Source: Sedimentisphaerales bacterium (GTDB lineage Bacteria > Planctomycetota > Phycisphaerae > Sedimentisphaerales > SM23-30). From it: a stretch of DNA of 64,000 nucleotides. A program made the position numbers and the translations under genes. The stretch lies in the NCBI GenBank assembly GCA_963666285.1, contig OY762711.1; one strand, given 5' to 3'. Of the stretch, positions 1 to 64,000 are shown piece by piece (the stretch's first letter is position 1; each line of letters starts with the position of its first letter). The notes below the pieces were generated by a model. That model was given only the letters and a program-made list of their open reading frames with translations. It was not told the DNA's origin and searched no databases.

Positions 1-40
1 TAAATAAGCTTTATTTGGAATTTGCGATAATTGAAAATAC

Positions 41-74
41 AGCTCCGGTAGATTTTCCTGCCGGGGCTTTTTTT
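41..74 (+). terminator. Intrinsic terminator of a gene upstream of the window
   Basis: AGCTCCGGTAG / CTGCCGGGGCT hairpin followed by a T run. Confidence 0.6.
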
Positions 75-120
75 CTGGATTTGCCCTTGCTAAACGCATA
101 AGGTACAATATCTCATAAAT

Positions 121-873
121 ATGAACGAAAGATTTGCTAGAATTGAAAGATTGCTTGGTGCCGAAGGTTTGGCCAGGTTGCAGCATAGCTATGTGGTTAT
201 CGTTGGGCTGGGGGCTGTAGGCGGTTTTGCTGCTGAAGCGCTTGCTCGCAGCGGGGTTGGCCGGTTAAGACTTGTTGACTTCGATATCTTTACTCCGGGT
301 AATATCAACCGGCAGATATGTGCGTTAAGCTCAACTTTGGGCAGAAAAAAAGTAGAGGTTTTTGCCGAAAGAATACTGGATATAAACCCGGATTGTATCG
401 TTGAACCTATGAATGTTTTTGCCCATACTGAGTCTTTTGATAATATTTTCAACGATCTGCCCGATTTGGTTATAGATGCAATCGATTCTTTTAATCCAAA
501 AGTGGAACTGCTCAGTTACGTTCAGACACGTAACATTCCGGTTATTTCCAGTATGGGGGCCGCTCTTCGTAGAGACCCTGCTAAAATTGCTGTTGATGAA
601 CTTACCAATACTACATGTTGTCCGCTGGCAAAGTTATTGAGAAAACATCTAAGGCGAAGGGACGCAGGAACTAATATTACCTGTGTGTATTCAACGGAGA
701 CCAGGAGTGATATTCCTCTTGAGGCTGTTGCCGGCGAAAGTGAAAGTGAAGATAATTATTATGATCGTGGCAGAAAGAGAAGAGAATTAGGCAGTCTGCC
801 TACAATTACAGGCATTTTTGGACTTACTATCGCTAATAAGGCCATAGAGTTATTAAGTATTCCCAGTAAATAA
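121..873 (+). CDS. tcdA: tRNA threonylcarbamoyladenosine dehydratase (ThiF/E1-like)
   Basis: GLGAVG Rossmann motif, LVDFD, NINRQ, DAIDS, SSMGA, CPLAK and CVYSTE motifs typical of TcdA/CsdL. Confidence 0.88.
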   Translation: MNERFARIERLLGAEGLARLQHSYVVIVGLGAVGGFAAEALARSGVGRLRLVDFDIFTPGNINRQICALSSTLGRKKVEVFAERILDINPDCIVEPMNVFAHTESFDNIFNDLPDLVIDAIDSFNPKVELLSYVQTRNIPVISSMGAALRRDPAKIAVDELTNTTCCPLAKLLRKHLRRRDAGTNITCVYSTETRSDIPLEAVAGESESEDNYYDRGRKRRELGSLPTITGIFGLTIANKAIELLSIPSK

Positions 874-1208
874 TTTAAGTATTTCGGTTTTTTGGGGTGA
901 CAAAATTATCTTTTGTGGTATAATACCAAAATAGATTGAAGAGTGGAGAGATAATTGGGGCACAAGAGACTTGTTTTTTTGTGTAAAGTTACAAAAGTAA
1001 AAATTGAAATGGTTTTTCTTGCTTCTGGCTGCTTTGGAATTTTCGTTGCATTTTTTTTACCTGTTTTTTGATTGTTTTTTCTATAAGTAGTTATTATTGC
1101 AGGATGCCTGAATTATAATTGAAGGTTTTTTTGGTAAATTGAGACAGATGCTTATGGGAAAGGGATTATATCTTTATATCCGGTAAGTGTTGTGGGAGCA
1201 ATTGTTTA

Positions 1209-1817
1209 ATGAGTAAAGTGCAAAATAGCTTTGATTTTACGGTTTTAAGGCAGTTGAGAAAGAAACGCGGATTGAATTTTGACATTCTTTCTCAAAAAAG
1301 TGGTATTAGTAAACCAACTCTTCATTCCATTGAGTCTGGAAAAAATGTGCCTACTCTTCCAACTCTAAATTCTATCGCAAATGCCTTGGAAATTTCCACG
1401 ATGGATTTTTTGAACCTCGCACATGTGCCCGGTGCAAAAATAAATGAGGTAGAAAATCTCGGCAGATTAGACGGGACTGAAGATAGTAATGCTGTCTATG
1501 CTGTTGATAGTGATTTGCATAGTTTTTGTGTCAAGGCCGCACCTGGTGATGTTATCGACGGAAGGTCGCTTTGCGGAAAACTCAATACTCCATACAGGGT
1601 TATGTGCATTGTTGTTGAAGGTGAACTGAAAGTCTCGGTTGGCGATAAGGAATATCATGCCAGGAAAGGAAATTATGTCTGTTTTTCTGCTATAAACAGG
1701 TATTCTTACAGTGCTGCCGGCAACGATAATTGCAGGTTTGTGCTTGTTCATTCTACTGAAAATATTTTTACCGATTTGGAAACTATTGTTAAAGGATTAT
1801 CACAAATAGATTTATAA
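1209..1817 (+). CDS. XRE-family HTH regulator with C-terminal cupin domain
   Basis: N-terminal LRQLRKKRGL..SGISKPTLHSIESG..PTL HTH_3; C-terminal VVEGEL..G cupin pattern. Confidence 0.8.
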   Translation: MSKVQNSFDFTVLRQLRKKRGLNFDILSQKSGISKPTLHSIESGKNVPTLPTLNSIANALEISTMDFLNLAHVPGAKINEVENLGRLDGTEDSNAVYAVDSDLHSFCVKAAPGDVIDGRSLCGKLNTPYRVMCIVVEGELKVSVGDKEYHARKGNYVCFSAINRYSYSAAGNDNCRFVLVHSTENIFTDLETIVKGLSQIDL

Positions 1818-1993
1818 TTTTTTCTTTATTTTGGTGTTATTTTATTTGGGATTACACCCATGGCAGTGACGGCAGTTGTATTTGCTGTAAGTCATTGTTA
1901 AAGTGTAATTTACAAGCCAAACGCGACCTGATTTTTCAGCAGTTGTGTTTGGCTTTTTTTTGAGCTTAATGTTAAAATATTGGAAATCGTTGC

Positions 1994-2022
1994 TTGACAT
2001 TTTTGCAATACCTATATAGAAT
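1994..2022 (+). promoter_or_regulatory. sigma70-type promoter of rpsA
   Basis: TTGACA (1994-1999), 17 nt, TAGAAT (2017-2022). Confidence 0.75.
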
Positions 2023-2135
2023 ACTGGTCTTTTGTACGGCCGCAAGGTGCGGCTGACATATGGACCAGTTTGATACGGGCAGCTGATTATAGTCCATTAA
2101 CCCCGGGTAAGAATACACTTCTTTAGGTATTAATT

Positions 2136-3992
2136 ATGGTAGATAAAGGCATTTTCCACGAATTTCAAATTGATGAAGCTGCTATTGAGGCTCAGGTGTC
2201 AGAAGCTTTGAACCTTACTGGTGATGGCGATCTGATGATGGAGCTCATTGATAAGACTGTTGTTAATTTTGAACCTGGCACAATCCTGACCGGTACTATC
2301 GTTAACAGGATTGGTGATGATATTATTGTTGAAGTTGGTCTAAAGAGCGAAGGCTCTATCAGTTCTCAGGAATTTAACGATCCTTCAGAAATTAATATTG
2401 GTGATACAGTTGAAGTTTTTCTTGAATCTGTTGAGTCCAGCAGTGGTGAAATCGAACTTAGCAAACGTAAGGCTGACCGTATCCGCGGTTGGGAACGTAT
2501 TATCGAAACCAAAAAAGAAGGCGATGTTATTATTGGTCGCGTAGTTCGCCGTATTAAGGGTGGTTTACTGGTTGACGTTGGCGTCCCTGTATTCCTGCCT
2601 GCTTCTCAGGTTGATATCCGTCGTCCTGGCGATATCTCTGAATATCTTAATAAGGATCTGGAAGCCAAGATTCTCAAGATCGATGAAGAAAGACGTAACA
2701 TCGTTATTTCTCGTCGTAAGCTTCTTGAAGAACAGCGTGCTAACGCAAGAGCTACTCTTCTCGACGAGATCCAGGTGGGTCAGGTTCGCAAGGGTATCGT
2801 CAAGAACATCGCGGACTTCGGTGCGTTTATCGATCTTGGCGGCTTGGACGGTCTGCTGCATATCACTGATATGAGCTGGGGCCGTGTTACTCACCCATCC
2901 AAGATTGTTTCTCTTGACCAGGAAATCGAAGTTAAGATTCTTAGCATCGACGAAAATAAAGAAAAGATCGCTCTCGGCTTGAAGCAGAAATCTGAAAGCC
3001 CATGGCTTACTGCCAAAGAGCGATATCCTGTTAACGGTGTTGTTAAGGGTATTGTTGTTAATATTACTAACTACGGTGCATTTATCAAGCTGGAAGAAGG
3101 TATCGAAGGTCTGGTACATATCTCTGAAATGAGCTGGACTAAACGCGTTAACCATCCGGGCGAAATCCTGAATGTTAACGATGAAATCGAAGTTGTTGTT
3201 CTGGAAGTTGTTCCTGAAAAACAGGAAATCTCACTTGGTATCAAACAGCTTTCTGAAAATCCATGGACCCAGGTGGTTCACAAGTATCCTCCGGGAACAG
3301 TTGTCGAAGGTAAGGTTCGCAACCTGGCTAACTACGGTGCGTTCATCGAGATCGAAGAAGGTATCGACGGCCTGCTCCATGTTTCTGATATGAGTTGGAC
3401 CAAGAAGATCAGTCACCCTGGCGAAATGCTCAAGAAGGGCGAAGACCTCAAGTGTATCGTTCTGAACGTAGATCAGGATAAGCAGCGTGTTGGTCTTGGT
3501 CTGAAACAGATGACCGAAGATCCATGGGCACATGCTATCCCTGACAAATACCTGCCTGGCCAGATCGTTCGCGGTTGCGTTACCAAGCTGACTAACTTCG
3601 GTGTATTTGTTCAGCTGGAAGAAGACCTCGAAGGTCTGCTCCACATCTCTGAGCTTAGCGATGACAAGGTTGAAGGTCCACAGGATATCGTCAAGGTTGG
3701 CGACGATGTGGAAGTTAAGATACTGCGTGTTGATATCGAAGATCGCAAGATCGGCCTGTCTCTCAAACGTGCCCAGTGGGCTAACGAAGACGAAGCTGCT
3801 GAAGAAACACGCCGTAGTGGCGGTATCGACGGTAGTGCCGGCGGTCAGCTTATCGACAGCAACCTGTTCCAGAAGGTTCAGCCTGTTGAGGCTGCTCCTG
3901 CCCAAGAAGAAGCTCCTGCCCAAGAGGCTGCTCCTGCTGAGGAAGCTCCTGTTGAGGAAGCTCCTGCCGAAGGCGAAGAAAAAGCTGAATAA
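2136..3992 (+). CDS. rpsA: 30S ribosomal protein S1
   Basis: Six S1 domains (FGAFIDLGGLDGLLHITDMSW, YGAFIKLEEGIEGLVHISEMSW etc.) and strongly biased codon usage. Confidence 0.98.
   Translation: MVDKGIFHEFQIDEAAIEAQVSEALNLTGDGDLMMELIDKTVVNFEPGTILTGTIVNRIGDDIIVEVGLKSEGSISSQEFNDPSEINIGDTVEVFLESVESSSGEIELSKRKADRIRGWERIIETKKEGDVIIGRVVRRIKGGLLVDVGVPVFLPASQVDIRRPGDISEYLNKDLEAKILKIDEERRNIVISRRKLLEEQRANARATLLDEIQVGQVRKGIVKNIADFGAFIDLGGLDGLLHITDMSWGRVTHPSKIVSLDQEIEVKILSIDENKEKIALGLKQKSESPWLTAKERYPVNGVVKGIVVNITNYGAFIKLEEGIEGLVHISEMSWTKRVNHPGEILNVNDEIEVVVLEVVPEKQEISLGIKQLSENPWTQVVHKYPPGTVVEGKVRNLANYGAFIEIEEGIDGLLHVSDMSWTKKISHPGEMLKKGEDLKCIVLNVDQDKQRVGLGLKQMTEDPWAHAIPDKYLPGQIVRGCVTKLTNFGVFVQLEEDLEGLLHISELSDDKVEGPQDIVKVGDDVEVKILRVDIEDRKIGLSLKRAQWANEDEAAEETRRSGGIDGSAGGQLIDSNLFQKVQPVEAAPAQEEAPAQEAAPAEEAPVEEAPAEGEEKAE
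3888..3968 (+). repeat. In-frame 15/18-bp tandem repeat encoding the E(A/E)AP(A/V) tail of S1
   Basis: Five units of GAR GMW GCT CCT GYY. Confidence 0.85.
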
Positions 3993-4016
3993 TTCTCAGC
4001 TCTCTTTCATAAAATC

Positions 4017-4047
4017 AAAAAGGCACAGTCAACCGGCTGTGCCTTTT
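4017..4047. terminator. Bidirectional terminator after rpsA
   Basis: AAAAAGGCACAGTC-AACC-GGCTGTGCCTTTT between convergent genes. Confidence 0.85.
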
Positions 4048-4076
4048 ACATTTTAAATCTTACAAACGGAAATGTA

Positions 4077-4841
4077 TTATTCTTTGTGGATATTGCTATA
4101 CTCTTGAACCATTGAGATGATATTTTCGTTACCACATTTTTTGGCATATTCTAAAATGGTCATATTGCTGCCATCTTTCAGATTTGGGTCAGGTTTAAGT
4201 TTAAGCAACTTTCGTAGAAGGTTTGTGTCTTCCTTTTTAATAGCGATATGTGTTATTGTGTGTTTTTCATCCTCCCCTTGTTTCCAGCGTGATAGTTCAT
4301 TTAAATTTGCAATATGGTTAATGTCAAGGTATTGCAATGCAAAGTCGCTTATGTCTAAGCAATTTGCTGAGGTTATGTCTATCGCCAGCATAATCCCATC
4401 TTGTGATAGTCTGTTAGCTATAATTGTTTGCAGTATTTCTTTTATCACTTCAGGTCTGTTTTTATCTTGAATTGGGTTATCATGCCTATAATGAGCGTGG
4501 CTTGGCGCACTACCGTATTCAAGGGCAATATCAACTAAGTGGTATCCGTTATATTTTCTATTTAAATTCCATCCGTTATCTGCCAGTTCCTTGATTTTAG
4601 CAATTTCACCATGCCAGACGGCATAATAAATCCTGTTTGAATAATAATTAAAAGCCATATATGCAGAGCCAAGAAGAAAGAAAATAGATAGAACTCTTAT
4701 GTCTTTAATACATTTATTGAAATATCCAGCAACAAGCAAAGCGATAGCGATAGCTGCTGGAACGATAAATGTATGGCTAAAACTGGCATCGCCCATAATA
4801 ATGATGCCGATGAAAATTATTATTATATTTAGAATTATCAT
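4077..4841 (-). CDS. Membrane protein with C-terminal ankyrin-like repeats; 5' end uncertain
   Basis: About three N-terminal hydrophobic segments; ankyrin-like TITHIAIKKEDTNLLRKLL..DPNLKD...TILEYA. The track start (4916) lies inside a dispersed repeat, so the ATG at 4841 is used. Confidence 0.6.
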   Translation of the reverse strand: MIILNIIIIFIGIIIMGDASFSHTFIVPAAIAIALLVAGYFNKCIKDIRVLSIFFLLGSAYMAFNYYSNRIYYAVWHGEIAKIKELADNGWNLNRKYNGYHLVDIALEYGSAPSHAHYRHDNPIQDKNRPEVIKEILQTIIANRLSQDGIMLAIDITSANCLDISDFALQYLDINHIANLNELSRWKQGEDEKHTITHIAIKKEDTNLLRKLLKLKPDPNLKDGSNMTILEYAKKCGNENIISMVQEYSNIHKE

Positions 4842-4843
4842 CA

Positions 4844-5065
4844 GTTTACTTTCGCAGTTTTTAAGTTGCAAAAATCGCCTAAAAGGGCCTTTCTGTAACA
4901 CTTTGAATTTAAACAAAATGTGAGACGAAAGTCGAACACCTTAATTTTTCACTATTCATTATTCATTATTCATTTTTCACTTAATTGGCCCTGTTCCGGC
5001 CTTTGCGTATAATGTTGAACAGTCAAAAGTGCGCCATGCATATGATGCGAAGCATAAACCGCACT
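4844..5065 (+). repeat. Dispersed repeat, copy 1 (longest)
   Basis: Shares AGTTTACTTTCG..TTTTAAGTTGCAA..AAATCGCCTAAAAGGGCCT and TTCCGGCCTTTGCGT.TAATGT.GAACAGTCAAAAGTGCG with 55638-55803. Confidence 0.85.
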
Positions 5066-5094
5066 CATCAGTTTCTTACTATTTCACTCTTAGC

Positions 5095-7608
5095 TCAGTA
5101 TGTCTCTCGCAAATGCATTACTTTCAGTACCTTTCCAAATTTGACCCTTGAACGATATTCAACCGGCACAAATTCTACTGTTTTCGGCTCACCTGGCAGC
5201 AGTGTAAAACTATTGTTACTAAAAATACCCTTGATGCCGGGCGTCTCTAAAACCACAAAGAATGCCGGTTTATCTGTTGTCAATTCAACCTGGTATTTGC
5301 CGTTTACCTCGCTTACTTTCGTTTCTATCTTTGCCGGCATAAGACCGCAATTCTTTTCCTCGGTGAAAAATATAGTATTTTCATGGCTGTATGTCTTTCC
5401 GTTTGCACTTGCTGTTGTTTTAAGTACGGCAAAGCATTGCCCCGGGTCCACTGGAAGTTTGGCTGCCGATATCGCTTCCAGGGCTGTTGATGACTGCTTT
5501 GCAGCTTTCACATTGTGAGTCTTTTCTTTTAGGATATTCCCGTTGAAATCGTAAATATCAACCTTAATTTCGACATCAGCTTCCGTTAATAGGTCGCTCA
5601 CACAGTACAGCTCATACTTACCGTCCTTTGGTATCGCACAGCTCATAACCGGGGCATAGAATTGTTTCGCCTGGTAATGCAGCTGCTTCCAGTTGCCGTT
5701 ATATTCTATGCTCGACCAGGAACACACCGGCCAGTTATCGTTCAATTGCCAGAATATTATCCCCTGGCAGACCGGTTTAATCGAACGCCAGTATTCGCTG
5801 GCTGTCTTTATGGCTTTCGCCTGCTGCAGCTGACTAAGATACAATGTCGATTGGAAATCTTTCGGACTTTGAAAATAGCGTTCGAACATCTGGATGATAT
5901 ATTTATTGCCCTTGGATTTCTGATGTACCGTAAATACTTCTGATTCGACATCCAACTGATCTGCCGGGGCAAAACTTTCAACTGACTCCATTGACGGTAG
6001 TGACTGATAGCCAAATTCAGAGCAGAATCGTGGGTTTACATCATAAAACGCTTCAAATGCTTTTCCGCCATGCCATACTTCCCAGTAATGCATATCGCCT
6101 TTTGTGTCATCACTCCAGCCGTCAGAACCCAGCCCTTTTCCATCCGAAGGTGAACTCGGCCAGTAGCGTGCTTCCGGGTATATCTCTTGCAGGGCTTTTT
6201 GCCGGGCATCATTCAGTTTCGACCATTCCTTCTCATAATACGGCCTGTCGCTTCTGGACTCTTCATACCAGCCAATTGCACCTACACATTCATTATCACC
6301 ACACCAGATCACGATACTGGGATGATCGTATATCCTTTTTACCTGGTATTTTAGTTCCTTTTCAACACTGGCCAGAAAGTCTTTGTCGCCCGGATAGGTT
6401 GCACACGAAAACATCATATCCTGCCAGACCAGCAGTCCGATGCGATCGCAAGTATCATAAAAAATGTCTCTCTCATAATATCCGCCGCCCCAGGCACGTA
6501 CTATATTCATATTGGCCTCTACCATGGATTTCAGCAGGTATTCATACTTCTCATCTGTCTGCCTGTTCATAAATGCATCACAAGGGATCCAGTTTGCTCC
6601 CTTGCAGAATATATCAACATCGTTAATCCTGAACTTCATCGAGGTGCCGTATTTGTCATCCTCGTCAACCAGTTCTAACTTGCGTAAACCGATAGACCGC
6701 TTAACTATTTGATCTTTATTCACTACTTCCAGCTCATAAAGATTCTGATCGCCATACCCTGCCGGCCACCACAGGTCAGGGTTATTTATCTGGAACGATA
6801 CTTGATATTTATTCATTCCGTACTTGTAGGTACAGTTTAGCTCTTTGTCCTGGCCTGCCAGCCGAACTGCCAGCTTTTGCTGACCGGCACTCCGGGCTAA
6901 CAGTTCAATATTAACCGTTACTTCACAGCTGCCTTTATCGTGCTTCTGGCTGGCATAGACATGCTCGATCATCGGGCCGTTTACCGCCACCAGGCGAATC
7001 TCGTCGGTAATCCCCGATACAGGCATTTTTATGCCCCAGTCCCATCCGTTATGGCATTGAACCTTTCGCACATAATTAAAATCTCCCTGTTGTGATGGGA
7101 ACGGCTTTTCATACTTTTCCCGTTGCTTGGCGGCCGCTTTCAGTGGAGAATGAAATAATATCTCAATATTATTCTCGCCCGGAATCAGATACTTTTTGAC
7201 CCTGGCCTTAAAGGCGACAAACATATTATCGCTTGTACCCACTAGCTTGCCGTTTACTCTGAACTCGCAAAAGGTGTCAGGATTCTTAACTTCAAGATAA
7301 ATATCCTGGTATGCCGGCAATAGGGGATCTATGGTAAATTTACGTGATACTTTCCAGTCATATTCTGCTACCCATTGGATTTTCTCTTCATTCGTACCGA
7401 AATATGGGTCTTCGATTAGCCCGGCTTCATAAAGAGCACTGTGAATCCCACCGGGTATTTCACCGGTAGTTTTTATCGAACCGTCAACCTGGCTTATCTG
7501 CCATGTGCCTTTCAGGTCCACGGTTTGTATTGTTTTCATATCCTCTGCTGCTATACAAGTGCTTACTGATAGAAATATCATCGTACTGAAGAATAAAATA
7601 GATCGCAT
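5095..7608 (-). CDS. Beta-mannosidase, glycoside hydrolase family 2, secreted
   Basis: Signal peptide; GWDWG, CKGANWIP, RAWGGG, WQDMMF, WCGDNE, GDMHYW, SEFGYQ, WQLNDNWP motifs. Confidence 0.92.
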   Translation of the reverse strand: MRSILFFSTMIFLSVSTCIAAEDMKTIQTVDLKGTWQISQVDGSIKTTGEIPGGIHSALYEAGLIEDPYFGTNEEKIQWVAEYDWKVSRKFTIDPLLPAYQDIYLEVKNPDTFCEFRVNGKLVGTSDNMFVAFKARVKKYLIPGENNIEILFHSPLKAAAKQREKYEKPFPSQQGDFNYVRKVQCHNGWDWGIKMPVSGITDEIRLVAVNGPMIEHVYASQKHDKGSCEVTVNIELLARSAGQQKLAVRLAGQDKELNCTYKYGMNKYQVSFQINNPDLWWPAGYGDQNLYELEVVNKDQIVKRSIGLRKLELVDEDDKYGTSMKFRINDVDIFCKGANWIPCDAFMNRQTDEKYEYLLKSMVEANMNIVRAWGGGYYERDIFYDTCDRIGLLVWQDMMFSCATYPGDKDFLASVEKELKYQVKRIYDHPSIVIWCGDNECVGAIGWYEESRSDRPYYEKEWSKLNDARQKALQEIYPEARYWPSSPSDGKGLGSDGWSDDTKGDMHYWEVWHGGKAFEAFYDVNPRFCSEFGYQSLPSMESVESFAPADQLDVESEVFTVHQKSKGNKYIIQMFERYFQSPKDFQSTLYLSQLQQAKAIKTASEYWRSIKPVCQGIIFWQLNDNWPVCSWSSIEYNGNWKQLHYQAKQFYAPVMSCAIPKDGKYELYCVSDLLTEADVEIKVDIYDFNGNILKEKTHNVKAAKQSSTALEAISAAKLPVDPGQCFAVLKTTASANGKTYSHENTIFFTEEKNCGLMPAKIETKVSEVNGKYQVELTTDKPAFFVVLETPGIKGIFSNNSFTLLPGEPKTVEFVPVEYRSRVKFGKVLKVMHLRETY

Positions 7609-7783
7609 AAAGACTCCTTCCCTGTAGATTTAGTTGAAAACAGGTTATTTCAAAAAAACTATATGATAGATTCAAATATAAATTAAGTTGCTGCTGTTAC
7701 AGTATATTGGTTAATATCCATGCGTTAGCAGCAACTTTCTTTTTTATTATACACTCTCATTAAACACGAACGCAATTAATCGC

Positions 7784-8854
7784 TCAATTTTCCAGCTCTT
7801 CCGGGGCCGCTTTCACTATTTCGTCTTCGATATGTTCGTATTCTTCAACCATTTCAGACTGTTTTGGCAAATGACCGCCAAATAATGGAACCAGGCCGCC
7901 CGGCATTGAGACTACGTAGATCATGAAACGGTTCAATAAAGAAAGGGCAACTACCCTCGCTTTCAGTTCATCATGGTTTGTAAATGCTGATTCGTCTGTT
8001 ACCGCGATAAAAAACGGGATAAATAGGTATTCCATTATTCCCAGACCGCCCGGCACCGGAACCGCAGCACTTATCACCCAGATTATTGGCATAACTGACA
8101 AACAGTGCAGCAGGGTTATACCCTTAAGGTTTAACGCTATCGTCAGCATCCAGATAGCTGTGATCGCTACCGTCTGAATTGAAAATGTTATCAGAAGGGC
8201 GACCAATAGTGAATCGGGATGATGTCTATATATGCGAAAACCGCTTTCGACCTCTTGCAGCTTTTTCTGGAACGGCAGCTTCTGTAAGATCGCTGATATT
8301 GCCAGGTATTTTCTCATTCGCTTGCTTAATGTCAGTAGCAGTCCCATAACCATCGCTGCCAGGATCAGGAATATCAGGACCTTAACATTCAACTCCTGAC
8401 CAAATACCGGCAGACAATAGTCCTTTTTTATGAATATCGCCGCTCCGCTGCCCAGCATTACTGTCCCGCACAAACCCAGCAGCCGGTCTATCAAAACCGA
8501 TAACGCGGCATGAAGCTTCTTGGTACCCGGGCAATGGTGCGTGACATACCAGCCCTTCAGCAGGTCGCCGCCAACTGAACCGGGCATGAAATTGTTATAA
8601 AATAAGCCCAAAAAGGTCAGTTTTACCGCTTGCCAGAATGATAGTGATACCTGGTGTGGTTTCAACAGGGCCATCCATCTTCTTGATAATGCCGCCTGCG
8701 ATATGCCGAATAGTATCGTTGCACTTATCAGCCAGCCCGGACGGGCCTGACGTAATGCTGATAGAAGCTCTTCTCGATCTATTCCTTTTAGCAGCCAGCC
8801 GACCGCCAGCAATGAAATTGCCAGCCAAATAAATTTATTGAGCCTTTTTATCAT
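7784..8854 (-). CDS. Lysylphosphatidylglycerol synthase TM / flippase-like (UPF0104) membrane protein
   Basis: RW..LL, FYNNFMPGSVGGD, DRLLG, PGGLG.ME motifs; multiple TM segments. Confidence 0.85.
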   Translation of the reverse strand: MIKRLNKFIWLAISLLAVGWLLKGIDREELLSALRQARPGWLISATILFGISQAALSRRWMALLKPHQVSLSFWQAVKLTFLGLFYNNFMPGSVGGDLLKGWYVTHHCPGTKKLHAALSVLIDRLLGLCGTVMLGSGAAIFIKKDYCLPVFGQELNVKVLIFLILAAMVMGLLLTLSKRMRKYLAISAILQKLPFQKKLQEVESGFRIYRHHPDSLLVALLITFSIQTVAITAIWMLTIALNLKGITLLHCLSVMPIIWVISAAVPVPGGLGIMEYLFIPFFIAVTDESAFTNHDELKARVVALSLLNRFMIYVVSMPGGLVPLFGGHLPKQSEMVEEYEHIEDEIVKAAPEELEN

Positions 8855-9022
8855 TTCCAGCGTATTATAAATAATGCTGGATTAAATATTAAGCAAATTA
8901 TTGATATATTTGGCACTCGATGTTGACTATATATAAAAATAGCGATAAACTAAGTTTTTTAATATATTTAGCCGAAACTTAATAATACATGTACTTTTGT
9001 TGAACATAAGTAATAAGGATTT

Positions 9023-11443
9023 TTGAATTTGTTACGATACCTTGCCATTATTGCTGTTATTATCGCTCTATCCCTGGTCGGATCAGGTATCGCCATGGGT
9101 GCGGATTTATCTGCCGAAGAGGTTATGGCAAAGGTGCTGCTCGATCAGAATGCGGCTTATGATGTTAAGTTAGCTAATGCAAAAGTTCTTCTTGCTTCTA
9201 ATGCCGGCTGTGAAAAACTGGTTATTATACTTAATGGCCAGAATCATATCGAAGCCAAAAAACTCATCTGCGAAGTGCTCAGCAAAGCCAGCCCGGAAGG
9301 GCTCTTTGTTACTAATCGCGGTATACCAGATATTTTTTTAGAGCCTTTATTCAAATGCCTCTATTCCGGTGATGCCCAGTTATCCGGCAAGGCGGCTTTG
9401 GCTCTGGCTGATTGTTTCTCTCAGAAATCCTTAGCCAGGCTCGCCGGTACTGCGGTCTCTGACCAGGCCAAACTCGAACACAGACTGGCCGCTATCTCTG
9501 CTATTGAAAATATTTCCGGGCGTGAAGCTCTTCTCAATCTGGCTGAACTGCTCAAGGATGAATTGCCCGAAATCAAAGACAGGGCTGCCCAGGCTATCTG
9601 CCAGAGACTCATGATTGACAAGGAAGATTTTGATCCGGATTATTTCACCGCTGTTGAACTGCCGAATATTCGATGGATGAGTGATGTGGAATATCTTATG
9701 TTCCAGACCAGGAACCTGTCTCGAAAAAATAAGCATCTGGCATTTGAAGAGAAAACTCTCCAGGAGCAGATGCTGTTCTGGCAGCAGAAGTATCTTAGAA
9801 GTGAAACTGACAGGTTCAACTCACTTACTCCCGATAACAAGCTTGTTATGCTCAAGGAAAAGCTGAATACCTCCCAGGAGCAGGCCGTCAGGCAATGGGC
9901 CGCCCGCCAGCTGGTTACCTGGAGCAATACCGCCAACGCTCGCGAAGGTGAAGTTGCCAGGGAAATGATCAAACTGCTCGGCGAGCTTATTACCGATGAC
10001 CAGGAATATATCAGGGTAGCTGTGGCCGAGGTGCTTAGTGTATTCGGCAATAAGGCCGGTACCGAACCGCTTATCCAGCAGCTGCTTAAACATCTTGAAT
10101 CAGAGCAGAGCCCAAAATGCCTGCGCGCGGTGTTAAATACCCTCGGACAGCTTCAGTATACTCCTGCTTTTGAACAGTGCATCAAAGTCTGGGAATCTTG
10201 CAAAGATGACGACGTTGCTGCCGCTGCGATCTCAGCTGCCGGTAAAATTTCGGCTAAAATTCCGGCTGAGGAATCTGCACGGATCAGGCTGCTGGTAGAT
10301 TCGATTACCGCTAATTTTTCTAATACAGCTGATAGTCCTGTTTTGAGAATTGCTGTTTTCCAGGCAATTAAAAAGATTATCGAAGATGAAAAATGGCAGA
10401 ATCTGGCTGCCGAACCTTTTGGCAGGCTTATCGCTGATGGACTTGCCGATAAGCTCGCCGATGTCCGGTCTCTGGCGGTCTATAGCCAGATCGCACTTTT
10501 GAAGGAACAGGCTCCGGCCAGGCTTATTGATGCCGGGCTTCTTGACGACCCGGAAGCTCCTGTCAGGTTTGCCGTTATCGAGGCTGTTGATAAATTCGGT
10601 TCCGCGAAGTATCTGGATATACTGAAAAACAGGCTCAAAGATGAACAAAGCCCGGATGTCAAGGTCAGGCTTCAGGAGGCTATGGTACATATCTTAAATT
10701 CGATGCAGGTTGACGATGTCTTCAATTGGATTGTCAATCTTCAGAACGGCTCTGAGGCTATTAGAATACTGAAACTGCAGGCGGTGGCGATTTTAAGTGA
10801 AAAGGCCAGCACCCTGAAGAGCCAGACCGGTTCTATTGACCCAAAATATGAAATTGCAATTCTGGAGTTTTCTATTGCCGATTACCTGCGCAAACAGCAG
10901 TACGAGCAGGCTGCCCAGGCGATGGTAGACCTCTTGAACATCAAAATTGACGATGCCAAGCGGGTTGAAGTCTGTGATATGATCTTCAACCTGATTTTCG
11001 ATAATAATATTGACCCCGCTAGAAGGGCTAAATCTCTTGATATTCTCCAGGTAGCAGTTACGGCAAATATTAGAGCCTACGATTCTTTACTTTCCGGTTT
11101 CCAGGAAAAATATCTCGCCGCTGCCAGTGAAACTATCGAAAATGTTCTCTTTAGAGCCAGGGTTCTCAAGCAGCTGATTTTCTCTTCTGCCAATGCCAAT
11201 AATGGCACAGAAGTTTACCTGCCTGCTGATTTCTGGGTACGGCAGGGTACTGAACTTTCTGATATTATTATCGAAAAGGTAATCGCCGGTGAACTCTCCC
11301 TGGATCAGGAAACAGCAGCAATTCTAAAAGCTATTGATATCCGCCTTGCTGATATGCCGTCGGAACCGCAGCCGCGATTAGAGTTCCTGAAAAAACTGAA
11401 GCAACCATCACCAGCTACCGCTCCTGCTGCTGCTGCCCAGTAG
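9023..11443 (+). CDS. Exported HEAT-repeat protein
   Basis: TTG start after AAGGA; N-terminal signal/TM; HEAT-like units (LKDELPEIKDRAAQAI, DDQEYIRVAVAEVL, DPEAPVRFAVIEAV). Confidence 0.75.
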   Translation: MNLLRYLAIIAVIIALSLVGSGIAMGADLSAEEVMAKVLLDQNAAYDVKLANAKVLLASNAGCEKLVIILNGQNHIEAKKLICEVLSKASPEGLFVTNRGIPDIFLEPLFKCLYSGDAQLSGKAALALADCFSQKSLARLAGTAVSDQAKLEHRLAAISAIENISGREALLNLAELLKDELPEIKDRAAQAICQRLMIDKEDFDPDYFTAVELPNIRWMSDVEYLMFQTRNLSRKNKHLAFEEKTLQEQMLFWQQKYLRSETDRFNSLTPDNKLVMLKEKLNTSQEQAVRQWAARQLVTWSNTANAREGEVAREMIKLLGELITDDQEYIRVAVAEVLSVFGNKAGTEPLIQQLLKHLESEQSPKCLRAVLNTLGQLQYTPAFEQCIKVWESCKDDDVAAAAISAAGKISAKIPAEESARIRLLVDSITANFSNTADSPVLRIAVFQAIKKIIEDEKWQNLAAEPFGRLIADGLADKLADVRSLAVYSQIALLKEQAPARLIDAGLLDDPEAPVRFAVIEAVDKFGSAKYLDILKNRLKDEQSPDVKVRLQEAMVHILNSMQVDDVFNWIVNLQNGSEAIRILKLQAVAILSEKASTLKSQTGSIDPKYEIAILEFSIADYLRKQQYEQAAQAMVDLLNIKIDDAKRVEVCDMIFNLIFDNNIDPARRAKSLDILQVAVTANIRAYDSLLSGFQEKYLAAASETIENVLFRARVLKQLIFSSANANNGTEVYLPADFWVRQGTELSDIIIEKVIAGELSLDQETAAILKAIDIRLADMPSEPQPRLEFLKKLKQPSPATAPAAAAQ

Positions 11444-11511
11444 ACCGAAATTCCTCTTCCTACTGGTTTTTCCCTTTTCCCTCGCTTCTCTTTTTTCTCT
11501 CCTCACTCTTA

Positions 11512-12774
11512 TCATCCTTTAAAGAATATCCCTGCCATACAGCCGGTCATCATACATGCCAGGTTAGACGCTATCAAAGCTCGCACTCCCACTGCCGACA
11601 GGTCTTTCTTTCGCTCCGGTGCTATTGCCGCTACCGCTCCGATAAAGATAGAAATTGATGCGATATGTGAAAAACCGCATAAACTATAGGCCGCTATGAC
11701 CGCGGTTCGTGATGATATCTCGCCTGCCTGCATTATCTCTGACAATTTGAAATATGCCGGGATCTCGGTCTGGGTAAATCTTATTCCCAGTAATTCCCCA
11801 ACGCTGTCTATCTCATTCGACGCCACTCCCATCAGGTATGCCAGCGGCTTGAATACATATCCAAATATTTCCTGCAGGGGTGATGTTATACTGCTCTCGA
11901 CCGCTATTATTCCGGTAATATGGCACAGCCATAACAAAGCCATATCCAGCAGTGCCAGCAATCCCAGGAATATTATCAGGCTTGCAGCTATCCCTACCAC
12001 CATCCGCACACCGGTCATCGATCCGTTCAGCAGAGCCTCCATCATTGTAGACTCTTTCTCATAATGAATCTCTGCTTTCTTGCCCAGTGTCAGCGGCTGG
12101 CCCGTTTCCGGGTAGATTATCTTACTCATTATTATCGCTGCCGGTGCCGACAATATCGAAGCTGATATCAAATGACCGGCAATAGTCGGAAATACATCCT
12201 GCAGATTCTTGATATATATCGCAAGTGTTGTTGATGCCACTGTTGCCATGCACGCTGTCAATACCGTGCACAATTCCGACCTTGTCATCTTCGCCAGGTA
12301 CGGTCTTATCGCGATCATCGATTCGCTGCCGACAAATATATTAGCCGCCGAACATAAACTCTCCGCTCCGCTTATATCCATTATCCGGTTGAATATGTTC
12401 GCAAATAACTTTACCAGCAGCTGCATTATCCCAAGGTAATAGAGCAGGCCCGATAACGCCGCAAAAAATATTGCCAGCGATAAACCCTGAATCGCCAGGA
12501 TAAATCCTATCGATCCGTCTGCTAACGGTCCGAACAAAAACTCTATCCCGGCCATTGCACCGGATATTATATTGATCGCCAGAGTATTCAGGTGCAAAAA
12601 TAACTCCTTGCTGCCCGGCACGAGAAATACCAGGGCTCCCAGTGCAAACTGAAACGCCAGCCCGCCAAATACGGTCTTCTTGTCAAATTTTTTCCTGTTC
12701 GCTGACAGCAGCCATGCTATCAGCAGAAATACAAACAGCCCGCAAACGCTGATTAAGTTCAATTTATATGCCAT
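11512..12774 (-). CDS. Concentrative nucleoside transporter (NupC/CNT family)
   Basis: FLFG, SGAES..AANIFVG..E, YL..MTRSEL, LCGFSH.AS..I motifs. Confidence 0.9.
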   Translation of the reverse strand: MAYKLNLISVCGLFVFLLIAWLLSANRKKFDKKTVFGGLAFQFALGALVFLVPGSKELFLHLNTLAINIISGAMAGIEFLFGPLADGSIGFILAIQGLSLAIFFAALSGLLYYLGIMQLLVKLFANIFNRIMDISGAESLCSAANIFVGSESMIAIRPYLAKMTRSELCTVLTACMATVASTTLAIYIKNLQDVFPTIAGHLISASILSAPAAIIMSKIIYPETGQPLTLGKKAEIHYEKESTMMEALLNGSMTGVRMVVGIAASLIIFLGLLALLDMALLWLCHITGIIAVESSITSPLQEIFGYVFKPLAYLMGVASNEIDSVGELLGIRFTQTEIPAYFKLSEIMQAGEISSRTAVIAAYSLCGFSHIASISIFIGAVAAIAPERKKDLSAVGVRALIASNLACMMTGCMAGIFFKG

Positions 12775-12871
12775 TCGTCTCGTCCTATAATATTATGCAT
12801 ATCTTGTTATCTGACTCAAAAAAGCCGTATTATTCAGTATATCCTGCATTATAGTTAAATTTTATCTCTAA

Positions 12872-12892
12872 ATCAGGTAAATTTTACCTGAT
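12872..12892. promoter_or_regulatory. Perfect 10-bp inverted repeat, candidate operator
   Basis: ATCAGGTAAA-T-TTTACCTGAT in the divergent transporter/flagellin intergenic region. Confidence 0.45.
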
Positions 12893-13024
12893 ATCCTATT
12901 TTCACATTTTGAACGCTAACTAATATATATTAAATTTTGGTGAAGGATATTCTCTCAAAAGAATTTCCGGGCAGAAATATATCAGCCTGTTATGGCTGAG
13001 GCAGAATAATAATATTTAGTCTAT

Positions 13025-13061
13025 AGAGGCACTATCGCACAATGCGGTGGTGCCTTTTTTT
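13025..13061 (+). terminator. Intrinsic terminator in the flagellin 5' leader (attenuator-like)
   Basis: GGCACTATCGCA-CAA-TGCGGTGGTGCC followed by T7, 57 nt before the ATG; the upstream gene is divergent. Confidence 0.7.
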
Positions 13062-13118
13062 ATGCAGAAATTTTGAAGAAAGGGTAACTATACCTGATTT
13101 TCAGGAGGCATAGTAATT

Positions 13119-14510
13119 ATGGCATTTAGCTTAAATTCATCTTTATCTAGTATGACCACGAACCTGATAAAGTTAGGCACTCAGCTTGAGATGTCAAACA
13201 CCAGGTTATCGACTGGCAAAAAAATCAACAAGGCGTCAGATGATCCGGCCGGACTCATCGCGGCGACCATGTTGAATAAGGAGATCAATGCGCTTGATGC
13301 CAAAATCAGTAGTGCTGAACGAATGAAGGCCGTTGTTGATACTGCTGATGGTGCTATGTCTGAAATTAACAGTCTCCTTACCGAGATTGACTCCGCTATT
13401 ATTGCTGCTGCCGGGTCCACCGCTACCGATGGTGAAAAGGCGGCATACCAGGCACAGATCGACGATGCTATCGATCAGATCGACCGTCTGGCCGGCACAA
13501 CGGCTTTCAATGGAAATAAACTACTGGATGGCTCGACCGGGTATTCCGTCTCTGGAGCCACTTCATCGGAAATTACAGATATTCGTGTGCATCGGGCTAG
13601 TTCTGCGACCGGTGCCTCGATTTCTGTCTCAAAGTCACGTACTGAAACTCAGGCGACACTGGAAATTATGACTGCCGCGCCGACCGGTAATATTGAGTTT
13701 ACTGTTACCGGCGAGGATGGAACCTCTACTGCGCTGACTTTTAACCAGTTTGATTCTCTTAATGATATTAGAGCTGATATAAATCTTCAAACCGGTGATA
13801 CCGGCGTCCAGGCCACTGTCTCTGGCGGTTCATTGTATCTGCTCTCTTCTGACAGTGGACGTGCCGAGTTTGCTACGGTTACTGTTACTTCCGGTGCTGG
13901 CGATTTCTCCATTACCGGCTCTTCGGCTACCGCTTACGGCACGACGACCGATACCGTTACCGCAAATGGTGTCTCGCTTACTCAGGATGTCGAAGGCAGC
14001 TATACCTATTCCGATAGCAGTACAACCGTAGAATTCAATCTCGTCGACAGCTTTACCGGCACTACCAGTTTCTCTGTCAGCGGCAGCGGGGCGGGGTGGT
14101 CGCTCAACGGTGAAGAAATAAATTTCGGTATAAACAGTATGTCAAGCTCCACGCTCGGCAATATAAATGTCGGATATCTCAGCTCGCTGAAAAGCGGTGG
14201 GGCAAACTCTATCAGCAGTGGCAATTCGTCAACTGCACAGAGTATTGTCGATGAAGCTCAAAATCAGGTGCTCACCGAGCAGGGTTACCTCGGTAGTATT
14301 AGTAAATATACTATCGATTCTTCGATTAGCGCATGGGAGTCTGGCAAAAGCTCTCTTACCGAGTCGCTCAGTGTTATCCAGGATGTTGATTATGCTTGGG
14401 AATCTGCCAATAATTCCAGGCTTCAGATCTTGTACGAAACACAGGCATCCTTGATCAGTAGTATGCTCGATATGTCCAGTAAGAATATGAGTACGCTGCT
14501 TAACTTCTAA
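13119..14510 (+). CDS. Flagellin-family protein (divergent)
   Basis: N-terminal RLSTGKKINKASDDPAGL, FNGNKLLDGS; C-terminal IQDVDYA.E....RLQIL; SD AGGAGG. Confidence 0.88.
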   Translation: MAFSLNSSLSSMTTNLIKLGTQLEMSNTRLSTGKKINKASDDPAGLIAATMLNKEINALDAKISSAERMKAVVDTADGAMSEINSLLTEIDSAIIAAAGSTATDGEKAAYQAQIDDAIDQIDRLAGTTAFNGNKLLDGSTGYSVSGATSSEITDIRVHRASSATGASISVSKSRTETQATLEIMTAAPTGNIEFTVTGEDGTSTALTFNQFDSLNDIRADINLQTGDTGVQATVSGGSLYLLSSDSGRAEFATVTVTSGAGDFSITGSSATAYGTTTDTVTANGVSLTQDVEGSYTYSDSSTTVEFNLVDSFTGTTSFSVSGSGAGWSLNGEEINFGINSMSSSTLGNINVGYLSSLKSGGANSISSGNSSTAQSIVDEAQNQVLTEQGYLGSISKYTIDSSISAWESGKSSLTESLSVIQDVDYAWESANNSRLQILYETQASLISSMLDMSSKNMSTLLNF

Positions 14511-14635
14511 AATTTAACTTGTAACACTCTAATATGATTATATTGTGAAACTTTGCACAATGGGTTTAAGCTTTAATGCTTTTTGAACTTATCTGCTTTA
14601 ACATTAATAAAGCAGAGAGGGGAGAAGTGGAGATC

Positions 14636-14698
14636 GCCCGGCATCCGGGACTTAGCCAACGTAGTTTGTTGACCAGGTCCCGGATTGTCGGGTTTTTT
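14636..14698 (+). terminator. Long GC-rich terminator-like hairpin after flagellin
   Basis: CCCGGCA-TCCGGGAC...GTCCCGGA-T-TGTCGGG followed by T6. Confidence 0.65.
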
Positions 14699-14991
14699 AT
14701 TGGCCTGATAAAAATAATCTTTAAAGGTGCCATTGGAGCACTTTAATCTTTTCTTTTCATTTGCTGTTCCGCGGCTTTGCCTTCAAACTTCACATATGTT
14801 TGATTGCTATGTGACTATTGTGCAGTTAATAGTACAATTGTGCACTTGTATTAATGTGCATTATTATGCTATAGTGACAGTAAGATTTTTGCGATATATA
14901 TATGGCATAAACTAGCGATAGAGAATAGATAGTTGTACTATCATTGCAAAGAATTGCACTATAGTAAAAGTAAAGGATTAAAGGTGTGTAT

Positions 14992-17900
14992 ATGAGCAAA
15001 AAGAGTAATACTCTTTTATGTGGGTTTTCTGTGTTTTTTCTCCTGTTATCTTCATTTTGTCTGGCTGATTTTGTTGCCTATAATGATTGTATCAGGGGTG
15101 ATGGCGATACTACTGCCGATAATGTTACCGGTTATACTATCTATAATGACTACACCTCAAATACTACCGGTAACCTCATAGATTTTGCCACCGGTGAAAC
15201 AACTTCTGTTACCGCCGCGTTTTCATGGAATGCCTCTACCGGGCTCGATACCAGTGAGACTTCTGGCTCAGCAGACGGCATCAGTCAGCCGCGGCCGGGT
15301 ACTCCTGCTTACGATGTCTTCGGCGGAATTGTAGATTTTTCTAACAGGCTTGTATATTACGGTTCGTCTGGCTGGTGGGTAGAAATAGAATTCTCCGGCC
15401 TTAAGCCAAACAGTACTTATTCATTTGCCACTACTGCTATTCGTGCCAATGATTATACCGGGCGGTACACTCTCTTTACTATCTCCGGTTATACCAGTGC
15501 CGTGAATATGAGCTCTGATGATATTTATTATAAAAGTGGCAACAAGACTATCCTTTCAGCTCCCGGCAATCACAGGGATACAACGGGCTATATTGTTCGA
15601 TGGGACGATATTCAAGTCGCTGATCAAGGTGACGGTACCGGCTCTTTTACCGTCCGCGCCGAAGCGTATGATTTTTATAAAGCTTATCCGTTCGGTGGTT
15701 TTATGCTGTCCGAGGTCTCTTCCAACAGCAAACCGAATGTCAGTGCCGGCGATGACCTGGTAGTGGAATATCCTATCGAGTATATAACCTTAAACGGCTC
15801 TGTTGCAGATGACGGCGAAGGTATTCCTCAAGGGTTCCTTGAAAGTGCATGGTCACAGGTGTCCGGACCGGCTGATGTCGAGTTTGTTACAGGTATAGAT
15901 AACGAAGATGTCACTGTCAGATTTCCTGAAATCGGTGAATATACTCTACAGCTTTATGCCACTGATGGTGAGTTCGATTCTTACGATCAGGTTACTGTAA
16001 CTATCGCTGAACCTTCCTGCCCGATTGGTGATATCGGCGGCGATTGTATCGTAGAGATGGCTGATATGGTTCAGCTTGCCGCTGACTGGCTTGATGATAC
16101 TAACGCCGCTGCTGACCTGAACGGCGACTCGATTGTTTCTATGATTGAGGTCTCGCTGCTCGCCCAGAGCTGGCAGCAGAACTGGACCGGATCGCTCCAG
16201 GTAAACATTTCGCCAGTCGATGCTGTAAACGCTGGCGCACGCTGGCGCGTTGATGGCGGCAGCTGGCTTTCTTCCGGCAGCATTGTTACTGCATTACCGG
16301 AAGGCAGTCATACTATCGAGTATGCAGCTGTTACCGGCTGGGTAGCTCCTGACCTGGAAACTGTATATGTTACTCGCCGGCAGGAAGCCCTGCTTGATGC
16401 TGTTTATGAAGTGCCGGTTCAGACTCTCGCTATAAATGAGTTCATGGCTGTTAATTCTAATCTGCTCGATATTCGCCCACAGCCGGAAACCAATATCTAC
16501 ACCTCTGTCAACGGCGAGCCGGCCTATGATGACTGGATCGAAATCAAGAATATGACCGATGATACTGTCAGCCTTGACGGCTGGTATCTCACCGACAATC
16601 CTGACAATCTTACCAAGTGGCAGTTCCCGGAGGGATATTCGATAACGGGTCAAGGCTATTTTACTGTCTTTGCGTCAGATAAAGATAGCGAAAAATATGG
16701 ATATCCTTATATTGACGATGACGGCAGTCTTCATACCAATTTCGACCTCAAAAACAGCGGCGAATATCTCGCTCTGGTTCAGCCTGACGGTGTAACCATA
16801 GAACAGCAGTTCAGTGACTATCCTCGTCAGCGTGGCTTGGTCTCCTATGGCTCAGCTTCTGATGATGTCGATAATATCGGATATCTCACCAGCCCGACCT
16901 TTGCCGCTGCTAACTCAGCTATCTATGATGGACTTGTAGAAGATACTAAATTCAGTATCGATCGTGGTTTTTATGATGAACCTTTCGACCTTGAGATTAC
17001 TTGTGATACTGTTGACGCTCAGATTTACTATACCATTGACAATTCCGAACCGACCGAAACCAATGGTACTCTTTATACTGGTCCGATCACTATTTCTTCT
17101 ACAACCTGTCTGCGTGCTGCTGCTTTCAAATCTGGGCTGCTCCAGTCAAACATAGACACACAGACCTATCTGTTCCTCGATGATGTGCTTACTCAGGCTA
17201 CGGGTTCTTCCGGTTCACAGGTTACACCTACAGGGTACCCGGTATATTGGGTTAGCAGGTACAATGGTGCTACGGTAGCTGGCGACTATCAGGTTGACCC
17301 GGATATAACCGACCCGGACGGATTGTATGGCTCTGTCTATGCCGATGGCTTTAAAGACGATCTGCAGGCAATTCCTAGTATATCTCTTGTTATGCCGATC
17401 GAACTGCTGTTTGGATCTTACGGCATATATGTCGACCAGAATCAGGACGGTACCGAGCGTGCCGGGTCTGTTGAGTTCCTCGATCCGACCGGCACCGAAA
17501 AATTCCATACCAACTGCGGCATACGTATGCAGGGCGGTGTTACTGATATCGGCGGCACAACTCTGGACCGATGGAAATGCTACAAACTTTCGTTCCGTCT
17601 TATGTTCCGCGGCATCTTTGGCGGTCAACTTGACTATAAACTGTTCGACGATAGTGATGTCGATACTTTCAATACCATTGTTCTGGACTCACGCCCTCAA
17701 AATACCTGGGTACATAGCGACGCCGTCCAACGCACACACGGCGAATATGTTCGCGACCAGGTCGCCTCTAATACCCAGATTGCTATGGGCGGCTATGCCT
17801 GTCACGGCAGACCGGTACACGTATATCTCAACGGCATGTACTGGGGACTTTACTGGATGCACGAACGACCCGACGCTGCCTTTGCCGCTTCATATCTCGG

Positions 17901-20307
17901 TGGTGAAAAGGAAGATTATGATGTGGTCAAGCATGTATATAACAATGCTATCAGCGGTGACTATGATGATATCGTTTCTCTGTTCAACCTGTCGAACGGT
18001 GACGGAGGCGATGAAGTTACCGCCTTCGAAAATCTTAAACTCAAACTTGATGTACCGGACTTTATCGACTACATGCTTGTTAACTACTATATCGGTAACG
18101 GCGACTGGGACCACAAAAACTGGTATGCCAGCCGCAACCATTACGACCCGGATGGCCGTTGGCGCTGGCACACCTGGGACGCCGAGCATATTATGGATGA
18201 CGGCACTTCGCTGGCTCCTTCTGATGTCACTTACAAAAATACATCGATGGCGCCTACCGGCTTGCATAGCAAGTGGATCAAAAACGATGAATATAGAATG
18301 CTGTTTGCCGACAGGGTTTACAAGCACTTCTATCATGACGGTACTATGGCACCCGATAATTTCGTACAGATATTTAACCAGCTGACTGATTCGATTGACC
18401 GTGCTATCGTCTGTGAGTCGGCCCGCTGGGGTGACAACCGTCGCACAACTCCATATACTCGTAATAGTGAATGGCTCACTGAATGCAATCGCCTGAGAAA
18501 TTCTTATATTCCTTCCAGGCGAAATGTCGTCCTTTACCAGTTCCAGTCTTCTTCCAAGAGTCCGGTATGGTACCCTTCTACTGTAGCTCCTGAATTCTAT
18601 ATCGATTCGGTTGCCCAGTATGGCGGCAATACCCCGCTATATGCGAGCCTGACTATGCTGGACACTACCGGTACTATCTATTATACTACCGATGGTACTG
18701 ACCCTCGCCTGCCCGGCGGTGCTGTCAATGTCGCATCTGCCTCTGTTTACAGCTCTGCTATTACTCTGGATCAATCTGTAGAAATAAATGCGCGTGCTTA
18801 TAACGGCGGCGAATGGAGCCCGCTGGCCTCTGCTCTGTTTGATGTCAGTCCTGTTGCTGACAACCTGCGTGTTACCGAGATTATGTATAATCCGGTCGAT
18901 ACAGATACTGAATATATTGAGCTGCAGAATATCAGTTCTACCGAAACAATTAACCTTAATCGTGTCAGCTTTACTAATGGCATAGACTTCGAGTTTGGCG
19001 ATACTATTTTATATCCCGGTCAGTTTGTCGTTATCGTTCAGGATCAGACTGCTTTCGAAGCCAGATATGGTACCGGCCTGAACGTCGCCGGACAGTATAC
19101 CGGTCGTCTCGACAACAATAGCGAAAAGATCGAATTTGCCAGTGCTTCCGGCACTGTCGTCCAGTCCTTCGATTACAAGGACTCCTGGTACACTCTTACC
19201 GACGGCCTTGGGTTCTCGCTCAATATCAGGGACGCTTTCGGAGACCTTACCATCTGGGACGAAAAAGCCGGATGGCGAGCAAGTCTTTATTCTGGCGGCA
19301 CACCAGGAACTGCGGCTGCCCAGGCTCTTGCCGCCGATAGCATTGTCTTTAATGAAATTCTTGCTCATTCCCACTCGACCTATCCGGACTGGATCGAGCT
19401 GAAAAATAATTCCGGGCAGGATATAAATATTGGCGGATGGTTCTTATCTGACCAGTCCGGCAGTGACCCGAATATCATGAAATATCAAATACCTGCTGAT
19501 ACCATTATCGAATCCGGTAAATATGCCTTATTTGTCGGCGATATCTCATTTGATAATTCTCTGGCTGATGGCTGTATCGAACCGTTCGGGCTCAGCGAAG
19601 GTGGCGAAACTGTTTATCTGTTCTCCGGTGATAGCGGCTCTGTTACCGGCTACTATCAGACCCAGCAGAAATTCGATGCCTCGGAAACGGCTGTTACTTT
19701 TGGCCGCTACGAAAAAGCTGAACTGTCGAAAGGGTATGACTTTGTCAGGCTCGCCTCTGCCACTCCGGGCACGGATAACGACTATCCGCTTATCGCTCCT
19801 ATAGTCATTACCGAAATATACTATAACCCGGACGATGGCACAGACTCTGAGTTCGTCGAATTATACAACCGTTCGTCAGAGCCTGTAACTCTTATGACAG
19901 AAATTACCGTCGAGACTTCGCCCGGTGTGTTCACTGTCGAAAGTGTACCTTGGCGATTGGAAGGAACCGGTTTCGAGTTCCCCGAAAATGTTACTATCAA
20001 TCCGTATGAGATTATCATAGTCGCCAAAGAGCCGGACGAATACAGTAAACTCTCCTGCGATGTCTACGGGCCGTACGATGGCAAACTTGACAACGGCGGC
20101 GAGGAACTCGCTATCCAGATTCCGGGCGATAAGGAATATGGCAAAGATCAATACTGGATCCCGGTCGAGATAGTTGATTACGATGATAGCTCTCCATGGC
20201 CGGACAGTGCCGATGGTGACGGCGATTCTATCAACCGCTACGATCCAACCGTATACGGTAGCGACTATACCAACTGGTACGCCGCAACGCCTACCCCAGG
20301 CTATTAA
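14992..20307 (+). CDS. Large secreted lamin-tail-domain / CotH-kinase protein with PKD-like, dockerin-like and Fn3-like modules
   Basis: Signal peptide; dockerin-like GDIGGDCIV..D..QLAADWL / ADLNGDSIV; four LTD starts (INEFMA, VTEIMYNP, FNEILAH, ITEIYYNP); CotH-like VYLNGMYWGLY..HE, GNGDW..KNW, WDAE; YYT.D..(E/D)P modules. ATG at 14992 follows AAGGTG. Confidence 0.85.
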   Translation: MSKKSNTLLCGFSVFFLLLSSFCLADFVAYNDCIRGDGDTTADNVTGYTIYNDYTSNTTGNLIDFATGETTSVTAAFSWNASTGLDTSETSGSADGISQPRPGTPAYDVFGGIVDFSNRLVYYGSSGWWVEIEFSGLKPNSTYSFATTAIRANDYTGRYTLFTISGYTSAVNMSSDDIYYKSGNKTILSAPGNHRDTTGYIVRWDDIQVADQGDGTGSFTVRAEAYDFYKAYPFGGFMLSEVSSNSKPNVSAGDDLVVEYPIEYITLNGSVADDGEGIPQGFLESAWSQVSGPADVEFVTGIDNEDVTVRFPEIGEYTLQLYATDGEFDSYDQVTVTIAEPSCPIGDIGGDCIVEMADMVQLAADWLDDTNAAADLNGDSIVSMIEVSLLAQSWQQNWTGSLQVNISPVDAVNAGARWRVDGGSWLSSGSIVTALPEGSHTIEYAAVTGWVAPDLETVYVTRRQEALLDAVYEVPVQTLAINEFMAVNSNLLDIRPQPETNIYTSVNGEPAYDDWIEIKNMTDDTVSLDGWYLTDNPDNLTKWQFPEGYSITGQGYFTVFASDKDSEKYGYPYIDDDGSLHTNFDLKNSGEYLALVQPDGVTIEQQFSDYPRQRGLVSYGSASDDVDNIGYLTSPTFAAANSAIYDGLVEDTKFSIDRGFYDEPFDLEITCDTVDAQIYYTIDNSEPTETNGTLYTGPITISSTTCLRAAAFKSGLLQSNIDTQTYLFLDDVLTQATGSSGSQVTPTGYPVYWVSRYNGATVAGDYQVDPDITDPDGLYGSVYADGFKDDLQAIPSISLVMPIELLFGSYGIYVDQNQDGTERAGSVEFLDPTGTEKFHTNCGIRMQGGVTDIGGTTLDRWKCYKLSFRLMFRGIFGGQLDYKLFDDSDVDTFNTIVLDSRPQNTWVHSDAVQRTHGEYVRDQVASNTQIAMGGYACHGRPVHVYLNGMYWGLYWMHERPDAAFAASYLGGEKEDYDVVKHVYNNAISGDYDDIVSLFNLSNGDGGDEVTAFENLKLKLDVPDFIDYMLVNYYIGNGDWDHKNWYASRNHYDPDGRWRWHTWDAEHIMDDGTSLAPSDVTYKNTSMAPTGLHSKWIKNDEYRMLFADRVYKHFYHDGTMAPDNFVQIFNQLTDSIDRAIVCESARWGDNRRTTPYTRNSEWLTECNRLRNSYIPSRRNVVLYQFQSSSKSPVWYPSTVAPEFYIDSVAQYGGNTPLYASLTMLDTTGTIYYTTDGTDPRLPGGAVNVASASVYSSAITLDQSVEINARAYNGGEWSPLASALFDVSPVADNLRVTEIMYNPVDTDTEYIELQNISSTETINLNRVSFTNGIDFEFGDTILYPGQFVVIVQDQTAFEARYGTGLNVAGQYTGRLDNNSEKIEFASASGTVVQSFDYKDSWYTLTDGLGFSLNIRDAFGDLTIWDEKAGWRASLYSGGTPGTAAAQALAADSIVFNEILAHSHSTYPDWIELKNNSGQDINIGGWFLSDQSGSDPNIMKYQIPADTIIESGKYALFVGDISFDNSLADGCIEPFGLSEGGETVYLFSGDSGSVTGYYQTQQKFDASETAVTFGRYEKAELSKGYDFVRLASATPGTDNDYPLIAPIVITEIYYNPDDGTDSEFVELYNRSSEPVTLMTEITVETSPGVFTVESVPWRLEGTGFEFPENVTINPYEIIIVAKEPDEYSKLSCDVYGPYDGKLDNGGEELAIQIPGDKEYGKDQYWIPVEIVDYDDSSPWPDSADGDGDSINRYDPTVYGSDYTNWYAATPTPGY

Positions 20308-20334
20308 GCCGTATCCCGCCATTGCCGCGCTCCT

Positions 20335-20760
20335 GTCAACCTTGAGCTTGTCGAATGGCTGCAAATAATTCAAACTAATAATAAAGGGAAGCTGCCCGAC
20401 GCACTTCCCTTTTTTTCTATACATCTTATCCGTAGTCATGTTTTTTTGATGTCAGTTATTTTTAATTCTAAATTTTTAATTTTGAATTCTTAATTTTAAA
20501 TTAAATCCTCTCGCTTCTAACTCTTCTCCTTTACTACCTTCATGGTCAAATAATATTCTTTGCGATCTTTGCGGCCTCTGCGAGCAAAAAATATTTTCAT
20601 CGCTGCCCGGAACTATTACCATTTTCCAATTAACCCAACATTGCATAAGACTAACAGAGCCACGACCGGGAGGAAGCGGCACTTTCGGCGGCAGCCATTT
20701 AACAAGCTATCCGCAAATCCGCCCACCTCAATTTTTAACTTTTCATTATTCATTTTTCTT
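20335..20760. repeat. Mosaic of short repeats and REP-like half-sites
   Basis: Inverted pair 20345-20362 / 20691-20708 (16/18 identical); heptamer tracts ~20460-20503 and 20731-20758; 9-mer tract CTTTGCGAT-CTTTGCGGC-CTCTGCG ~20558-20582. Confidence 0.6.
20383..20416 (+). terminator. Intrinsic terminator of the LTD/CotH gene
   Basis: AAAGGGAAGCTGC-CCGAC-GCACTTCCC followed by T7. Confidence 0.75.
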
Positions 20761-20978
20761 TTAGCAAAGCTTATTGCTCCGCGGCATAAGTCCTTTTATC
20801 ATGAACGTAACGAGTCACCTTATAATTATTGGTACTTATCCGCAACCGTTGATTTATTATTGTCAGTTGTCAAGTCCTGATTTAAAGTTGTCACTTTCCG
20901 TTTCTATTTACTATTGTTTTTTGATGATATATTCCGTAGTGCAGGGAGCCCGAAGGGCGACCGGAACGGAGGAATATA

Positions 20979-21764
20979 TCACGCCGCCATATGCACTTCC
21001 TCAGGCACACGATATCCCAAAGCAAAATGTGGACGACAGGTATTATACAGTTCTATCGCCTGTTTAACCGCAGCATGAACATGAGCTTTTTTCTTAAACG
21101 TATTCTTCAATCCATACTCGTGCTTCAATATACCGTTTAACCTCTCGGCCTGGGCATTCTCATAACAATGATTATCTTCGGTCATACTAACTCGCAGCCC
21201 ATTTCTTTTAAGCTTATCTATATATCTATGGCAGCAATACTGACTGCCACGATCTGAATGATGTATCGTATTACTACCTTTGGGCAATTGCTTTATCGCC
21301 TTTGTTAATGCACGCAAACAACCTTCTGCTTCCAAACTATCACTACAGTCATAGCCAACTATCTTGCGACTAAATGCATCCATTATCAACGACAGATACA
21401 TAAATCCTTCATCTGTATATATGTACGTTATATCACTTACCAGGGCCTGATTGGCTCCTGTAAGCTCTTCATCTTTCAGTATATTCTTATAAGTCTTAAA
21501 GTTATGACGACTGTCTGTCGTTGTCACACTTCGCTTTTTACGCTCTATCAACATATCTGCTTCTGACATCGTTTCATAAAATCTATCTCGCCCTATACTA
21601 ATACCGGCTTTTGCCAGTTTGGGCTTTATACGCTTCAAAACCTTTCTGCAACCCATCTCAGGCTGCAATGATCTTTCCAGCCTGGCCAAAGATATTATCA
21701 GGTCTTTTTCATAGTGCCGCCTGCGCCGAACTTTATGTGATTTATAATAATTCTGACGACTCAT
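20979..21764 (-). CDS. IS3-family transposase OrfB (rve/DDE); frame open upstream to the slip site at ~21857
   Basis: SDITYI, DAFSRKIVG, HHSDRGSQY, ENAQAERLNGILK.E, YN..RPH..L motifs. Confidence 0.93.
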   Translation of the reverse strand: MSRQNYYKSHKVRRRRHYEKDLIISLARLERSLQPEMGCRKVLKRIKPKLAKAGISIGRDRFYETMSEADMLIERKKRSVTTTDSRHNFKTYKNILKDEELTGANQALVSDITYIYTDEGFMYLSLIMDAFSRKIVGYDCSDSLEAEGCLRALTKAIKQLPKGSNTIHHSDRGSQYCCHRYIDKLKRNGLRVSMTEDNHCYENAQAERLNGILKHEYGLKNTFKKKAHVHAAVKQAIELYNTCRPHFALGYRVPEEVHMAA

Positions 21765-21793
21765 GCCAACAGCTTTGCATAAGGAAGTTATCG

Positions 21794-22213
21794 CTATTTT
21801 TTCCTCTTTCTTTTCAACGGTTGCCTCGGACGCTTGTTGAACCGTTTGGTATCGACTTTTTTTTTATACTCCTCGGGATCCAGCCCGTATTCTTTACAAA
21901 TAACCTGAAACCTGGCTTCACTTACAATATTCTCTATATGGCTGTCTGCTAACGCTTCTTTAAGCTGCTTAATCTCTGATTCTAACTTCTTTACATGATC
22001 TTGTTCATCTAGTTTTTCCACGCGTATCACCTTTGGTATCAAATGGTTACGGCCATATTTTCTTAGCCAACTCTTTACTGTTGTTGTACCAGAAATCCCA
22101 TAGCGGGAATTAGCCTCATAAATACTGCTTAGCTTACCAGATTCAAGATCATTTACCACCTGTAATTTAAAGGCTTCGCTGTAGCGATTATAAGTTCGTT
22201 TACTTACCAACAT
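21794..22213 (-). CDS. IS3-family transposase OrfA (HTH)
   Basis: RYSEAFKLQVV..YGI....V..W.RKY HTH, coiled coil, ends near a KKK slippery run. Confidence 0.9.
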   Translation of the reverse strand: MLVSKRTYNRYSEAFKLQVVNDLESGKLSSIYEANSRYGISGTTTVKSWLRKYGRNHLIPKVIRVEKLDEQDHVKKLESEIKQLKEALADSHIENIVSEARFQVICKEYGLDPEEYKKKVDTKRFNKRPRQPLKRKRKK

Positions 22214-22383
22214 TGTTGTCTCCTGTTATTTGTTAAAACATTAAATCTATAATGTGACAACTTATCACAGGACCAGACAACCTCCTTTACACTTTTTATT
22301 TTACCCTTTACACTTTGATGCCGCTTCGCGGCATCTGGTCTGCCCAACCTCCAAAAACAGGCCGACACCCTCAAAGTAAATAT

Positions 22384-22680
22384 CCGCCGCTATAGCTCCG
22401 TAGCCTTCCGTGTACCTTCCGTTGTCCTGCCGTGCTATCACGGCGAGTTCTCCGCATACCCGCAATTATACCACAAGAGCTCTTCTCACCGCCGCGCCAA
22501 TCCGCAGGCCCTCCGTAATCCGCCGCGGCCCGCCGCCCGGTCGTTATTAACCGCTGCCCGCCGCCGTTACTGAGAAGAGCTCTTCTTACAGCCGCGTACC
22601 CGCCGCAAGGGTTCCCTTACCCGCCGTCCTTAGCCGCGTATTCTATATATGCCTTTACGCACCCGCCGTTTACCTCCGCT
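22384..22680 (+). repeat. C-rich degenerate tandem array with ~10-11-bp period
   Basis: CCG at 22387, 22398, 22408, 22419, 22430, 22452, 22492, 22502, 22513, 22523, 22533, 22592, 22603, 22624, 22634, 22666, 22676; AAGAGCTCTTCT twice. Confidence 0.55.
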
Positions 22681-22968
22681 GCTGATCTTACTGCATGATT
22701 AAGTAATCTCCAATCTATTGACCGGCCTGCATCACATTTGTACATTATGGACTGCCCAGTTTGTTCTTGCCCGCTGCTCACCAATTACTACTCCACTCTC
22801 TATCTCGGCATTTGACCGGTAGTTCGCATTTGACTTACCGACTTAAAACTTTATAGCTAAAAACTTAATTATATGGTATAATTACCCGACTTATTATAAG
22901 GCTATATGTAATTTATGCAGGTGTGTTATTCACCTGCCTTTAATTACTTGTTAATAATGGAGTTAGTA

Positions 22969-23442
22969 ATGGTTAAGCAAATTCAGGGTACCCTTCAGGG
23001 TAGCGATGAAAAGTATGCGATTGTTGTAAGTCGCTTTAACGAGTTTATCACCAGCAGGTTATTAGATGGTGCTATCGACTGCCTCAAACGTCATGGCGTC
23101 AAAGAAGCTAATATTACTTCTGCATGGGTGCCGGGTGCTTTCGAAGTACCTCTGGCCGCTGATAAGCTTGCCCAGACCGGTAAATTCGACGCTGTTATTT
23201 GCCTTGCTACTGTAATTCGTGGCCAGACAAGCCATTACGATCACGTCTGCCAGCAGATCACTCGTGGCGTTGGCGAAGTTGGACTCAAAACTGGTGTTCC
23301 AACTATCTTTGGTGTAATCACTTGTGACAATCTGGAACAGGCCGTTGACCGTGCCGGCACAAAAGACGGCAACAATGGCGCCAAGGCTGCCTTATCTGCA
23401 CTCGAAATGGTGCGTCTGGTAGAAGAGATTGAGAAGTTGTAA
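22969..23442 (+). CDS. ribH: 6,7-dimethyl-8-ribityllumazine synthase
   Basis: [41 protein letters not shown] at 22969 after GGAG. Confidence 0.96.
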
Positions 23443-23524
23443 TTGTGTAAATTATTGTCACATAGGTAGATAGAATGTGGTTTGACGCTCCGCCCAATCG
23501 GAGGTCTGTCCGGCAAAACTGTTA

Positions 23525-24016
23525 ATGCGAAAAAACAATATGATAAGTGAAGATGGTCTGGTTCTCAAGGGAACCGAAAAAAGAAGACTTGCCAGGATTC
23601 TGGCTATGCAGTTTATATATCAGCTTGATATACAAAAAGGAAAATGCCTGGAACTGCTTGAAACTTTCCTGGAAGAAAATTGTGAAGGTGATATTCAGGT
23701 CAAACGCTCTACCCGTAAGCTGATCAATGGCACATGGCAGGGGCTCAACGCTGTTGATAACATGATCAAAAAATCTTGTAAGAACTGGGATTTCAATAGG
23801 ATAGATGGCGTTGACAAAAGCAATCTCAGGGTGGCTGCTTACCAGCTCCTGGAATGTACTGATGTGCCTCCCAAAGTCGTTCTCAACGAAGCTATCGATA
23901 TTGCAAAGATTTACAGTAGTGTCCAATCGCCTAGATTCATTAACGGCATACTCGACGCGATCCTGAAAGATATGGGCATCTTTCCCAGCACAGAAAAGCA
24001 AACCAGCGAAGGGTAA
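23525..24016 (+). CDS. nusB: Transcription antitermination factor NusB
   Basis: RRLAR..AMQ..YQ, W...RI..VD...LR.A.YQL, P.KVVLNEAI.IAK.Y, FINGILD; start could be 23540. Confidence 0.93.
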   Translation: MRKNNMISEDGLVLKGTEKRRLARILAMQFIYQLDIQKGKCLELLETFLEENCEGDIQVKRSTRKLINGTWQGLNAVDNMIKKSCKNWDFNRIDGVDKSNLRVAAYQLLECTDVPPKVVLNEAIDIAKIYSSVQSPRFINGILDAILKDMGIFPSTEKQTSEG

Positions 24017-24101
24017 GATTGCTGAATCGGCACTGTTGATATTTTAACTGCCTGATTTGCAATCCCTTACGATCATATAAATTACTATACACGAGGTGTA
24101 T

Positions 24102-25034
24102 ATGGCATTTTTTTCAAAAGCATTAGACAAACTGAAAAACGGTCTCAAAAAGAGCCGTGAAAAGATTAGTAATTCGCTCAAAAGCGTTCTTACTTTTGGA
24201 CGCAAAATCGACGAGCAGCTGCTCGAAGAACTCGAAGAACAGCTTATTACCGATGATTTAGGCGTTGAAGCTACTATGAAGATCATCGAAGATCTTCGTA
24301 AAGCTTGGAAAGAAAAGAAGATAGAGTCTGCTGAACATGTTATCCCGTTCCTGAAAGAAGACATTACTTCTTACTGGCCCGAGGAGGACAGGGCTCTTAA
24401 AATCCAGGCTGATGGCCCAACCGTTATCATGGTCACAGGCGTGAACGGCTGTGGCAAGACTACCAGCGTTGGTAAACTCGCCGCTCGGCTAAGCCATGAA
24501 GGCAAAAAAGTTGTACTTGCCGCTTGTGATACCTTCCGTGCCGCAGCGGTCGAACAGCTTACTATATGGTCTGAACGTAGCGGAGTACAGATTGTCAAGC
24601 ATCAGCAAAACAGCGACCCCGCCGCCGTTGCTTACGACGCTTGTGAGGCGACCGTATCACGTGGTGCCGACGTGCTTATCATTGATACCGCCGGTAGATT
24701 GCATACTCAGGATAACCTTATGCGGGAACTCACGAAAATACGTGATGTTATAGCCAAAAAGATACCCGGCGCTCCTCATGAAGTATTGCTCGTTCTCGAT
24801 TCCACTACCGGCCAGAATGCTATCAATCAGGCCAAAATGTTCAATCAGGCCGCTGATCTTACAGGCATAGTTCTTGCCAAACTCGATGGTACTGCCAAAG
24901 GTGGTATCGTAGTTGCTATTAAAGACCAGGTTAATATCCCGGTCAAGTATGTCGGGCTCGGCGAAAAGGTCGATGATATGGAGCCTTTTGATCCGCAAAC
25001 CTTTGTAGAAGCTCTGTTTACAGTTACAGAATAA
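24102..25034 (+). CDS. ftsY: SRP receptor FtsY
   Basis: GVNGCGKTT, DTFRAAAVEQL, DTAGR, KLDGTAKGG motifs. Confidence 0.96.
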   Translation: MAFFSKALDKLKNGLKKSREKISNSLKSVLTFGRKIDEQLLEELEEQLITDDLGVEATMKIIEDLRKAWKEKKIESAEHVIPFLKEDITSYWPEEDRALKIQADGPTVIMVTGVNGCGKTTSVGKLAARLSHEGKKVVLAACDTFRAAAVEQLTIWSERSGVQIVKHQQNSDPAAVAYDACEATVSRGADVLIIDTAGRLHTQDNLMRELTKIRDVIAKKIPGAPHEVLLVLDSTTGQNAINQAKMFNQAADLTGIVLAKLDGTAKGGIVVAIKDQVNIPVKYVGLGEKVDDMEPFDPQTFVEALFTVTE

Positions 25035-25057
25035 TATCTGTATCTATATTGATTATT

Positions 25058-25089
25058 AAAAAAAGCTCATCAGATGATGAGCTTTTTTT
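25058..25089. terminator. Bidirectional terminator between ftsY and ppnP
   Basis: A7-GCTCATC-AGAT-GATGAGC-T7. Confidence 0.85.
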
Positions 25090-25127
25090 GTTTTTAATAG
25101 TTTGCTATCTGGTAATAGTCGGTTGTA

Positions 25128-25409
25128 TTACTTATAAAGGCAAAGATATGAAGTGTCACCTTCTGCTTTTACCTGGAATTTCTGATCAGCCTGAACAATA
25201 AAGGTTTCGCCCTGGCCATAGTCTTTCCATTCTGTCTCGCCTGGCAGCAAAGCAGAAAGTTTACCGCTGGTTACTGTCATGTATTCTATTGTCGCTGTGC
25301 CAAACTCGTATTCTCCGGCAGCCATAACTCCAATAGTAGCAGGACATTCTGCAGTTTCAAACGCGATTGACTTTACTTTTCCTTCGAAATATTCATTTGT
25401 CTTGAACAC
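25128..25409 (-). CDS. ppnP: Pyrimidine/purine nucleoside phosphorylase (YaiE/PpnP)
   Basis: NEYFEGKVKSIAF, GVMAAGEYEFGT..E.M, YLCLY; 93-aa cupin; GTG start after GGAG. Confidence 0.93.
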   Translation of the reverse strand: MFKTNEYFEGKVKSIAFETAECPATIGVMAAGEYEFGTATIEYMTVTSGKLSALLPGETEWKDYGQGETFIVQADQKFQVKAEGDTSYLCLYK

Positions 25410-25442
25410 TATATTTATCTCCGTATATGACTTATAGTTAAT

Positions 25443-25473
25443 AAAAAAAGGGCACAGCTTAAACCATGCCCTT
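25443..25473 (-). terminator. Terminator after pgk
   Basis: AAGGGCA..TGCCCTT stem with A run on + strand (U run on -). Confidence 0.55.
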
Positions 25474-25534
25474 AAAATTCTCTAGTTAAAGTTAAAAAAC
25501 TTCTTACTTCTCGCTTCTATCTTCCGGCTTGTTA

Positions 25535-26734
25535 TTATTTGTCATCCAGGATAGTCAGACAGGTAAATTCTCTGCCTTCCAGGAATTCAAGAGATGCGCC
25601 ACCACCAGTTGAGATATGGCTCATTTTTTCGTCCAGTCCCATTATTTCTACAGCAGCCGCACTATCACCTCCGCCGATGATGCTTACTGCACCATTATCA
25701 GTAGCATCGGCAATCGCCTGGGCTACTGCCTTGGTACCGGCATCAAAAGGTTCCATTTCAAATACGCCCATTGGACCGTTCCATACGATCGTCTTAGCGT
25801 CTAAGATTTTTTCTGCAAACAGCTTACGGGTTTCCGGGCCAATGTCCAAACCTTCCCAGCCGTCATCAATACTGCCAGAGCATACTTTGTTTTCAGCATT
25901 TGCCTTGAACTCAGTTGCCGCTATATTGTCTACCGGCAGTACCAGCTCGCAATTGTTAGCTTTTGCCTTTTCCAGCAGTTCCAATGCAAGTTCCATCTTG
26001 TCATCTTCACAGATACTATTACCGATTGACAGGCCTTGTGCTTTGAAGAATGTATAAGCCATACCGCCGCCGATCAGGATGCGGTCAACCTTTGGTATCA
26101 GGTTATCGATAACCTGGATCTTGTCACTTACCTTGGCACCGCCCAGAATTGCAACGAACGGACGTTGTGGATCGCTTAGTGCATCACCCAGGTATTTCAG
26201 CTCTTTTTCGATCAGGTATCCGCATACGCGGTTGCCTGCACCCAGTTCACTTGGCACGCCGTACATACTCGCATGTTCGCGGTGAGCGGTTCCAAATGCG
26301 TCATTTACATAGATATCTGCCAGTGAAGCCAGTGCCTTGGCAAATTCTGGCTCGTTTTTGGTTTCGCCGGCGTGGAAACGTACGTTTTCAAGTACAACAA
26401 CATCGCCTTCTGCCATTGCGTCAACCATAGCCTGTACTTCAGGACCGATACAGTCCGGAGCCAGTTTAACTTCTTTACCTAGTAGCTCACCCAGTCGTTT
26501 GGCGGCTGGAGCTAACGAGTATTTAGGATCAGCTGCACCTTTAGGACGGCCCAAATGGGATGCCAAAATCAGCTTAGCGCCGCCTTCCAGGGCTTTCTTG
26601 ATACTTGGAAGAGCCATTTGGATACGACGATCATTTGTTACTTCACATTTGTCATTCAGAGGCACGTTAAAATCAACACGCATGAATACTTTTTTGCCTT
26701 TTACATCGATATCAGCAATTGTTTTTTTAGCCAT
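25535..26734 (-). CDS. pgk: Phosphoglycerate kinase
   Basis: [55 protein letters not shown]; start at MAKK. Confidence 0.98.
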
Positions 26735-27168
26735 TTTATATGTTCCTTTCCAAAACTGAAAAGCCAGTCTAAATCTATATATACCCATTATATACTGGTA
26801 TACGGGCATGTCTCTCTGCCCACATTAAACCTGCGTAATTATACTGGTACCCGGCCTAAATAACAAATAAATAATTCGTTCCTTTAGGTACGATTAATGG
26901 TGGCTGATCATATAGCGGCTTGGTGTCCCTTAGTTTTAACTCCTTATAATAAATATCCTTACGTTTACTTTTGGCGATTATTGAAATATAGCCAGTCAAA
27001 AAATCAGGGGAAAAAGCTATAAATTCAGGAATTTCATCTATTATTCATTTTAGGATGAAATCTTATTCATGTAAAATGTCATATCCTTAAGAACATAACC
27101 GTATTATTTACGTAACAATTACTTAACTGATTAAATAATAAACCCCAGTCCCTTTTTAGGAGTACAAA

Positions 27169-28026
27169 ATGAAATTTTTATCTAAGATTATCGTAGTTTG
27201 CCTGATGGTTATTTCTGCAGGTCTTACTGCGGCTGAATCAGCAACAGAGGAGAAGAAGCCAGTGTTGGAAACAGAAATGCAGAAAGTCAGTTATATTTAT
27301 GGCACCATGATCGCCGGACAATTCAAAGATGCACCTTTTGACCTTGAAACAGTAGCGTTTTTAGCCGGAATCAAAGATGTTTTAGAGGGTAAAGACCCTG
27401 CAATTCCTCAACAGGAACAACAGGCTGTTATGGCTGCATTTCAGCAGAAGATGATGGCTGAGCAGCAGAAAAAAGCACAGGATAGCCTGTTCCAGAATCG
27501 TGAACAACCTAAAGACCTTCCTTTCAAATTGGTTGATTTCGACAAGAATAAGGATTATTTCTGGGTACTTGAAACCAGCAAAGGCAAGATAAAGATCAAA
27601 TTCATGCCGGAAGTTGCTCCATACCACGTATCAAGTACTATATATCTGACTAATAAGAAATTTTATGACGGCTTGATTTTCCATAGAGTTATTAAAGGCT
27701 TTATGGCCCAGGGTGGTTGTCCGGATGGTACCGGAACTGGTGGTCCTGGCTATAGTTATGAAGGTGAGTTTGATCGTTCGGTTACTCATAACAAACCTTA
27801 TTTGCTAAGTATGGCTAATACCGGCAGACCAACATCAGACGGCAGCCAGTTTTTCATTACTTTTGTTCCTACCCCTCATTTAGATGGCAAACACACTATT
27901 TTTGGCGAAGTTGTTGAAGGCCAGAAAGTTGTAGATGCTATTGAAAAGGTTGAAACTGCTGCTCAAGATAGACCTGTAGAAGAAATCAAAATCATCAAAG
28001 CTACTATCGAAGAAGCTAAGAAATAA
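27169..28026 (+). CDS. Exported cyclophilin-type peptidyl-prolyl isomerase with N-terminal FKBP_N (Mip/FkpA-like) domain
   Basis: Signal peptide; [11 protein letters not shown]......F..GIKD (FKBP_N-like); [47 protein letters not shown] (cyclophilin). Confidence 0.88.
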
Positions 28027-28057
28027 TTTCTTTCTTCAATTTAGCTGATATTAAAAT

Positions 28058-28096
28058 AAAAGCCCTGTGGGAAATATTTCTCGCAGGGCTTATTTA
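28058..28096. terminator. Bidirectional terminator between PPIase and GH31
   Basis: AAGCCCTGTGGGAAA-TA-TTTCTCGCAGGGCTT. Confidence 0.8.
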
Positions 28097-28132
28097 ATTA
28101 ATCGATTATTTTATAACTCAGGATTGATAAAG

Positions 28133-30514
28133 CTATTTCAAAATCAGCTTGATTGATGAATCAAGTGCCGGAGTTGATTGAACTTTGCTGCCTGAGATTG
28201 ACACTGTATGTAGAACATTATCTTCCGGCAGACATAGCTTTGTGTCATAACTTTCGGCGGTGCCATATTTTATCAGTTCGATATTTGTCCAGTCTATTTC
28301 GCTGGTACACTGGGCCGGCTTAACATGCGGCAGGGCGGTTCCGCTCTTTACCAGCATAACGATAGGTATTTCACCAGCGGCGATATTATACCATGTGCCG
28401 CCCTGGTACTCTTTGCCCGTCTGATAGTCAACCCAGCTGTTACCGGCCGGCAGATATACTTCTCTTCCGATAGAGCCTTCTTCGAATAATGGTGCTACCA
28501 GGATGTCGGAACCGAATAGATATTCATTATCTATCAGCCAGCTGCCCGGGTCGCTCGGATACTCGACAAACAACGCCCGCATCATCGGTAAACCATTTTC
28601 CACGCAATGTTTAGCTTGGGCATATACGTATGGCATAAGCTTATATTTCATGGCACTGGCCTGACGGAAATCGTCCAGGAATTTATCGCTGAATTTCTTG
28701 TCCCATGGCTCTCGAGGCCTGGAGCCGTGAGAGCGGCTGTGTGAGGTCAGCATGCCGAACGGCATCCAGCGGCGGTACATTTCTTCTGACGGGCTCTGCA
28801 CAAAACCACCTATATCGTGACTCCAGAATGAAAAGCCCGACAGGCCGAAAGAAAGCCCGCCGCGAAGCGAAGCTGCCATTGCGGTATCGGTGTTTTCGTT
28901 ATCGCCGCCCCAGTGAAGCGGGTATCGCTGGCTGCCGGCCCAGGCGCTGCGGGCCCAGATGATTGTGTCGCCGGTTATCTGCCTGGTAATCTCTGCCATG
29001 GTCTTGTTGTATCTGAGCGGGTAAAGATTGTGTTCATAAAATCCCGTTTTGCCAGAAGCGTAGATACCCTTATATGGCCCGCTTTCGCCAAAATCTACCT
29101 TTATGACTCCTACGCCCAGTTTTAGCAGCCCGGCTATTTTATCCTGGTACCATTTGATTGTGTCTGGGTTGGAAAAGTCCAGGATAACATCTTCAAATGC
29201 TACGCCGCCATCAAATCCTTTGACATACAGCCCTTTTTCGATGATCTCATTGTAGTATATATTATTCGGCACGAAATACGGCAGCTGCCAGAGCGAAATA
29301 TGGAATCCTTGTTGTTTCAAATCTGAAATCATTTTCGCCGGATCATCAAATCTTGATTTGGAAAATTCATAGTCACACCGCCAGTCTGTCTCGAACCAGC
29401 CGGTATCGAGATGAATTACATCTGATGGTATTTTGTATTTTCGCAGTTTAGCGGCTACTTCCCTGGTCTCCTGTTCTGAGCTGTAGGTAATGCAGCTCAT
29501 CCATAAGCCAAACGACCACAGCGGCGGCATGGCTGGTTTGCCGGTCAGGTTTGTGTATTCATTTAGAATGTCTTTCGGTTCGCCGAGAAATATGAATATA
29601 TCAAGATTGTTGTCGCCAATCAGGATATTATTGACAGCCTGAAACTTTGACCCGAAATCGCATGTAATGGGTGTTGTCGTATGAATGAACATGCCGTAGC
29701 CGCGGTTACTCATAAAAAATGGTACAGGCTTATATAACTTATGGCTTTGGGTGCCCATTCCGTCAGTAGTGTACAGGTTGATCTTCTGCCCGCGTTTGTC
29801 AAAATTGGTGAATGATTCACCACAACCGAATATCTTTTCATTATATGAAAGGCTAAAAGCTGCTCCTATGCTGCGTGAATAATCGTTGGCACGACGGATA
29901 AAAGCAAAAGGCGGCATTGGATTGGTAAAGCTGCGAAGCTCGTTCTTTTTCTGGATGGTTTCTGTGATCAGTTTGCCGTCAGGATCACGCAGTTCAATTC
30001 GCCATGGATCAAGATAAACTGAAACACTGCCTGAAATATTGGAGTAGCGGTAGCCGCCTTTAATCTTTTCTGTTTTCCAGCTGCTGTCAGTCGGCAGCTT
30101 TGGATTAATCAACATCATCGATTCAGAATCATCCGCAAACGCACTGATATCTGTTTTAGCTCTTAGCCTGATGGTTCTTGGTGAGATAAAATCAATATCG
30201 AATACATATGAAGGGTTTGCTTCGTATTCGGCAGGAGGCCATTCATTCTGTTCGATATCTTTGAAACATAACGTCATATTATCGAATGACATTGCTGTTG
30301 TCAGCATCGACCGCTGCCATCCCAGTTTTCCAGATGCTGTTTGAGGATCGAACTCATCAAGTTTATCAGCCAGGAAAAAAGTATTGTCGCTATTCAGGAA
30401 ATCGTTTGTAAGATCGACCGGATCTCCCATTACTCGCTGCTGTTGGGCATATGCAGCGTTGCAGAAAAAAAGAGAAAATGAAAACAGACAGATAATATAG
30501 TTTTTGATATTCAT
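28133..30514 (-). CDS. Glycoside hydrolase family 31 (alpha-xylosidase-like), secreted
   Basis: P.WSFGLW, IHLD, KVDFGE nucleophile, HWGGD, WSHDIGGF, SHSR.HG; ATG at 30514 after GGAG. Confidence 0.92.
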   Translation of the reverse strand: MNIKNYIICLFSFSLFFCNAAYAQQQRVMGDPVDLTNDFLNSDNTFFLADKLDEFDPQTASGKLGWQRSMLTTAMSFDNMTLCFKDIEQNEWPPAEYEANPSYVFDIDFISPRTIRLRAKTDISAFADDSESMMLINPKLPTDSSWKTEKIKGGYRYSNISGSVSVYLDPWRIELRDPDGKLITETIQKKNELRSFTNPMPPFAFIRRANDYSRSIGAAFSLSYNEKIFGCGESFTNFDKRGQKINLYTTDGMGTQSHKLYKPVPFFMSNRGYGMFIHTTTPITCDFGSKFQAVNNILIGDNNLDIFIFLGEPKDILNEYTNLTGKPAMPPLWSFGLWMSCITYSSEQETREVAAKLRKYKIPSDVIHLDTGWFETDWRCDYEFSKSRFDDPAKMISDLKQQGFHISLWQLPYFVPNNIYYNEIIEKGLYVKGFDGGVAFEDVILDFSNPDTIKWYQDKIAGLLKLGVGVIKVDFGESGPYKGIYASGKTGFYEHNLYPLRYNKTMAEITRQITGDTIIWARSAWAGSQRYPLHWGGDNENTDTAMAASLRGGLSFGLSGFSFWSHDIGGFVQSPSEEMYRRWMPFGMLTSHSRSHGSRPREPWDKKFSDKFLDDFRQASAMKYKLMPYVYAQAKHCVENGLPMMRALFVEYPSDPGSWLIDNEYLFGSDILVAPLFEEGSIGREVYLPAGNSWVDYQTGKEYQGGTWYNIAAGEIPIVMLVKSGTALPHVKPAQCTSEIDWTNIELIKYGTAESYDTKLCLPEDNVLHTVSISGSKVQSTPALDSSIKLILK

Positions 30515-30649
30515 TACAGACTCCATATTCAAAATTTGTATCCATATCTGGAACAAAAAACACAATAATCAAAATAAATAGTAACATAGAACCGTAAAAT
30601 ATCAAGCAATACGTCTAATATTTTTATCGCGATGGATTATGTTGGAATC

Positions 30650-30688
30650 AAAAAAATACCCAAACAGACTTAGGCCGGTTTGGGTATT
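30650..30688 (-). terminator. Terminator after GH92
   Basis: AATACCCAAAC..GTTTGGGTATT stem with A7 on + strand. Confidence 0.7.
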
Positions 30689-30733
30689 GAGTTTTTAATA
30701 TAACAAGTTCTTTGAACTTATAAAAGCGGTATA

Positions 30734-32863
30734 TTATTTTGTCAATGATGGTGGAGCAGATTCCGGACCGGCAGCCCAGTTAAAGTTTGGAGCCGGCCCC
30801 ATCTCGAATTCCAAAACCCCGCCATCGCGGATGGTACGGTATTCGATCCAGGTTTTATTATATTCTTTACCGTTTAGTTTGGCAGACTGGATAAACCTGT
30901 TTGCTATACTAGTATTGTTTGCCTTGATAGTAAATGTTTTGTTACCGTCCAGTTTTAGAGTAGCTTCCGGAAATAATGGTGAACTAATCACATAATATGG
31001 GTCACCCATACAGGCAGGGTATAGCCCCAATACTGAAAATACATAGTGGCTGGCCATAGAACCGCCGTCATCATCCATGGTATCCATATATCCATCCGGT
31101 TTCTTTTGGTACACTTTCCCCTGGAGTGGTGTTTTGAACCATCCGCGACTTTCGTTAATAATAACTACATCGTCGGTAATGAAATGCCTGCTCCAGTATT
31201 GTGTTCGCCATGGGCGGCCAAGATAGTTAAACAGGTACGGATATGTCAGCGGCGGCTGGTTGATCGGCATATGCTGGTAGTTTACGAAATAATAGTCAAG
31301 CTCATCTGCGAGTTGTGTTTTACTGCCTCGAAGTTTCGCCAGCCCGTTCATGTCATGAGGAACCCAGTAGCGATAATGCCAGAGATTTCCCTGGTAGAAG
31401 AATGCACTTGTACGGTTGACTTCATGTTGGGGAACCGGTTTGCCGTCTAAGGTAAAGAAGCCGCGGACATTGCCTTCGCCGTCAACCTGCGATGAGCACC
31501 AGTAATCCTTGTAGCCTAGTGCTTTTGCTTTGTACTCGGCAACTTCGTCATCTTTGCCCAGAGCTTCGGCCATACGCATTACCAGGTAATACTGATATGG
31601 TTTTTCTACCTGGTCGTTACCCAGCATTGTGCTTTTTAGTCCTTCGTATGCGACCTCTGTATCATATCCTTTTATGTTTTTGAGGAATGCGTCAACCACA
31701 ATAGCTGCGATAAATTCATGTCTGACAGTTGCGCTTGGCCAGTAACCGCTGCCCCATTGAGGAGTGTTACCGCCTGCGAACCATTCTACCAGCGAGCGTG
31801 CAATGTTTTGTGATATTTCCGGTTCCAGTAGAGAGATCAGGCTGTATTTGCGAAAATCATCCCATGAACTCCAACCGGAATAACAGGTATAATTATCTGC
31901 GGTATTGCTGGTTTTACGAATTGTATCTTCGTCGCCTGCTATTCTGTATTCACCCTGGCCGCTGGTTACGTTGTTGGGGTAAAGATAAGAGCGATATAGA
32001 CATGTATACAGCAGGTCGCGGTATTCGGACAGTTCTGCCGGGATATTGTTCAGTTCCACCTTGTTTAGCATTTTCTGCCATGCCTTGTCGGCATTGCTGC
32101 GAGCTTCATCAAAATCCCAGCCCGGGATATCCATATCCGTTTCCGCTATTGCCTGGTCGATACTGATAGGTGATAGTCCAACCTTAATCTGGATAACAGT
32201 TTTCTTTTCAGGGGCGTTAAACTTACACCATACCGCTTTTTCATCGGTTTCATGGCCGGTCATTGGTGTGTCAAAGCGAATAGCATAATACAATTTGAAA
32301 TATCCATGACCGCAAACGTTACCGGCTTTAACAATTCCTGTAATAAGGTCAGGCTCCTGAATTTTCCAGTTACATTCTTTTATCCCCGCTAAACTTTTAC
32401 TTGGGTCAACACGGATAAATATATTTTCTTCTGATGGTGGGAATGTATATTTATGGAAACCTACTCTAACAGAAGCTGTCAGGTCTGCTCTTATTCCATT
32501 ATTAAATGTAATACCATAGTAGCCGGGACTGCCGGATTCGGAAGATTTATCGGCTATGTCATATTTTACTTTACCTAATGCCGGTTTGATCCTGACTGTA
32601 TCTCCGGCACCGCCGCAGCCTACACCGCCCACGCGAGTGTGCGAGAAGCCTTTGAATGAGTCATTGGCATAATTATATCCGGTGTGGTTGCTACTATGTG
32701 TGTCTGGTCCAAGTTGTACCAGGCCAAATGGCATCGCGGCACCCGGGTGAAGCTGTCCGTTATCGTTTTGAGTGCCGACGAAGACATCGACATAGTCGGT
32801 AACTGCTGCATATGAGAAAGAGACATAAAATAGCATCAGTACAATACAAATTTTTCGTAACAT
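30734..32863 (-). CDS. Glycoside hydrolase family 92 (alpha-mannosidase-like), secreted
   Basis: V.VFVGT, PGAAMPFGLVQLGPDT, GFSHT..GG.G, WDDFR, DDDGGSM...YVFS.LG.YP motifs. Confidence 0.9.
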   Translation of the reverse strand: MLRKICIVLMLFYVSFSYAAVTDYVDVFVGTQNDNGQLHPGAAMPFGLVQLGPDTHSSNHTGYNYANDSFKGFSHTRVGGVGCGGAGDTVRIKPALGKVKYDIADKSSESGSPGYYGITFNNGIRADLTASVRVGFHKYTFPPSEENIFIRVDPSKSLAGIKECNWKIQEPDLITGIVKAGNVCGHGYFKLYYAIRFDTPMTGHETDEKAVWCKFNAPEKKTVIQIKVGLSPISIDQAIAETDMDIPGWDFDEARSNADKAWQKMLNKVELNNIPAELSEYRDLLYTCLYRSYLYPNNVTSGQGEYRIAGDEDTIRKTSNTADNYTCYSGWSSWDDFRKYSLISLLEPEISQNIARSLVEWFAGGNTPQWGSGYWPSATVRHEFIAAIVVDAFLKNIKGYDTEVAYEGLKSTMLGNDQVEKPYQYYLVMRMAEALGKDDEVAEYKAKALGYKDYWCSSQVDGEGNVRGFFTLDGKPVPQHEVNRTSAFFYQGNLWHYRYWVPHDMNGLAKLRGSKTQLADELDYYFVNYQHMPINQPPLTYPYLFNYLGRPWRTQYWSRHFITDDVVIINESRGWFKTPLQGKVYQKKPDGYMDTMDDDGGSMASHYVFSVLGLYPACMGDPYYVISSPLFPEATLKLDGNKTFTIKANNTSIANRFIQSAKLNGKEYNKTWIEYRTIRDGGVLEFEMGPAPNFNWAAGPESAPPSLTK

Positions 32864-33019
32864 TTCAAATCCTTGCTATTAGTGGTTAATAATCAGTTTG
32901 TTATGTTGCATTTGCCAAATAATTAACAAACTTAAATTTTAGTTAAAATGTCAATTATTTCAATGTTTTTTTGAGAAGGGGGATGAGATTGCATTGTGGT
33001 ATCAATAACATAGATACAG

Positions 33020-35047
33020 CTATAGCCTTTTTACTGCGATCATGGTTATGTCGTCTGTACGCGGGTGGTTGTCACAAAATGTTTCAACATCTTCGAGAAT
33101 CTTGTTTACAATTTCCTGGGCCGACAGATCTTTATATTTCTTAATAGCGTTGTATAGCCTGTTTTTACCGAACATTTCACCGTAGTCGTTATGTGCTTCC
33201 CATATACCGTCTGTTCCTATTAGCATTATATCATCGCTGTTCAGGCTTACCGGTCCGCCGGTATGATATTCTGCTTCCTCGTAAACTCCCAGCAGCATGC
33301 CTGTATTTTCCAGCTCGATTATTTTGTCTGTTGCAGGCTGGTATATTATCGCAGGGTCATGCCCGCCGGCAGTCCAGTATATATCAGAATTGTCAGGGCT
33401 GAGCACGCACATGAACAAGGTCATAAATCTCATGCCGTTTGTATCGTTGAGAAAATGTTTATTAAAGTTTGTCAGCAAACTGGCCAGGTCGCTGCAGCAG
33501 TAAGAGGTTAGAGATCTTATCAGCGAGCGGGCCGATACCATTAGTAATGCTGCAGGTATGCCGTGGCCGGTTACGTCACCCAGTGCCAGCAGAATCCGGC
33601 CACTGCCGTCATTTGCTACCACATAGTCGAAATAGTCACCGCCGGTCTCGTCACAATAGCTGCAAAGCCCGGCAATGTCATAGCCCGGTATCGTCGGGCA
33701 GTCTGTCGGCAGCAGATTTTTCTGTATTGTCTGGGCCAGTACCAGGTTGTTTCTCATGGTCTGTCGTTCTTTCAGGTGAGGGCCGATCTGGTTAAATACT
33801 TCACCCAGGGCCTGCAGCTCGTCACCGGTATTGATATCTACCTGTATGTCGAAATTACCGTTGCTGAGTTTGACTCCGGCATCAGCTATTTTTTGGACCG
33901 GTTCGGTGACCGTTCTGGCACGGGTTATGGCAAAGAAAAATGCTGCCATAACAGCTAATACCACCGTGGCACTGGCAACCGAGAAGGATAAAGTACCCTT
34001 TTTGAATATTTCGTCGCGTACTCGTTCAGCAGCTTCGATAATATTTTCGTACGGTATCACCAGCAGTACCGCTGAATCTTTCTTTGATCCGGGATGATAT
34101 ATCCATAAACTGTCCTTAGAGTTGTGAAGAGCACGTAATATACCGCTGCGGCCATTTTTTATGTCATCATGGATTTGTTTGCATGCTTTCTGTTCAATTC
34201 CGAAAGTTTCCTCGATCGTATTGAGATCCTGCCATCCTTTTACTTTTTCATTTTTCTTGTCTGTTAGCACCGTCAATTGTTCAGCATCCAGTTCTGGATT
34301 ATATCGTAAAGCGATGATCGCTTTCTCTGAGTTTTTTGTCCAGAGCGGGTTGATGTCAAAACCTTCAAATATGCCTGCAATAGAAATTTCCAGCGCTGTA
34401 ACGCCCAATATATTGCCTTTTTCATCTCTTACCGCATATGCTGTATAAAAGACCGGTTGATCTGTAATCACGTCACCGCTTGGTTCTGCATATTCAAGCT
34501 CATAGGAGTTTATCGCCGCCTGATACCATTTAAGCTGTTTTGCATTAATATTCTTTCTATTATCAAGCTTCCGGTCATAAGGAAATATTGAAGCTGCACC
34601 GTTTTCCAGGACGGTCAAATATCGTAGAACAAAATTATTATCAAAGTTGTTGTGTTGATAGATATCTATCATGTACCTCAAAATACATTCAGATCTGATC
34701 TTTTCTTCTTCGGATAAATGGTCTGGTAAAATGTAATTCTGAACCTTTGATACGTCATGTTCCGGCACCGCCGGGATATTTTCCCTTCCGCATGATCTTA
34801 TCAGGCCGTTTGCTTGAATATAGATACTTTCTTCAACAAGCTTTTGCATGATCTTGTTTTTTTCGGTAAAGCTTACCATCTGGGCACGTATTGTTGTTTC
34901 TGCCTGAGTTTTTAGCCTCTGTTCCAGGTCGTTATTTATGATCCGGGCCATATTTCCCATGGAAAGATGGTAAATGAGTGCTACTATCAATGCAGGGGTA
35001 ACCGAAATTGCAAGAAGGAGAATTGTTAGTTTTTTTCTTAACGTCAT
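33020..35047 (-). CDS. Membrane sensor SpoIIE/PP2C (RsbU-like) phosphatase with Cache-like and HAMP domains
   Basis: Two TM segments, HAMP (..DEL..L...FN), GGDYFD, GDVTGHG.PAALLM, GTDG..EA, DDIT. Confidence 0.88.
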   Translation of the reverse strand: MTLRKKLTILLLAISVTPALIVALIYHLSMGNMARIINNDLEQRLKTQAETTIRAQMVSFTEKNKIMQKLVEESIYIQANGLIRSCGRENIPAVPEHDVSKVQNYILPDHLSEEEKIRSECILRYMIDIYQHNNFDNNFVLRYLTVLENGAASIFPYDRKLDNRKNINAKQLKWYQAAINSYELEYAEPSGDVITDQPVFYTAYAVRDEKGNILGVTALEISIAGIFEGFDINPLWTKNSEKAIIALRYNPELDAEQLTVLTDKKNEKVKGWQDLNTIEETFGIEQKACKQIHDDIKNGRSGILRALHNSKDSLWIYHPGSKKDSAVLLVIPYENIIEAAERVRDEIFKKGTLSFSVASATVVLAVMAAFFFAITRARTVTEPVQKIADAGVKLSNGNFDIQVDINTGDELQALGEVFNQIGPHLKERQTMRNNLVLAQTIQKNLLPTDCPTIPGYDIAGLCSYCDETGGDYFDYVVANDGSGRILLALGDVTGHGIPAALLMVSARSLIRSLTSYCCSDLASLLTNFNKHFLNDTNGMRFMTLFMCVLSPDNSDIYWTAGGHDPAIIYQPATDKIIELENTGMLLGVYEEAEYHTGGPVSLNSDDIMLIGTDGIWEAHNDYGEMFGKNRLYNAIKKYKDLSAQEIVNKILEDVETFCDNHPRTDDITMIAVKRL

Positions 35048-35124
35048 TATTTGCAGTTCGTTAAAGTGTAGTTTGATAACCTGGCATTTCTCAGGTCCGG
35101 CTGCTGTATGCCATCAAATTATAT

Positions 35125-35919
35125 TCACTCCCAGCTGAGCGGGTCAAGCTGATAATAGTCTTTGAGCTCATTATAAAGCTCCGGCTGTTTGCGTGACATT
35201 TGCCTTGGCTTTTCAAAGAAAGTTTCTGTAGCAACTGCAAAAAATTCAGCCGGGTTAGTTGCTCCATATTTATTCATCAGGGTTTTACGACCTTTATCAC
35301 ATTTTCTCAGCATTCTCTGGTATTCGCTGCCGAGTACCCGTGCCCAGCTGGTATATTTGCCGGAGTTGGCAAGTATCGGTGCTCCATCGGCATCGCCGTC
35401 TTCCTGGTCCAGTCGATGAGAAAATTCATGGAATACAACATTCTGACCATCGCGGATATCTTTTGCGCCCCGCATTACATTGTCCCAGCTCAGTACTACC
35501 GGCCCGTTCTGCCATGATTCACCCAGGGTTATGCCAACCTGGTCTTTATCCTGCTTGTATGCATGAGGGTATACCAGTATGGTATGCAGCTTAGGGTAAT
35601 AGTTGGTAGGGCGGTTCAGCAGCAGTATGCACGCCTGGGCGGCAACTGTCACTCGAATCTCATCGGTTATCTCCTGACCGCCGCAGCCTTCGAATAGTTT
35701 CTCGTCCAGGAATATATTGATCAATCCGTGCAGCTGCGGTTTCAATTCCTCCGGCAGTTTCTGATAATATGGAATATTCTGTTTTATATATCCGATATAC
35801 TCTTCAGGTAGCGACTGTTTCATTAGTTCCGCTCTGCGAGCTTTACGCTTAATATTTTTATAATAGAAAAATCCAACTATAGAAATAACTGCTATTGATA
35901 ATCCGACAAAATAGATCAT
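35125..35919 (-). CDS. mtfA: MtfA-family zinc metallopeptidase (M90)
   Basis: F.GC.G, AAQAC, ILVYP, GESW..GPVVLSW, HEFSH.LD, YGATNPAEFFAVATE.FFE.P. Confidence 0.88.
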   Translation of the reverse strand: MIYFVGLSIAVISIVGFFYYKNIKRKARRAELMKQSLPEEYIGYIKQNIPYYQKLPEELKPQLHGLINIFLDEKLFEGCGGQEITDEIRVTVAAQACILLLNRPTNYYPKLHTILVYPHAYKQDKDQVGITLGESWQNGPVVLSWDNVMRGAKDIRDGQNVVFHEFSHRLDQEDGDADGAPILANSGKYTSWARVLGSEYQRMLRKCDKGRKTLMNKYGATNPAEFFAVATETFFEKPRQMSRKQPELYNELKDYYQLDPLSWE

Positions 35920-35929
35920 TGTAAACTTC

Positions 35930-36496
35930 TCATTTTTGCTGTTTTTTGGCTAATTGACCGGCAATATTTTTAACTCTTTTGTTTGCCCCGTGTTCTGTAA
36001 ACCATAAAATATGTTCAAGTGTAAGGTCTGGGAGTTCTAATACATATTCATGAATGGTAAAGTCTTTTGTATTCTTAATTTCTTCAAAAACGTCATTTGT
36101 AAGACCTTGTTGATTGATTTTACGTTTTAAAATTGTTCTCAGGTAACATTGATTAATCGGATCGTTCTGAACGTCATTATACCCGGAGATACTTTGCAGT
36201 TGACTATCACTTAAGAGGTTTGAGTATATTAGTTCAATAATTCGACATGTGTGAAGACTGAATGCTTCTGAGCCTTCTTCCTTAAGTTGGAATATGTTGT
36301 CGATTTCCTGGTCTGTAAGTCTGTTTTTACTTTCGAGATAATCGGTAAAGGCTGCACTGCGATAATGTTCAGGGTTATTGTCTGCTGAATTATTGATTTT
36401 GTCATACTGCTTGAGCAAATAATCTTCTGTGATAATTCCAAAATCCAGCCACTTGTTTGTATAACCTAATTTTTTTATAGCTTTTTCCAGTTTCAT
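35930..36496 (-). CDS. Hypothetical protein (AT-rich)
   Basis: 188-aa ORF immediately upstream of mtfA on the same strand; no motif recognised. Confidence 0.65.
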   Translation of the reverse strand: MKLEKAIKKLGYTNKWLDFGIITEDYLLKQYDKINNSADNNPEHYRSAAFTDYLESKNRLTDQEIDNIFQLKEEGSEAFSLHTCRIIELIYSNLLSDSQLQSISGYNDVQNDPINQCYLRTILKRKINQQGLTNDVFEEIKNTKDFTIHEYVLELPDLTLEHILWFTEHGANKRVKNIAGQLAKKQQK

Positions 36497-36563
36497 GCAA
36501 GAGTATTTCCTTTCACATGGCTATAAATATATCATCTTAATAAGGTTATTCCAAGATATAAAT

Positions 36564-36615
36564 AGTTAACTTTCAGACTTTTCAAGCTGCAAAAACCGCC
36601 TAAAATGGCCTTCCT
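36564..36615 (+). repeat. Dispersed repeat, partial copy (left module)
   Basis: AGTTAACTTTCAGACTTTTCAAGCTGCAAAAACCGCCTAAAATGGCCTTCCT aligns with 4844-4895. Confidence 0.7.
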
Positions 36616-36657
36616 ATTGCATAGCATACACATATAGGAATCAATTCTTCTCGAAAT

Positions 36658-36695
36658 AAAAAAGGTTATATAACCAATTTCGGCTATATAACCTT
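36658..36695 (-). terminator. Terminator after GH127-like gene
   Basis: AAGGTTATATA.CC..GG.TATATAACCTT stem with A run on + strand. Confidence 0.6.
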
Positions 36696-36727
36696 AACAA
36701 AATAACTTTCGTTATGAAGGATCAGTT

Positions 36728-39256
36728 TTAGTTGATCTGCCACTCCAATATACCGCCTGAGTAATTATTCTGCAGTTTAACGGTTATTCTTAATGAAGTA
36801 GTTTTTACTTTTTTGAATTTCACTACATTAAACTTATCAGCAGCAACTCCATAACTGTCTGTGGTTGAGACATCCACCCACGATCCGTCTTTCAGATATT
36901 GAAGCTTCCAGCTTACCGGTATCCGGCATTCACCTTTTCCGGTATCATCAAACCAGTAGACTCCGGCTTTTGATATCTCCATAGGCTTTTCAAAGGTGTA
37001 CTGCACCCATTCGTTTGTTCCCTTATGGTCCCAGAATGTCATTCTTGGGATGGAATGGTCGCCCGAACTTGACGGTACCTTCTGGTCGCACATTGCCGCT
37101 GTACTATCGCTGCCCCAGCATTGTGATGCAGTCGGGTTATATTTCAGCGGTTCCTGCCATTTTACGGCATCAGCTCCGTTTCCAATTGTCGGAAATGCAC
37201 TTATTCTTAACCTGGCAGCACCCAGGGGAACCAGTTTTACAGTTTCAACCGGTTCATCAGATTTTGCCGGACTGTCCTGCAGTACTCCGCAAAGCCCGTT
37301 TTTATCTACTGTCCATTCAGGAATTTTTTTAGCTTTGACTGTCATCTCTATTGGTGCTGCATCGGGCGTAAATGGATAATTATCAGTTGGCCATGCCTTA
37401 TGCTTGATTGCAAACGATGCGGCTGGATTTGTATTGTTCAGAACCAGCCCGTAATTCCACGCACTACCCGGTAATATTTCATATGATGGCCATTTTGTTG
37501 TGTCCAGGCTGCTTTGCCATTTCGAATCACCTAGAATTGTATCAGGGCTTGGAAACTCAACATAGTCTTCTTTGATTTTCAATGAGAATGTCAGCGGCCC
37601 GTAATCGACACTAACGCTATTGTGATTCTTAGCCCACTTTGTAGTCTTGATTTCCATCGGCAGGCTAAGCGTTACGGTATCTCCGCTGTGCCAGGTACGT
37701 TTCAACTTAATATATTTGCCTGCTTCAGCAGCGACTGAAACCGGCTTGCCGTTTACTGTTACTTCAGCATTATCACACCAGTTTGGAATTCTCATATATA
37801 GCGGAAATGCAACCGGGGCAGCGCTTGAGATGTTAAACTTAACCTGCTGTTCAAATGGGTACTTTGTTTCTTCTGAAATTGATATTTCCGAACCATTACC
37901 AACTTTTGCTGTAACTTTGCTGGCTGTGTACATTGTTGCACACAGTCCGTTATCCGGCGTAGCTGTCCAGAGGTTTTCAACATAATAGGGCCATCCGTGG
38001 GAATGGTTGTGCTGACAGCATCTGTGGCTCAACGGGTTCATCATCAAAAACGGGCCGGCATTCTGGATACCCGGAGCATGGTTATGCCTGTCAGATGAGA
38101 TCATATTTGGTGCTGTGAAATATCGCAAAGCTTTCATGTCTGGTGTTAATGCGGCCGGCAGCATATTAAATGCGATATTTTCGCAATGGTCAGCCCAGAA
38201 AGTGTCGCCGGTAATAAGTGTGAGCATTTCATCTGAAAGCATTTGCTCTACCAGTCCGCAGGTCTCGATCGCCTGATGCGGGTCGTCATAGCCCGGCCGG
38301 CAGTTCTCATCTGAGCCGAACATCCCGCCCGGCACCTGGCCGTACATTTCGCGGATTATATCGAAATCATCATAGGTAGCCTGCAGGTCAGATGGGTTAT
38401 GGCTTTGCATATAATAAGTTGCTGGTTCACGGAAGCCCTGGGCAATATTAACATTATGCCAGTTGGGCAGGGTATTGTCCATTTTCCAGTTGGCAGTGTT
38501 TCTGTGCATTTTTTCAGCTAGTTCCAGCAGCCACTTTTCGCCTGTATGATTATACAGCCAGTATATACTGTACAGGTTGTCACCGCCCCTGAGATATTGC
38601 CAGTATCCGGTTAGCATCTTCGAATCCGGAACTGTCAGCTGGTATCGGAAGTAATCTGTCATCAGTTCAATTACTCGCTGGTCTTTAGAATATTCATAAT
38701 AAGACTGCAAACAAAACAGCATGACCATATTGGCCCAGTAGTCGCGTCCGCCGTCAACATTATACAAGGGACCGAAATCACCGTTTTTATGACGGCAGTT
38801 TAGTGTACCTTCAATCCATTTCTTCGCGGTTTTGATTATCTTTTCATCTTTCAGGATATAGCCCATATTGGCATAACCTTTCAGCCAGTAGGGCACCTCT
38901 TCCCAGCCCCATTTACCTTTACCATTTTCTGACAGCCAGGCATTGTCTTCTTCCTGGAGCCAGGCACTTATCTCGTGCAGATGACCGTTCATACCGTTTT
39001 TCTGACGATTTAGTATCTCCAGCAGCCATCCTTTAGGCTCAACTGCGCCAACTGGGAGCTTTACCAGTGCGTTGGGCTTCAGCGGAGCCCTGTTGCTTAC
39101 ATAAAAACTGTTTATGCTGCTCATATCAGGTGTTTCAACTATAGAAGCTTCTGTTGTATTGGTATTGGATTTATTTGAATCAGCAGATATGCCGCATCCG
39201 ATCACAAGAAGCAGAACAAGAGAAATAACAAAGGTGGAAAATACTTTTTTGTTCAT
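36728..39256 (-). CDS. Beta-L-arabinofuranosidase-like (GH127/GH146) lipoprotein with C-terminal discoidin/CBM-like domain
   Basis: Lipobox-like VIGC; WEEVPYW, HNVN, ETC..VE, CCQHN, T.YPF, RIP.W, YGPL motifs; ATG at 39256 after GAGG (39268 possible). Confidence 0.85.
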   Translation of the reverse strand: MNKKVFSTFVISLVLLLVIGCGISADSNKSNTNTTEASIVETPDMSSINSFYVSNRAPLKPNALVKLPVGAVEPKGWLLEILNRQKNGMNGHLHEISAWLQEEDNAWLSENGKGKWGWEEVPYWLKGYANMGYILKDEKIIKTAKKWIEGTLNCRHKNGDFGPLYNVDGGRDYWANMVMLFCLQSYYEYSKDQRVIELMTDYFRYQLTVPDSKMLTGYWQYLRGGDNLYSIYWLYNHTGEKWLLELAEKMHRNTANWKMDNTLPNWHNVNIAQGFREPATYYMQSHNPSDLQATYDDFDIIREMYGQVPGGMFGSDENCRPGYDDPHQAIETCGLVEQMLSDEMLTLITGDTFWADHCENIAFNMLPAALTPDMKALRYFTAPNMISSDRHNHAPGIQNAGPFLMMNPLSHRCCQHNHSHGWPYYVENLWTATPDNGLCATMYTASKVTAKVGNGSEISISEETKYPFEQQVKFNISSAAPVAFPLYMRIPNWCDNAEVTVNGKPVSVAAEAGKYIKLKRTWHSGDTVTLSLPMEIKTTKWAKNHNSVSVDYGPLTFSLKIKEDYVEFPSPDTILGDSKWQSSLDTTKWPSYEILPGSAWNYGLVLNNTNPAASFAIKHKAWPTDNYPFTPDAAPIEMTVKAKKIPEWTVDKNGLCGVLQDSPAKSDEPVETVKLVPLGAARLRISAFPTIGNGADAVKWQEPLKYNPTASQCWGSDSTAAMCDQKVPSSSGDHSIPRMTFWDHKGTNEWVQYTFEKPMEISKAGVYWFDDTGKGECRIPVSWKLQYLKDGSWVDVSTTDSYGVAADKFNVVKFKKVKTTSLRITVKLQNNYSGGILEWQIN

Positions 39257-39527
39257 GTTGGTCCTCATTTAGTTAGAAGGTGTTTTAACATAAATGTATT
39301 ACTAATAGTTTCTTACATTGTCAATTATATGTTTCGTGTTAATATTGTCTTTGGATTGGAAAGTGGTTTTATTCCGTAAATATTTAGATTTTATGAATGT
39401 GAAGAACTATAATTATCTGCAAGGTGCATATATGTATATAGTGACAAATAACTACTTTACAATGTCATTTATAGTACAATCTTAAACAAAAAAAGTAAAA
39501 AAATTTTTAGATATTGGTTATTCGGAA

Positions 39528-40829
39528 ATGCCTATGAAGATATTGTTTATTACTCCTGGTTCCGGCGATAATTTTTATTGTGAAAACTGTATGCGTGACA
39601 GGGTACTAGTAAAGGCGCTGGGTCGTACAGGCAATGATGTAATGTTTATGCCTCTGTATCTGCCAGTAGAGCTGGATTCCAAGCCGCAAGAAGTACAGGT
39701 TGAGCCGATATTTTTTGGTGGGATAAATGTCTATCTCGAACAAAAGCTTGCATTTTTCAGATGGACACCGCGTTGGTTTAATAATTTGTTCGATAGTCGA
39801 AAACTTTTGGATATGGCCGCTAAAAAGGCCGGCATGACCGATCCGTCCGGACTGGGTGATATGACATTGTCTATGCTTCAGGGCAAACACGGCAAGCAGG
39901 CACGCGAGCTCAGTAAACTTATCGACTGGCTCAAAGAACCCGGCAATAAACCGGATATCGTCTGTTTGTCCAATGCTCTACTAAATGGTATTGCACCTGC
40001 GATTGTAAACGAACTTGGTGTCAAAGTAGTGTGCTTTCTGCAGGATGAAGATGGTTTTATCGATTCACTTGGCGAATTTGTTGAACCGGTATGGCGGCAA
40101 ATGAATGCTAATAGCCGGTACATTAAGCAATATATAGCGGTTAGTAAGTTTTACGCCGGTCTTATGCAGCAGAAAATGTCGCTGGCTGATGATAAGATCA
40201 GCTATTGCTATAGCGGGGTAGAGCTTGACGATTATAGTAATGTTACAGTTAAGAACGATGGCCCTCTCACAATAGGGTATTTGTCACGCATATGCAAGAG
40301 CAAAGGTTTTGATGTTCTGGTAAATACTTTTGTCGAGCTAAAAAAACATGATAAGCTAAAGGACCTGCGGCTTATGGTTAGCGGCGGGTCTATTGGCGAT
40401 GATGAATTCATTCAGCAGCAGAAGCAGCTTCTTGATAAAAACGGTGTATTGGACGACGTTATATTTGTTGATGACTTTGTTGATCTGGCTGACAGGCTAG
40501 AATTCTTTTCTTCCATAGATGTTATCTGTGTGCCGGAACAGGATGCGGTTGCTCATGGCAGGTATTTTATCGAAAGTTGTGTTGCCGGTGTTCCGGCGGT
40601 TTGCCCGGATACCGGTGTATTTCCTGAGCTGATAGATCTTACTCATTCCGGTTTGCTGTATAACCATAATAATGACGGTTCTTTGTTTGAGCGGCTGGAA
40701 CAGTTACTGACAGACAATGCATCGCGTTCAAATCTGGCCGCAAATGCCTTGGAAAATGCCGGGAAATATTTCAATATAGACAAAAACGCTGATTGCCTTA
40801 TAGAAATGTTTAAGGCCGCTTTGAGTTAA
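39528..40829 (+). CDS. Glycosyltransferase family 4
   Basis: IGYLSR..KG, ES..AGVP.V....G.FPE; N-terminal FYCENC.RD. Confidence 0.85.
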   Translation: MPMKILFITPGSGDNFYCENCMRDRVLVKALGRTGNDVMFMPLYLPVELDSKPQEVQVEPIFFGGINVYLEQKLAFFRWTPRWFNNLFDSRKLLDMAAKKAGMTDPSGLGDMTLSMLQGKHGKQARELSKLIDWLKEPGNKPDIVCLSNALLNGIAPAIVNELGVKVVCFLQDEDGFIDSLGEFVEPVWRQMNANSRYIKQYIAVSKFYAGLMQQKMSLADDKISYCYSGVELDDYSNVTVKNDGPLTIGYLSRICKSKGFDVLVNTFVELKKHDKLKDLRLMVSGGSIGDDEFIQQQKQLLDKNGVLDDVIFVDDFVDLADRLEFFSSIDVICVPEQDAVAHGRYFIESCVAGVPAVCPDTGVFPELIDLTHSGLLYNHNNDGSLFERLEQLLTDNASRSNLAANALENAGKYFNIDKNADCLIEMFKAALS

Positions 40830-40850
40830 ACGGTTAAAGAGCATCGAATT

Positions 40851-40885
40851 AAAAAAGGGAGGCTCGTAAATGAGTCTCCCTTTTT
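40851..40885. terminator. Bidirectional terminator
   Basis: AAAAAAGGGAGGCTC-GTAAAT-GAGTCTCCCTTTTT between convergent genes. Confidence 0.85.
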
Positions 40886-40892
40886 AATTTCA

Positions 40893-43800
40893 TTATTCAT
40901 CTGTAGACCAGTAAACAAGTTCCCTTGTTTCTGTTGCGGTTCCTGACTCGCTGCCGTATCCCGGAATACCGGCTTTTGCGGTGGTCTTTGTGATACTTTT
41001 CACTATACCAATGTCTGGTATAATATAATATATAACTTTCTGAGATACATCCAGATTCATCGTGTAACCTTCAAAATAACCGGAAGAATCGATTGTCATA
41101 TCGAAAGTTACCATAATCGCATCTTGCTTTTCGCCGTTAAATTCAATAGATTTCACCCCGGCGATAGAACCCTTCGCTGAAGCCGTTCCATAAAGATCTA
41201 TACTGTAGTCTCCGTAACCGTATCCCAGGTATAGTTCAACTGTTCCGGTAAGCGAAGAAGTTGAGCCTTTTCCGGTACCGTCAAATACCAGCAGGTCATC
41301 GAAATCGATATCAATTGTGCCCATTTCAATTTCCTGGCCGAAGCCTTTCAGGTATGTACCGCTGGTTCCTTCCTCCCAATCATAATATTGGATAGCTTCT
41401 TCGTATTCATCTTGCTGATCAGTCACTAATGTTTCATTAACATAACCATCATTTGTATCTACATAAATGTTATAATTAGTGTTATTGAAATCGTAGCCGT
41501 ATAAGTAGCCCTTGCAGTATCCGGCATATTCCAGGCCGTTACTTCCGTTCAGCCCGGCAATTTCCATAAAGCTGCCGGCAAAACTTAGAGACTGCTCGTA
41601 TATCGTCTCGTTATTAGTTTCATCGGTTTCGTTTATGTCACCGCTTGCGTCAACTATTACGACAATTTCGTAATTACCGCCTGATATTGTCGATGGAACG
41701 TCCAGGTTGGCATTCAGCTTTTTAGCCTTGCCTGACACCAGGTTGCCTATATTGAAGTTTTCGATTCTGCCGGCAAAGATATCATCGCCGCCTTCAGTAG
41801 GACGCAGATAAAGTTCTACATCAATTTCCTGGGTTTTGTTCGTCGGAGTATTGCCAATATTGTTAATTTCAACAGGCACTTTCATCTTTGCTGACGCACC
41901 GGGCAGAATAACAGTCGCTGCCTTAATCTGGGCGATGCTGGCAGTGAGGTCAATAAACGGCTCGCTTATTGCCAGTTGTTTTCCTGTTGACTGTTCTACG
42001 GTGCTGCTTGCTGCATCGCCTACTACCGGAGTACTGGCAACCACTATCAGTTCATATGTGCCTTCAGTTGTGTTTGCCGGAACATCAATTTTGATGTTTG
42101 CTTTCTTGGATTTGCCTGGTTTCATATTGCCGGAACTAAGATCCACCTGGCCTACGGTATATTCTGCTTCTGAGTTGATTTCACGTGCTATTACTTTTAC
42201 TTCAGATGTTAGCTCTTTATCTGTTGTCATATTGCCGACGTTTGTTATTTCCGCCTGGACTGTACCCTTGACTGAAGTACCCGCGATAACGGCATCAGGT
42301 ACTTTTACTGAAGCGATTGCAATATCAAATCCGGTAAAACCGTCAGCTATTGTCATTGTGCCATTTGATTCTGTTGTGACGGCTGTATCATTACATGTTG
42401 CAGAAAATATGTATTCGCCTGCTGCCAGGTCGGCAGGTGTTTCCAGGTTGGCCTTAAGTGACTTGGCCTTTCCTGGTTTGAGTTTGCCAACATTCATAAT
42501 GATAGTATCCAGTAAAACCGGTTCGCTGTCCTGCTGACCGTTATCCGCATACACCAGAACTTCTACCTCAGCATCATCCGGGAATGTCTCACTGCTGCTG
42601 TTGCCAACTTTCAAACCAAGCTGTATTGCAGTGGATGTATTTGTGAATGCAGATGTCGGGTATTTGCATGATCCAAGCTCCAGGCTTATCGCCAGGTTTT
42701 CATCATCTACTCCGGGATCAGTAGTATTATCATCTTCAACCTTTACTCCGATACCGATACCAATTATGTCGTCGCGATCGAAGATTGAATATACAAATAT
42801 ATTACTGTCGACATTTAATGTGCCTTCTGTTTTATCACTATTGGAGTTGCTTTTTGAATTGAAATTACCGTTTGATGATATTGAAAATTTCCCGGTATCC
42901 TGATAATCTTCTGTACTGTATCCGTCACAGAAAGTTGATTCTATCAGGTAATTTCCTTTACTGTCAACTGTGAGCATTCCTCTGCTGGTATACGCACTGC
43001 CGGTACTATACTCATCTGTTGCATACTCCTGAACCAGCCAGGTGCCTTCCATGTCTGAGATCTTTTTATTCTTACCATTCTTAACAAAAAGATGAAAACC
43101 GGCTTCGTCTTCATCGTTGGACGGATCGAACAGAATTCCTCCATCGCAAATATACAGAGTGACATCATCTTCTTCCGTATCAATAAGTATTGCCGGTGTG
43201 CTGCTGTCAAGACTCCACGGGATGTTTGTTTCTGACTCTTTTTCTGAGCCGGAATCAATTTCTGTATATTCAAATGAGGCATTTAATTTACCAGATTTAA
43301 CATTAAGTGTTCCGATGCTTGCCTCTGATTCGAAATAAGAGTAGCCCTCATACCATATCCAGTAGCCGTATGCTTTATATTCTCCAATCAAGTCATCCTC
43401 TGTTGGATTTTCAGATTTTCTAACTTGCAGGGTTGTGCTGGTTATGTCACTACTGTCGTTTATCAGACTTACAGATTGTATTAAGTTTGAATTGCCGATA
43501 TATTTTGATGTGTTTTCATCATATGATTTTATATATATCCAGCCGTCAGAGTCTTTCCCTGCCGTTTCAATTTCCAATTGTTTTGATTCTGATGTATTGT
43601 TAAACACGTTTAAATCGATATAGCCGTTGTCAATAATACTTTCACCGAAGAGACTGTCATAATAAAGGTAATTCCTGTAATAATTCATCTCATAGAACCA
43701 GTATTCACCGTCAAGTTCAATTGTTTCAGTTAGCTCAACATCGGTATATGGGTCAGCTGTATCATTTGTTGTATCGTCTTCTGAATAAGTTACTACTGTT

Positions 43801-44234
43801 AGTTCATCCCAACTGCCTGTGTTTGTAATTGTAATAAAACTGCTATAGTATCCGCCTCCGGTAGCAGACATTGTTGCATAGTTGCCGTCAATAGCATATA
43901 AATTGCTGTAATCCTGCAAATTGCCGGTAGCTAATTGGCCAAAGTTTGTGATAGTTGTATTTTTATATTTAAAACCGTCAACAACTTGTGCTTTTTGCTT
44001 TGTTGTTATTACGTAATAATTATATTGACCATAAAATGTCTTGGTGCTTCCATCTGACGATTCGCCCAGATATGTATAGTCGTAACTGTTTATATTATAA
44101 TGGTAATTGTGGCTTTCTGAGTATTCGCCGTAGTTTGTATTGCCGGCCCAAACTTCATATTTCATCTGGGCATTTGCCGTTGAAAAAGCAATTGTGAGCA
44201 ATAAAAAAATAGATAGTGTTTTTATCCGTAACAT
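40893..44234 (-). CDS. Large secreted acidic protein with CARDB/Ig-like repeats
   Basis: Signal peptide; three related units (GKLKPGKAK, GNMKPGKSK, GNLVSGKAK, each followed by P....G.Y); CARDB-like VD....INETDETNN. Confidence 0.75.
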   Translation of the reverse strand: MLRIKTLSIFLLLTIAFSTANAQMKYEVWAGNTNYGEYSESHNYHYNINSYDYTYLGESSDGSTKTFYGQYNYYVITTKQKAQVVDGFKYKNTTITNFGQLATGNLQDYSNLYAIDGNYATMSATGGGYYSSFITITNTGSWDELTVVTYSEDDTTNDTADPYTDVELTETIELDGEYWFYEMNYYRNYLYYDSLFGESIIDNGYIDLNVFNNTSESKQLEIETAGKDSDGWIYIKSYDENTSKYIGNSNLIQSVSLINDSSDITSTTLQVRKSENPTEDDLIGEYKAYGYWIWYEGYSYFESEASIGTLNVKSGKLNASFEYTEIDSGSEKESETNIPWSLDSSTPAILIDTEEDDVTLYICDGGILFDPSNDEDEAGFHLFVKNGKNKKISDMEGTWLVQEYATDEYSTGSAYTSRGMLTVDSKGNYLIESTFCDGYSTEDYQDTGKFSISSNGNFNSKSNSNSDKTEGTLNVDSNIFVYSIFDRDDIIGIGIGVKVEDDNTTDPGVDDENLAISLELGSCKYPTSAFTNTSTAIQLGLKVGNSSSETFPDDAEVEVLVYADNGQQDSEPVLLDTIIMNVGKLKPGKAKSLKANLETPADLAAGEYIFSATCNDTAVTTESNGTMTIADGFTGFDIAIASVKVPDAVIAGTSVKGTVQAEITNVGNMTTDKELTSEVKVIAREINSEAEYTVGQVDLSSGNMKPGKSKKANIKIDVPANTTEGTYELIVVASTPVVGDAASSTVEQSTGKQLAISEPFIDLTASIAQIKAATVILPGASAKMKVPVEINNIGNTPTNKTQEIDVELYLRPTEGGDDIFAGRIENFNIGNLVSGKAKKLNANLDVPSTISGGNYEIVVIVDASGDINETDETNNETIYEQSLSFAGSFMEIAGLNGSNGLEYAGYCKGYLYGYDFNNTNYNIYVDTNDGYVNETLVTDQQDEYEEAIQYYDWEEGTSGTYLKGFGQEIEMGTIDIDFDDLLVFDGTGKGSTSSLTGTVELYLGYGYGDYSIDLYGTASAKGSIAGVKSIEFNGEKQDAIMVTFDMTIDSSGYFEGYTMNLDVSQKVIYYIIPDIGIVKSITKTTAKAGIPGYGSESGTATETRELVYWSTDE

Positions 44235-44443
44235 TTTGACCTCTCATTTTAAAATTCTGTGTTAAATTCTGTAGAAACATCTACACCCGTAAATGAGGCA
44301 TTATAACGGAAAATTATTAAAATTGTGATAAGAATAACAAAAAAATAGAAATGATTTGCAGATAAATTTCTCATCGACGATAGAAGATTTTGTCTATTTT
44401 ACCTATTTTGAAGGCTGCCTCTGAGTGAGCAGCTGGCTGATGC

Positions 44444-45082
44444 TTATAGTTTTGATATCTTAGGGTCTATTCGGAAGGATACTATAGTTGATATGCCGCA
44501 CATTTCCTTGAGTAGGTCTGATTTTTTCTGTGCTGCATAAAATTCTGCTACATAAGTAACTTTGGTTACACAGCTGATCAGAAGTTTATTCGGCTCAGTC
44601 ATCTCTGCTGTTAAATCCTGAACATTATTTACATGACCGTTATCCAGTCCGTCAGCAATTCGCAGGATGCCGGAAAGCATATTTACAGTCTCTCGGTCTT
44701 TGCGGTTGAGCTTACCGTATATTTCATGGCTTTTGTCTGGCATATTCTTTCGATGGTAGCGAGCGGTGGCTGCTATCATTTTTTTTGTACGGCTGTCAAG
44801 TCCCGGCAGCTTGGCCGACATTATCATCTTCATTGAGTTTTTATGATGACTTTTTTGGCCAAAAAACCAGCCTAAATCATGTAACAGGGCAGCATTTGCC
44901 AGGACGAAGCTGTGAAGTGGATCAAATTCTATCGTTTTGGACATACCATCAAATATTAATAGTGCTAATTTACGCACCTGCAGAGGATGTCCCTGTTCAG
45001 GAGAGGTTGTAGCAAAGAAATCATCAATGCTTTTCTGAGCTTGTTCCAGTTCAGATGAAATTGTTTCAGTATAAACTTCCAT
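44444..45082 (-). CDS. HD-domain protein resembling the Ppx/GppA C-terminal region
   Basis: H..QV..LAL.IFD, AALLHDLG, HHKNS, ARYHRK, LRIADGLD. Confidence 0.85.
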   Translation of the reverse strand: MEVYTETISSELEQAQKSIDDFFATTSPEQGHPLQVRKLALLIFDGMSKTIEFDPLHSFVLANAALLHDLGWFFGQKSHHKNSMKMIMSAKLPGLDSRTKKMIAATARYHRKNMPDKSHEIYGKLNRKDRETVNMLSGILRIADGLDNGHVNNVQDLTAEMTEPNKLLISCVTKVTYVAEFYAAQKKSDLLKEMCGISTIVSFRIDPKISKL

Positions 45083-45286
45083 AATATATTGGGATATATT
45101 CTAATAATCACTTATACAACTCCACCGCCGGTATAGTAATTATATCCGCCATTATATAGATTATGCAATTATTTTTTTGCTGGAAAGTGTATACTGATAA
45201 AATATCGGAATACTAATGAATTGACTATTGATAAATTGCCGGAGGTTTTTAAGCTTAATAAACTTCTATTGCAGTTGAACTTACAA

Positions 45287-46675
45287 TTATTTGCACACCA
45301 GTCCTGACAACTCACGCACGATTTCGTCCAGGTCTGCTGCCTGGCTGGTCAGGCTTTGCGATTCTTCTACCCCGTCTCTGGCGTCATGAGCATTCTGCTG
45401 GGTGATCTGGTCGATTTGCGTTACTGCATGGTTGATGTTTTTCAGGCTGCTGCTCTGTTCTACCGCGTCAGATGCTATATGGTCGACTGTTTCTGATGTT
45501 TTTTCTATACTGCTTACGATTTCGTCTAATTTATTGTTTACGTTTACAGCTATTTCAGCCCCGATCTGACTGTTCTTTACTGCCCGATCAATCATACCGG
45601 ATGTGCTCTTTGCCGCTTCGGCACTTCTGATTGCCAGGTTGCGGACTTCTTCTGCGACAACTGCAAATCCTTTACCTGCCTCGCCGGCTCTGGCCGCTTC
45701 AACGGCGGCGTTTAGTGCCAGAAGATTTGTCTGAAATGCTATCTCGTCAATTATTTTTATTACCTTTACTGTATCTTCTGTTGATGCCTGGATTTCAGCT
45801 ACTGCATTTGTCAGCCGCGATGTTTCCTGGCTGCCTTCATTTGCCAGTTGCCTGGCTTTGTATGACATTTCTTTGGCTTCATTGGCATTTGCTGAATTTT
45901 TACTGGTTACTGAAGATACCTCCTGCAGGCTTGCCGCTGTTTCCTGTAGACTCGCGGCCTGGTGACTTGCCGATTCTGATAATGATTGTGAATTGTTCGA
46001 GATAGAGTTTGAAACGTGGTTGACAATATTGCTTGTATTCTCGACTTTGTTAATTAGATTTTGTATTGGTGTTACTATATGCTTTTTCAGCATAAAGAAA
46101 ATAATTGTACATAGGATAAACAATCCGCATGAGGCTGCGGCAATAGTTATTTTCGCTACCTCGGATTTACATCTTTTCCTGCTCGCTTCTGAATCTTTTA
46201 CCAGGCTCGCTATTCTTGATGAAAGTGCTGCCATTTTATCTTTGATGAATTGATCGTTTCGGTCTATTTCTACCCAGCCGATTTTCTCACCTTCGCTGCT
46301 GATGTCAAAAACAATGGTGTTCTGGCAGTTACCTTTGTGAGGAGTTAATTCGGCACCGTCTTTATCGAAAAAAGTTACATGATTTATATCATCATCCTGT
46401 GAAGCGTTTTGTGCTATTACTTCAAGTGCGTCATAGTCGAATGATTCGATAAGGCTTACGGCATTTAATGCCATTAGTGAAGCTATTGATTTACATTTTT
46501 TGTCGAAACTGTTCATTAGCATCTGTTCTTCATTTTTGTGCTCGGCATTGAATGCTTCGATAAATGCCTCAGACTGCTTCTGCTGCGACTTTGACGTAAA
46601 TGTGATTATTATGGCGGATAATGATGAAATTAAAACTATATTTACACTGCAAATTATAAACATAGTCTTAAACAT
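45287..46675 (-). CDS. Methyl-accepting chemotaxis protein
   Basis: Two TM segments; [40 protein letters not shown] at 46675 after AAAGGT. Confidence 0.95.
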
Positions 46676-46734
46676 TATACCTTTGCGTTTTAGTATACAG
46701 ATACTCATATTCTATTCTCAACTTATCCTGGTTC

Positions 46735-47592
46735 TTACTTGTTGTTTATTACTTCCTGTTTAATTGAAACCATGACTTCATCTATTTTTTTCTTTCCTTC
46801 AGTTGTCGCCATATATTCCAGTAGTGCCCTTGCCCCTTTATCTTTGGTTTTGTCCAGGACAATATAATAGGTTACTGCAAGGGGATACTTATTTGATATG
46901 ATATTACTTATGTTGGATTCTATACCATCTATTTTTGCCAGCTTGCCGTATTCTTCTTTATATGAATTCATACCCATAAATACAACCGCGCCTTCGGTAG
47001 ATTTACAGAAATTCCCAAGATTACTTGGGGCTTTGAGCTTTGTTGCACTTTCGTCAAGCTTATCATTAATACCTATAGCTGTTTCTTTGAATACTGTTAC
47101 TACACCGCTTTCAACTGAGTCGTCCAGGTATCCGGTTTTTACTGGCAGATCATTGCCGCTGACTTCTTTCCAGTTTTTCACCTTTCCGGTGAATATATCA
47201 CATAGTTGTTGTTTTGTTAGATTGTCCACTCCGCATGATGGATTTACTACAACAACTATCGGGTCACGGGCGATTGAGATTGTTTCCCAGTTTGCCGTTT
47301 GGGATGGATCCAGCTTGAATTTCTTGCCCAGTTTCCAGTGGCTCTTACAGGTAAAGGCAAAGTCTATCTTTCCTTCTACCATAAGTTCTATCGCTTTTTT
47401 ATTCCCGGTTTTGGCCGGTTTATAATTCATCTCGGATTTCTTCTGAAATTCTTTCAGTACATGCTCAATCAGGTAATATTCTGTTTTGCATCCTGCGCAC
47501 ATGCAGGTTTCTTTAGCCTTTGCTGCTGACCCTGAAAATAGTGGAATGATAAATAACGTTATTGCTGTGGTAATAATAAGTCTTCTAAACAT
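46735..47592 (-). CDS. PstS-like (PBP2) substrate-binding protein, exported
   Basis: Signal peptide; IARD.IVVVVNP...V.NLT..QL..IFTG.V.NW.EV.G.D pattern of PstS-like PBPs. Confidence 0.8.
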   Translation of the reverse strand: MFRRLIITTAITLFIIPLFSGSAAKAKETCMCAGCKTEYYLIEHVLKEFQKKSEMNYKPAKTGNKKAIELMVEGKIDFAFTCKSHWKLGKKFKLDPSQTANWETISIARDPIVVVVNPSCGVDNLTKQQLCDIFTGKVKNWKEVSGNDLPVKTGYLDDSVESGVVTVFKETAIGINDKLDESATKLKAPSNLGNFCKSTEGAVVFMGMNSYKEEYGKLAKIDGIESNISNIISNKYPLAVTYYIVLDKTKDKGARALLEYMATTEGKKKIDEVMVSIKQEVINNK

Positions 47593-48033
47593 GGTTTATC
47601 CCCTGATATTATTCTGCATCAATTTAATAAACATACCAACGTTGTATATCTATCGAAATTATGCTTTTTGACATTTACTTGAAAGGGGAAAATTAGTAGA
47701 AGTGTTGTAAAATGAAAGGTGCTTTGGTACTGCCGGCCTTTGCTTCTTAATGCAATTGATAGGTATTATCCGGCTATGACGAAGTGATACCTGGTTTTTT
47801 ATCAGACTTTGATATATGTAAATACAGTAAAATGTAAAGTATTTTATGTATTATGCGTGGAATAATATTATTTTTGGATAAATATTATCGGCCGCAATTT
47901 GCACCAGGAATCAGAAAAATGATTTCTGATTCCATATAATATTATTATTCACAACTTAAAGTGACTGATTTTACAGTTTGTTACAGCAAAATTGGTTGCC
48001 GTTCTGCGGCATTTCCTGCCTGATACCAGGTTA

Positions 48034-48828
48034 CTATTTCAGATTCATCAGGAAGTTTGCGGGGTAATTGGTCGTTATACCGTCAACTCCAATTTCATTC
48101 ATTAGCTGACCATCTTCCAGGTGGTCTACTGTCCAGACATATATTTTCAGCCCGGCAGCATGAACTTTATCGACATATTCTTTGCTTAGAGATTTGAAAT
48201 GCAGGTCCAGCCCGTTTATATTATTTTCCAAAACATCTTTTATCAGGGATTCGCTATACGGCAGATATTCGCCGCTTTCTTTATCTTTTGGTGAACCTAC
48301 CAGCCAGTATGCCGGTATATTCGGCATCTGTTTTTTGCACTCTTTTAGAACGTCAATATTAAATGATATTATTTCAAGTCCGGGTTTACCGCTTTCTTCA
48401 ATTATTTCTTTCAGGTACGGTACAATTCCAACTTTACATTTTATTTCGATAAACAATTTTTTCCCTTTTGGAACGCTTGCAATTATATCTTTCAGCAGGG
48501 GGATATTCTCGTTTTTGAAATACTGCGACTTAAAAGAGCCTACGTCAAGTTTTTTGATTTGATCATAGGTTGAATCAGCTATTACAAATTTTTCACCACT
48601 GGTTCTTTGGGTATTGTCATCATGGATTACCACAATTTGATTGTCTGCTGTAAGGTGAATATCTATTTCTGTTCCATCTGCTTTTACATCCCAGCAGCTG
48701 GTGACTGATGCCATTGTATTTTCTGGGGCATAACTTGAATTTCCTCTATGGCCGATTATAGCCGGATTGTTTTGGCAGCCGTTCATCATAAACACTGTAA
48801 TAATCAATATTATGTAATATTTCTTCAC
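48034..48828 (-). CDS. Glycerophosphodiester phosphodiesterase, probable lipoprotein
   Basis: GHRG....PENT, E.D...T.D...VV.HD, EIK, WTVD, GVDGITTN.P; NGC lipobox-like. Confidence 0.92.
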   Translation of the reverse strand: MKKYYIILIITVFMMNGCQNNPAIIGHRGNSSYAPENTMASVTSCWDVKADGTEIDIHLTADNQIVVIHDDNTQRTSGEKFVIADSTYDQIKKLDVGSFKSQYFKNENIPLLKDIIASVPKGKKLFIEIKCKVGIVPYLKEIIEESGKPGLEIISFNIDVLKECKKQMPNIPAYWLVGSPKDKESGEYLPYSESLIKDVLENNINGLDLHFKSLSKEYVDKVHAAGLKIYVWTVDHLEDGQLMNEIGVDGITTNYPANFLMNLK

Positions 48829-48904
48829 TATTACGCCAATACCTTTCTATAAATAAGAATTTAATTCTGTAAATTCCAAATTTGATCACGTTTCTTTTAT
48901 CTCT

Positions 48905-48942
48905 AAAAAAAAAGGCAGTCCTTTGGTCTCAAAAGACTGCCT
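48905..48942 (-). terminator. Terminator after flgM
   Basis: AGGCAGTC..GACTGCCT stem with A9 on + strand. Confidence 0.75.
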
Positions 48943-48976
48943 GTAACCCATCGATTTATCATCCGTGATTTAGTTA

Positions 48977-49267
48977 CTATCCTATTTCTTCATCGATAAA
49001 TTTATCCAATGCCATGGATAATTTTCCATTGATATCGTATGTACCTTCGGCAAGCTGTTGTCTTATCTGATCAACTTTTTCCTGCCGAATGTCTGGCATA
49101 TCAGCTATCTGGCTCAAAAATCTTGCCTTATCAGATATTTCTACCTGATCTTCACCATTATTATAGCTGTAATTATTGTTTTTTCCGTTGGCGGTAGGGG
49201 TAGTTTCCGCCTTTCCCAGTGTTGGGATTGAGCTGTATGCTCCGCTGATTCTACTGATGTTGTTCAT
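48977..49267 (-). CDS. flgM: Anti-sigma28 factor FlgM
   Basis: DQVEIS..A, R.EKV..IR.Q...GTY signature; 96 aa; SD GGAG. Confidence 0.9.
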   Translation of the reverse strand: MNNISRISGAYSSIPTLGKAETTPTANGKNNNYSYNNGEDQVEISDKARFLSQIADMPDIRQEKVDQIRQQLAEGTYDINGKLSMALDKFIDEEIG

Positions 49268-49575
49268 GACTTACTCCGTAATGTCTAATAGGCAAACAAC
49301 TTAACTAAACGGCCGACTCCTCAGCCACAATATATTGTCATGGCTGGCTTCTGCATACCATCATGACATAATAGTTATCGTCGCATCCTGTATAAATACT
49401 TGAGAAATATTTTCAAATTATAATACTATTTCAAAATAGTTTTCAACACCAATAATAGGGTTTTTATCGTTTTTTCGGACCTTTTTTAACATTTATCGGA
49501 CTAGAGTAAATTACCTATATTGCCAAAGTTGTTCATATTAATACGCGGACTTAGGCCTACGTCCAATAACTCGAA

Positions 49576-49632
49576 ACACAACATATTGTGTTTTAACAAC
49601 TTGTGTAAAACCTGTGTATAACGCCTTGATAA
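49576..49632. promoter_or_regulatory. NrdR-box-like palindrome next to tandem DnaA-box-like motifs
   Basis: ACACAACATATTGTGT (49576-49591); TGTGTAAAA (49602), TGTGTATAA (49613), CCTTGATAA (49624) at 11-bp spacing. Confidence 0.45.
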
Positions 49633-49717
49633 CCTGTTAGTTTTTCGATAAAAATCAAAAAAAAACGGCTTGAAACAATTAAAAAATGCTTCAAACCGTA
49701 ATTTTTTTCAATTTAGA

Positions 49718-49876
49718 CTATGCTTCTTCGAATTCTTCTTTTCCAGCTCCGCATTCCGGGCATACCCAGTCATCAGGCAGATCTTCAAAGCTGGTGCCTG
49801 GTGCTATATCTGCATCTGGATCGCCTTCTGCAGGGTCATAAATATAACCGCATAATACACATCTGTACTTTTTCAT
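49718..49876 (-). CDS. Rubredoxin (not in the ORF track)
   Basis: Hand translation [52 protein letters not shown]; two CxxC motifs; SD AAGGA. Confidence 0.96.
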
Positions 49877-50195
49877 AATTTTGTCCTTATTTAAAATAAT
49901 AACTTAATTAATTCCACAGGCAACATTACCTTCGATACTTTGAGTTATTATAATCAGAATCATTGAGAATTATCAAATAAGAATCCGTTTTTTGGTAAAA
50001 AAAATGGTAAAATAGTAGAGTTGCGGATATTTGTTAACTATTCTACATCTATATCGTTTTTCTTAATTCGACTGTTACTATGGGTTGTTTATGGTATAAA
50101 TATCACTGCCGCTGTTGTCGTTAAACAAAATAATCTTGCTATGTAACGCTTATCAAATAAAATTTTATTATGAGAGCTTTCTCATACATATAACC

Positions 50196-50213
50196 CGAAG
50201 CATAAACCGTACT
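50196..50213 (+). repeat. Dispersed repeat, short right-end remnant
   Basis: CGAAGCATAAACCGTACT versus CGAAGCATAAACCGCACT at 5048-5065. Confidence 0.5.
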
Positions 50214-50253
50214 AACATATTTGTAATTTGATGATTACTGGAGCAATTATTTA

Positions 50254-51534
50254 ATGAATAAACTGGCAAAATACATTATTGCTGGAATTTTGCTGGGCTT
50301 GGTGGTAGGTCTTGTATTATCCAAATCTGTTGATGAGGCAGGAAACCTCTCTGGCGGTGCTTCTTTTATACTTGGCTGTATCAAACCTCTCGGGGAGCTG
50401 TTTATCCGATTGCTGAAAATGATTATTGTTCCTCTGATTGTTGCTTCTATTATCATGGGAGTAAATAGTGTCGGCAGTATGGGCCGGCTTGGCAAAATCG
50501 GCTCGATTACCATTGGATACTATATTACTACAACTGTAATTGCTATTTTGCTGGGATTGGTGTGTGTTAATGTTATTAAGCCGGGAGAAGGGGTAAAAAT
50601 CGACGATCCTGTAGTTTCTCAGCAGCTCGAAGTCGGTAGTAAAACAATTGAAGAGAAAAATTTTCAAAATTACAGTGCGCCAACACTGACGACTCTGATG
50701 AAAGATCTTATACCCGCTAATATTGTCAAGGCAATGGCAGAGGGGCAAATGCTTTCAGTTATTTTCTTTGCTATTGTTTTTGGCATCGTTATGGTCTCTG
50801 TCGGTGATAAAGCAAGACCGTTACTGGATTTTTTCAGGGCTCTTGATAAAGTGATGATGACTTTAACTAACTGGATTATGTATATTGCTCCAGTTGGTGC
50901 TTTTGCGCTTATGACAACAACGGTTGCCTCGGCTGGTAGCTCTGTTTTAGGCAGCCTGGCAAAATATATGGCGACCGTACTCTCTGGGCTTACCATCCAT
51001 AGCATTGTTGTCCTGCCGCTTATGCTGATGATTTTTGCCCGGATTTCTCCCTTGAAGCTGTTGGCCGCGGTTAGTCCTGCTCTGGCAACGGCTTTTTCTA
51101 CTGCCAGCAGTGCTGCTACTTTGCCTCTGACTATGAACTGCCTGGAGAATCGGGCTAAAATTTCTGAGAGTACCGTTAGTTTTGTTATGCCGCTTGGTGC
51201 GACAATAAATATGGATGGCACTGCTTTATACGAGGCAGTGGCCGCTATGTTTATCGCTCAGGCTTATGGTGTTGACCTTACTATTGCCGAGCAGGGGCTG
51301 ATAGTATTAACCGCTACCCTTGCTTCTATTGGTGCTGCCGCTATTCCCAGTGCCGGGTTGTTTACTTTGGTTATTGTGCTGGATGCAGTAAAATTACCTT
51401 CGGAAGGTATTGGACTGATCCTTGCTGTTGATCGTATCCTGGATATGTGCCGGACTACCGTTAATGTATGGGGTGATTCCTGCGGCAGTGCCGTTGTTGA
51501 ACGGCTGAAAAGTATTGGTATTACTGGTAAATAA
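50254..51534 (+). CDS. Dicarboxylate/amino acid:cation symporter (DAACS, GltP-like)
   Basis: LLKMIIVPL, AFSTASS.ATLP, PLGATINMDGTALY, VDRILDMCRT.VNVWGD. Confidence 0.95.
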   Translation: MNKLAKYIIAGILLGLVVGLVLSKSVDEAGNLSGGASFILGCIKPLGELFIRLLKMIIVPLIVASIIMGVNSVGSMGRLGKIGSITIGYYITTTVIAILLGLVCVNVIKPGEGVKIDDPVVSQQLEVGSKTIEEKNFQNYSAPTLTTLMKDLIPANIVKAMAEGQMLSVIFFAIVFGIVMVSVGDKARPLLDFFRALDKVMMTLTNWIMYIAPVGAFALMTTTVASAGSSVLGSLAKYMATVLSGLTIHSIVVLPLMLMIFARISPLKLLAAVSPALATAFSTASSAATLPLTMNCLENRAKISESTVSFVMPLGATINMDGTALYEAVAAMFIAQAYGVDLTIAEQGLIVLTATLASIGAAAIPSAGLFTLVIVLDAVKLPSEGIGLILAVDRILDMCRTTVNVWGDSCGSAVVERLKSIGITGK

Positions 51535-51535
51535 T

Positions 51536-53602
51536 ATGAAACACAATCGATTAGTTGGTTTGCTTCTGATAGCTGTCAGTGCTATCTCTCTTTGGCAATG
51601 CAGTGACGAAAAGGCTTTTAGCCTGGTTGTCATTGTATTAGCTTTTATTGGCGCCTTTTCTAATATAAATATCAGGATGCGTTCATCCAGGAAAGTTATT
51701 TCGCTTTTGGTAATGGCATTGTTGTTTGCTGTTTATTATCGAACTTCACATCCGGGTGGAAGCTTTTTTACCCGCGCCGCAGTACAGACTCAATGGCTCA
51801 CTTTGTCAAAATATTTTATAATGGTCAGTGTGTTTTATCTCTTTGTCAACAGAAAAGGTAAACTACCGCCCGCTATTATTCTGTTTCTATCCATTTCCGT
51901 ACTTATTTCACCCCAGATTGTCAGTGGCGAGATGTCATCTCTTGCGATTATATACACCTTTTGCTTTGTTATCGCTGCCGTGTTGTTTTGTTCGTCAAGC
52001 CAGAATTATCTTATCGCTTTCTATAGCGGTTTCAGAGCGAAGGTGTTGATCTTCGCTGCTATTTTGGTTTTTTCAACTTCTGTTGGATGGGTTGGCGGAA
52101 ATCTTCTTAATATATATGGTGAAGGATTTATTGATTATCTCATGCAGTATCATCCTGCTCCGCATTTGTTCTCCAGGGGAATGTCGAGCGGTTCGCGTGA
52201 AAAAATTGAATTTGGCGATTTCTCCAGGCTTGACAGTGTCATGAGAATGAAAGCGGCCAGGTCTAAAAAGATTATTCTGAGAGTTTTCTCCGATGAATCG
52301 CCGGATTATTTAAGAAGTATGCCCTATCCTGAGTGGGATGGTAATAGCTGGACATACGATCAGGACGTGATTACTACCGGTTACCCGATTCAGGGGGCTT
52401 CCGGTGTAAACTGGGGAATTGACCGGCGGGAGCAGGATAATATTTTTGAGATTGAACCTTATCTTGATAAAGATTCTGGGTTTTATCTGGGGGCGTATAA
52501 AGTCTTTGATGTCTGGCCCTCACCTGATTTTGAAGGTGCTTTTTTTATTCCTCATGATATTCACTTTGTTCGTATGCCTTCTGAATCAATATTATATAAT
52601 AATGATAAATTACTCGAATATGCCGGTGACTATATACCCGGTTCCAATTATCAGGTTGCGGTCCCGCTTACTCCCTTGACTCTTTCTGTGCCTGCTGAAA
52701 ACATGGATGGATACCTTCAACTGCCTGATCGGGGAGTTCACCCTCGTGTAAAAAATCTGGCACTTTCTATTACAGAAGGGTGTGTTACTCCGGCTTCAAA
52801 AATCAATGCCGTGAAAAAGTATTTTCATGATAATTATAAGTATAGCCTTTCTGTTTCTATTCCGCGTCACAGAGATCCTGTAAACTATTTCTTACTTGAG
52901 CGGCCGGATGCTTATTGTGAATATTTTGCCGCTGGTACTGCGGTATTACTTAGAATTGCCGGCGTACCATGCAGGTATGTGACCGGCGTTGTTGTTAACG
53001 AAAGAGATACTATTGCCGATTGCTGGGTTGCTCGCCAACGAGATGCCCATGCCTGGGTTGAAGCCTGGGACGCTGGCAAAAAACAATGGGTTATCGTTGA
53101 AAGTACGCCCGCTGCCGGTGTGCCGCAAGCTGATGATGAAGTATCTTTATTTTCAAGTTATGTTGATTACTTCAAATTTAAATTCCAGGAATTAAGATTG
53201 TCTCTCGGGCTTGGTGGCATAAGCGGGTTGCGTATGTGGGTTTCTGAGGCATTGTATCATCTGATTGTCTGGCTGTTTACTACTGTTCCGGGGATGCTTG
53301 TTTTACTGATTATTTTTCTGATTATGTCAAAGCGGGCAAAGGCAAGGATTGTTGAACTATGGCAGATTAGAAATATTGATCCGAAAATTAGAATGATGAA
53401 TAATCAGCTCTCAAAAATGGACCGCAAACTTACCAGGTTCGGCTTGAGACGTTTGCCTGATGAAACTGTAAGAGCATTCGCTAAACGTATCGGAGAATCC
53501 GATAATAATAAGATTCAAGCGAAAAAAGATCAGTTTGTCGAATGGTATCTCAAATATGAAAGTGCCAGGTACACTTTATTCCTGCCTGATAAGCAGCAAT
53601 AA
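51536..53602 (+). CDS. Membrane-bound transglutaminase-like protein (TgpA-like)
   Basis: Several N-terminal TM segments; YCEYFA, GVPCRYVTG, DAHAWVE, W...ESTP. Confidence 0.85.
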   Translation: MKHNRLVGLLLIAVSAISLWQCSDEKAFSLVVIVLAFIGAFSNINIRMRSSRKVISLLVMALLFAVYYRTSHPGGSFFTRAAVQTQWLTLSKYFIMVSVFYLFVNRKGKLPPAIILFLSISVLISPQIVSGEMSSLAIIYTFCFVIAAVLFCSSSQNYLIAFYSGFRAKVLIFAAILVFSTSVGWVGGNLLNIYGEGFIDYLMQYHPAPHLFSRGMSSGSREKIEFGDFSRLDSVMRMKAARSKKIILRVFSDESPDYLRSMPYPEWDGNSWTYDQDVITTGYPIQGASGVNWGIDRREQDNIFEIEPYLDKDSGFYLGAYKVFDVWPSPDFEGAFFIPHDIHFVRMPSESILYNNDKLLEYAGDYIPGSNYQVAVPLTPLTLSVPAENMDGYLQLPDRGVHPRVKNLALSITEGCVTPASKINAVKKYFHDNYKYSLSVSIPRHRDPVNYFLLERPDAYCEYFAAGTAVLLRIAGVPCRYVTGVVVNERDTIADCWVARQRDAHAWVEAWDAGKKQWVIVESTPAAGVPQADDEVSLFSSYVDYFKFKFQELRLSLGLGGISGLRMWVSEALYHLIVWLFTTVPGMLVLLIIFLIMSKRAKARIVELWQIRNIDPKIRMMNNQLSKMDRKLTRFGLRRLPDETVRAFAKRIGESDNNKIQAKKDQFVEWYLKYESARYTLFLPDKQQ

Positions 53603-53774
53603 TTTTTGTTACAATTTCTTTTCCTTGATTTCACTACTTTTCAGCCTATTTGAAAAATCATTTTGATAATTGCTCCGTATATGCTAAGATTTATATATCA
53701 GATTGAGATATTTGATGCTGATTTTATCAAAAATAATTTCATCGTTTTGGTAAAATCTTTGTTTTTGCAATGTT

Positions 53775-53959
53775 AGCCTCTGCTGTGTACGTTACATTTG
53801 CATAATTGAAGAACCTATTGAGCTTGAAAAAATGGGAGCCTTGTATAGGTGTAGCCGGACAAGCCCGTTTTACCCGGGATCTCTGGAAAGCTGATGAGGC
53901 CCCCCCCTTAAAATAAGGGGTTCCTTCAATTAACCAATTGGACGGCATTTGCGGTGGCT
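53775..53959 (+). ncRNA. ssrS: Probable 6S RNA
   Basis: ~185-nt rod: 5' AGCCTCTGCTGTGTACGTT pairs with 3' GACGGCATTTGCGGTGGCT; inner AATTGAAGAACC / GGTTCCTTCAATT; GGGAGCC...GGCCCCC..GGGGTTC as in known 6S RNAs; TGnTAAAAT at 53748-53756; T run after. Confidence 0.72.
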
Positions 53960-54128
53960 TTTTTATGCGCTGAATTAGCTGGTTGTACCAAAGATTATTT
54001 TCGGATTTCTCCCTTTTTTTTTATTTTACGGCTTATGTGTTCTTAATGTATAATGGTAAACTGTTATTTAATAAGTAGTTTTCATTATTTGGACCGCGAG
54101 TAACATTCTGTAATATTTGTTGTATAAA

Positions 54129-54237
54129 AGTTTGCTTTAGCACTTTTCAAGTTGCAATAAACGCCTGAAAGTGGTTGCTGTTAACATTGAACAGTCATAA
54201 GCATGCCTTGCATTTGTTGTGAAGCATAAAACGTACT
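54129..54237 (+). repeat. Dispersed repeat, internally deleted copy
   Basis: AGTTTGCTTTAGCACTTTTCAAGTTGCAATAAACGCCTGAAA..TTGAACAGTCA..GAAGCATAAAACGTACT. Confidence 0.7.
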
Positions 54238-54283
54238 AAAAGGTATTGAATAATTTTAGATTAACAGTTAGGAACGAGTCTAG

Positions 54284-55618
54284 ATGAGAGTTGTTATTGC
54301 CGGTGCCGGCGAGATAGGATGGTATATTGCTGACCAGGTGTCAAGCCAGGGGCATGATGTAACCGTTATAGACCCTTCAAAGGATAAAATCCGCCAGGTT
54401 AACAGCTCGCTGGATGTACATGCTGTCGAAGGTTCGGCGGCTTCTGCCCAAATCCTCGGACAGATTGCTGTTGCTGAGGCGGATTTATTTGTCGCTGTCA
54501 GCGGTTCCGATGAAGTCAATATTGTTGCTGCTTCTCTTGCCAGGAAACTTGGCGCTGCCCGTGCTATTGCCAGGGTCGATGAAGTTATATACAGAAAAAG
54601 TACTGATATTTCTTATTCGGAACATTTTGGGATTGATGAATTTGTCAGTCCTGAAACACTCGCGGCTTTGGAGCTTGCTTCGGTCATACGCAGTCCGGGC
54701 GCTCTGGCGGTGGAACATCTTGCCCGCGGTAAGATAGAAATGCAGCGTGTGGTCGTTGGCAAAGGAGCCAAGCATATCAATCGTCCGCTAAAGGATCTGG
54801 ATCTGCCCGAAGGTGTTAAGATCGCTTGTATCAGAAGAGACGGCAGTTTATTTATTCCTGCTGCCAATTCAATGGTGTATGAAAGCGATAATGTAACCCT
54901 GATCGGTAAAACTGAACAGATTGTCTCTGCTCGCAGCGGCCTGGAATCTAAGAAAGCCAGTTCCATTAAAATTGTTGTTGTTGGCGGCGGCCATACTACT
55001 CTATCGCTTGTCAGGCGTCTTCGTGCCTCAATGTACAAAGTCACTATTGTCGAACGTTCCGAAGATCGGTGCAAACATCTTGCCGCTATTCTTCCTAACG
55101 TCACTATTTTGCACGGTGATGGAACTAACCTGTCATTCCTGAAAGAAGAACGTATCGAAAGTGCTGATATTTTTGTTAGTACTACCGATTCTGATGAAAC
55201 TAATATCATGAGTGCTATGCAGGCCAGGCATCTTGGTGTGGAAAAGGTGCTGGTTCTTATACACCGACCGGACTATGGTGATCTTATCGAAAAAATGGGT
55301 ATCGACCGTGCTGTTAGTCCGCGCGTTCAGATGGCCAAAGAAATATTAACTATGTTGCATAAAAGTGATGTGCGTACCCTTTCTGTTTTTGACGATGGCA
55401 AGGCTGAAATTGTACAGGTCAGGGTTAGAAGCAGCGAGGTCACAGGGAAGTATCTGAGAGAAATTACTCTGCCCGGCGAAACGCTCGTCCTTACCATCCA
55501 GCGGGACAAGGATATCATTGTCCCCCAGGCTGATACGATGTTCCACCTTGACGATGAGGCTATTTTTATCAGTAGAACTGCCAGCCATAAAGAGCTGACT
55601 AAAATGATCGTGGGATAA
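54284..55618 (+). CDS. trkA: Trk potassium uptake NAD-binding subunit
   Basis: Two RCK_N/RCK_C pairs (IAGAGEIG; VVGGG..., LHGDGT...L.EE). Confidence 0.93.
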   Translation: MRVVIAGAGEIGWYIADQVSSQGHDVTVIDPSKDKIRQVNSSLDVHAVEGSAASAQILGQIAVAEADLFVAVSGSDEVNIVAASLARKLGAARAIARVDEVIYRKSTDISYSEHFGIDEFVSPETLAALELASVIRSPGALAVEHLARGKIEMQRVVVGKGAKHINRPLKDLDLPEGVKIACIRRDGSLFIPAANSMVYESDNVTLIGKTEQIVSARSGLESKKASSIKIVVVGGGHTTLSLVRRLRASMYKVTIVERSEDRCKHLAAILPNVTILHGDGTNLSFLKEERIESADIFVSTTDSDETNIMSAMQARHLGVEKVLVLIHRPDYGDLIEKMGIDRAVSPRVQMAKEILTMLHKSDVRTLSVFDDGKAEIVQVRVRSSEVTGKYLREITLPGETLVLTIQRDKDIIVPQADTMFHLDDEAIFISRTASHKELTKMIVG

Positions 55619-55637
55619 TTAGTCCGGCTTTATTTGG

Positions 55638-55803
55638 AGTTTACTTTCGTTGTTTTTAAGTTGCAATAACAAAGTGCCTATGGTAAATCGCCTAAAAGGG
55701 CCTTCTTGTAACGCTTTGAATTAAATATTACATTTTTCATTCACAAGGCCATATTCCGGCCTTTGCGTGTAATGTCGAACAGTCAAAAGTGCGATGCCGC
55801 ACT
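55638..55803 (+). repeat. Dispersed repeat copy between trkA and trkH
   Basis: Long near-identical blocks shared with 4844-5065. Confidence 0.85.
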
Positions 55804-55816
55804 TGAAGTATGAATT

Positions 55817-57322
55817 ATGAATTTTAAACAGATTCTTAGACAATTGGGTATTCTGGTTTCTCTGGTAGGTTTTTGTATAAGCTCTTCCTTGATCTGGGCG
55901 TTTCTCGACTATGACCAGGACCAGAATAGCAGGATAATTTTCTCTATTATTTATTCTGTGCTTTCCTGCCTGCTGATTGGTGCTATTATGGTTATCCTTG
56001 GCAGAGAACCGGACCGCGAACAGGAAATGTACCGAAAAGAAGCTATTGCAGTTGTTGGCCTTGGCTGGCTTGTTTGCGGGGTGCTGGGCGCATTGCCGTA
56101 TCTTTTCAGCGGTGTGCTTGACGGCATCTATCATGGCTGGTATGCCAAAATCGCCGCGGCCATATTTGAATCTGTCAGCGGGTTCACCACAACCGGTGCC
56201 AGTATTTTCCCCGAACCGGAACAGCTGCCCAGGGCTATACTGTTCTGGCGCAGCCTTACTCACTGGCTTGGCGGTATGGGTATTGTCGTTCTGTTTGTCG
56301 CTATTCTCAGCCAGATCGGTCCGGCTGCTAAGTTCATGTTCAATAGCGAGGTGCCCGGCCCGATATCTGAATCGGTACGCCCCAGGATCAAAAATACCGC
56401 AATGCTGCTCTGGAAAATTTATGTCGCTATCTCGCTGGTTGAGACCGTTATCCTGATGACCCAGGGGATGGACCTGTTTGAATCTCTCTGTCATACTTTT
56501 GGTACGATGGCGACCGGTGGGTTCAGTACCAGAAATGCCAGTGTCGGTCAGTATAATCACCTTGGAATTGAAGTTACTATTATAGTCTTCATGGTTTTAG
56601 CTGGCATGAATTTCAATCTATATGCCGATATGATCCAGGGTAAATGGAAATATGTATTAAAAAATTCCGAGCTTAGAACTTATCTACTTATTATGCTTAT
56701 TGCTACCGGCATGATAACTGCCGATCTGGTTATGAATAAGGCCCTGATCTATGGCAGTGTCACAAAGGCCCTGCGGTCGGCAGGTTTCCAGGTAGTGTCG
56801 ATTATGACTACTACCGGTTTTGGTTCGGATGATTTCGATGCCTGGCCCAATTTCTCTCGATGGCTGCTGCTGGCACTCATGTTTGTCGGCGGCTCTGCCG
56901 GCTCGACCGGCGGCGGTATCAAGGTCTTCCGCCTTATGCTCTTCTGTAAATTAGTTGTCTCTGAAATTGAAAAGTCTTTCAGACCGTCTCTAATCAAACC
57001 TATCCGCATCAGCAATCAGCCGATAGACGATTCGCAATGCAGGACTATCGGGGTATATGTTGGCATGATACTGCTTATTGCCTTTGTCTCGACCATACTG
57101 CTGCTTATACTGGAAAATACTATCGATATCGAAACCGCATTTTCGGCGGTTGCCGCGACTCTTAACAATATCGGTCCCGGCCTCAAAATGGTTGGCGCCA
57201 CTCAGAATTTCGCGTTTATGGCTCCTACCTCAAAGCTGCTGCTGACTTTCCTTATGATACTCGGCAGGCTCGAAGTCATGGCCATCTTCTGCCTCTTTGT
57301 ACCAAACTTCTGGAGAAAATAA
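55817..57322 (+). CDS. trkH: Trk potassium uptake membrane subunit
   Basis: FESVSGFTTTGAS, WRSLTHWLGGMGI, ATGGFS, TTTGF, GSTGGGIK, NNIGPG, GRLE. Confidence 0.96.
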   Translation: MNFKQILRQLGILVSLVGFCISSSLIWAFLDYDQDQNSRIIFSIIYSVLSCLLIGAIMVILGREPDREQEMYRKEAIAVVGLGWLVCGVLGALPYLFSGVLDGIYHGWYAKIAAAIFESVSGFTTTGASIFPEPEQLPRAILFWRSLTHWLGGMGIVVLFVAILSQIGPAAKFMFNSEVPGPISESVRPRIKNTAMLLWKIYVAISLVETVILMTQGMDLFESLCHTFGTMATGGFSTRNASVGQYNHLGIEVTIIVFMVLAGMNFNLYADMIQGKWKYVLKNSELRTYLLIMLIATGMITADLVMNKALIYGSVTKALRSAGFQVVSIMTTTGFGSDDFDAWPNFSRWLLLALMFVGGSAGSTGGGIKVFRLMLFCKLVVSEIEKSFRPSLIKPIRISNQPIDDSQCRTIGVYVGMILLIAFVSTILLLILENTIDIETAFSAVAATLNNIGPGLKMVGATQNFAFMAPTSKLLLTFLMILGRLEVMAIFCLFVPNFWRK

Positions 57323-57380
57323 GGTTGGACGGTATAATTCTTAGTGTATTGTATGCGTATATTGTGCAGAAAGTTTTGAT

Positions 57381-57908
57381 ATGAACACAACTATAACTCT
57401 CATTCAAGGTGATATTACCACCCAGGATACCGACGCCATTGTCAATGCCGCTAACAGCTCTCTTGCCGGCGGCGGGGGAGTTGACGGTGCTATACATCGT
57501 GCCGGCGGGCCTATTATTCTTCAGCAATGTCAGGATTGGGTTTCCATCAATGGCAAACTGCCAACCGGCAATGCTATGATAACCACCGCGGGTAATATGC
57601 CGTCGAAATTTGTCATTCATACCGTCGGCCCCATCTGGCGCGGCGGCAGCAAAAACGAACCGCAGCTGCTGGCTAATGCCTGGCACAATTCTCTTTCGCT
57701 TGCCGCTGAAAAAGGGCTAAAAAATATCTCATTCCCATCGATCAGTACCGGCGTATACCGTTTCCCGATCGAACTTGCCGCCGAGATAGCAATTGATACC
57801 TGCCGGAAATTCATGCAAAACAACCGGCTCGATGAAATTCGAATCGTACTGTTCAGCCAGTCGGACCTTGCTATATACCAACAGGCTTACGACAGACTGG
57901 AAAACTGA
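57381..57908 (+). CDS. Macro-domain O-acetyl-ADP-ribose deacetylase (YmdB-like)
   Basis: GDIT..D.DAIVNAAN..L.GGGGVDGAIHRAGG, VIHTVGP.W, FPSISTGVY.FP. Confidence 0.93.
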   Translation: MNTTITLIQGDITTQDTDAIVNAANSSLAGGGGVDGAIHRAGGPIILQQCQDWVSINGKLPTGNAMITTAGNMPSKFVIHTVGPIWRGGSKNEPQLLANAWHNSLSLAAEKGLKNISFPSISTGVYRFPIELAAEIAIDTCRKFMQNNRLDEIRIVLFSQSDLAIYQQAYDRLEN

Positions 57909-57986
57909 CTATTGCGAAGCTTTAAATTAAGGTCGAGCAGCGACACCTTATTAGCTTCTAACCTCTAACCTCTAAATATTTTAATT

Positions 57987-58964
57987 ATGCTTAAAATCTT
58001 CGACGGCCACAACGATACTCTCAATCGCAAATACAACTCTCATCCGATAAAGGATTTTGACTTCCTATCGACAAACTCTGACGCTCATCTGGACCTGCCC
58101 AAAGCTCGCTCCGGCGGCATAAGCGGCGGCATGTGTGCCGTCTTTACCGAAGGCGATGCTCCCACCCAGGAGCAGGCAGAACAGAATGCTCAATTAGTTT
58201 CTGGTGACATTGTTGATATCGAATCACGCTCCGGCGGCAGTTTCAAACAGTGCCGCTCTGCAAGTGAAATACAAACTGCCATGGATAATGGTACCTTCGC
58301 CGCCACCCTCCATTTCGAGGGGGCCGAACCCATCAAACCCGACCTGTCAAACCTGGAATACTGGTACGGCAAAGGCCTGCGCAGTATAGGCATAACCTGG
58401 AGCAGGCCAAATGCCTTTGCTGACGGAGTAAGCTTTGGCTTTGGTACTCTGCCTGACCAGGGCAGCGGCTTGACCGCGGCCGGTAGAGAACTTGTTCGCC
58501 AATGCAACGAGCTCGGCATACTCATCGACATGGCCCACCTCTCTGCCGCAGGCGTTCGGCATGTCTTGGAGATTTCAACTCAACCCGTAGCTGTTACCCA
58601 TGGTAATGTCTGGCAGCTGTGCAACAGCCCACGGAACCTCACCGATGACCAGCTGAAGGCCATCGCCGCAAACGATGGTGTAATAGGCATAAACTTCCAT
58701 AAAGGCTTTCTTTCTCCTACCGGAGATTCTGACTCTGACATCGACATGCAGACTATCGTCAGCCATTTCCAGTATATCGCCAACCTCATCGGCATAAGAC
58801 ATCTTGCTATCGGCAGCGATTTTGACGGAGCTTTTATGCCTGATTGCCTTGCTGATGCCTCGAAAATGCCGAATCTTATCTCAGCACTGAATACCGCCGG
58901 TTTCTCCCACGAAGATATTGAGCTTATCGCCTGCAAAAACTGGCTCAGAATCTTTCCTGACTAG
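57987..58964 (+). CDS. Membrane dipeptidase (M19 family)
   Basis: DGHND, EGAE, GLT..G..LV..CN.LG..IDMAH, TH.N, RNLTD.QL, GSDFDG. Confidence 0.9.
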   Translation: MLKIFDGHNDTLNRKYNSHPIKDFDFLSTNSDAHLDLPKARSGGISGGMCAVFTEGDAPTQEQAEQNAQLVSGDIVDIESRSGGSFKQCRSASEIQTAMDNGTFAATLHFEGAEPIKPDLSNLEYWYGKGLRSIGITWSRPNAFADGVSFGFGTLPDQGSGLTAAGRELVRQCNELGILIDMAHLSAAGVRHVLEISTQPVAVTHGNVWQLCNSPRNLTDDQLKAIAANDGVIGINFHKGFLSPTGDSDSDIDMQTIVSHFQYIANLIGIRHLAIGSDFDGAFMPDCLADASKMPNLISALNTAGFSHEDIELIACKNWLRIFPD

Positions 58965-58986
58965 AAAAAATATATTTTAATTCCTA

Positions 58987-59034
58987 CGACCTTTGCGTAT
59001 AATAATTTCAGTCAAAAGTACCAGGCGTACTTTT
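58987..59034 (+). repeat. Dispersed repeat, partial copy (right module)
   Basis: CGACCTTTGCGTATAAT..CAGTCAAAAGTAC..GTACTTTT. Confidence 0.65.
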
Positions 59035-59215
59035 CAGATGTTTGATAATAATTATGGGATGTTTTGAGATGAAATCACATTTAGACAATAACTCGCTTTT
59101 AGCTGTTAATTATTTAACCGCAGCTTATATTGCTATTTGTCTTTCTCTCAGAAATCTGATAGTCTCTTTTATAGTACCAAAATTGAATATTATTTTACTT
59201 TCCGGCAAGTTAGAG

Positions 59216-59390
59216 TGCGGCTGACTTTGGTGTCCGTCGGTGCTCGTGGCGAGTACGTAATATTATTAGCATAATGTAGCTTGTTTCGGATCTATCTGAA
59301 TATTTACCGGCTGTAATGTGCTATTATATCATTCTATCAGCCGCAAATTTATAAGTATCGACGGATAAGACAATGTCTTATCCTTTTTTT
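59216..59390 (+). promoter_or_regulatory. Riboswitch/attenuator-like structured leader with intrinsic terminator
   Basis: P1 TGCGGCTGA / TCAGCCGCA; 12-bp TCCGTCGGTGCT / AGTATCGACGGA overlaps terminator GGATAAGAC-AAT-GTCTTATCC-T7. Confidence 0.7.
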
Positions 59391-59442
59391 ATGCCATAAT
59401 TTGGTTAACTGGGTTTCAAAATATAAAATTGTATAAAGGTGA

Positions 59443-60255
59443 ATGATTGTGAAAATAAATACAAATATTAAACTTGCTGATGTGCAGGATGTATATAATG
59501 GTCCGGAAGGCAGACTGTGGGAATTGCTTATGGGTGAACAGATTCATATTGGCGGTTTGGCCTCTTCGATGGATCTTGCCGAAAAGGCTGCTGTTACCGC
59601 CGGAACCAGGGGAGTGGATCTGTGCTGCTGTACCGGTGCCGGTATGCGGTTTCTGGTACGTTTCAAAAATGTCGCTGAAATGTGCGGCGTTGATGCTACC
59701 GAAACAGTTATAAACCTTGGCATTGAAAGAGCCAAAGCAGAAGGCTATTCCGACAGGATCAGTTTTGTAGCCAATGATGTATGCAATTGCGGCATAGACA
59801 GCAATTCCGTAGATTTTGTATGGGGTGAAGATGCCTGGTGTTATGTCGAGGACAAAACTAAACTTATCGCTGAAGCCGCCCGCATTGTCAAACCGGGCGG
59901 AATTATAGCTTTCACCGACTGGCTTGAAGGACCGGTTCTAATGTCGGATGATGAAGCTGCCCGGTTCCTGGCCTTTATGAAATTTCCCAATATCCAGACT
60001 TTAGACGGGTACAAGGCACTCTTGACAGAAAACGGCTGTGATATCCGTGAAGCATACGACACCGGCCGATATGTCCAATATATCGATCTTTATATTGATA
60101 TGGCCAATAAACAGCTTACATATGATGCTCTCAAAATCATTGGGTTTGATATGGATTTGCTAACTGCCATTGGTAATGAGATGGAATTTATGCGGCAGCT
60201 TGCCCGTGATGGCAAAATTATCCAGGGGCTGTTCGTCGCCCAGAAAAACTCCTGA
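59443..60255 (+). CDS. Class I SAM-dependent methyltransferase
   Basis: GEQIHIGG, motif I DLCCCTGAG, DFVW, RIVKPGG..AFTDW; resembles small-molecule N-/C-methyltransferases. Confidence 0.88.
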   Translation: MIVKINTNIKLADVQDVYNGPEGRLWELLMGEQIHIGGLASSMDLAEKAAVTAGTRGVDLCCCTGAGMRFLVRFKNVAEMCGVDATETVINLGIERAKAEGYSDRISFVANDVCNCGIDSNSVDFVWGEDAWCYVEDKTKLIAEAARIVKPGGIIAFTDWLEGPVLMSDDEAARFLAFMKFPNIQTLDGYKALLTENGCDIREAYDTGRYVQYIDLYIDMANKQLTYDALKIIGFDMDLLTAIGNEMEFMRQLARDGKIIQGLFVAQKNS

Positions 60256-60355
60256 CTTACTTGCCAATTGTTCGTGTAATTTTATTTCATAGATACATGC
60301 CTGGCGTCTGTATTTATATACTAAGTTAAAGTGCGAAACGCACTTGGAGGTATAA

Positions 60356-61588
60356 ATGAAAAAGTGTGGATGTAACCATAATGTGCAGGTCAATTCTTGT
60401 GACCCTTGCACTCCGCCTTTCGCTAGCGGTTGTACCGGCAGCAGCTTTAATCCCTGCAATTCGGAACTGATCGAATATCAGGCTGGTATGATTGACCGCT
60501 GCTATGAATACGCGGCACAAGCAAAGAAAAGCGGAAGGCCGATTATTGGCATAATGTGTGAATATACTCCGAGAGAAATTATTATGGCTGCCGGGGCGGT
60601 TCCTGTCTGCTTGTGCGGTGGATCGGCTGCAACCATACCAGCCGCCGAAGAATTTCTACCGGCAAATCTGTGCCCGCTTATAAAATCTACCTTTGGCTAT
60701 CACGTACAAAAAAGTAATCCGTTTCTGGAGATGGCTGATATGATCGTTGCCGAAACAACTTGCGACGGCAAAAAGAAAATGTATGAACTGCTTGCGGAAG
60801 AACGCAATATGTATGTCCTTGAGCTTACCCAGAAATCACTTGACCCCGATGCCTTTGACCATTGGGTTAAAGAGCTCCATAAATTGAAAGCCGAGCTGGA
60901 AAGACAGTTTGGCTGCCAGGTTACAGATGATAAAATCAGGCAGGCGGTCCGGCTGATGAATCGCGAACGGCAGCTGCGCAGAGCTATCGCCCGGTTTATG
61001 CAGGAGGACAATCCATGTCTGACCGGTAGAGAGCTTCTGGAATTCAAAAGTATTATTTCCGGCATCGATTCCGACCTGGACCAGTATCAAAATGCTATAG
61101 ATACTCTTTCCCAACAGCCAAAACCGGCCAGGCCTGACACTGTCCGGGCGATGATCACCGGTGTGCCCATGGCCCATGGTGCCGAGCGTGTTATTGAGCT
61201 TGTTGAAAAACATGGCGGGCTGGTGGTCTGCCAGGAAAACTGTACCGGGCTAAAGCCGATTCTGGACGATGTTGATGAAGATGCAGATGATATTTTATAT
61301 GCTATCGCGGATAACTATTTCAGATTGCCGTGTTCTGTTATGACTGGTAACCAGCGTCGACTTGATACCATTAAATCGCTCGTTGAGCAATATCGCCCGC
61401 AATGTGTTATTGATGTTATCTGGCAGGCCTGCCTTACCTACGATGTTGAATCTCAGCTTGTCAAAAAATATGTTGAGCAGCAGCTTGGCCTGCCGTATCT
61501 CAGGATCGAAACGGACTATAATACTTCTGATTCTGCTCGCATCGCACTTAGGGTTGAAGCTTTATTTGAAACCATTGTCAATAAATGA
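60356..61588 (+). CDS. Double-cubane-cluster anaerobic reductase (DCCP/YjiM-like; 2-hydroxyacyl-CoA dehydratase fold)
   Basis: G.MCEYTP.EI..AAGA.PVCLC, LPANLCPLIKS, ETTCDGKKKMYE, ENCTG.K, LPCS, QAC.TY.VE, IETDY; SD GGAGG. Confidence 0.85.
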   Translation: MKKCGCNHNVQVNSCDPCTPPFASGCTGSSFNPCNSELIEYQAGMIDRCYEYAAQAKKSGRPIIGIMCEYTPREIIMAAGAVPVCLCGGSAATIPAAEEFLPANLCPLIKSTFGYHVQKSNPFLEMADMIVAETTCDGKKKMYELLAEERNMYVLELTQKSLDPDAFDHWVKELHKLKAELERQFGCQVTDDKIRQAVRLMNRERQLRRAIARFMQEDNPCLTGRELLEFKSIISGIDSDLDQYQNAIDTLSQQPKPARPDTVRAMITGVPMAHGAERVIELVEKHGGLVVCQENCTGLKPILDDVDEDADDILYAIADNYFRLPCSVMTGNQRRLDTIKSLVEQYRPQCVIDVIWQACLTYDVESQLVKKYVEQQLGLPYLRIETDYNTSDSARIALRVEALFETIVNK

Positions 61589-62565
61589 AAAATATTGTTT
61601 ATACATCTCCTTTTATACCTGCCGAATGGATTACGGCACACGCTCTTCGCCCGGTCAAGATCCGGCCTGGCTCTGATGGCAATCGCCGCTTCGCCGCCGG
61701 GTTGCCCGGCACATGCCCTTATGCTCTGGGGTTTCTCCAAGATGCAATAGACTGTGCCGATACTGCTGCTGTTATCTTTACTACGGCCTGCGATCAGATG
61801 CGGCGCATTGTTGAACTGGCCGACAAACAGACCGATATCCCGACTTTTATGATGAATCTACCCGCCACCTGGCAAAACGCTTCCGCTTTTGGCTTATATC
61901 AGTCTGAACTGAAAAGGTTAGGGCGGTTTCTTTCTGAAATTTCCGGTCATAATCCTTTTCCATCGTCGCTTGCTGATATCATGTATAAGTTTGATGATGA
62001 CCGACGCCTGCTCAGACAGGCCGAAGCTTGCCTTACTGAATATCAATATTCACAGGCGATTGCCGATTTCTATCGAAATGGCAGCCTGCCGACTTTAGCT
62101 GCCGATATTAATATTCCCACTGGTCCGGCAATAGCCATTTTCGGCGGGTCTTTAATGCAGCAGGAGAAAATCCTGTTTGACCTGGTAGAAGATACCGGCG
62201 GGCATATTGCCCTGGATGCCACGTCTTCCGGGTTGCGTGCTATGCCTCGCAGGTTTAATCTGCGGCAGCTGAAACTCGACCCGTTTGCCGAACTTGCAGA
62301 TGCCTATTTCGGCAGCCTGACCGATGCCTTCCGGCGGCCTAATAGTGAGTTGTATAAATGGCTGAAAAATGAAATTGTAATTAGAGATATAAAAGGAATT
62401 ATTTTTCACCGTTATCTATGGTGCGATCTCTGGCATGCTGAGGCGAAGCGGCTAAAGGACTGGGCCGATATCCCCGTACTTGACCTGGATTGCAATGACA
62501 ATGACGGTACAAACTCCGAGAGGATCAAAACCCGCATCCAGGCGTTCGTGGAAATGCTTTTATGA
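61585..62565 (+). CDS. 2-hydroxyacyl-CoA dehydratase (HgdB/FldC/BcrB-like) family Fe-S protein
   Basis: P.EWI.A.., TCPY, TACDQMRR, ..RRPN, GIIF....WCD.W, RI.TRIQAF.EML; ATGA overlap with upstream gene. Confidence 0.82.
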   Translation: MKNIVYTSPFIPAEWITAHALRPVKIRPGSDGNRRFAAGLPGTCPYALGFLQDAIDCADTAAVIFTTACDQMRRIVELADKQTDIPTFMMNLPATWQNASAFGLYQSELKRLGRFLSEISGHNPFPSSLADIMYKFDDDRRLLRQAEACLTEYQYSQAIADFYRNGSLPTLAADINIPTGPAIAIFGGSLMQQEKILFDLVEDTGGHIALDATSSGLRAMPRRFNLRQLKLDPFAELADAYFGSLTDAFRRPNSELYKWLKNEIVIRDIKGIIFHRYLWCDLWHAEAKRLKDWADIPVLDLDCNDNDGTNSERIKTRIQAFVEMLL

Positions 62566-63938
62566 AACAACAACCGGAAAAAATAAATCTTGAACAGTGG
62601 GACCATCGCTATCGCTCCCTGCAGCAGGCCGGGCTAATTGAGCCTGACTTCGGCGGTATTCTTAGCCGCCATGTTATCGATGGTGACCTCAGGCTGCTCC
62701 GGCTCGAATATGATAACTCTGTTGCCGCCTTGAACCTCTGGAATTTCCTGCTAACAGAAGAAGATCGCCTCTTTGACTCCCGGAAAAACGGCAGAAAAAT
62801 TGTCGGTGCTATGAAAGATCTCGGTACTGTCCCGGTTATTGCCTATTGCTTCGACGAACTTATCTCTTTCTATCCTGACGGTGCCTGGTGGATTCCCTGT
62901 GTTATGGAGTTAAATGACGGAATGTTCGGCATCGCCGATTCGCTGGGCATTGATGAATCTTTTTGCCCGGTGCGGGCTATGCTGGGTGCGTTTCTTTCCG
63001 AAGCCCATTTCCCGATACCTGATTTGCTCATCTGCAGTACCGGCGCCGTCTGCGACGATTTCTCTGCTATCGCCCAGCGTCTTAACGGTTTGGGGTTCCC
63101 GATCTTCTGGTGGGAGATACCCCATCGGCGTCTCCCGGAAAAGGATGAACATGCAATAAATTTACCCGGCGGTTTTACCGCTCCTATTGACCAGCTGCAA
63201 TTTGTCCGTACCGAACTTGAACGGATCGTTGAAGCTATCGAGCAGCTTGCCGGTCAGTCTCTGAACAAAGATATGCTCCGTTCCGGCATACAGCGTGCTA
63301 ATAATATCCGCGATGTCCTCAACCGGCTCAGATACCTTACCTTTACTGCTGATATTTGCCCTATGCCTGCACTGGAAATGCTTATTGCCGAGATGATCGC
63401 TATCCATTACTGTTCGGATCAAAACCTTGCCATGGTTGTCTTGACTGACCTTCTCGAAGAAGTCCGGCACAGAGTGAGTGCCGGTGTTGGCGTTCTTCAG
63501 CCCGATGCCGCACGTATTTTCTGGATCAACCCTGTCGCTGATTTACAGGTTATGAACGTCCTTGAAGATTGTGGCGGCAGAATCTGCGGCACCGAGTATC
63601 TCTTCACTCATGCATTAGACCCTGTCCCTGTTGATATCGACCCGCTCGACGCTCTCGCTCAGATGGCATTGGCTGACCCTATGGTCGGCCCGGCATGGCA
63701 ACGGGCTGAACGCATTTGTAATGATATAAAATTGTTCGGCAGCGAAGCTGTCATTATTTCCAGGATACCCGGTGCCAGTCATTGTGCCGTAGAAGGCCGC
63801 GTGATCGCCACTATCATTCGTGAAAAAATTGATATACCTGTAATTGAAATCGAAGTTCCACCTGTTTCCCAGTCAATTCAACCGGCACTACGCACCCGGA
63901 TTGAGGCTCTGGTTGAAACTGTCAAAAATCGGAGATAA
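62562..63938 (+). CDS. 2-hydroxyacyl-CoA dehydratase family Fe-S protein (divergent)
   Basis: FCPVRA, VCDDF, ..SHC..E, P.IEIE, TRIEAL.E; ATGA overlap. Confidence 0.78.
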   Translation: MKQQPEKINLEQWDHRYRSLQQAGLIEPDFGGILSRHVIDGDLRLLRLEYDNSVAALNLWNFLLTEEDRLFDSRKNGRKIVGAMKDLGTVPVIAYCFDELISFYPDGAWWIPCVMELNDGMFGIADSLGIDESFCPVRAMLGAFLSEAHFPIPDLLICSTGAVCDDFSAIAQRLNGLGFPIFWWEIPHRRLPEKDEHAINLPGGFTAPIDQLQFVRTELERIVEAIEQLAGQSLNKDMLRSGIQRANNIRDVLNRLRYLTFTADICPMPALEMLIAEMIAIHYCSDQNLAMVVLTDLLEEVRHRVSAGVGVLQPDAARIFWINPVADLQVMNVLEDCGGRICGTEYLFTHALDPVPVDIDPLDALAQMALADPMVGPAWQRAERICNDIKLFGSEAVIISRIPGASHCAVEGRVIATIIREKIDIPVIEIEVPPVSQSIQPALRTRIEALVETVKNRR

Positions 63939-63940
63939 AT

Positions 63941-64000
63941 ATGTTAACTGTTGGTATTGATGCTGGTTCGAGAACCATTAAAATTGTAATATTCGACGCT
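63941..64000 (+). CDS. Acyl-CoA dehydratase activase / BadF-BcrA-type ASKHA ATPase, N-terminal fragment (truncated by window)
   Basis: MLTVGIDAGSRTIKIVIFDA matches the GID.GS...K phosphate-1 motif; SD GGAG. Confidence 0.8.
   Translation, partial: MLTVGIDAGSRTIKIVIFDA

Follow-up and report, generated by a model that had tools for sequence, protein, structure and literature searches.

The five-gene module that begins near the end of the analyzed stretch of DNA (the window, 64,000 nucleotides) is probably a selenium-scavenging system, and its leader, with an in-frame UGA and a SECIS-like hairpin, probably turns it on when selenium is limiting; we hold this reading with moderate confidence. A narrower version is offered tentatively, as possible rather than probable: a ribosome-read selenocysteine sensor, made out of the end of a selenoprotein gene that lacks annotation, may switch on a new ATP-driven system by which selenide is released reductively from organoselenium or from elemental selenium. 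The features are listed in Table 1.

Table 1. Features of the leader and the module (positions in the window)
Feature	Position	Strand	Details
Degraded copy of a repeat dispersed in the genome	58987..59035	+	carries TATAAT
Leader uORF	59069..59260	+	possible starts ATG 59054, ATG 59069, TTG 59183; in-frame UGA 59222-59224; read-through stop TAA 59258-59260
Putative antiterminator, 5' strand	59233..59250	+	core at 59233-59244; SECIS loop covered by 59246-59250
SECIS-like hairpin	59240..59256	+	7 bp, UGG loop
Putative antiterminator, 3' strand	59340..59365	+	core at 59354-59365; SECIS loop paired by 59340-59344; shares 3-4 nt with the terminator
Intrinsic terminator	59363..59390	+	9-bp stem and U tract; also placed at 59363-59383
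MT, class I SAM methyltransferase	59443..60255	+	270 aa
D1, double-cubane cluster protein (DCCP)	60356..61588	+	410 aa; Cys-rich N-terminal tail
D2, three-Cys HGD-D subunit	61585..62565	+	326 aa; putative BzdN/HadC-like partner
D3, HGD-D subunit	62562..63938	+	458 aa; N-terminal extension, invariant acidic residues, two extra conserved Cys
ASKHA activase	63941..64000	+	start only inside the window; 255 aa; ends at G000:C1:384708

The earlier note on this DNA described a tight same-strand cluster, and we recovered its four plus-strand ORFs, the ATGA overlaps at 61585 and 62562, and the 2-nt gap before 63941. The note considered that the pathway might continue past 64000 and suggested looking there for corrinoid or URO-D-type methyltransferase genes. 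The next ORFs downstream match CARDB, LigT phosphoesterase, DUF4139, or nothing, and no such partner was found there or among the recurring neighbors. D1, D2, and D3 are the only HGD-D genes of this genome, and the activase is its sole BcrAD-type ATPase. Across loci, MT, D2-D3, and the activase form a fixed core; D1 is relocated, fused to D3 (loci L243 and L246), or missing from some. The proposal of an uncharacterized, conserved, anaerobic methyltransferase-reductase module under RNA control was supported. The partnership with the methyltransferase, on which that proposal staked itself, held across genomes (MT and D3 occur in the identical 18/301), and no Had/Bcr/Bzd model cut-off was reached that would place the set in a characterized pathway. 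The "RNA switch" of the note survives as RNA control and not as a metabolite riboswitch, the leader being of the UGA/SECIS type; the selenium link had been overlooked. No Rfam family matches the leader at gathering score, which ruled out an Rfam riboswitch as its identity.

The module appears to be almost confined to selenocysteine-making bacteria. selA is present in 17 of the 18 genomes with MT and D3, against 219/301 overall. In a second phylum (that of genome G337), D3 occurs in 8/301 genomes, all 8 of them among the 17/301 with selA (6% background), and several of its D3 and selA copies lie on different contigs or far apart. The exceptions are two MT genomes, one lacking D3 and selA (G338) and one with only a distant D3 match (G336). 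The module lies within the selABCD island in most relatives and 4 Mb from it here. selD, selA, or selB was nearby in 46/80 loci (32/49 among those with at least 5 kb downstream), and tRNA-Sec in 9 of the 52 loci scanned. The gene order porin-ABC-MT-D1-D2-D3-activase-selD was found at L041 and L079. The linked SelD is the Cys form in 38/38 cases; the other SelD of this genome has TGA at that position. Neither the nine-gene SAO locus (SaoX, SaoL, SaoB, and others) nor a type 1 mlp cluster was recognized in these neighborhoods: the linked binding protein scored 40.8 against the SaoX cut-off of 300, no Sao match was obtained among 10 neighbor representatives, and parts of type 1 mlp clusters (two or more MtaA-like proteins, corrinoid protein, Ram) were absent from the recurring neighbors.

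Induction by selenium limitation might also be expected of a selenium-free stand-in for a selenoenzyme, such as a reductase that cleaves methylated amines or a Sec-containing methyltransferase, rather than of a supply route. Sec is absent from all five proteins, with no TGA at any conserved Cys of the enzymes; stops in 8 alignments were considered as candidate Sec codons and rejected, all being terminal or isolated and none at a conserved Cys. The MT fold is phosphoethanolamine/sarcosine N-methyltransferase-like, nearest to the sarcosine/dimethylglycine and phosphoethanolamine enzymes, and the invariant Asp and conserved Trp residues of D3 could bind a methylated cation. There is also a precedent in Methanococcus, in which, according to the available text of PMC11097638, Cys isoenzymes take over from selenoenzymes upon selenium depletion. 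However, the same type of leader precedes porins, an ABC transporter, and SelD, the module is frequently located between uptake genes and selD, and no selenoenzyme partner recurs in the neighborhoods. We regard a stand-in as unlikely. The glycine-reductase family PF07355 had no match in this genome, but the control of that search likewise matched nowhere, so the absence carries no weight.

The leader recurs across genomes. In a metagenome pattern search built without the terminator 3' arm, 80 of the 84 matches had an in-register UGA and 68 had a terminator. The gene that followed was MT in 28, DUF3034 in 21, a MetA-like porin in 10, SelD in 3, and D1 in 1. A UGA with a hairpin was located upstream of 47/85 operons, including unrelated uORFs of 9-11 codons, against 33/400 controls, and was absent upstream of the remaining 38/85. 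A strong terminator was present in 25/32 motif copies directly upstream of operon genes against 4/43 other copies (median terminator duplex, -26 vs -11 kcal/mol). The hairpin loop is positioned 19-26 nt past the UGA. Among 28 sequences, the SECIS-like hairpin was paired in 99.5% of cells, with double changes in 2 pairs. The antiterminator core was 89% paired, with double changes in 4 pairs; this covariation was matched by 4/500 shuffles, the sequences being kin and not independent. The double changes themselves amount to only 4 cells, a count matched by 104/500 shuffles of the same non-independent kin. In the family, the antiterminator and terminator overlap by about 7 nt with covariation, and the structures are mutually exclusive. 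A DNA search with the leader against 41 relatives returned mostly noise at E<=1.

In many loci, this leader is a full-length selenoprotein gene. It also exposes a selenoprotein family, with the motif FEYG-U-GGTC, that has no NCBIfam entry and is overlooked by gene calling. Of the motif copies listed, a single one lacks the UGA, and most continue past it for 38-50 codons or whole domains. No full-length homologue with Cys at the Sec position was found among proteins of 120-384 aa (3 candidates scored), and an ESM Atlas search with the family returned only unnamed clusters. The uORF in the window is, judging by its sequence, a relic of this family. Its frame is open for 72 codons (shuffle p 0.003; for 51 codons, p 0.019), and it has one base more after the UGA than the family, which shifts the old frame. 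No sign of an assembly error behind the extra base was seen, the same letters occurring in contigs of 3 runs of one study (possibly the source sample).

These features bear on whether the terminator of this genome is regulated at all. The enzymes may be linked to selenium while the leader is the decayed end of a selenoprotein gene and the terminator is unregulated; this we consider quite unlikely. In addition to the extra base, there is no strong Shine-Dalgarno sequence ahead of the nearest uORF start, and nine base pairs of the antiterminator are compatible with the whole terminator (-48.5 kcal/mol, vs -47.6 kcal/mol for full antitermination). With a terminator overlap of 3-4 nt and a gap of 0.9 kcal/mol, the switch of the window copy is predicted to be energetically marginal. 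However, the upstream frame is open, the hairpin is intact, and of the four double changes seen in the antiterminator alignment, the window copy supplies two. Moreover, a second cut-down leader of the same design precedes ABC genes in this genome; neither leader passed the strong-terminator cut-off. An anti-antiterminator formed by 59217-59224 and 59337-59344 was considered and rejected; family members pair the 59337-59344 stretch with the SECIS loop.

The direction of the response was derived from folding models, in which 28/28 nascent RNAs formed the antiterminator when a ribosome stood at the UGA; a ribosome hides about 11 nt (PMC4513850, available text). Since these models antiterminate whenever the ribosome stops at the UGA, a shortage of selenium likely turns the operon ON. 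The Cys form of every linked SelD and the lack of TGA at conserved Cys of the five enzymes point in the same direction. Equilibrium folding failed to give the OFF state: the antiterminator stayed in 24/28 with the ribosome at the read-through stop and was partly retained in 21/28 with the SECIS clamped. The opposite regulation, an operon ON with plentiful selenium that detoxifies or stores it as volatile methylselenides, appears improbable. Challenger-type chemistry consists of alternating methylation and reduction, which a methyltransferase with a reductase would suit. MT has conserved C61 and C133 and matches arsenite methyltransferase models weakly (33.9 against a cut-off of 263), and at locus L084 MT alone is flanked by an ArsR-type regulator on one side and an SMR exporter on the other. 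An ESM Atlas search with MT found only generic methyltransferase clusters. Against detoxification, a ribosome stopped at the UGA leaves the antiterminator strand free, and starvation would therefore give ON; furthermore, the co-regulated genes encode importers and Cys-SelD.

Among the enzymes, D1 is by motif and profile a true double-cubane protein, with an [8Fe-9S] cluster, homodimer formation, and ATP-dependent reduction predicted. The full DCCP Cys pattern reported in the note was confirmed: seven Cys (C68, C87, C106, C136, C296, C326, and C359) align with the DCCP of PDB 6ENO/7YYL and are kept in 40/40 sequences, although two spacings, 159 and 29, fall short of the 166-170 and 32-34 given in the literature. 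D1 passes NF040772 (407.8 vs the cut-off of 350 bits), and its associated ASKHA reductase is the activase, which matches TIGR00241 (238.5 vs 125.4 bits) and has C127 and C166 in 55/55 sequences. The seven-Cys motif and the ASKHA partner are shared with DCCP/DCCP-R of Carboxydothermus hydrogenoformans. In contrast to that protein, D1 accompanies a methyltransferase and two more paralogues behind a UGA/SECIS leader. DCCPs have been found near selenium genes before, in SAO loci (10.1101/2022.07.06.499078), type 1 mlp clusters (PMC10418091), and a Slackia sel island (PMC5322559), as far as the available texts of these sources extend. The accessible portions of PMC9351452 and PMC11971306 give the physiological substrates of DCCPs as not known.

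The three-Cys pattern that the note saw in D2 and the distinct third pattern in D3 both extend across their families. D2 has exactly three invariant Cys in 76/76 sequences (TCP, ACD, and WCD; C44, C69, and C280). In D3, C135 and C164 are present in 52/52, C113 and C408 in 50/52, and C284 in 49/52. The D3 counterparts of the D2 residues, C135, C164, and C408, are by their spacing the putative cluster ligands. With these putative ligands, D2-D3 show the layout of a 2-hydroxyacyl-CoA dehydratase, two paralogous subunits with three Cys each. D3 is likely the catalytic subunit; it carries an acidic motif set (D86, D106, D165, and D166), and an invariant YPD (D106) stands where the catalytic Glu beside the open iron is expected, an equivalence by motif position and not by residue-level superposition. 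The BzdO residue for that site is Glu65 in the available text of PMC11971306. The best TM-score of D3 was with HadB (0.75/0.85), although the VIA Z-scores of all family members were 30-36.

D2-D3 resemble HadBC/HadI (2-hydroxyisocaproyl-CoA dehydratase) and BzdNO in being adjacent same-fold paralogues that each have a three-Cys cubane site and that share an activase driven by ATP. However, they miss the family cut-offs, lack a CoA-activating gene, and have one ATPase gene instead of two, and D3 differs from HadBC and BzdNO in its acidic motif set and two extra conserved Cys. On the 2-hydroxyacyl-CoA dehydratase profile NF052456, D2 scored 22.7 against a cut-off of 700 and D3 had no match, and all class I benzoyl-CoA reductase profiles (TIGR03190, TIGR02263, TIGR02259, and TIGR03192) remained under cut-off; that reductase needs two ATPase subunits. 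That the set is a common fermentative enzyme, an acyl-CoA dehydratase or aryl-CoA reductase located near sel genes by chance, is extremely unlikely: D2 and D3 have the HadBC/BzdNO fold and databases use those names, but the HadC, BzdN, and BcrC cut-offs were missed by wide margins, identity is 13-21%, neither the families that recur in 80 loci nor another 100 neighbors include a CoA transferase or ligase, and the 8/8 co-occurrence with selA exceeds its 6% background.

For selenium scavenging, we propose the following mechanism. Without Sec-tRNA, the ribosome would halt at the UGA, the downstream strand would invade the SECIS, and the antiterminator would form, allowing transcription of the operon. 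With Sec-tRNA, the terminator would be able to form as SelB binds and the ribosome moves across the 5' strand. The single activase would spend ATP driving low-potential electrons into D1 and the HadBC-like D2-D3 pair, and D2-D3 may then reductively free selenide for SelD from imported, refractory selenium species. Forward methylation takes selenium further from selenide unless it is followed by demethylation, which counts against the scheme as far as MT is concerned. MT might methylate selenium species selectively over sulfur, the product, a methyl-selenium or selenonium compound, being bound by the acidic pocket of D3 and cleaved by the Fe-S proteins; we regard this as doubtful.

The leader-peptide transcription attenuators trpL and hisL consist of a uORF, a regulatory codon, and exclusive hairpins. 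The present leader, as read from its sequence, similarly has a short uORF with a regulatory codon, followed by a mutually exclusive hairpin, antiterminator, and terminator. In contrast to trpL and hisL, it would sense a stop codon that is recoded, with the SECIS acting as the anti-antiterminator, and in many loci the leader is a full-length selenoprotein gene. In E. coli, SelB-GTP-Sec-tRNA represses selAB through a SECIS-like element in the 5' UTR (10.64898/2026.03.03.709296, available text). In both cases, a SECIS-type hairpin would report Sec-tRNA supply to selenium genes; however, the E. coli element, as described there, blocks translation beside the Shine-Dalgarno sequence, whereas the present leader has a uORF containing an in-frame UGA, together with an intrinsic terminator. 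Methyl-group enzymes are also tied to selenium recovery in type 1 mlp clusters and in SdmABC of Methanococcus, and the available part of PMC11097638 reports that SdmABC-like genes rise upon selenium starvation. Those systems use corrinoid proteins and UroD-family methyltransferases, whereas a class I SAM enzyme with no corrinoid protein nearby was found here. In the openly accessible main texts searched, we found no report of this operon or of a UGA/SECIS transcription attenuator; SAO/mlp supplementary tables may list such neighbors.

If scavenging is correct, double-cubane proteins gain a first physiological job and a missing step is added to the anoxic selenium cycle. The context would then narrow the DCCP substrates to selenium supply, with selenium limitation as the inducer and selenoprotein synthesis as the readout. 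The attenuator would sense the 21st amino acid directly, may serve as a selenium reporter, and is testable in E. coli if E. coli SelB reads the hairpin. The core motif of the dispersed repeat occurs in 94 copies genome-wide and 3 in the window, and the copy listed in Table 1 is a possible promoter for the relocated module.

The five-gene module at the 3' end of the window (59443..64000) was as the earlier note had described it in coordinates, gene overlaps, and Cys patterns. The DCCP (double-cubane protein) identity of D1 was supported by HMM and alignment, the above-cut-off HMM matches of its paralogues D2 and D3 were to HGD-D only, and the fifth gene encodes an ASKHA activase of 255 aa. No other HGD-D or BcrAD gene was found in the genome of the window (G000, 97% complete). 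The genes downstream of the activase are unrelated, which argues against the suggested continuation of the pathway beyond the window. The interpretation as an uncharacterised methylation/reduction pathway held in part and is redirected here to selenium.

The family of the SAM methyltransferase (MT) is large (5647 proteins at E<=1e-20). The proposed coupling of MT with the dehydratase-fold proteins was borne out across genomes, MT and D3 occurring in an identical set (18/301 genomes of their own phylum). The loci compared were the top 80 among 578 related stretches in GTDB, a set weighted toward close relatives; among the 49 of these with at least 5 kb downstream, D3 was present at 46, the activase at 45, and all four partners at 41. 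D3 lay directly 3' of D2 in the loci inspected, and a gap in locus L244 parts D2-D3 only from MT. D1 was variable, being relocated, absent at some loci, or fused with D3. Since MT was not found in three of three same-genus genomes, the module is patchy.

Recurrent neighbours at the best 80 of 578 loci were selD (33/80), selA (31), and selB (29), followed by DUF3034 (21), a NapH-like protein (11), an NMT1-type ABC system (6-7), and a MetA-like protein (4); tRNA-Sec was found at 9 of 52 loci scanned. The selenium island of G000 (contig C1, 4.437-4.447 Mb) consists of selB, selA, ABC genes, selD, and tRNA-Sec, and does not include the five-gene module. Because selA is common in this phylum (219/301 genomes), its presence in 17 of the 18 genomes with MT and D3 says little. 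In the phylum of another genome, G337, selA is rare (17/301) and occurred in 8/8 D3 genomes. Co-occurrence is given as counts without a p-value because related genomes are not independent. Exceptions were genome G338, which has MT but in which neither D3 nor selA was found, and genome G336, with only a distant D3 match. At L084:2899-4787, in a genome where neither D3 nor selA was found, MT has an ArsR-type regulator on one side and an SMR exporter on the other.

Linked SelD was the Cys form in 38/38 cases. The linked SelD has two additional domains, one Cys-rich at the N-terminus and one of the CMD/AhpD type; a PCCC motif is present in the linked ABC binding protein. These sequence features suggest the handling of thiol-bound selenium. 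At L103:17015 onward and L104:1015-9600, tRNA-Sec is followed by an integrase-like ORF and unrelated genes; an element was apparently inserted at selC, separating the island from its NapH-like gene.

The leader upstream of MT matched no Rfam family. It matches a motif recurring in selenium islands: the sequence encodes FEYG-UGA-GGTCRYSWRV and then ~41 further codons, and a hairpin lies immediately 3' of the UGA. NCBIfam gave no meaningfully scoring match for eight motif proteins with TGA read as Sec. G000 has nine copies, seven of them in long ORFs; the remaining two are short leaders that precede MT and the ABC binding protein, respectively. Some of the long ORFs extend 285-576 codons on, one running into F5/8 and LamG domains, and the seven form an unannotated family of selenoproteins that are likely exported. 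A strong terminator accompanied 25/32 motif copies directly before operon genes versus 4/43 other copies, and two of these four precede a porin-like gene, then MT. A third porin-like gene sits between leader and MT at L068:9074-9856 and L073 (about 9100-9950); the L068 copy had no Pfam match. A metagenome scan for the hairpin and 3' strand gave 84 matches in 80 loci examined of 117, with the UGA in register in 80 and a terminator in 68. The first recognisable gene after the match was MT (28), DUF3034 (21), MetA-like (10), the selenoprotein family (5), SelD (3), D1 (1), or none (16).

A motif-independent scan, its rule set after these leaders had been inspected, found a UGA and hairpin upstream of 47/85 operons versus 33/400 control regions. 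At L028, L031, L088, and L249, the uORFs are of 9-11 codons, have Shine-Dalgarno sites, and are unrelated to the motif. Their sequences suggest that UGA/hairpin leaders arose repeatedly. Short non-FEYG uORFs with a Shine-Dalgarno site, UGA, and SECIS-like hairpin were seen at L028, L031, L088, L244, L249, and L252, most without an obvious terminator; their control is possibly translational.

A non-coding strand just 5' of the terminator can pair with the codons after the UGA, hairpin loop and 5' arm included, and shares bases with the 5' arm of the terminator. We aligned the two G000 leaders with 26/27 terminator-bearing copies, omitting L024, in which the 3' strand differs. The antiterminator was 89% paired with double changes at four pairs; its covariation was matched by 4/500 shuffles and the cell count by 104/500. 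SECIS pairing was 99.5%, and terminator pairing 94.8%, partly from the selection of copies. The window copy has one extra base after the UGA (confirmed in contigs of three runs from one study) and is weaker than the family, with an overlap of 3-4 nt and 0.9 kcal/mol between states; it still has two compensatory changes, and the second G000 leader has one in the antiterminator.

A previous study (PMC4513850) reports that the SECIS stays clear of the ribosome, which covers about 11 nt, and that in the absence of the Sec complex translation is ended at UGA by RF2. Folding with a mask of 9 or 13 nt starting at the UGA gave the antiterminator in 28/28 nascent RNAs. It was lost only when the ribosome covered the 5' strand; when the ribosome occupied the read-through stop, it was kept in 24/28. 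Since the antiterminator forms with the ribosome at the UGA, selenium starvation led to ON in every model, and we infer this direction for the switch; the OFF state would need kinetics beyond the folding models used. ON at starvation is consistent with the co-regulated importers, the Cys forms of linked SelD, the TGA in the other G000 SelD, and the absence of Sec from the five enzymes.

The predicted structure of MT (pLDDT 96.8) resembles sarcosine/dimethylglycine and phosphoethanolamine N-methyltransferases, with TM values of up to 0.85 at about 20% identity. C61 (48/52) and C133 (47/52) are conserved, and C133 aligned with a plant-enzyme His that we take to be the catalytic base. D3 (pLDDT 94.9) has the BCR/HAD/DCCP fold, with the best TM to HadB and Z 30-36 with all members; D86, D106, D165, and D166 are invariant, and W109, W110, C113, and C284 are conserved. 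Profile comparison placed D2 closest to DCCP, BzdN, and HadC. By analogy with HadBC and BzdNO, as described in the consulted parts of PMC7317905 and PMC11971306, the catalytic subunit would be D3, with D2 as its partner. Genes for CoA activation did not recur among module neighbours; therefore, the substrate is likely non-CoA. Methylation followed by cleavage is a guess that we regard as rather unlikely; a route that would reduce thiol-bound Se(0) or oxyanions has about the same probability.

The leader is a putative attenuator, and the dehydratase-fold proteins belong to the BCR/HAD/DCCP family; both are known kinds. In the consulted parts of the respective papers, DCCPs lie near selenium genes in SAO loci, for which the authors stated no known connection to selenium metabolism (10.1101/2022.07.06.499078), in mlp clusters (PMC10418091), and in Slackia (PMC5322559). 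The part consulted of a 2026 selenoproteome review has nothing on cubanes, dehydratases, or riboswitches (PMC13188914), and our literature search, which covered main texts, found no publication on the five-gene operon or a UGA/SECIS attenuator.

Locations of features in the window, in G000, and at related loci
Feature	Location	Description
SelD, Cys form	G000:C1 4445146-4446777	in selenium island; fused to Cys-rich N-terminal domain and CMD/AhpD domain
Second SelD	G000:C1 1953384	away from island; TGA at catalytic site
Seven long ORFs	G000:C1 1428989, 498587, 4259781, 4441398, 4457596, 4460992, 5361308	FEYG-U-GGxC motif and SECIS-like hairpin
Second short UGA/SECIS leader, terminator-bearing	L103:12100-12370 (G000:C1 about 4442100-4442370)	before ABC binding protein and selD
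D3-D1 fusions	L243:7204-9798, L246:4433-7030	865-866 aa
Dispersed repeat, about 75-100 bp	window 4997, 55757, 58987	94 genome sites; TATAAT/TGTAAT core and terminal hairpin

The genes upstream of the module (window 50254-58964) are ordinary: a dicarboxylate symporter, transglutaminase-like protein, TrkA/TrkH, macro domain, and M19 dipeptidase. A 6S RNA lies at window 53774-53961. The dispersed repeat is often just upstream of a gene start and may carry a promoter.
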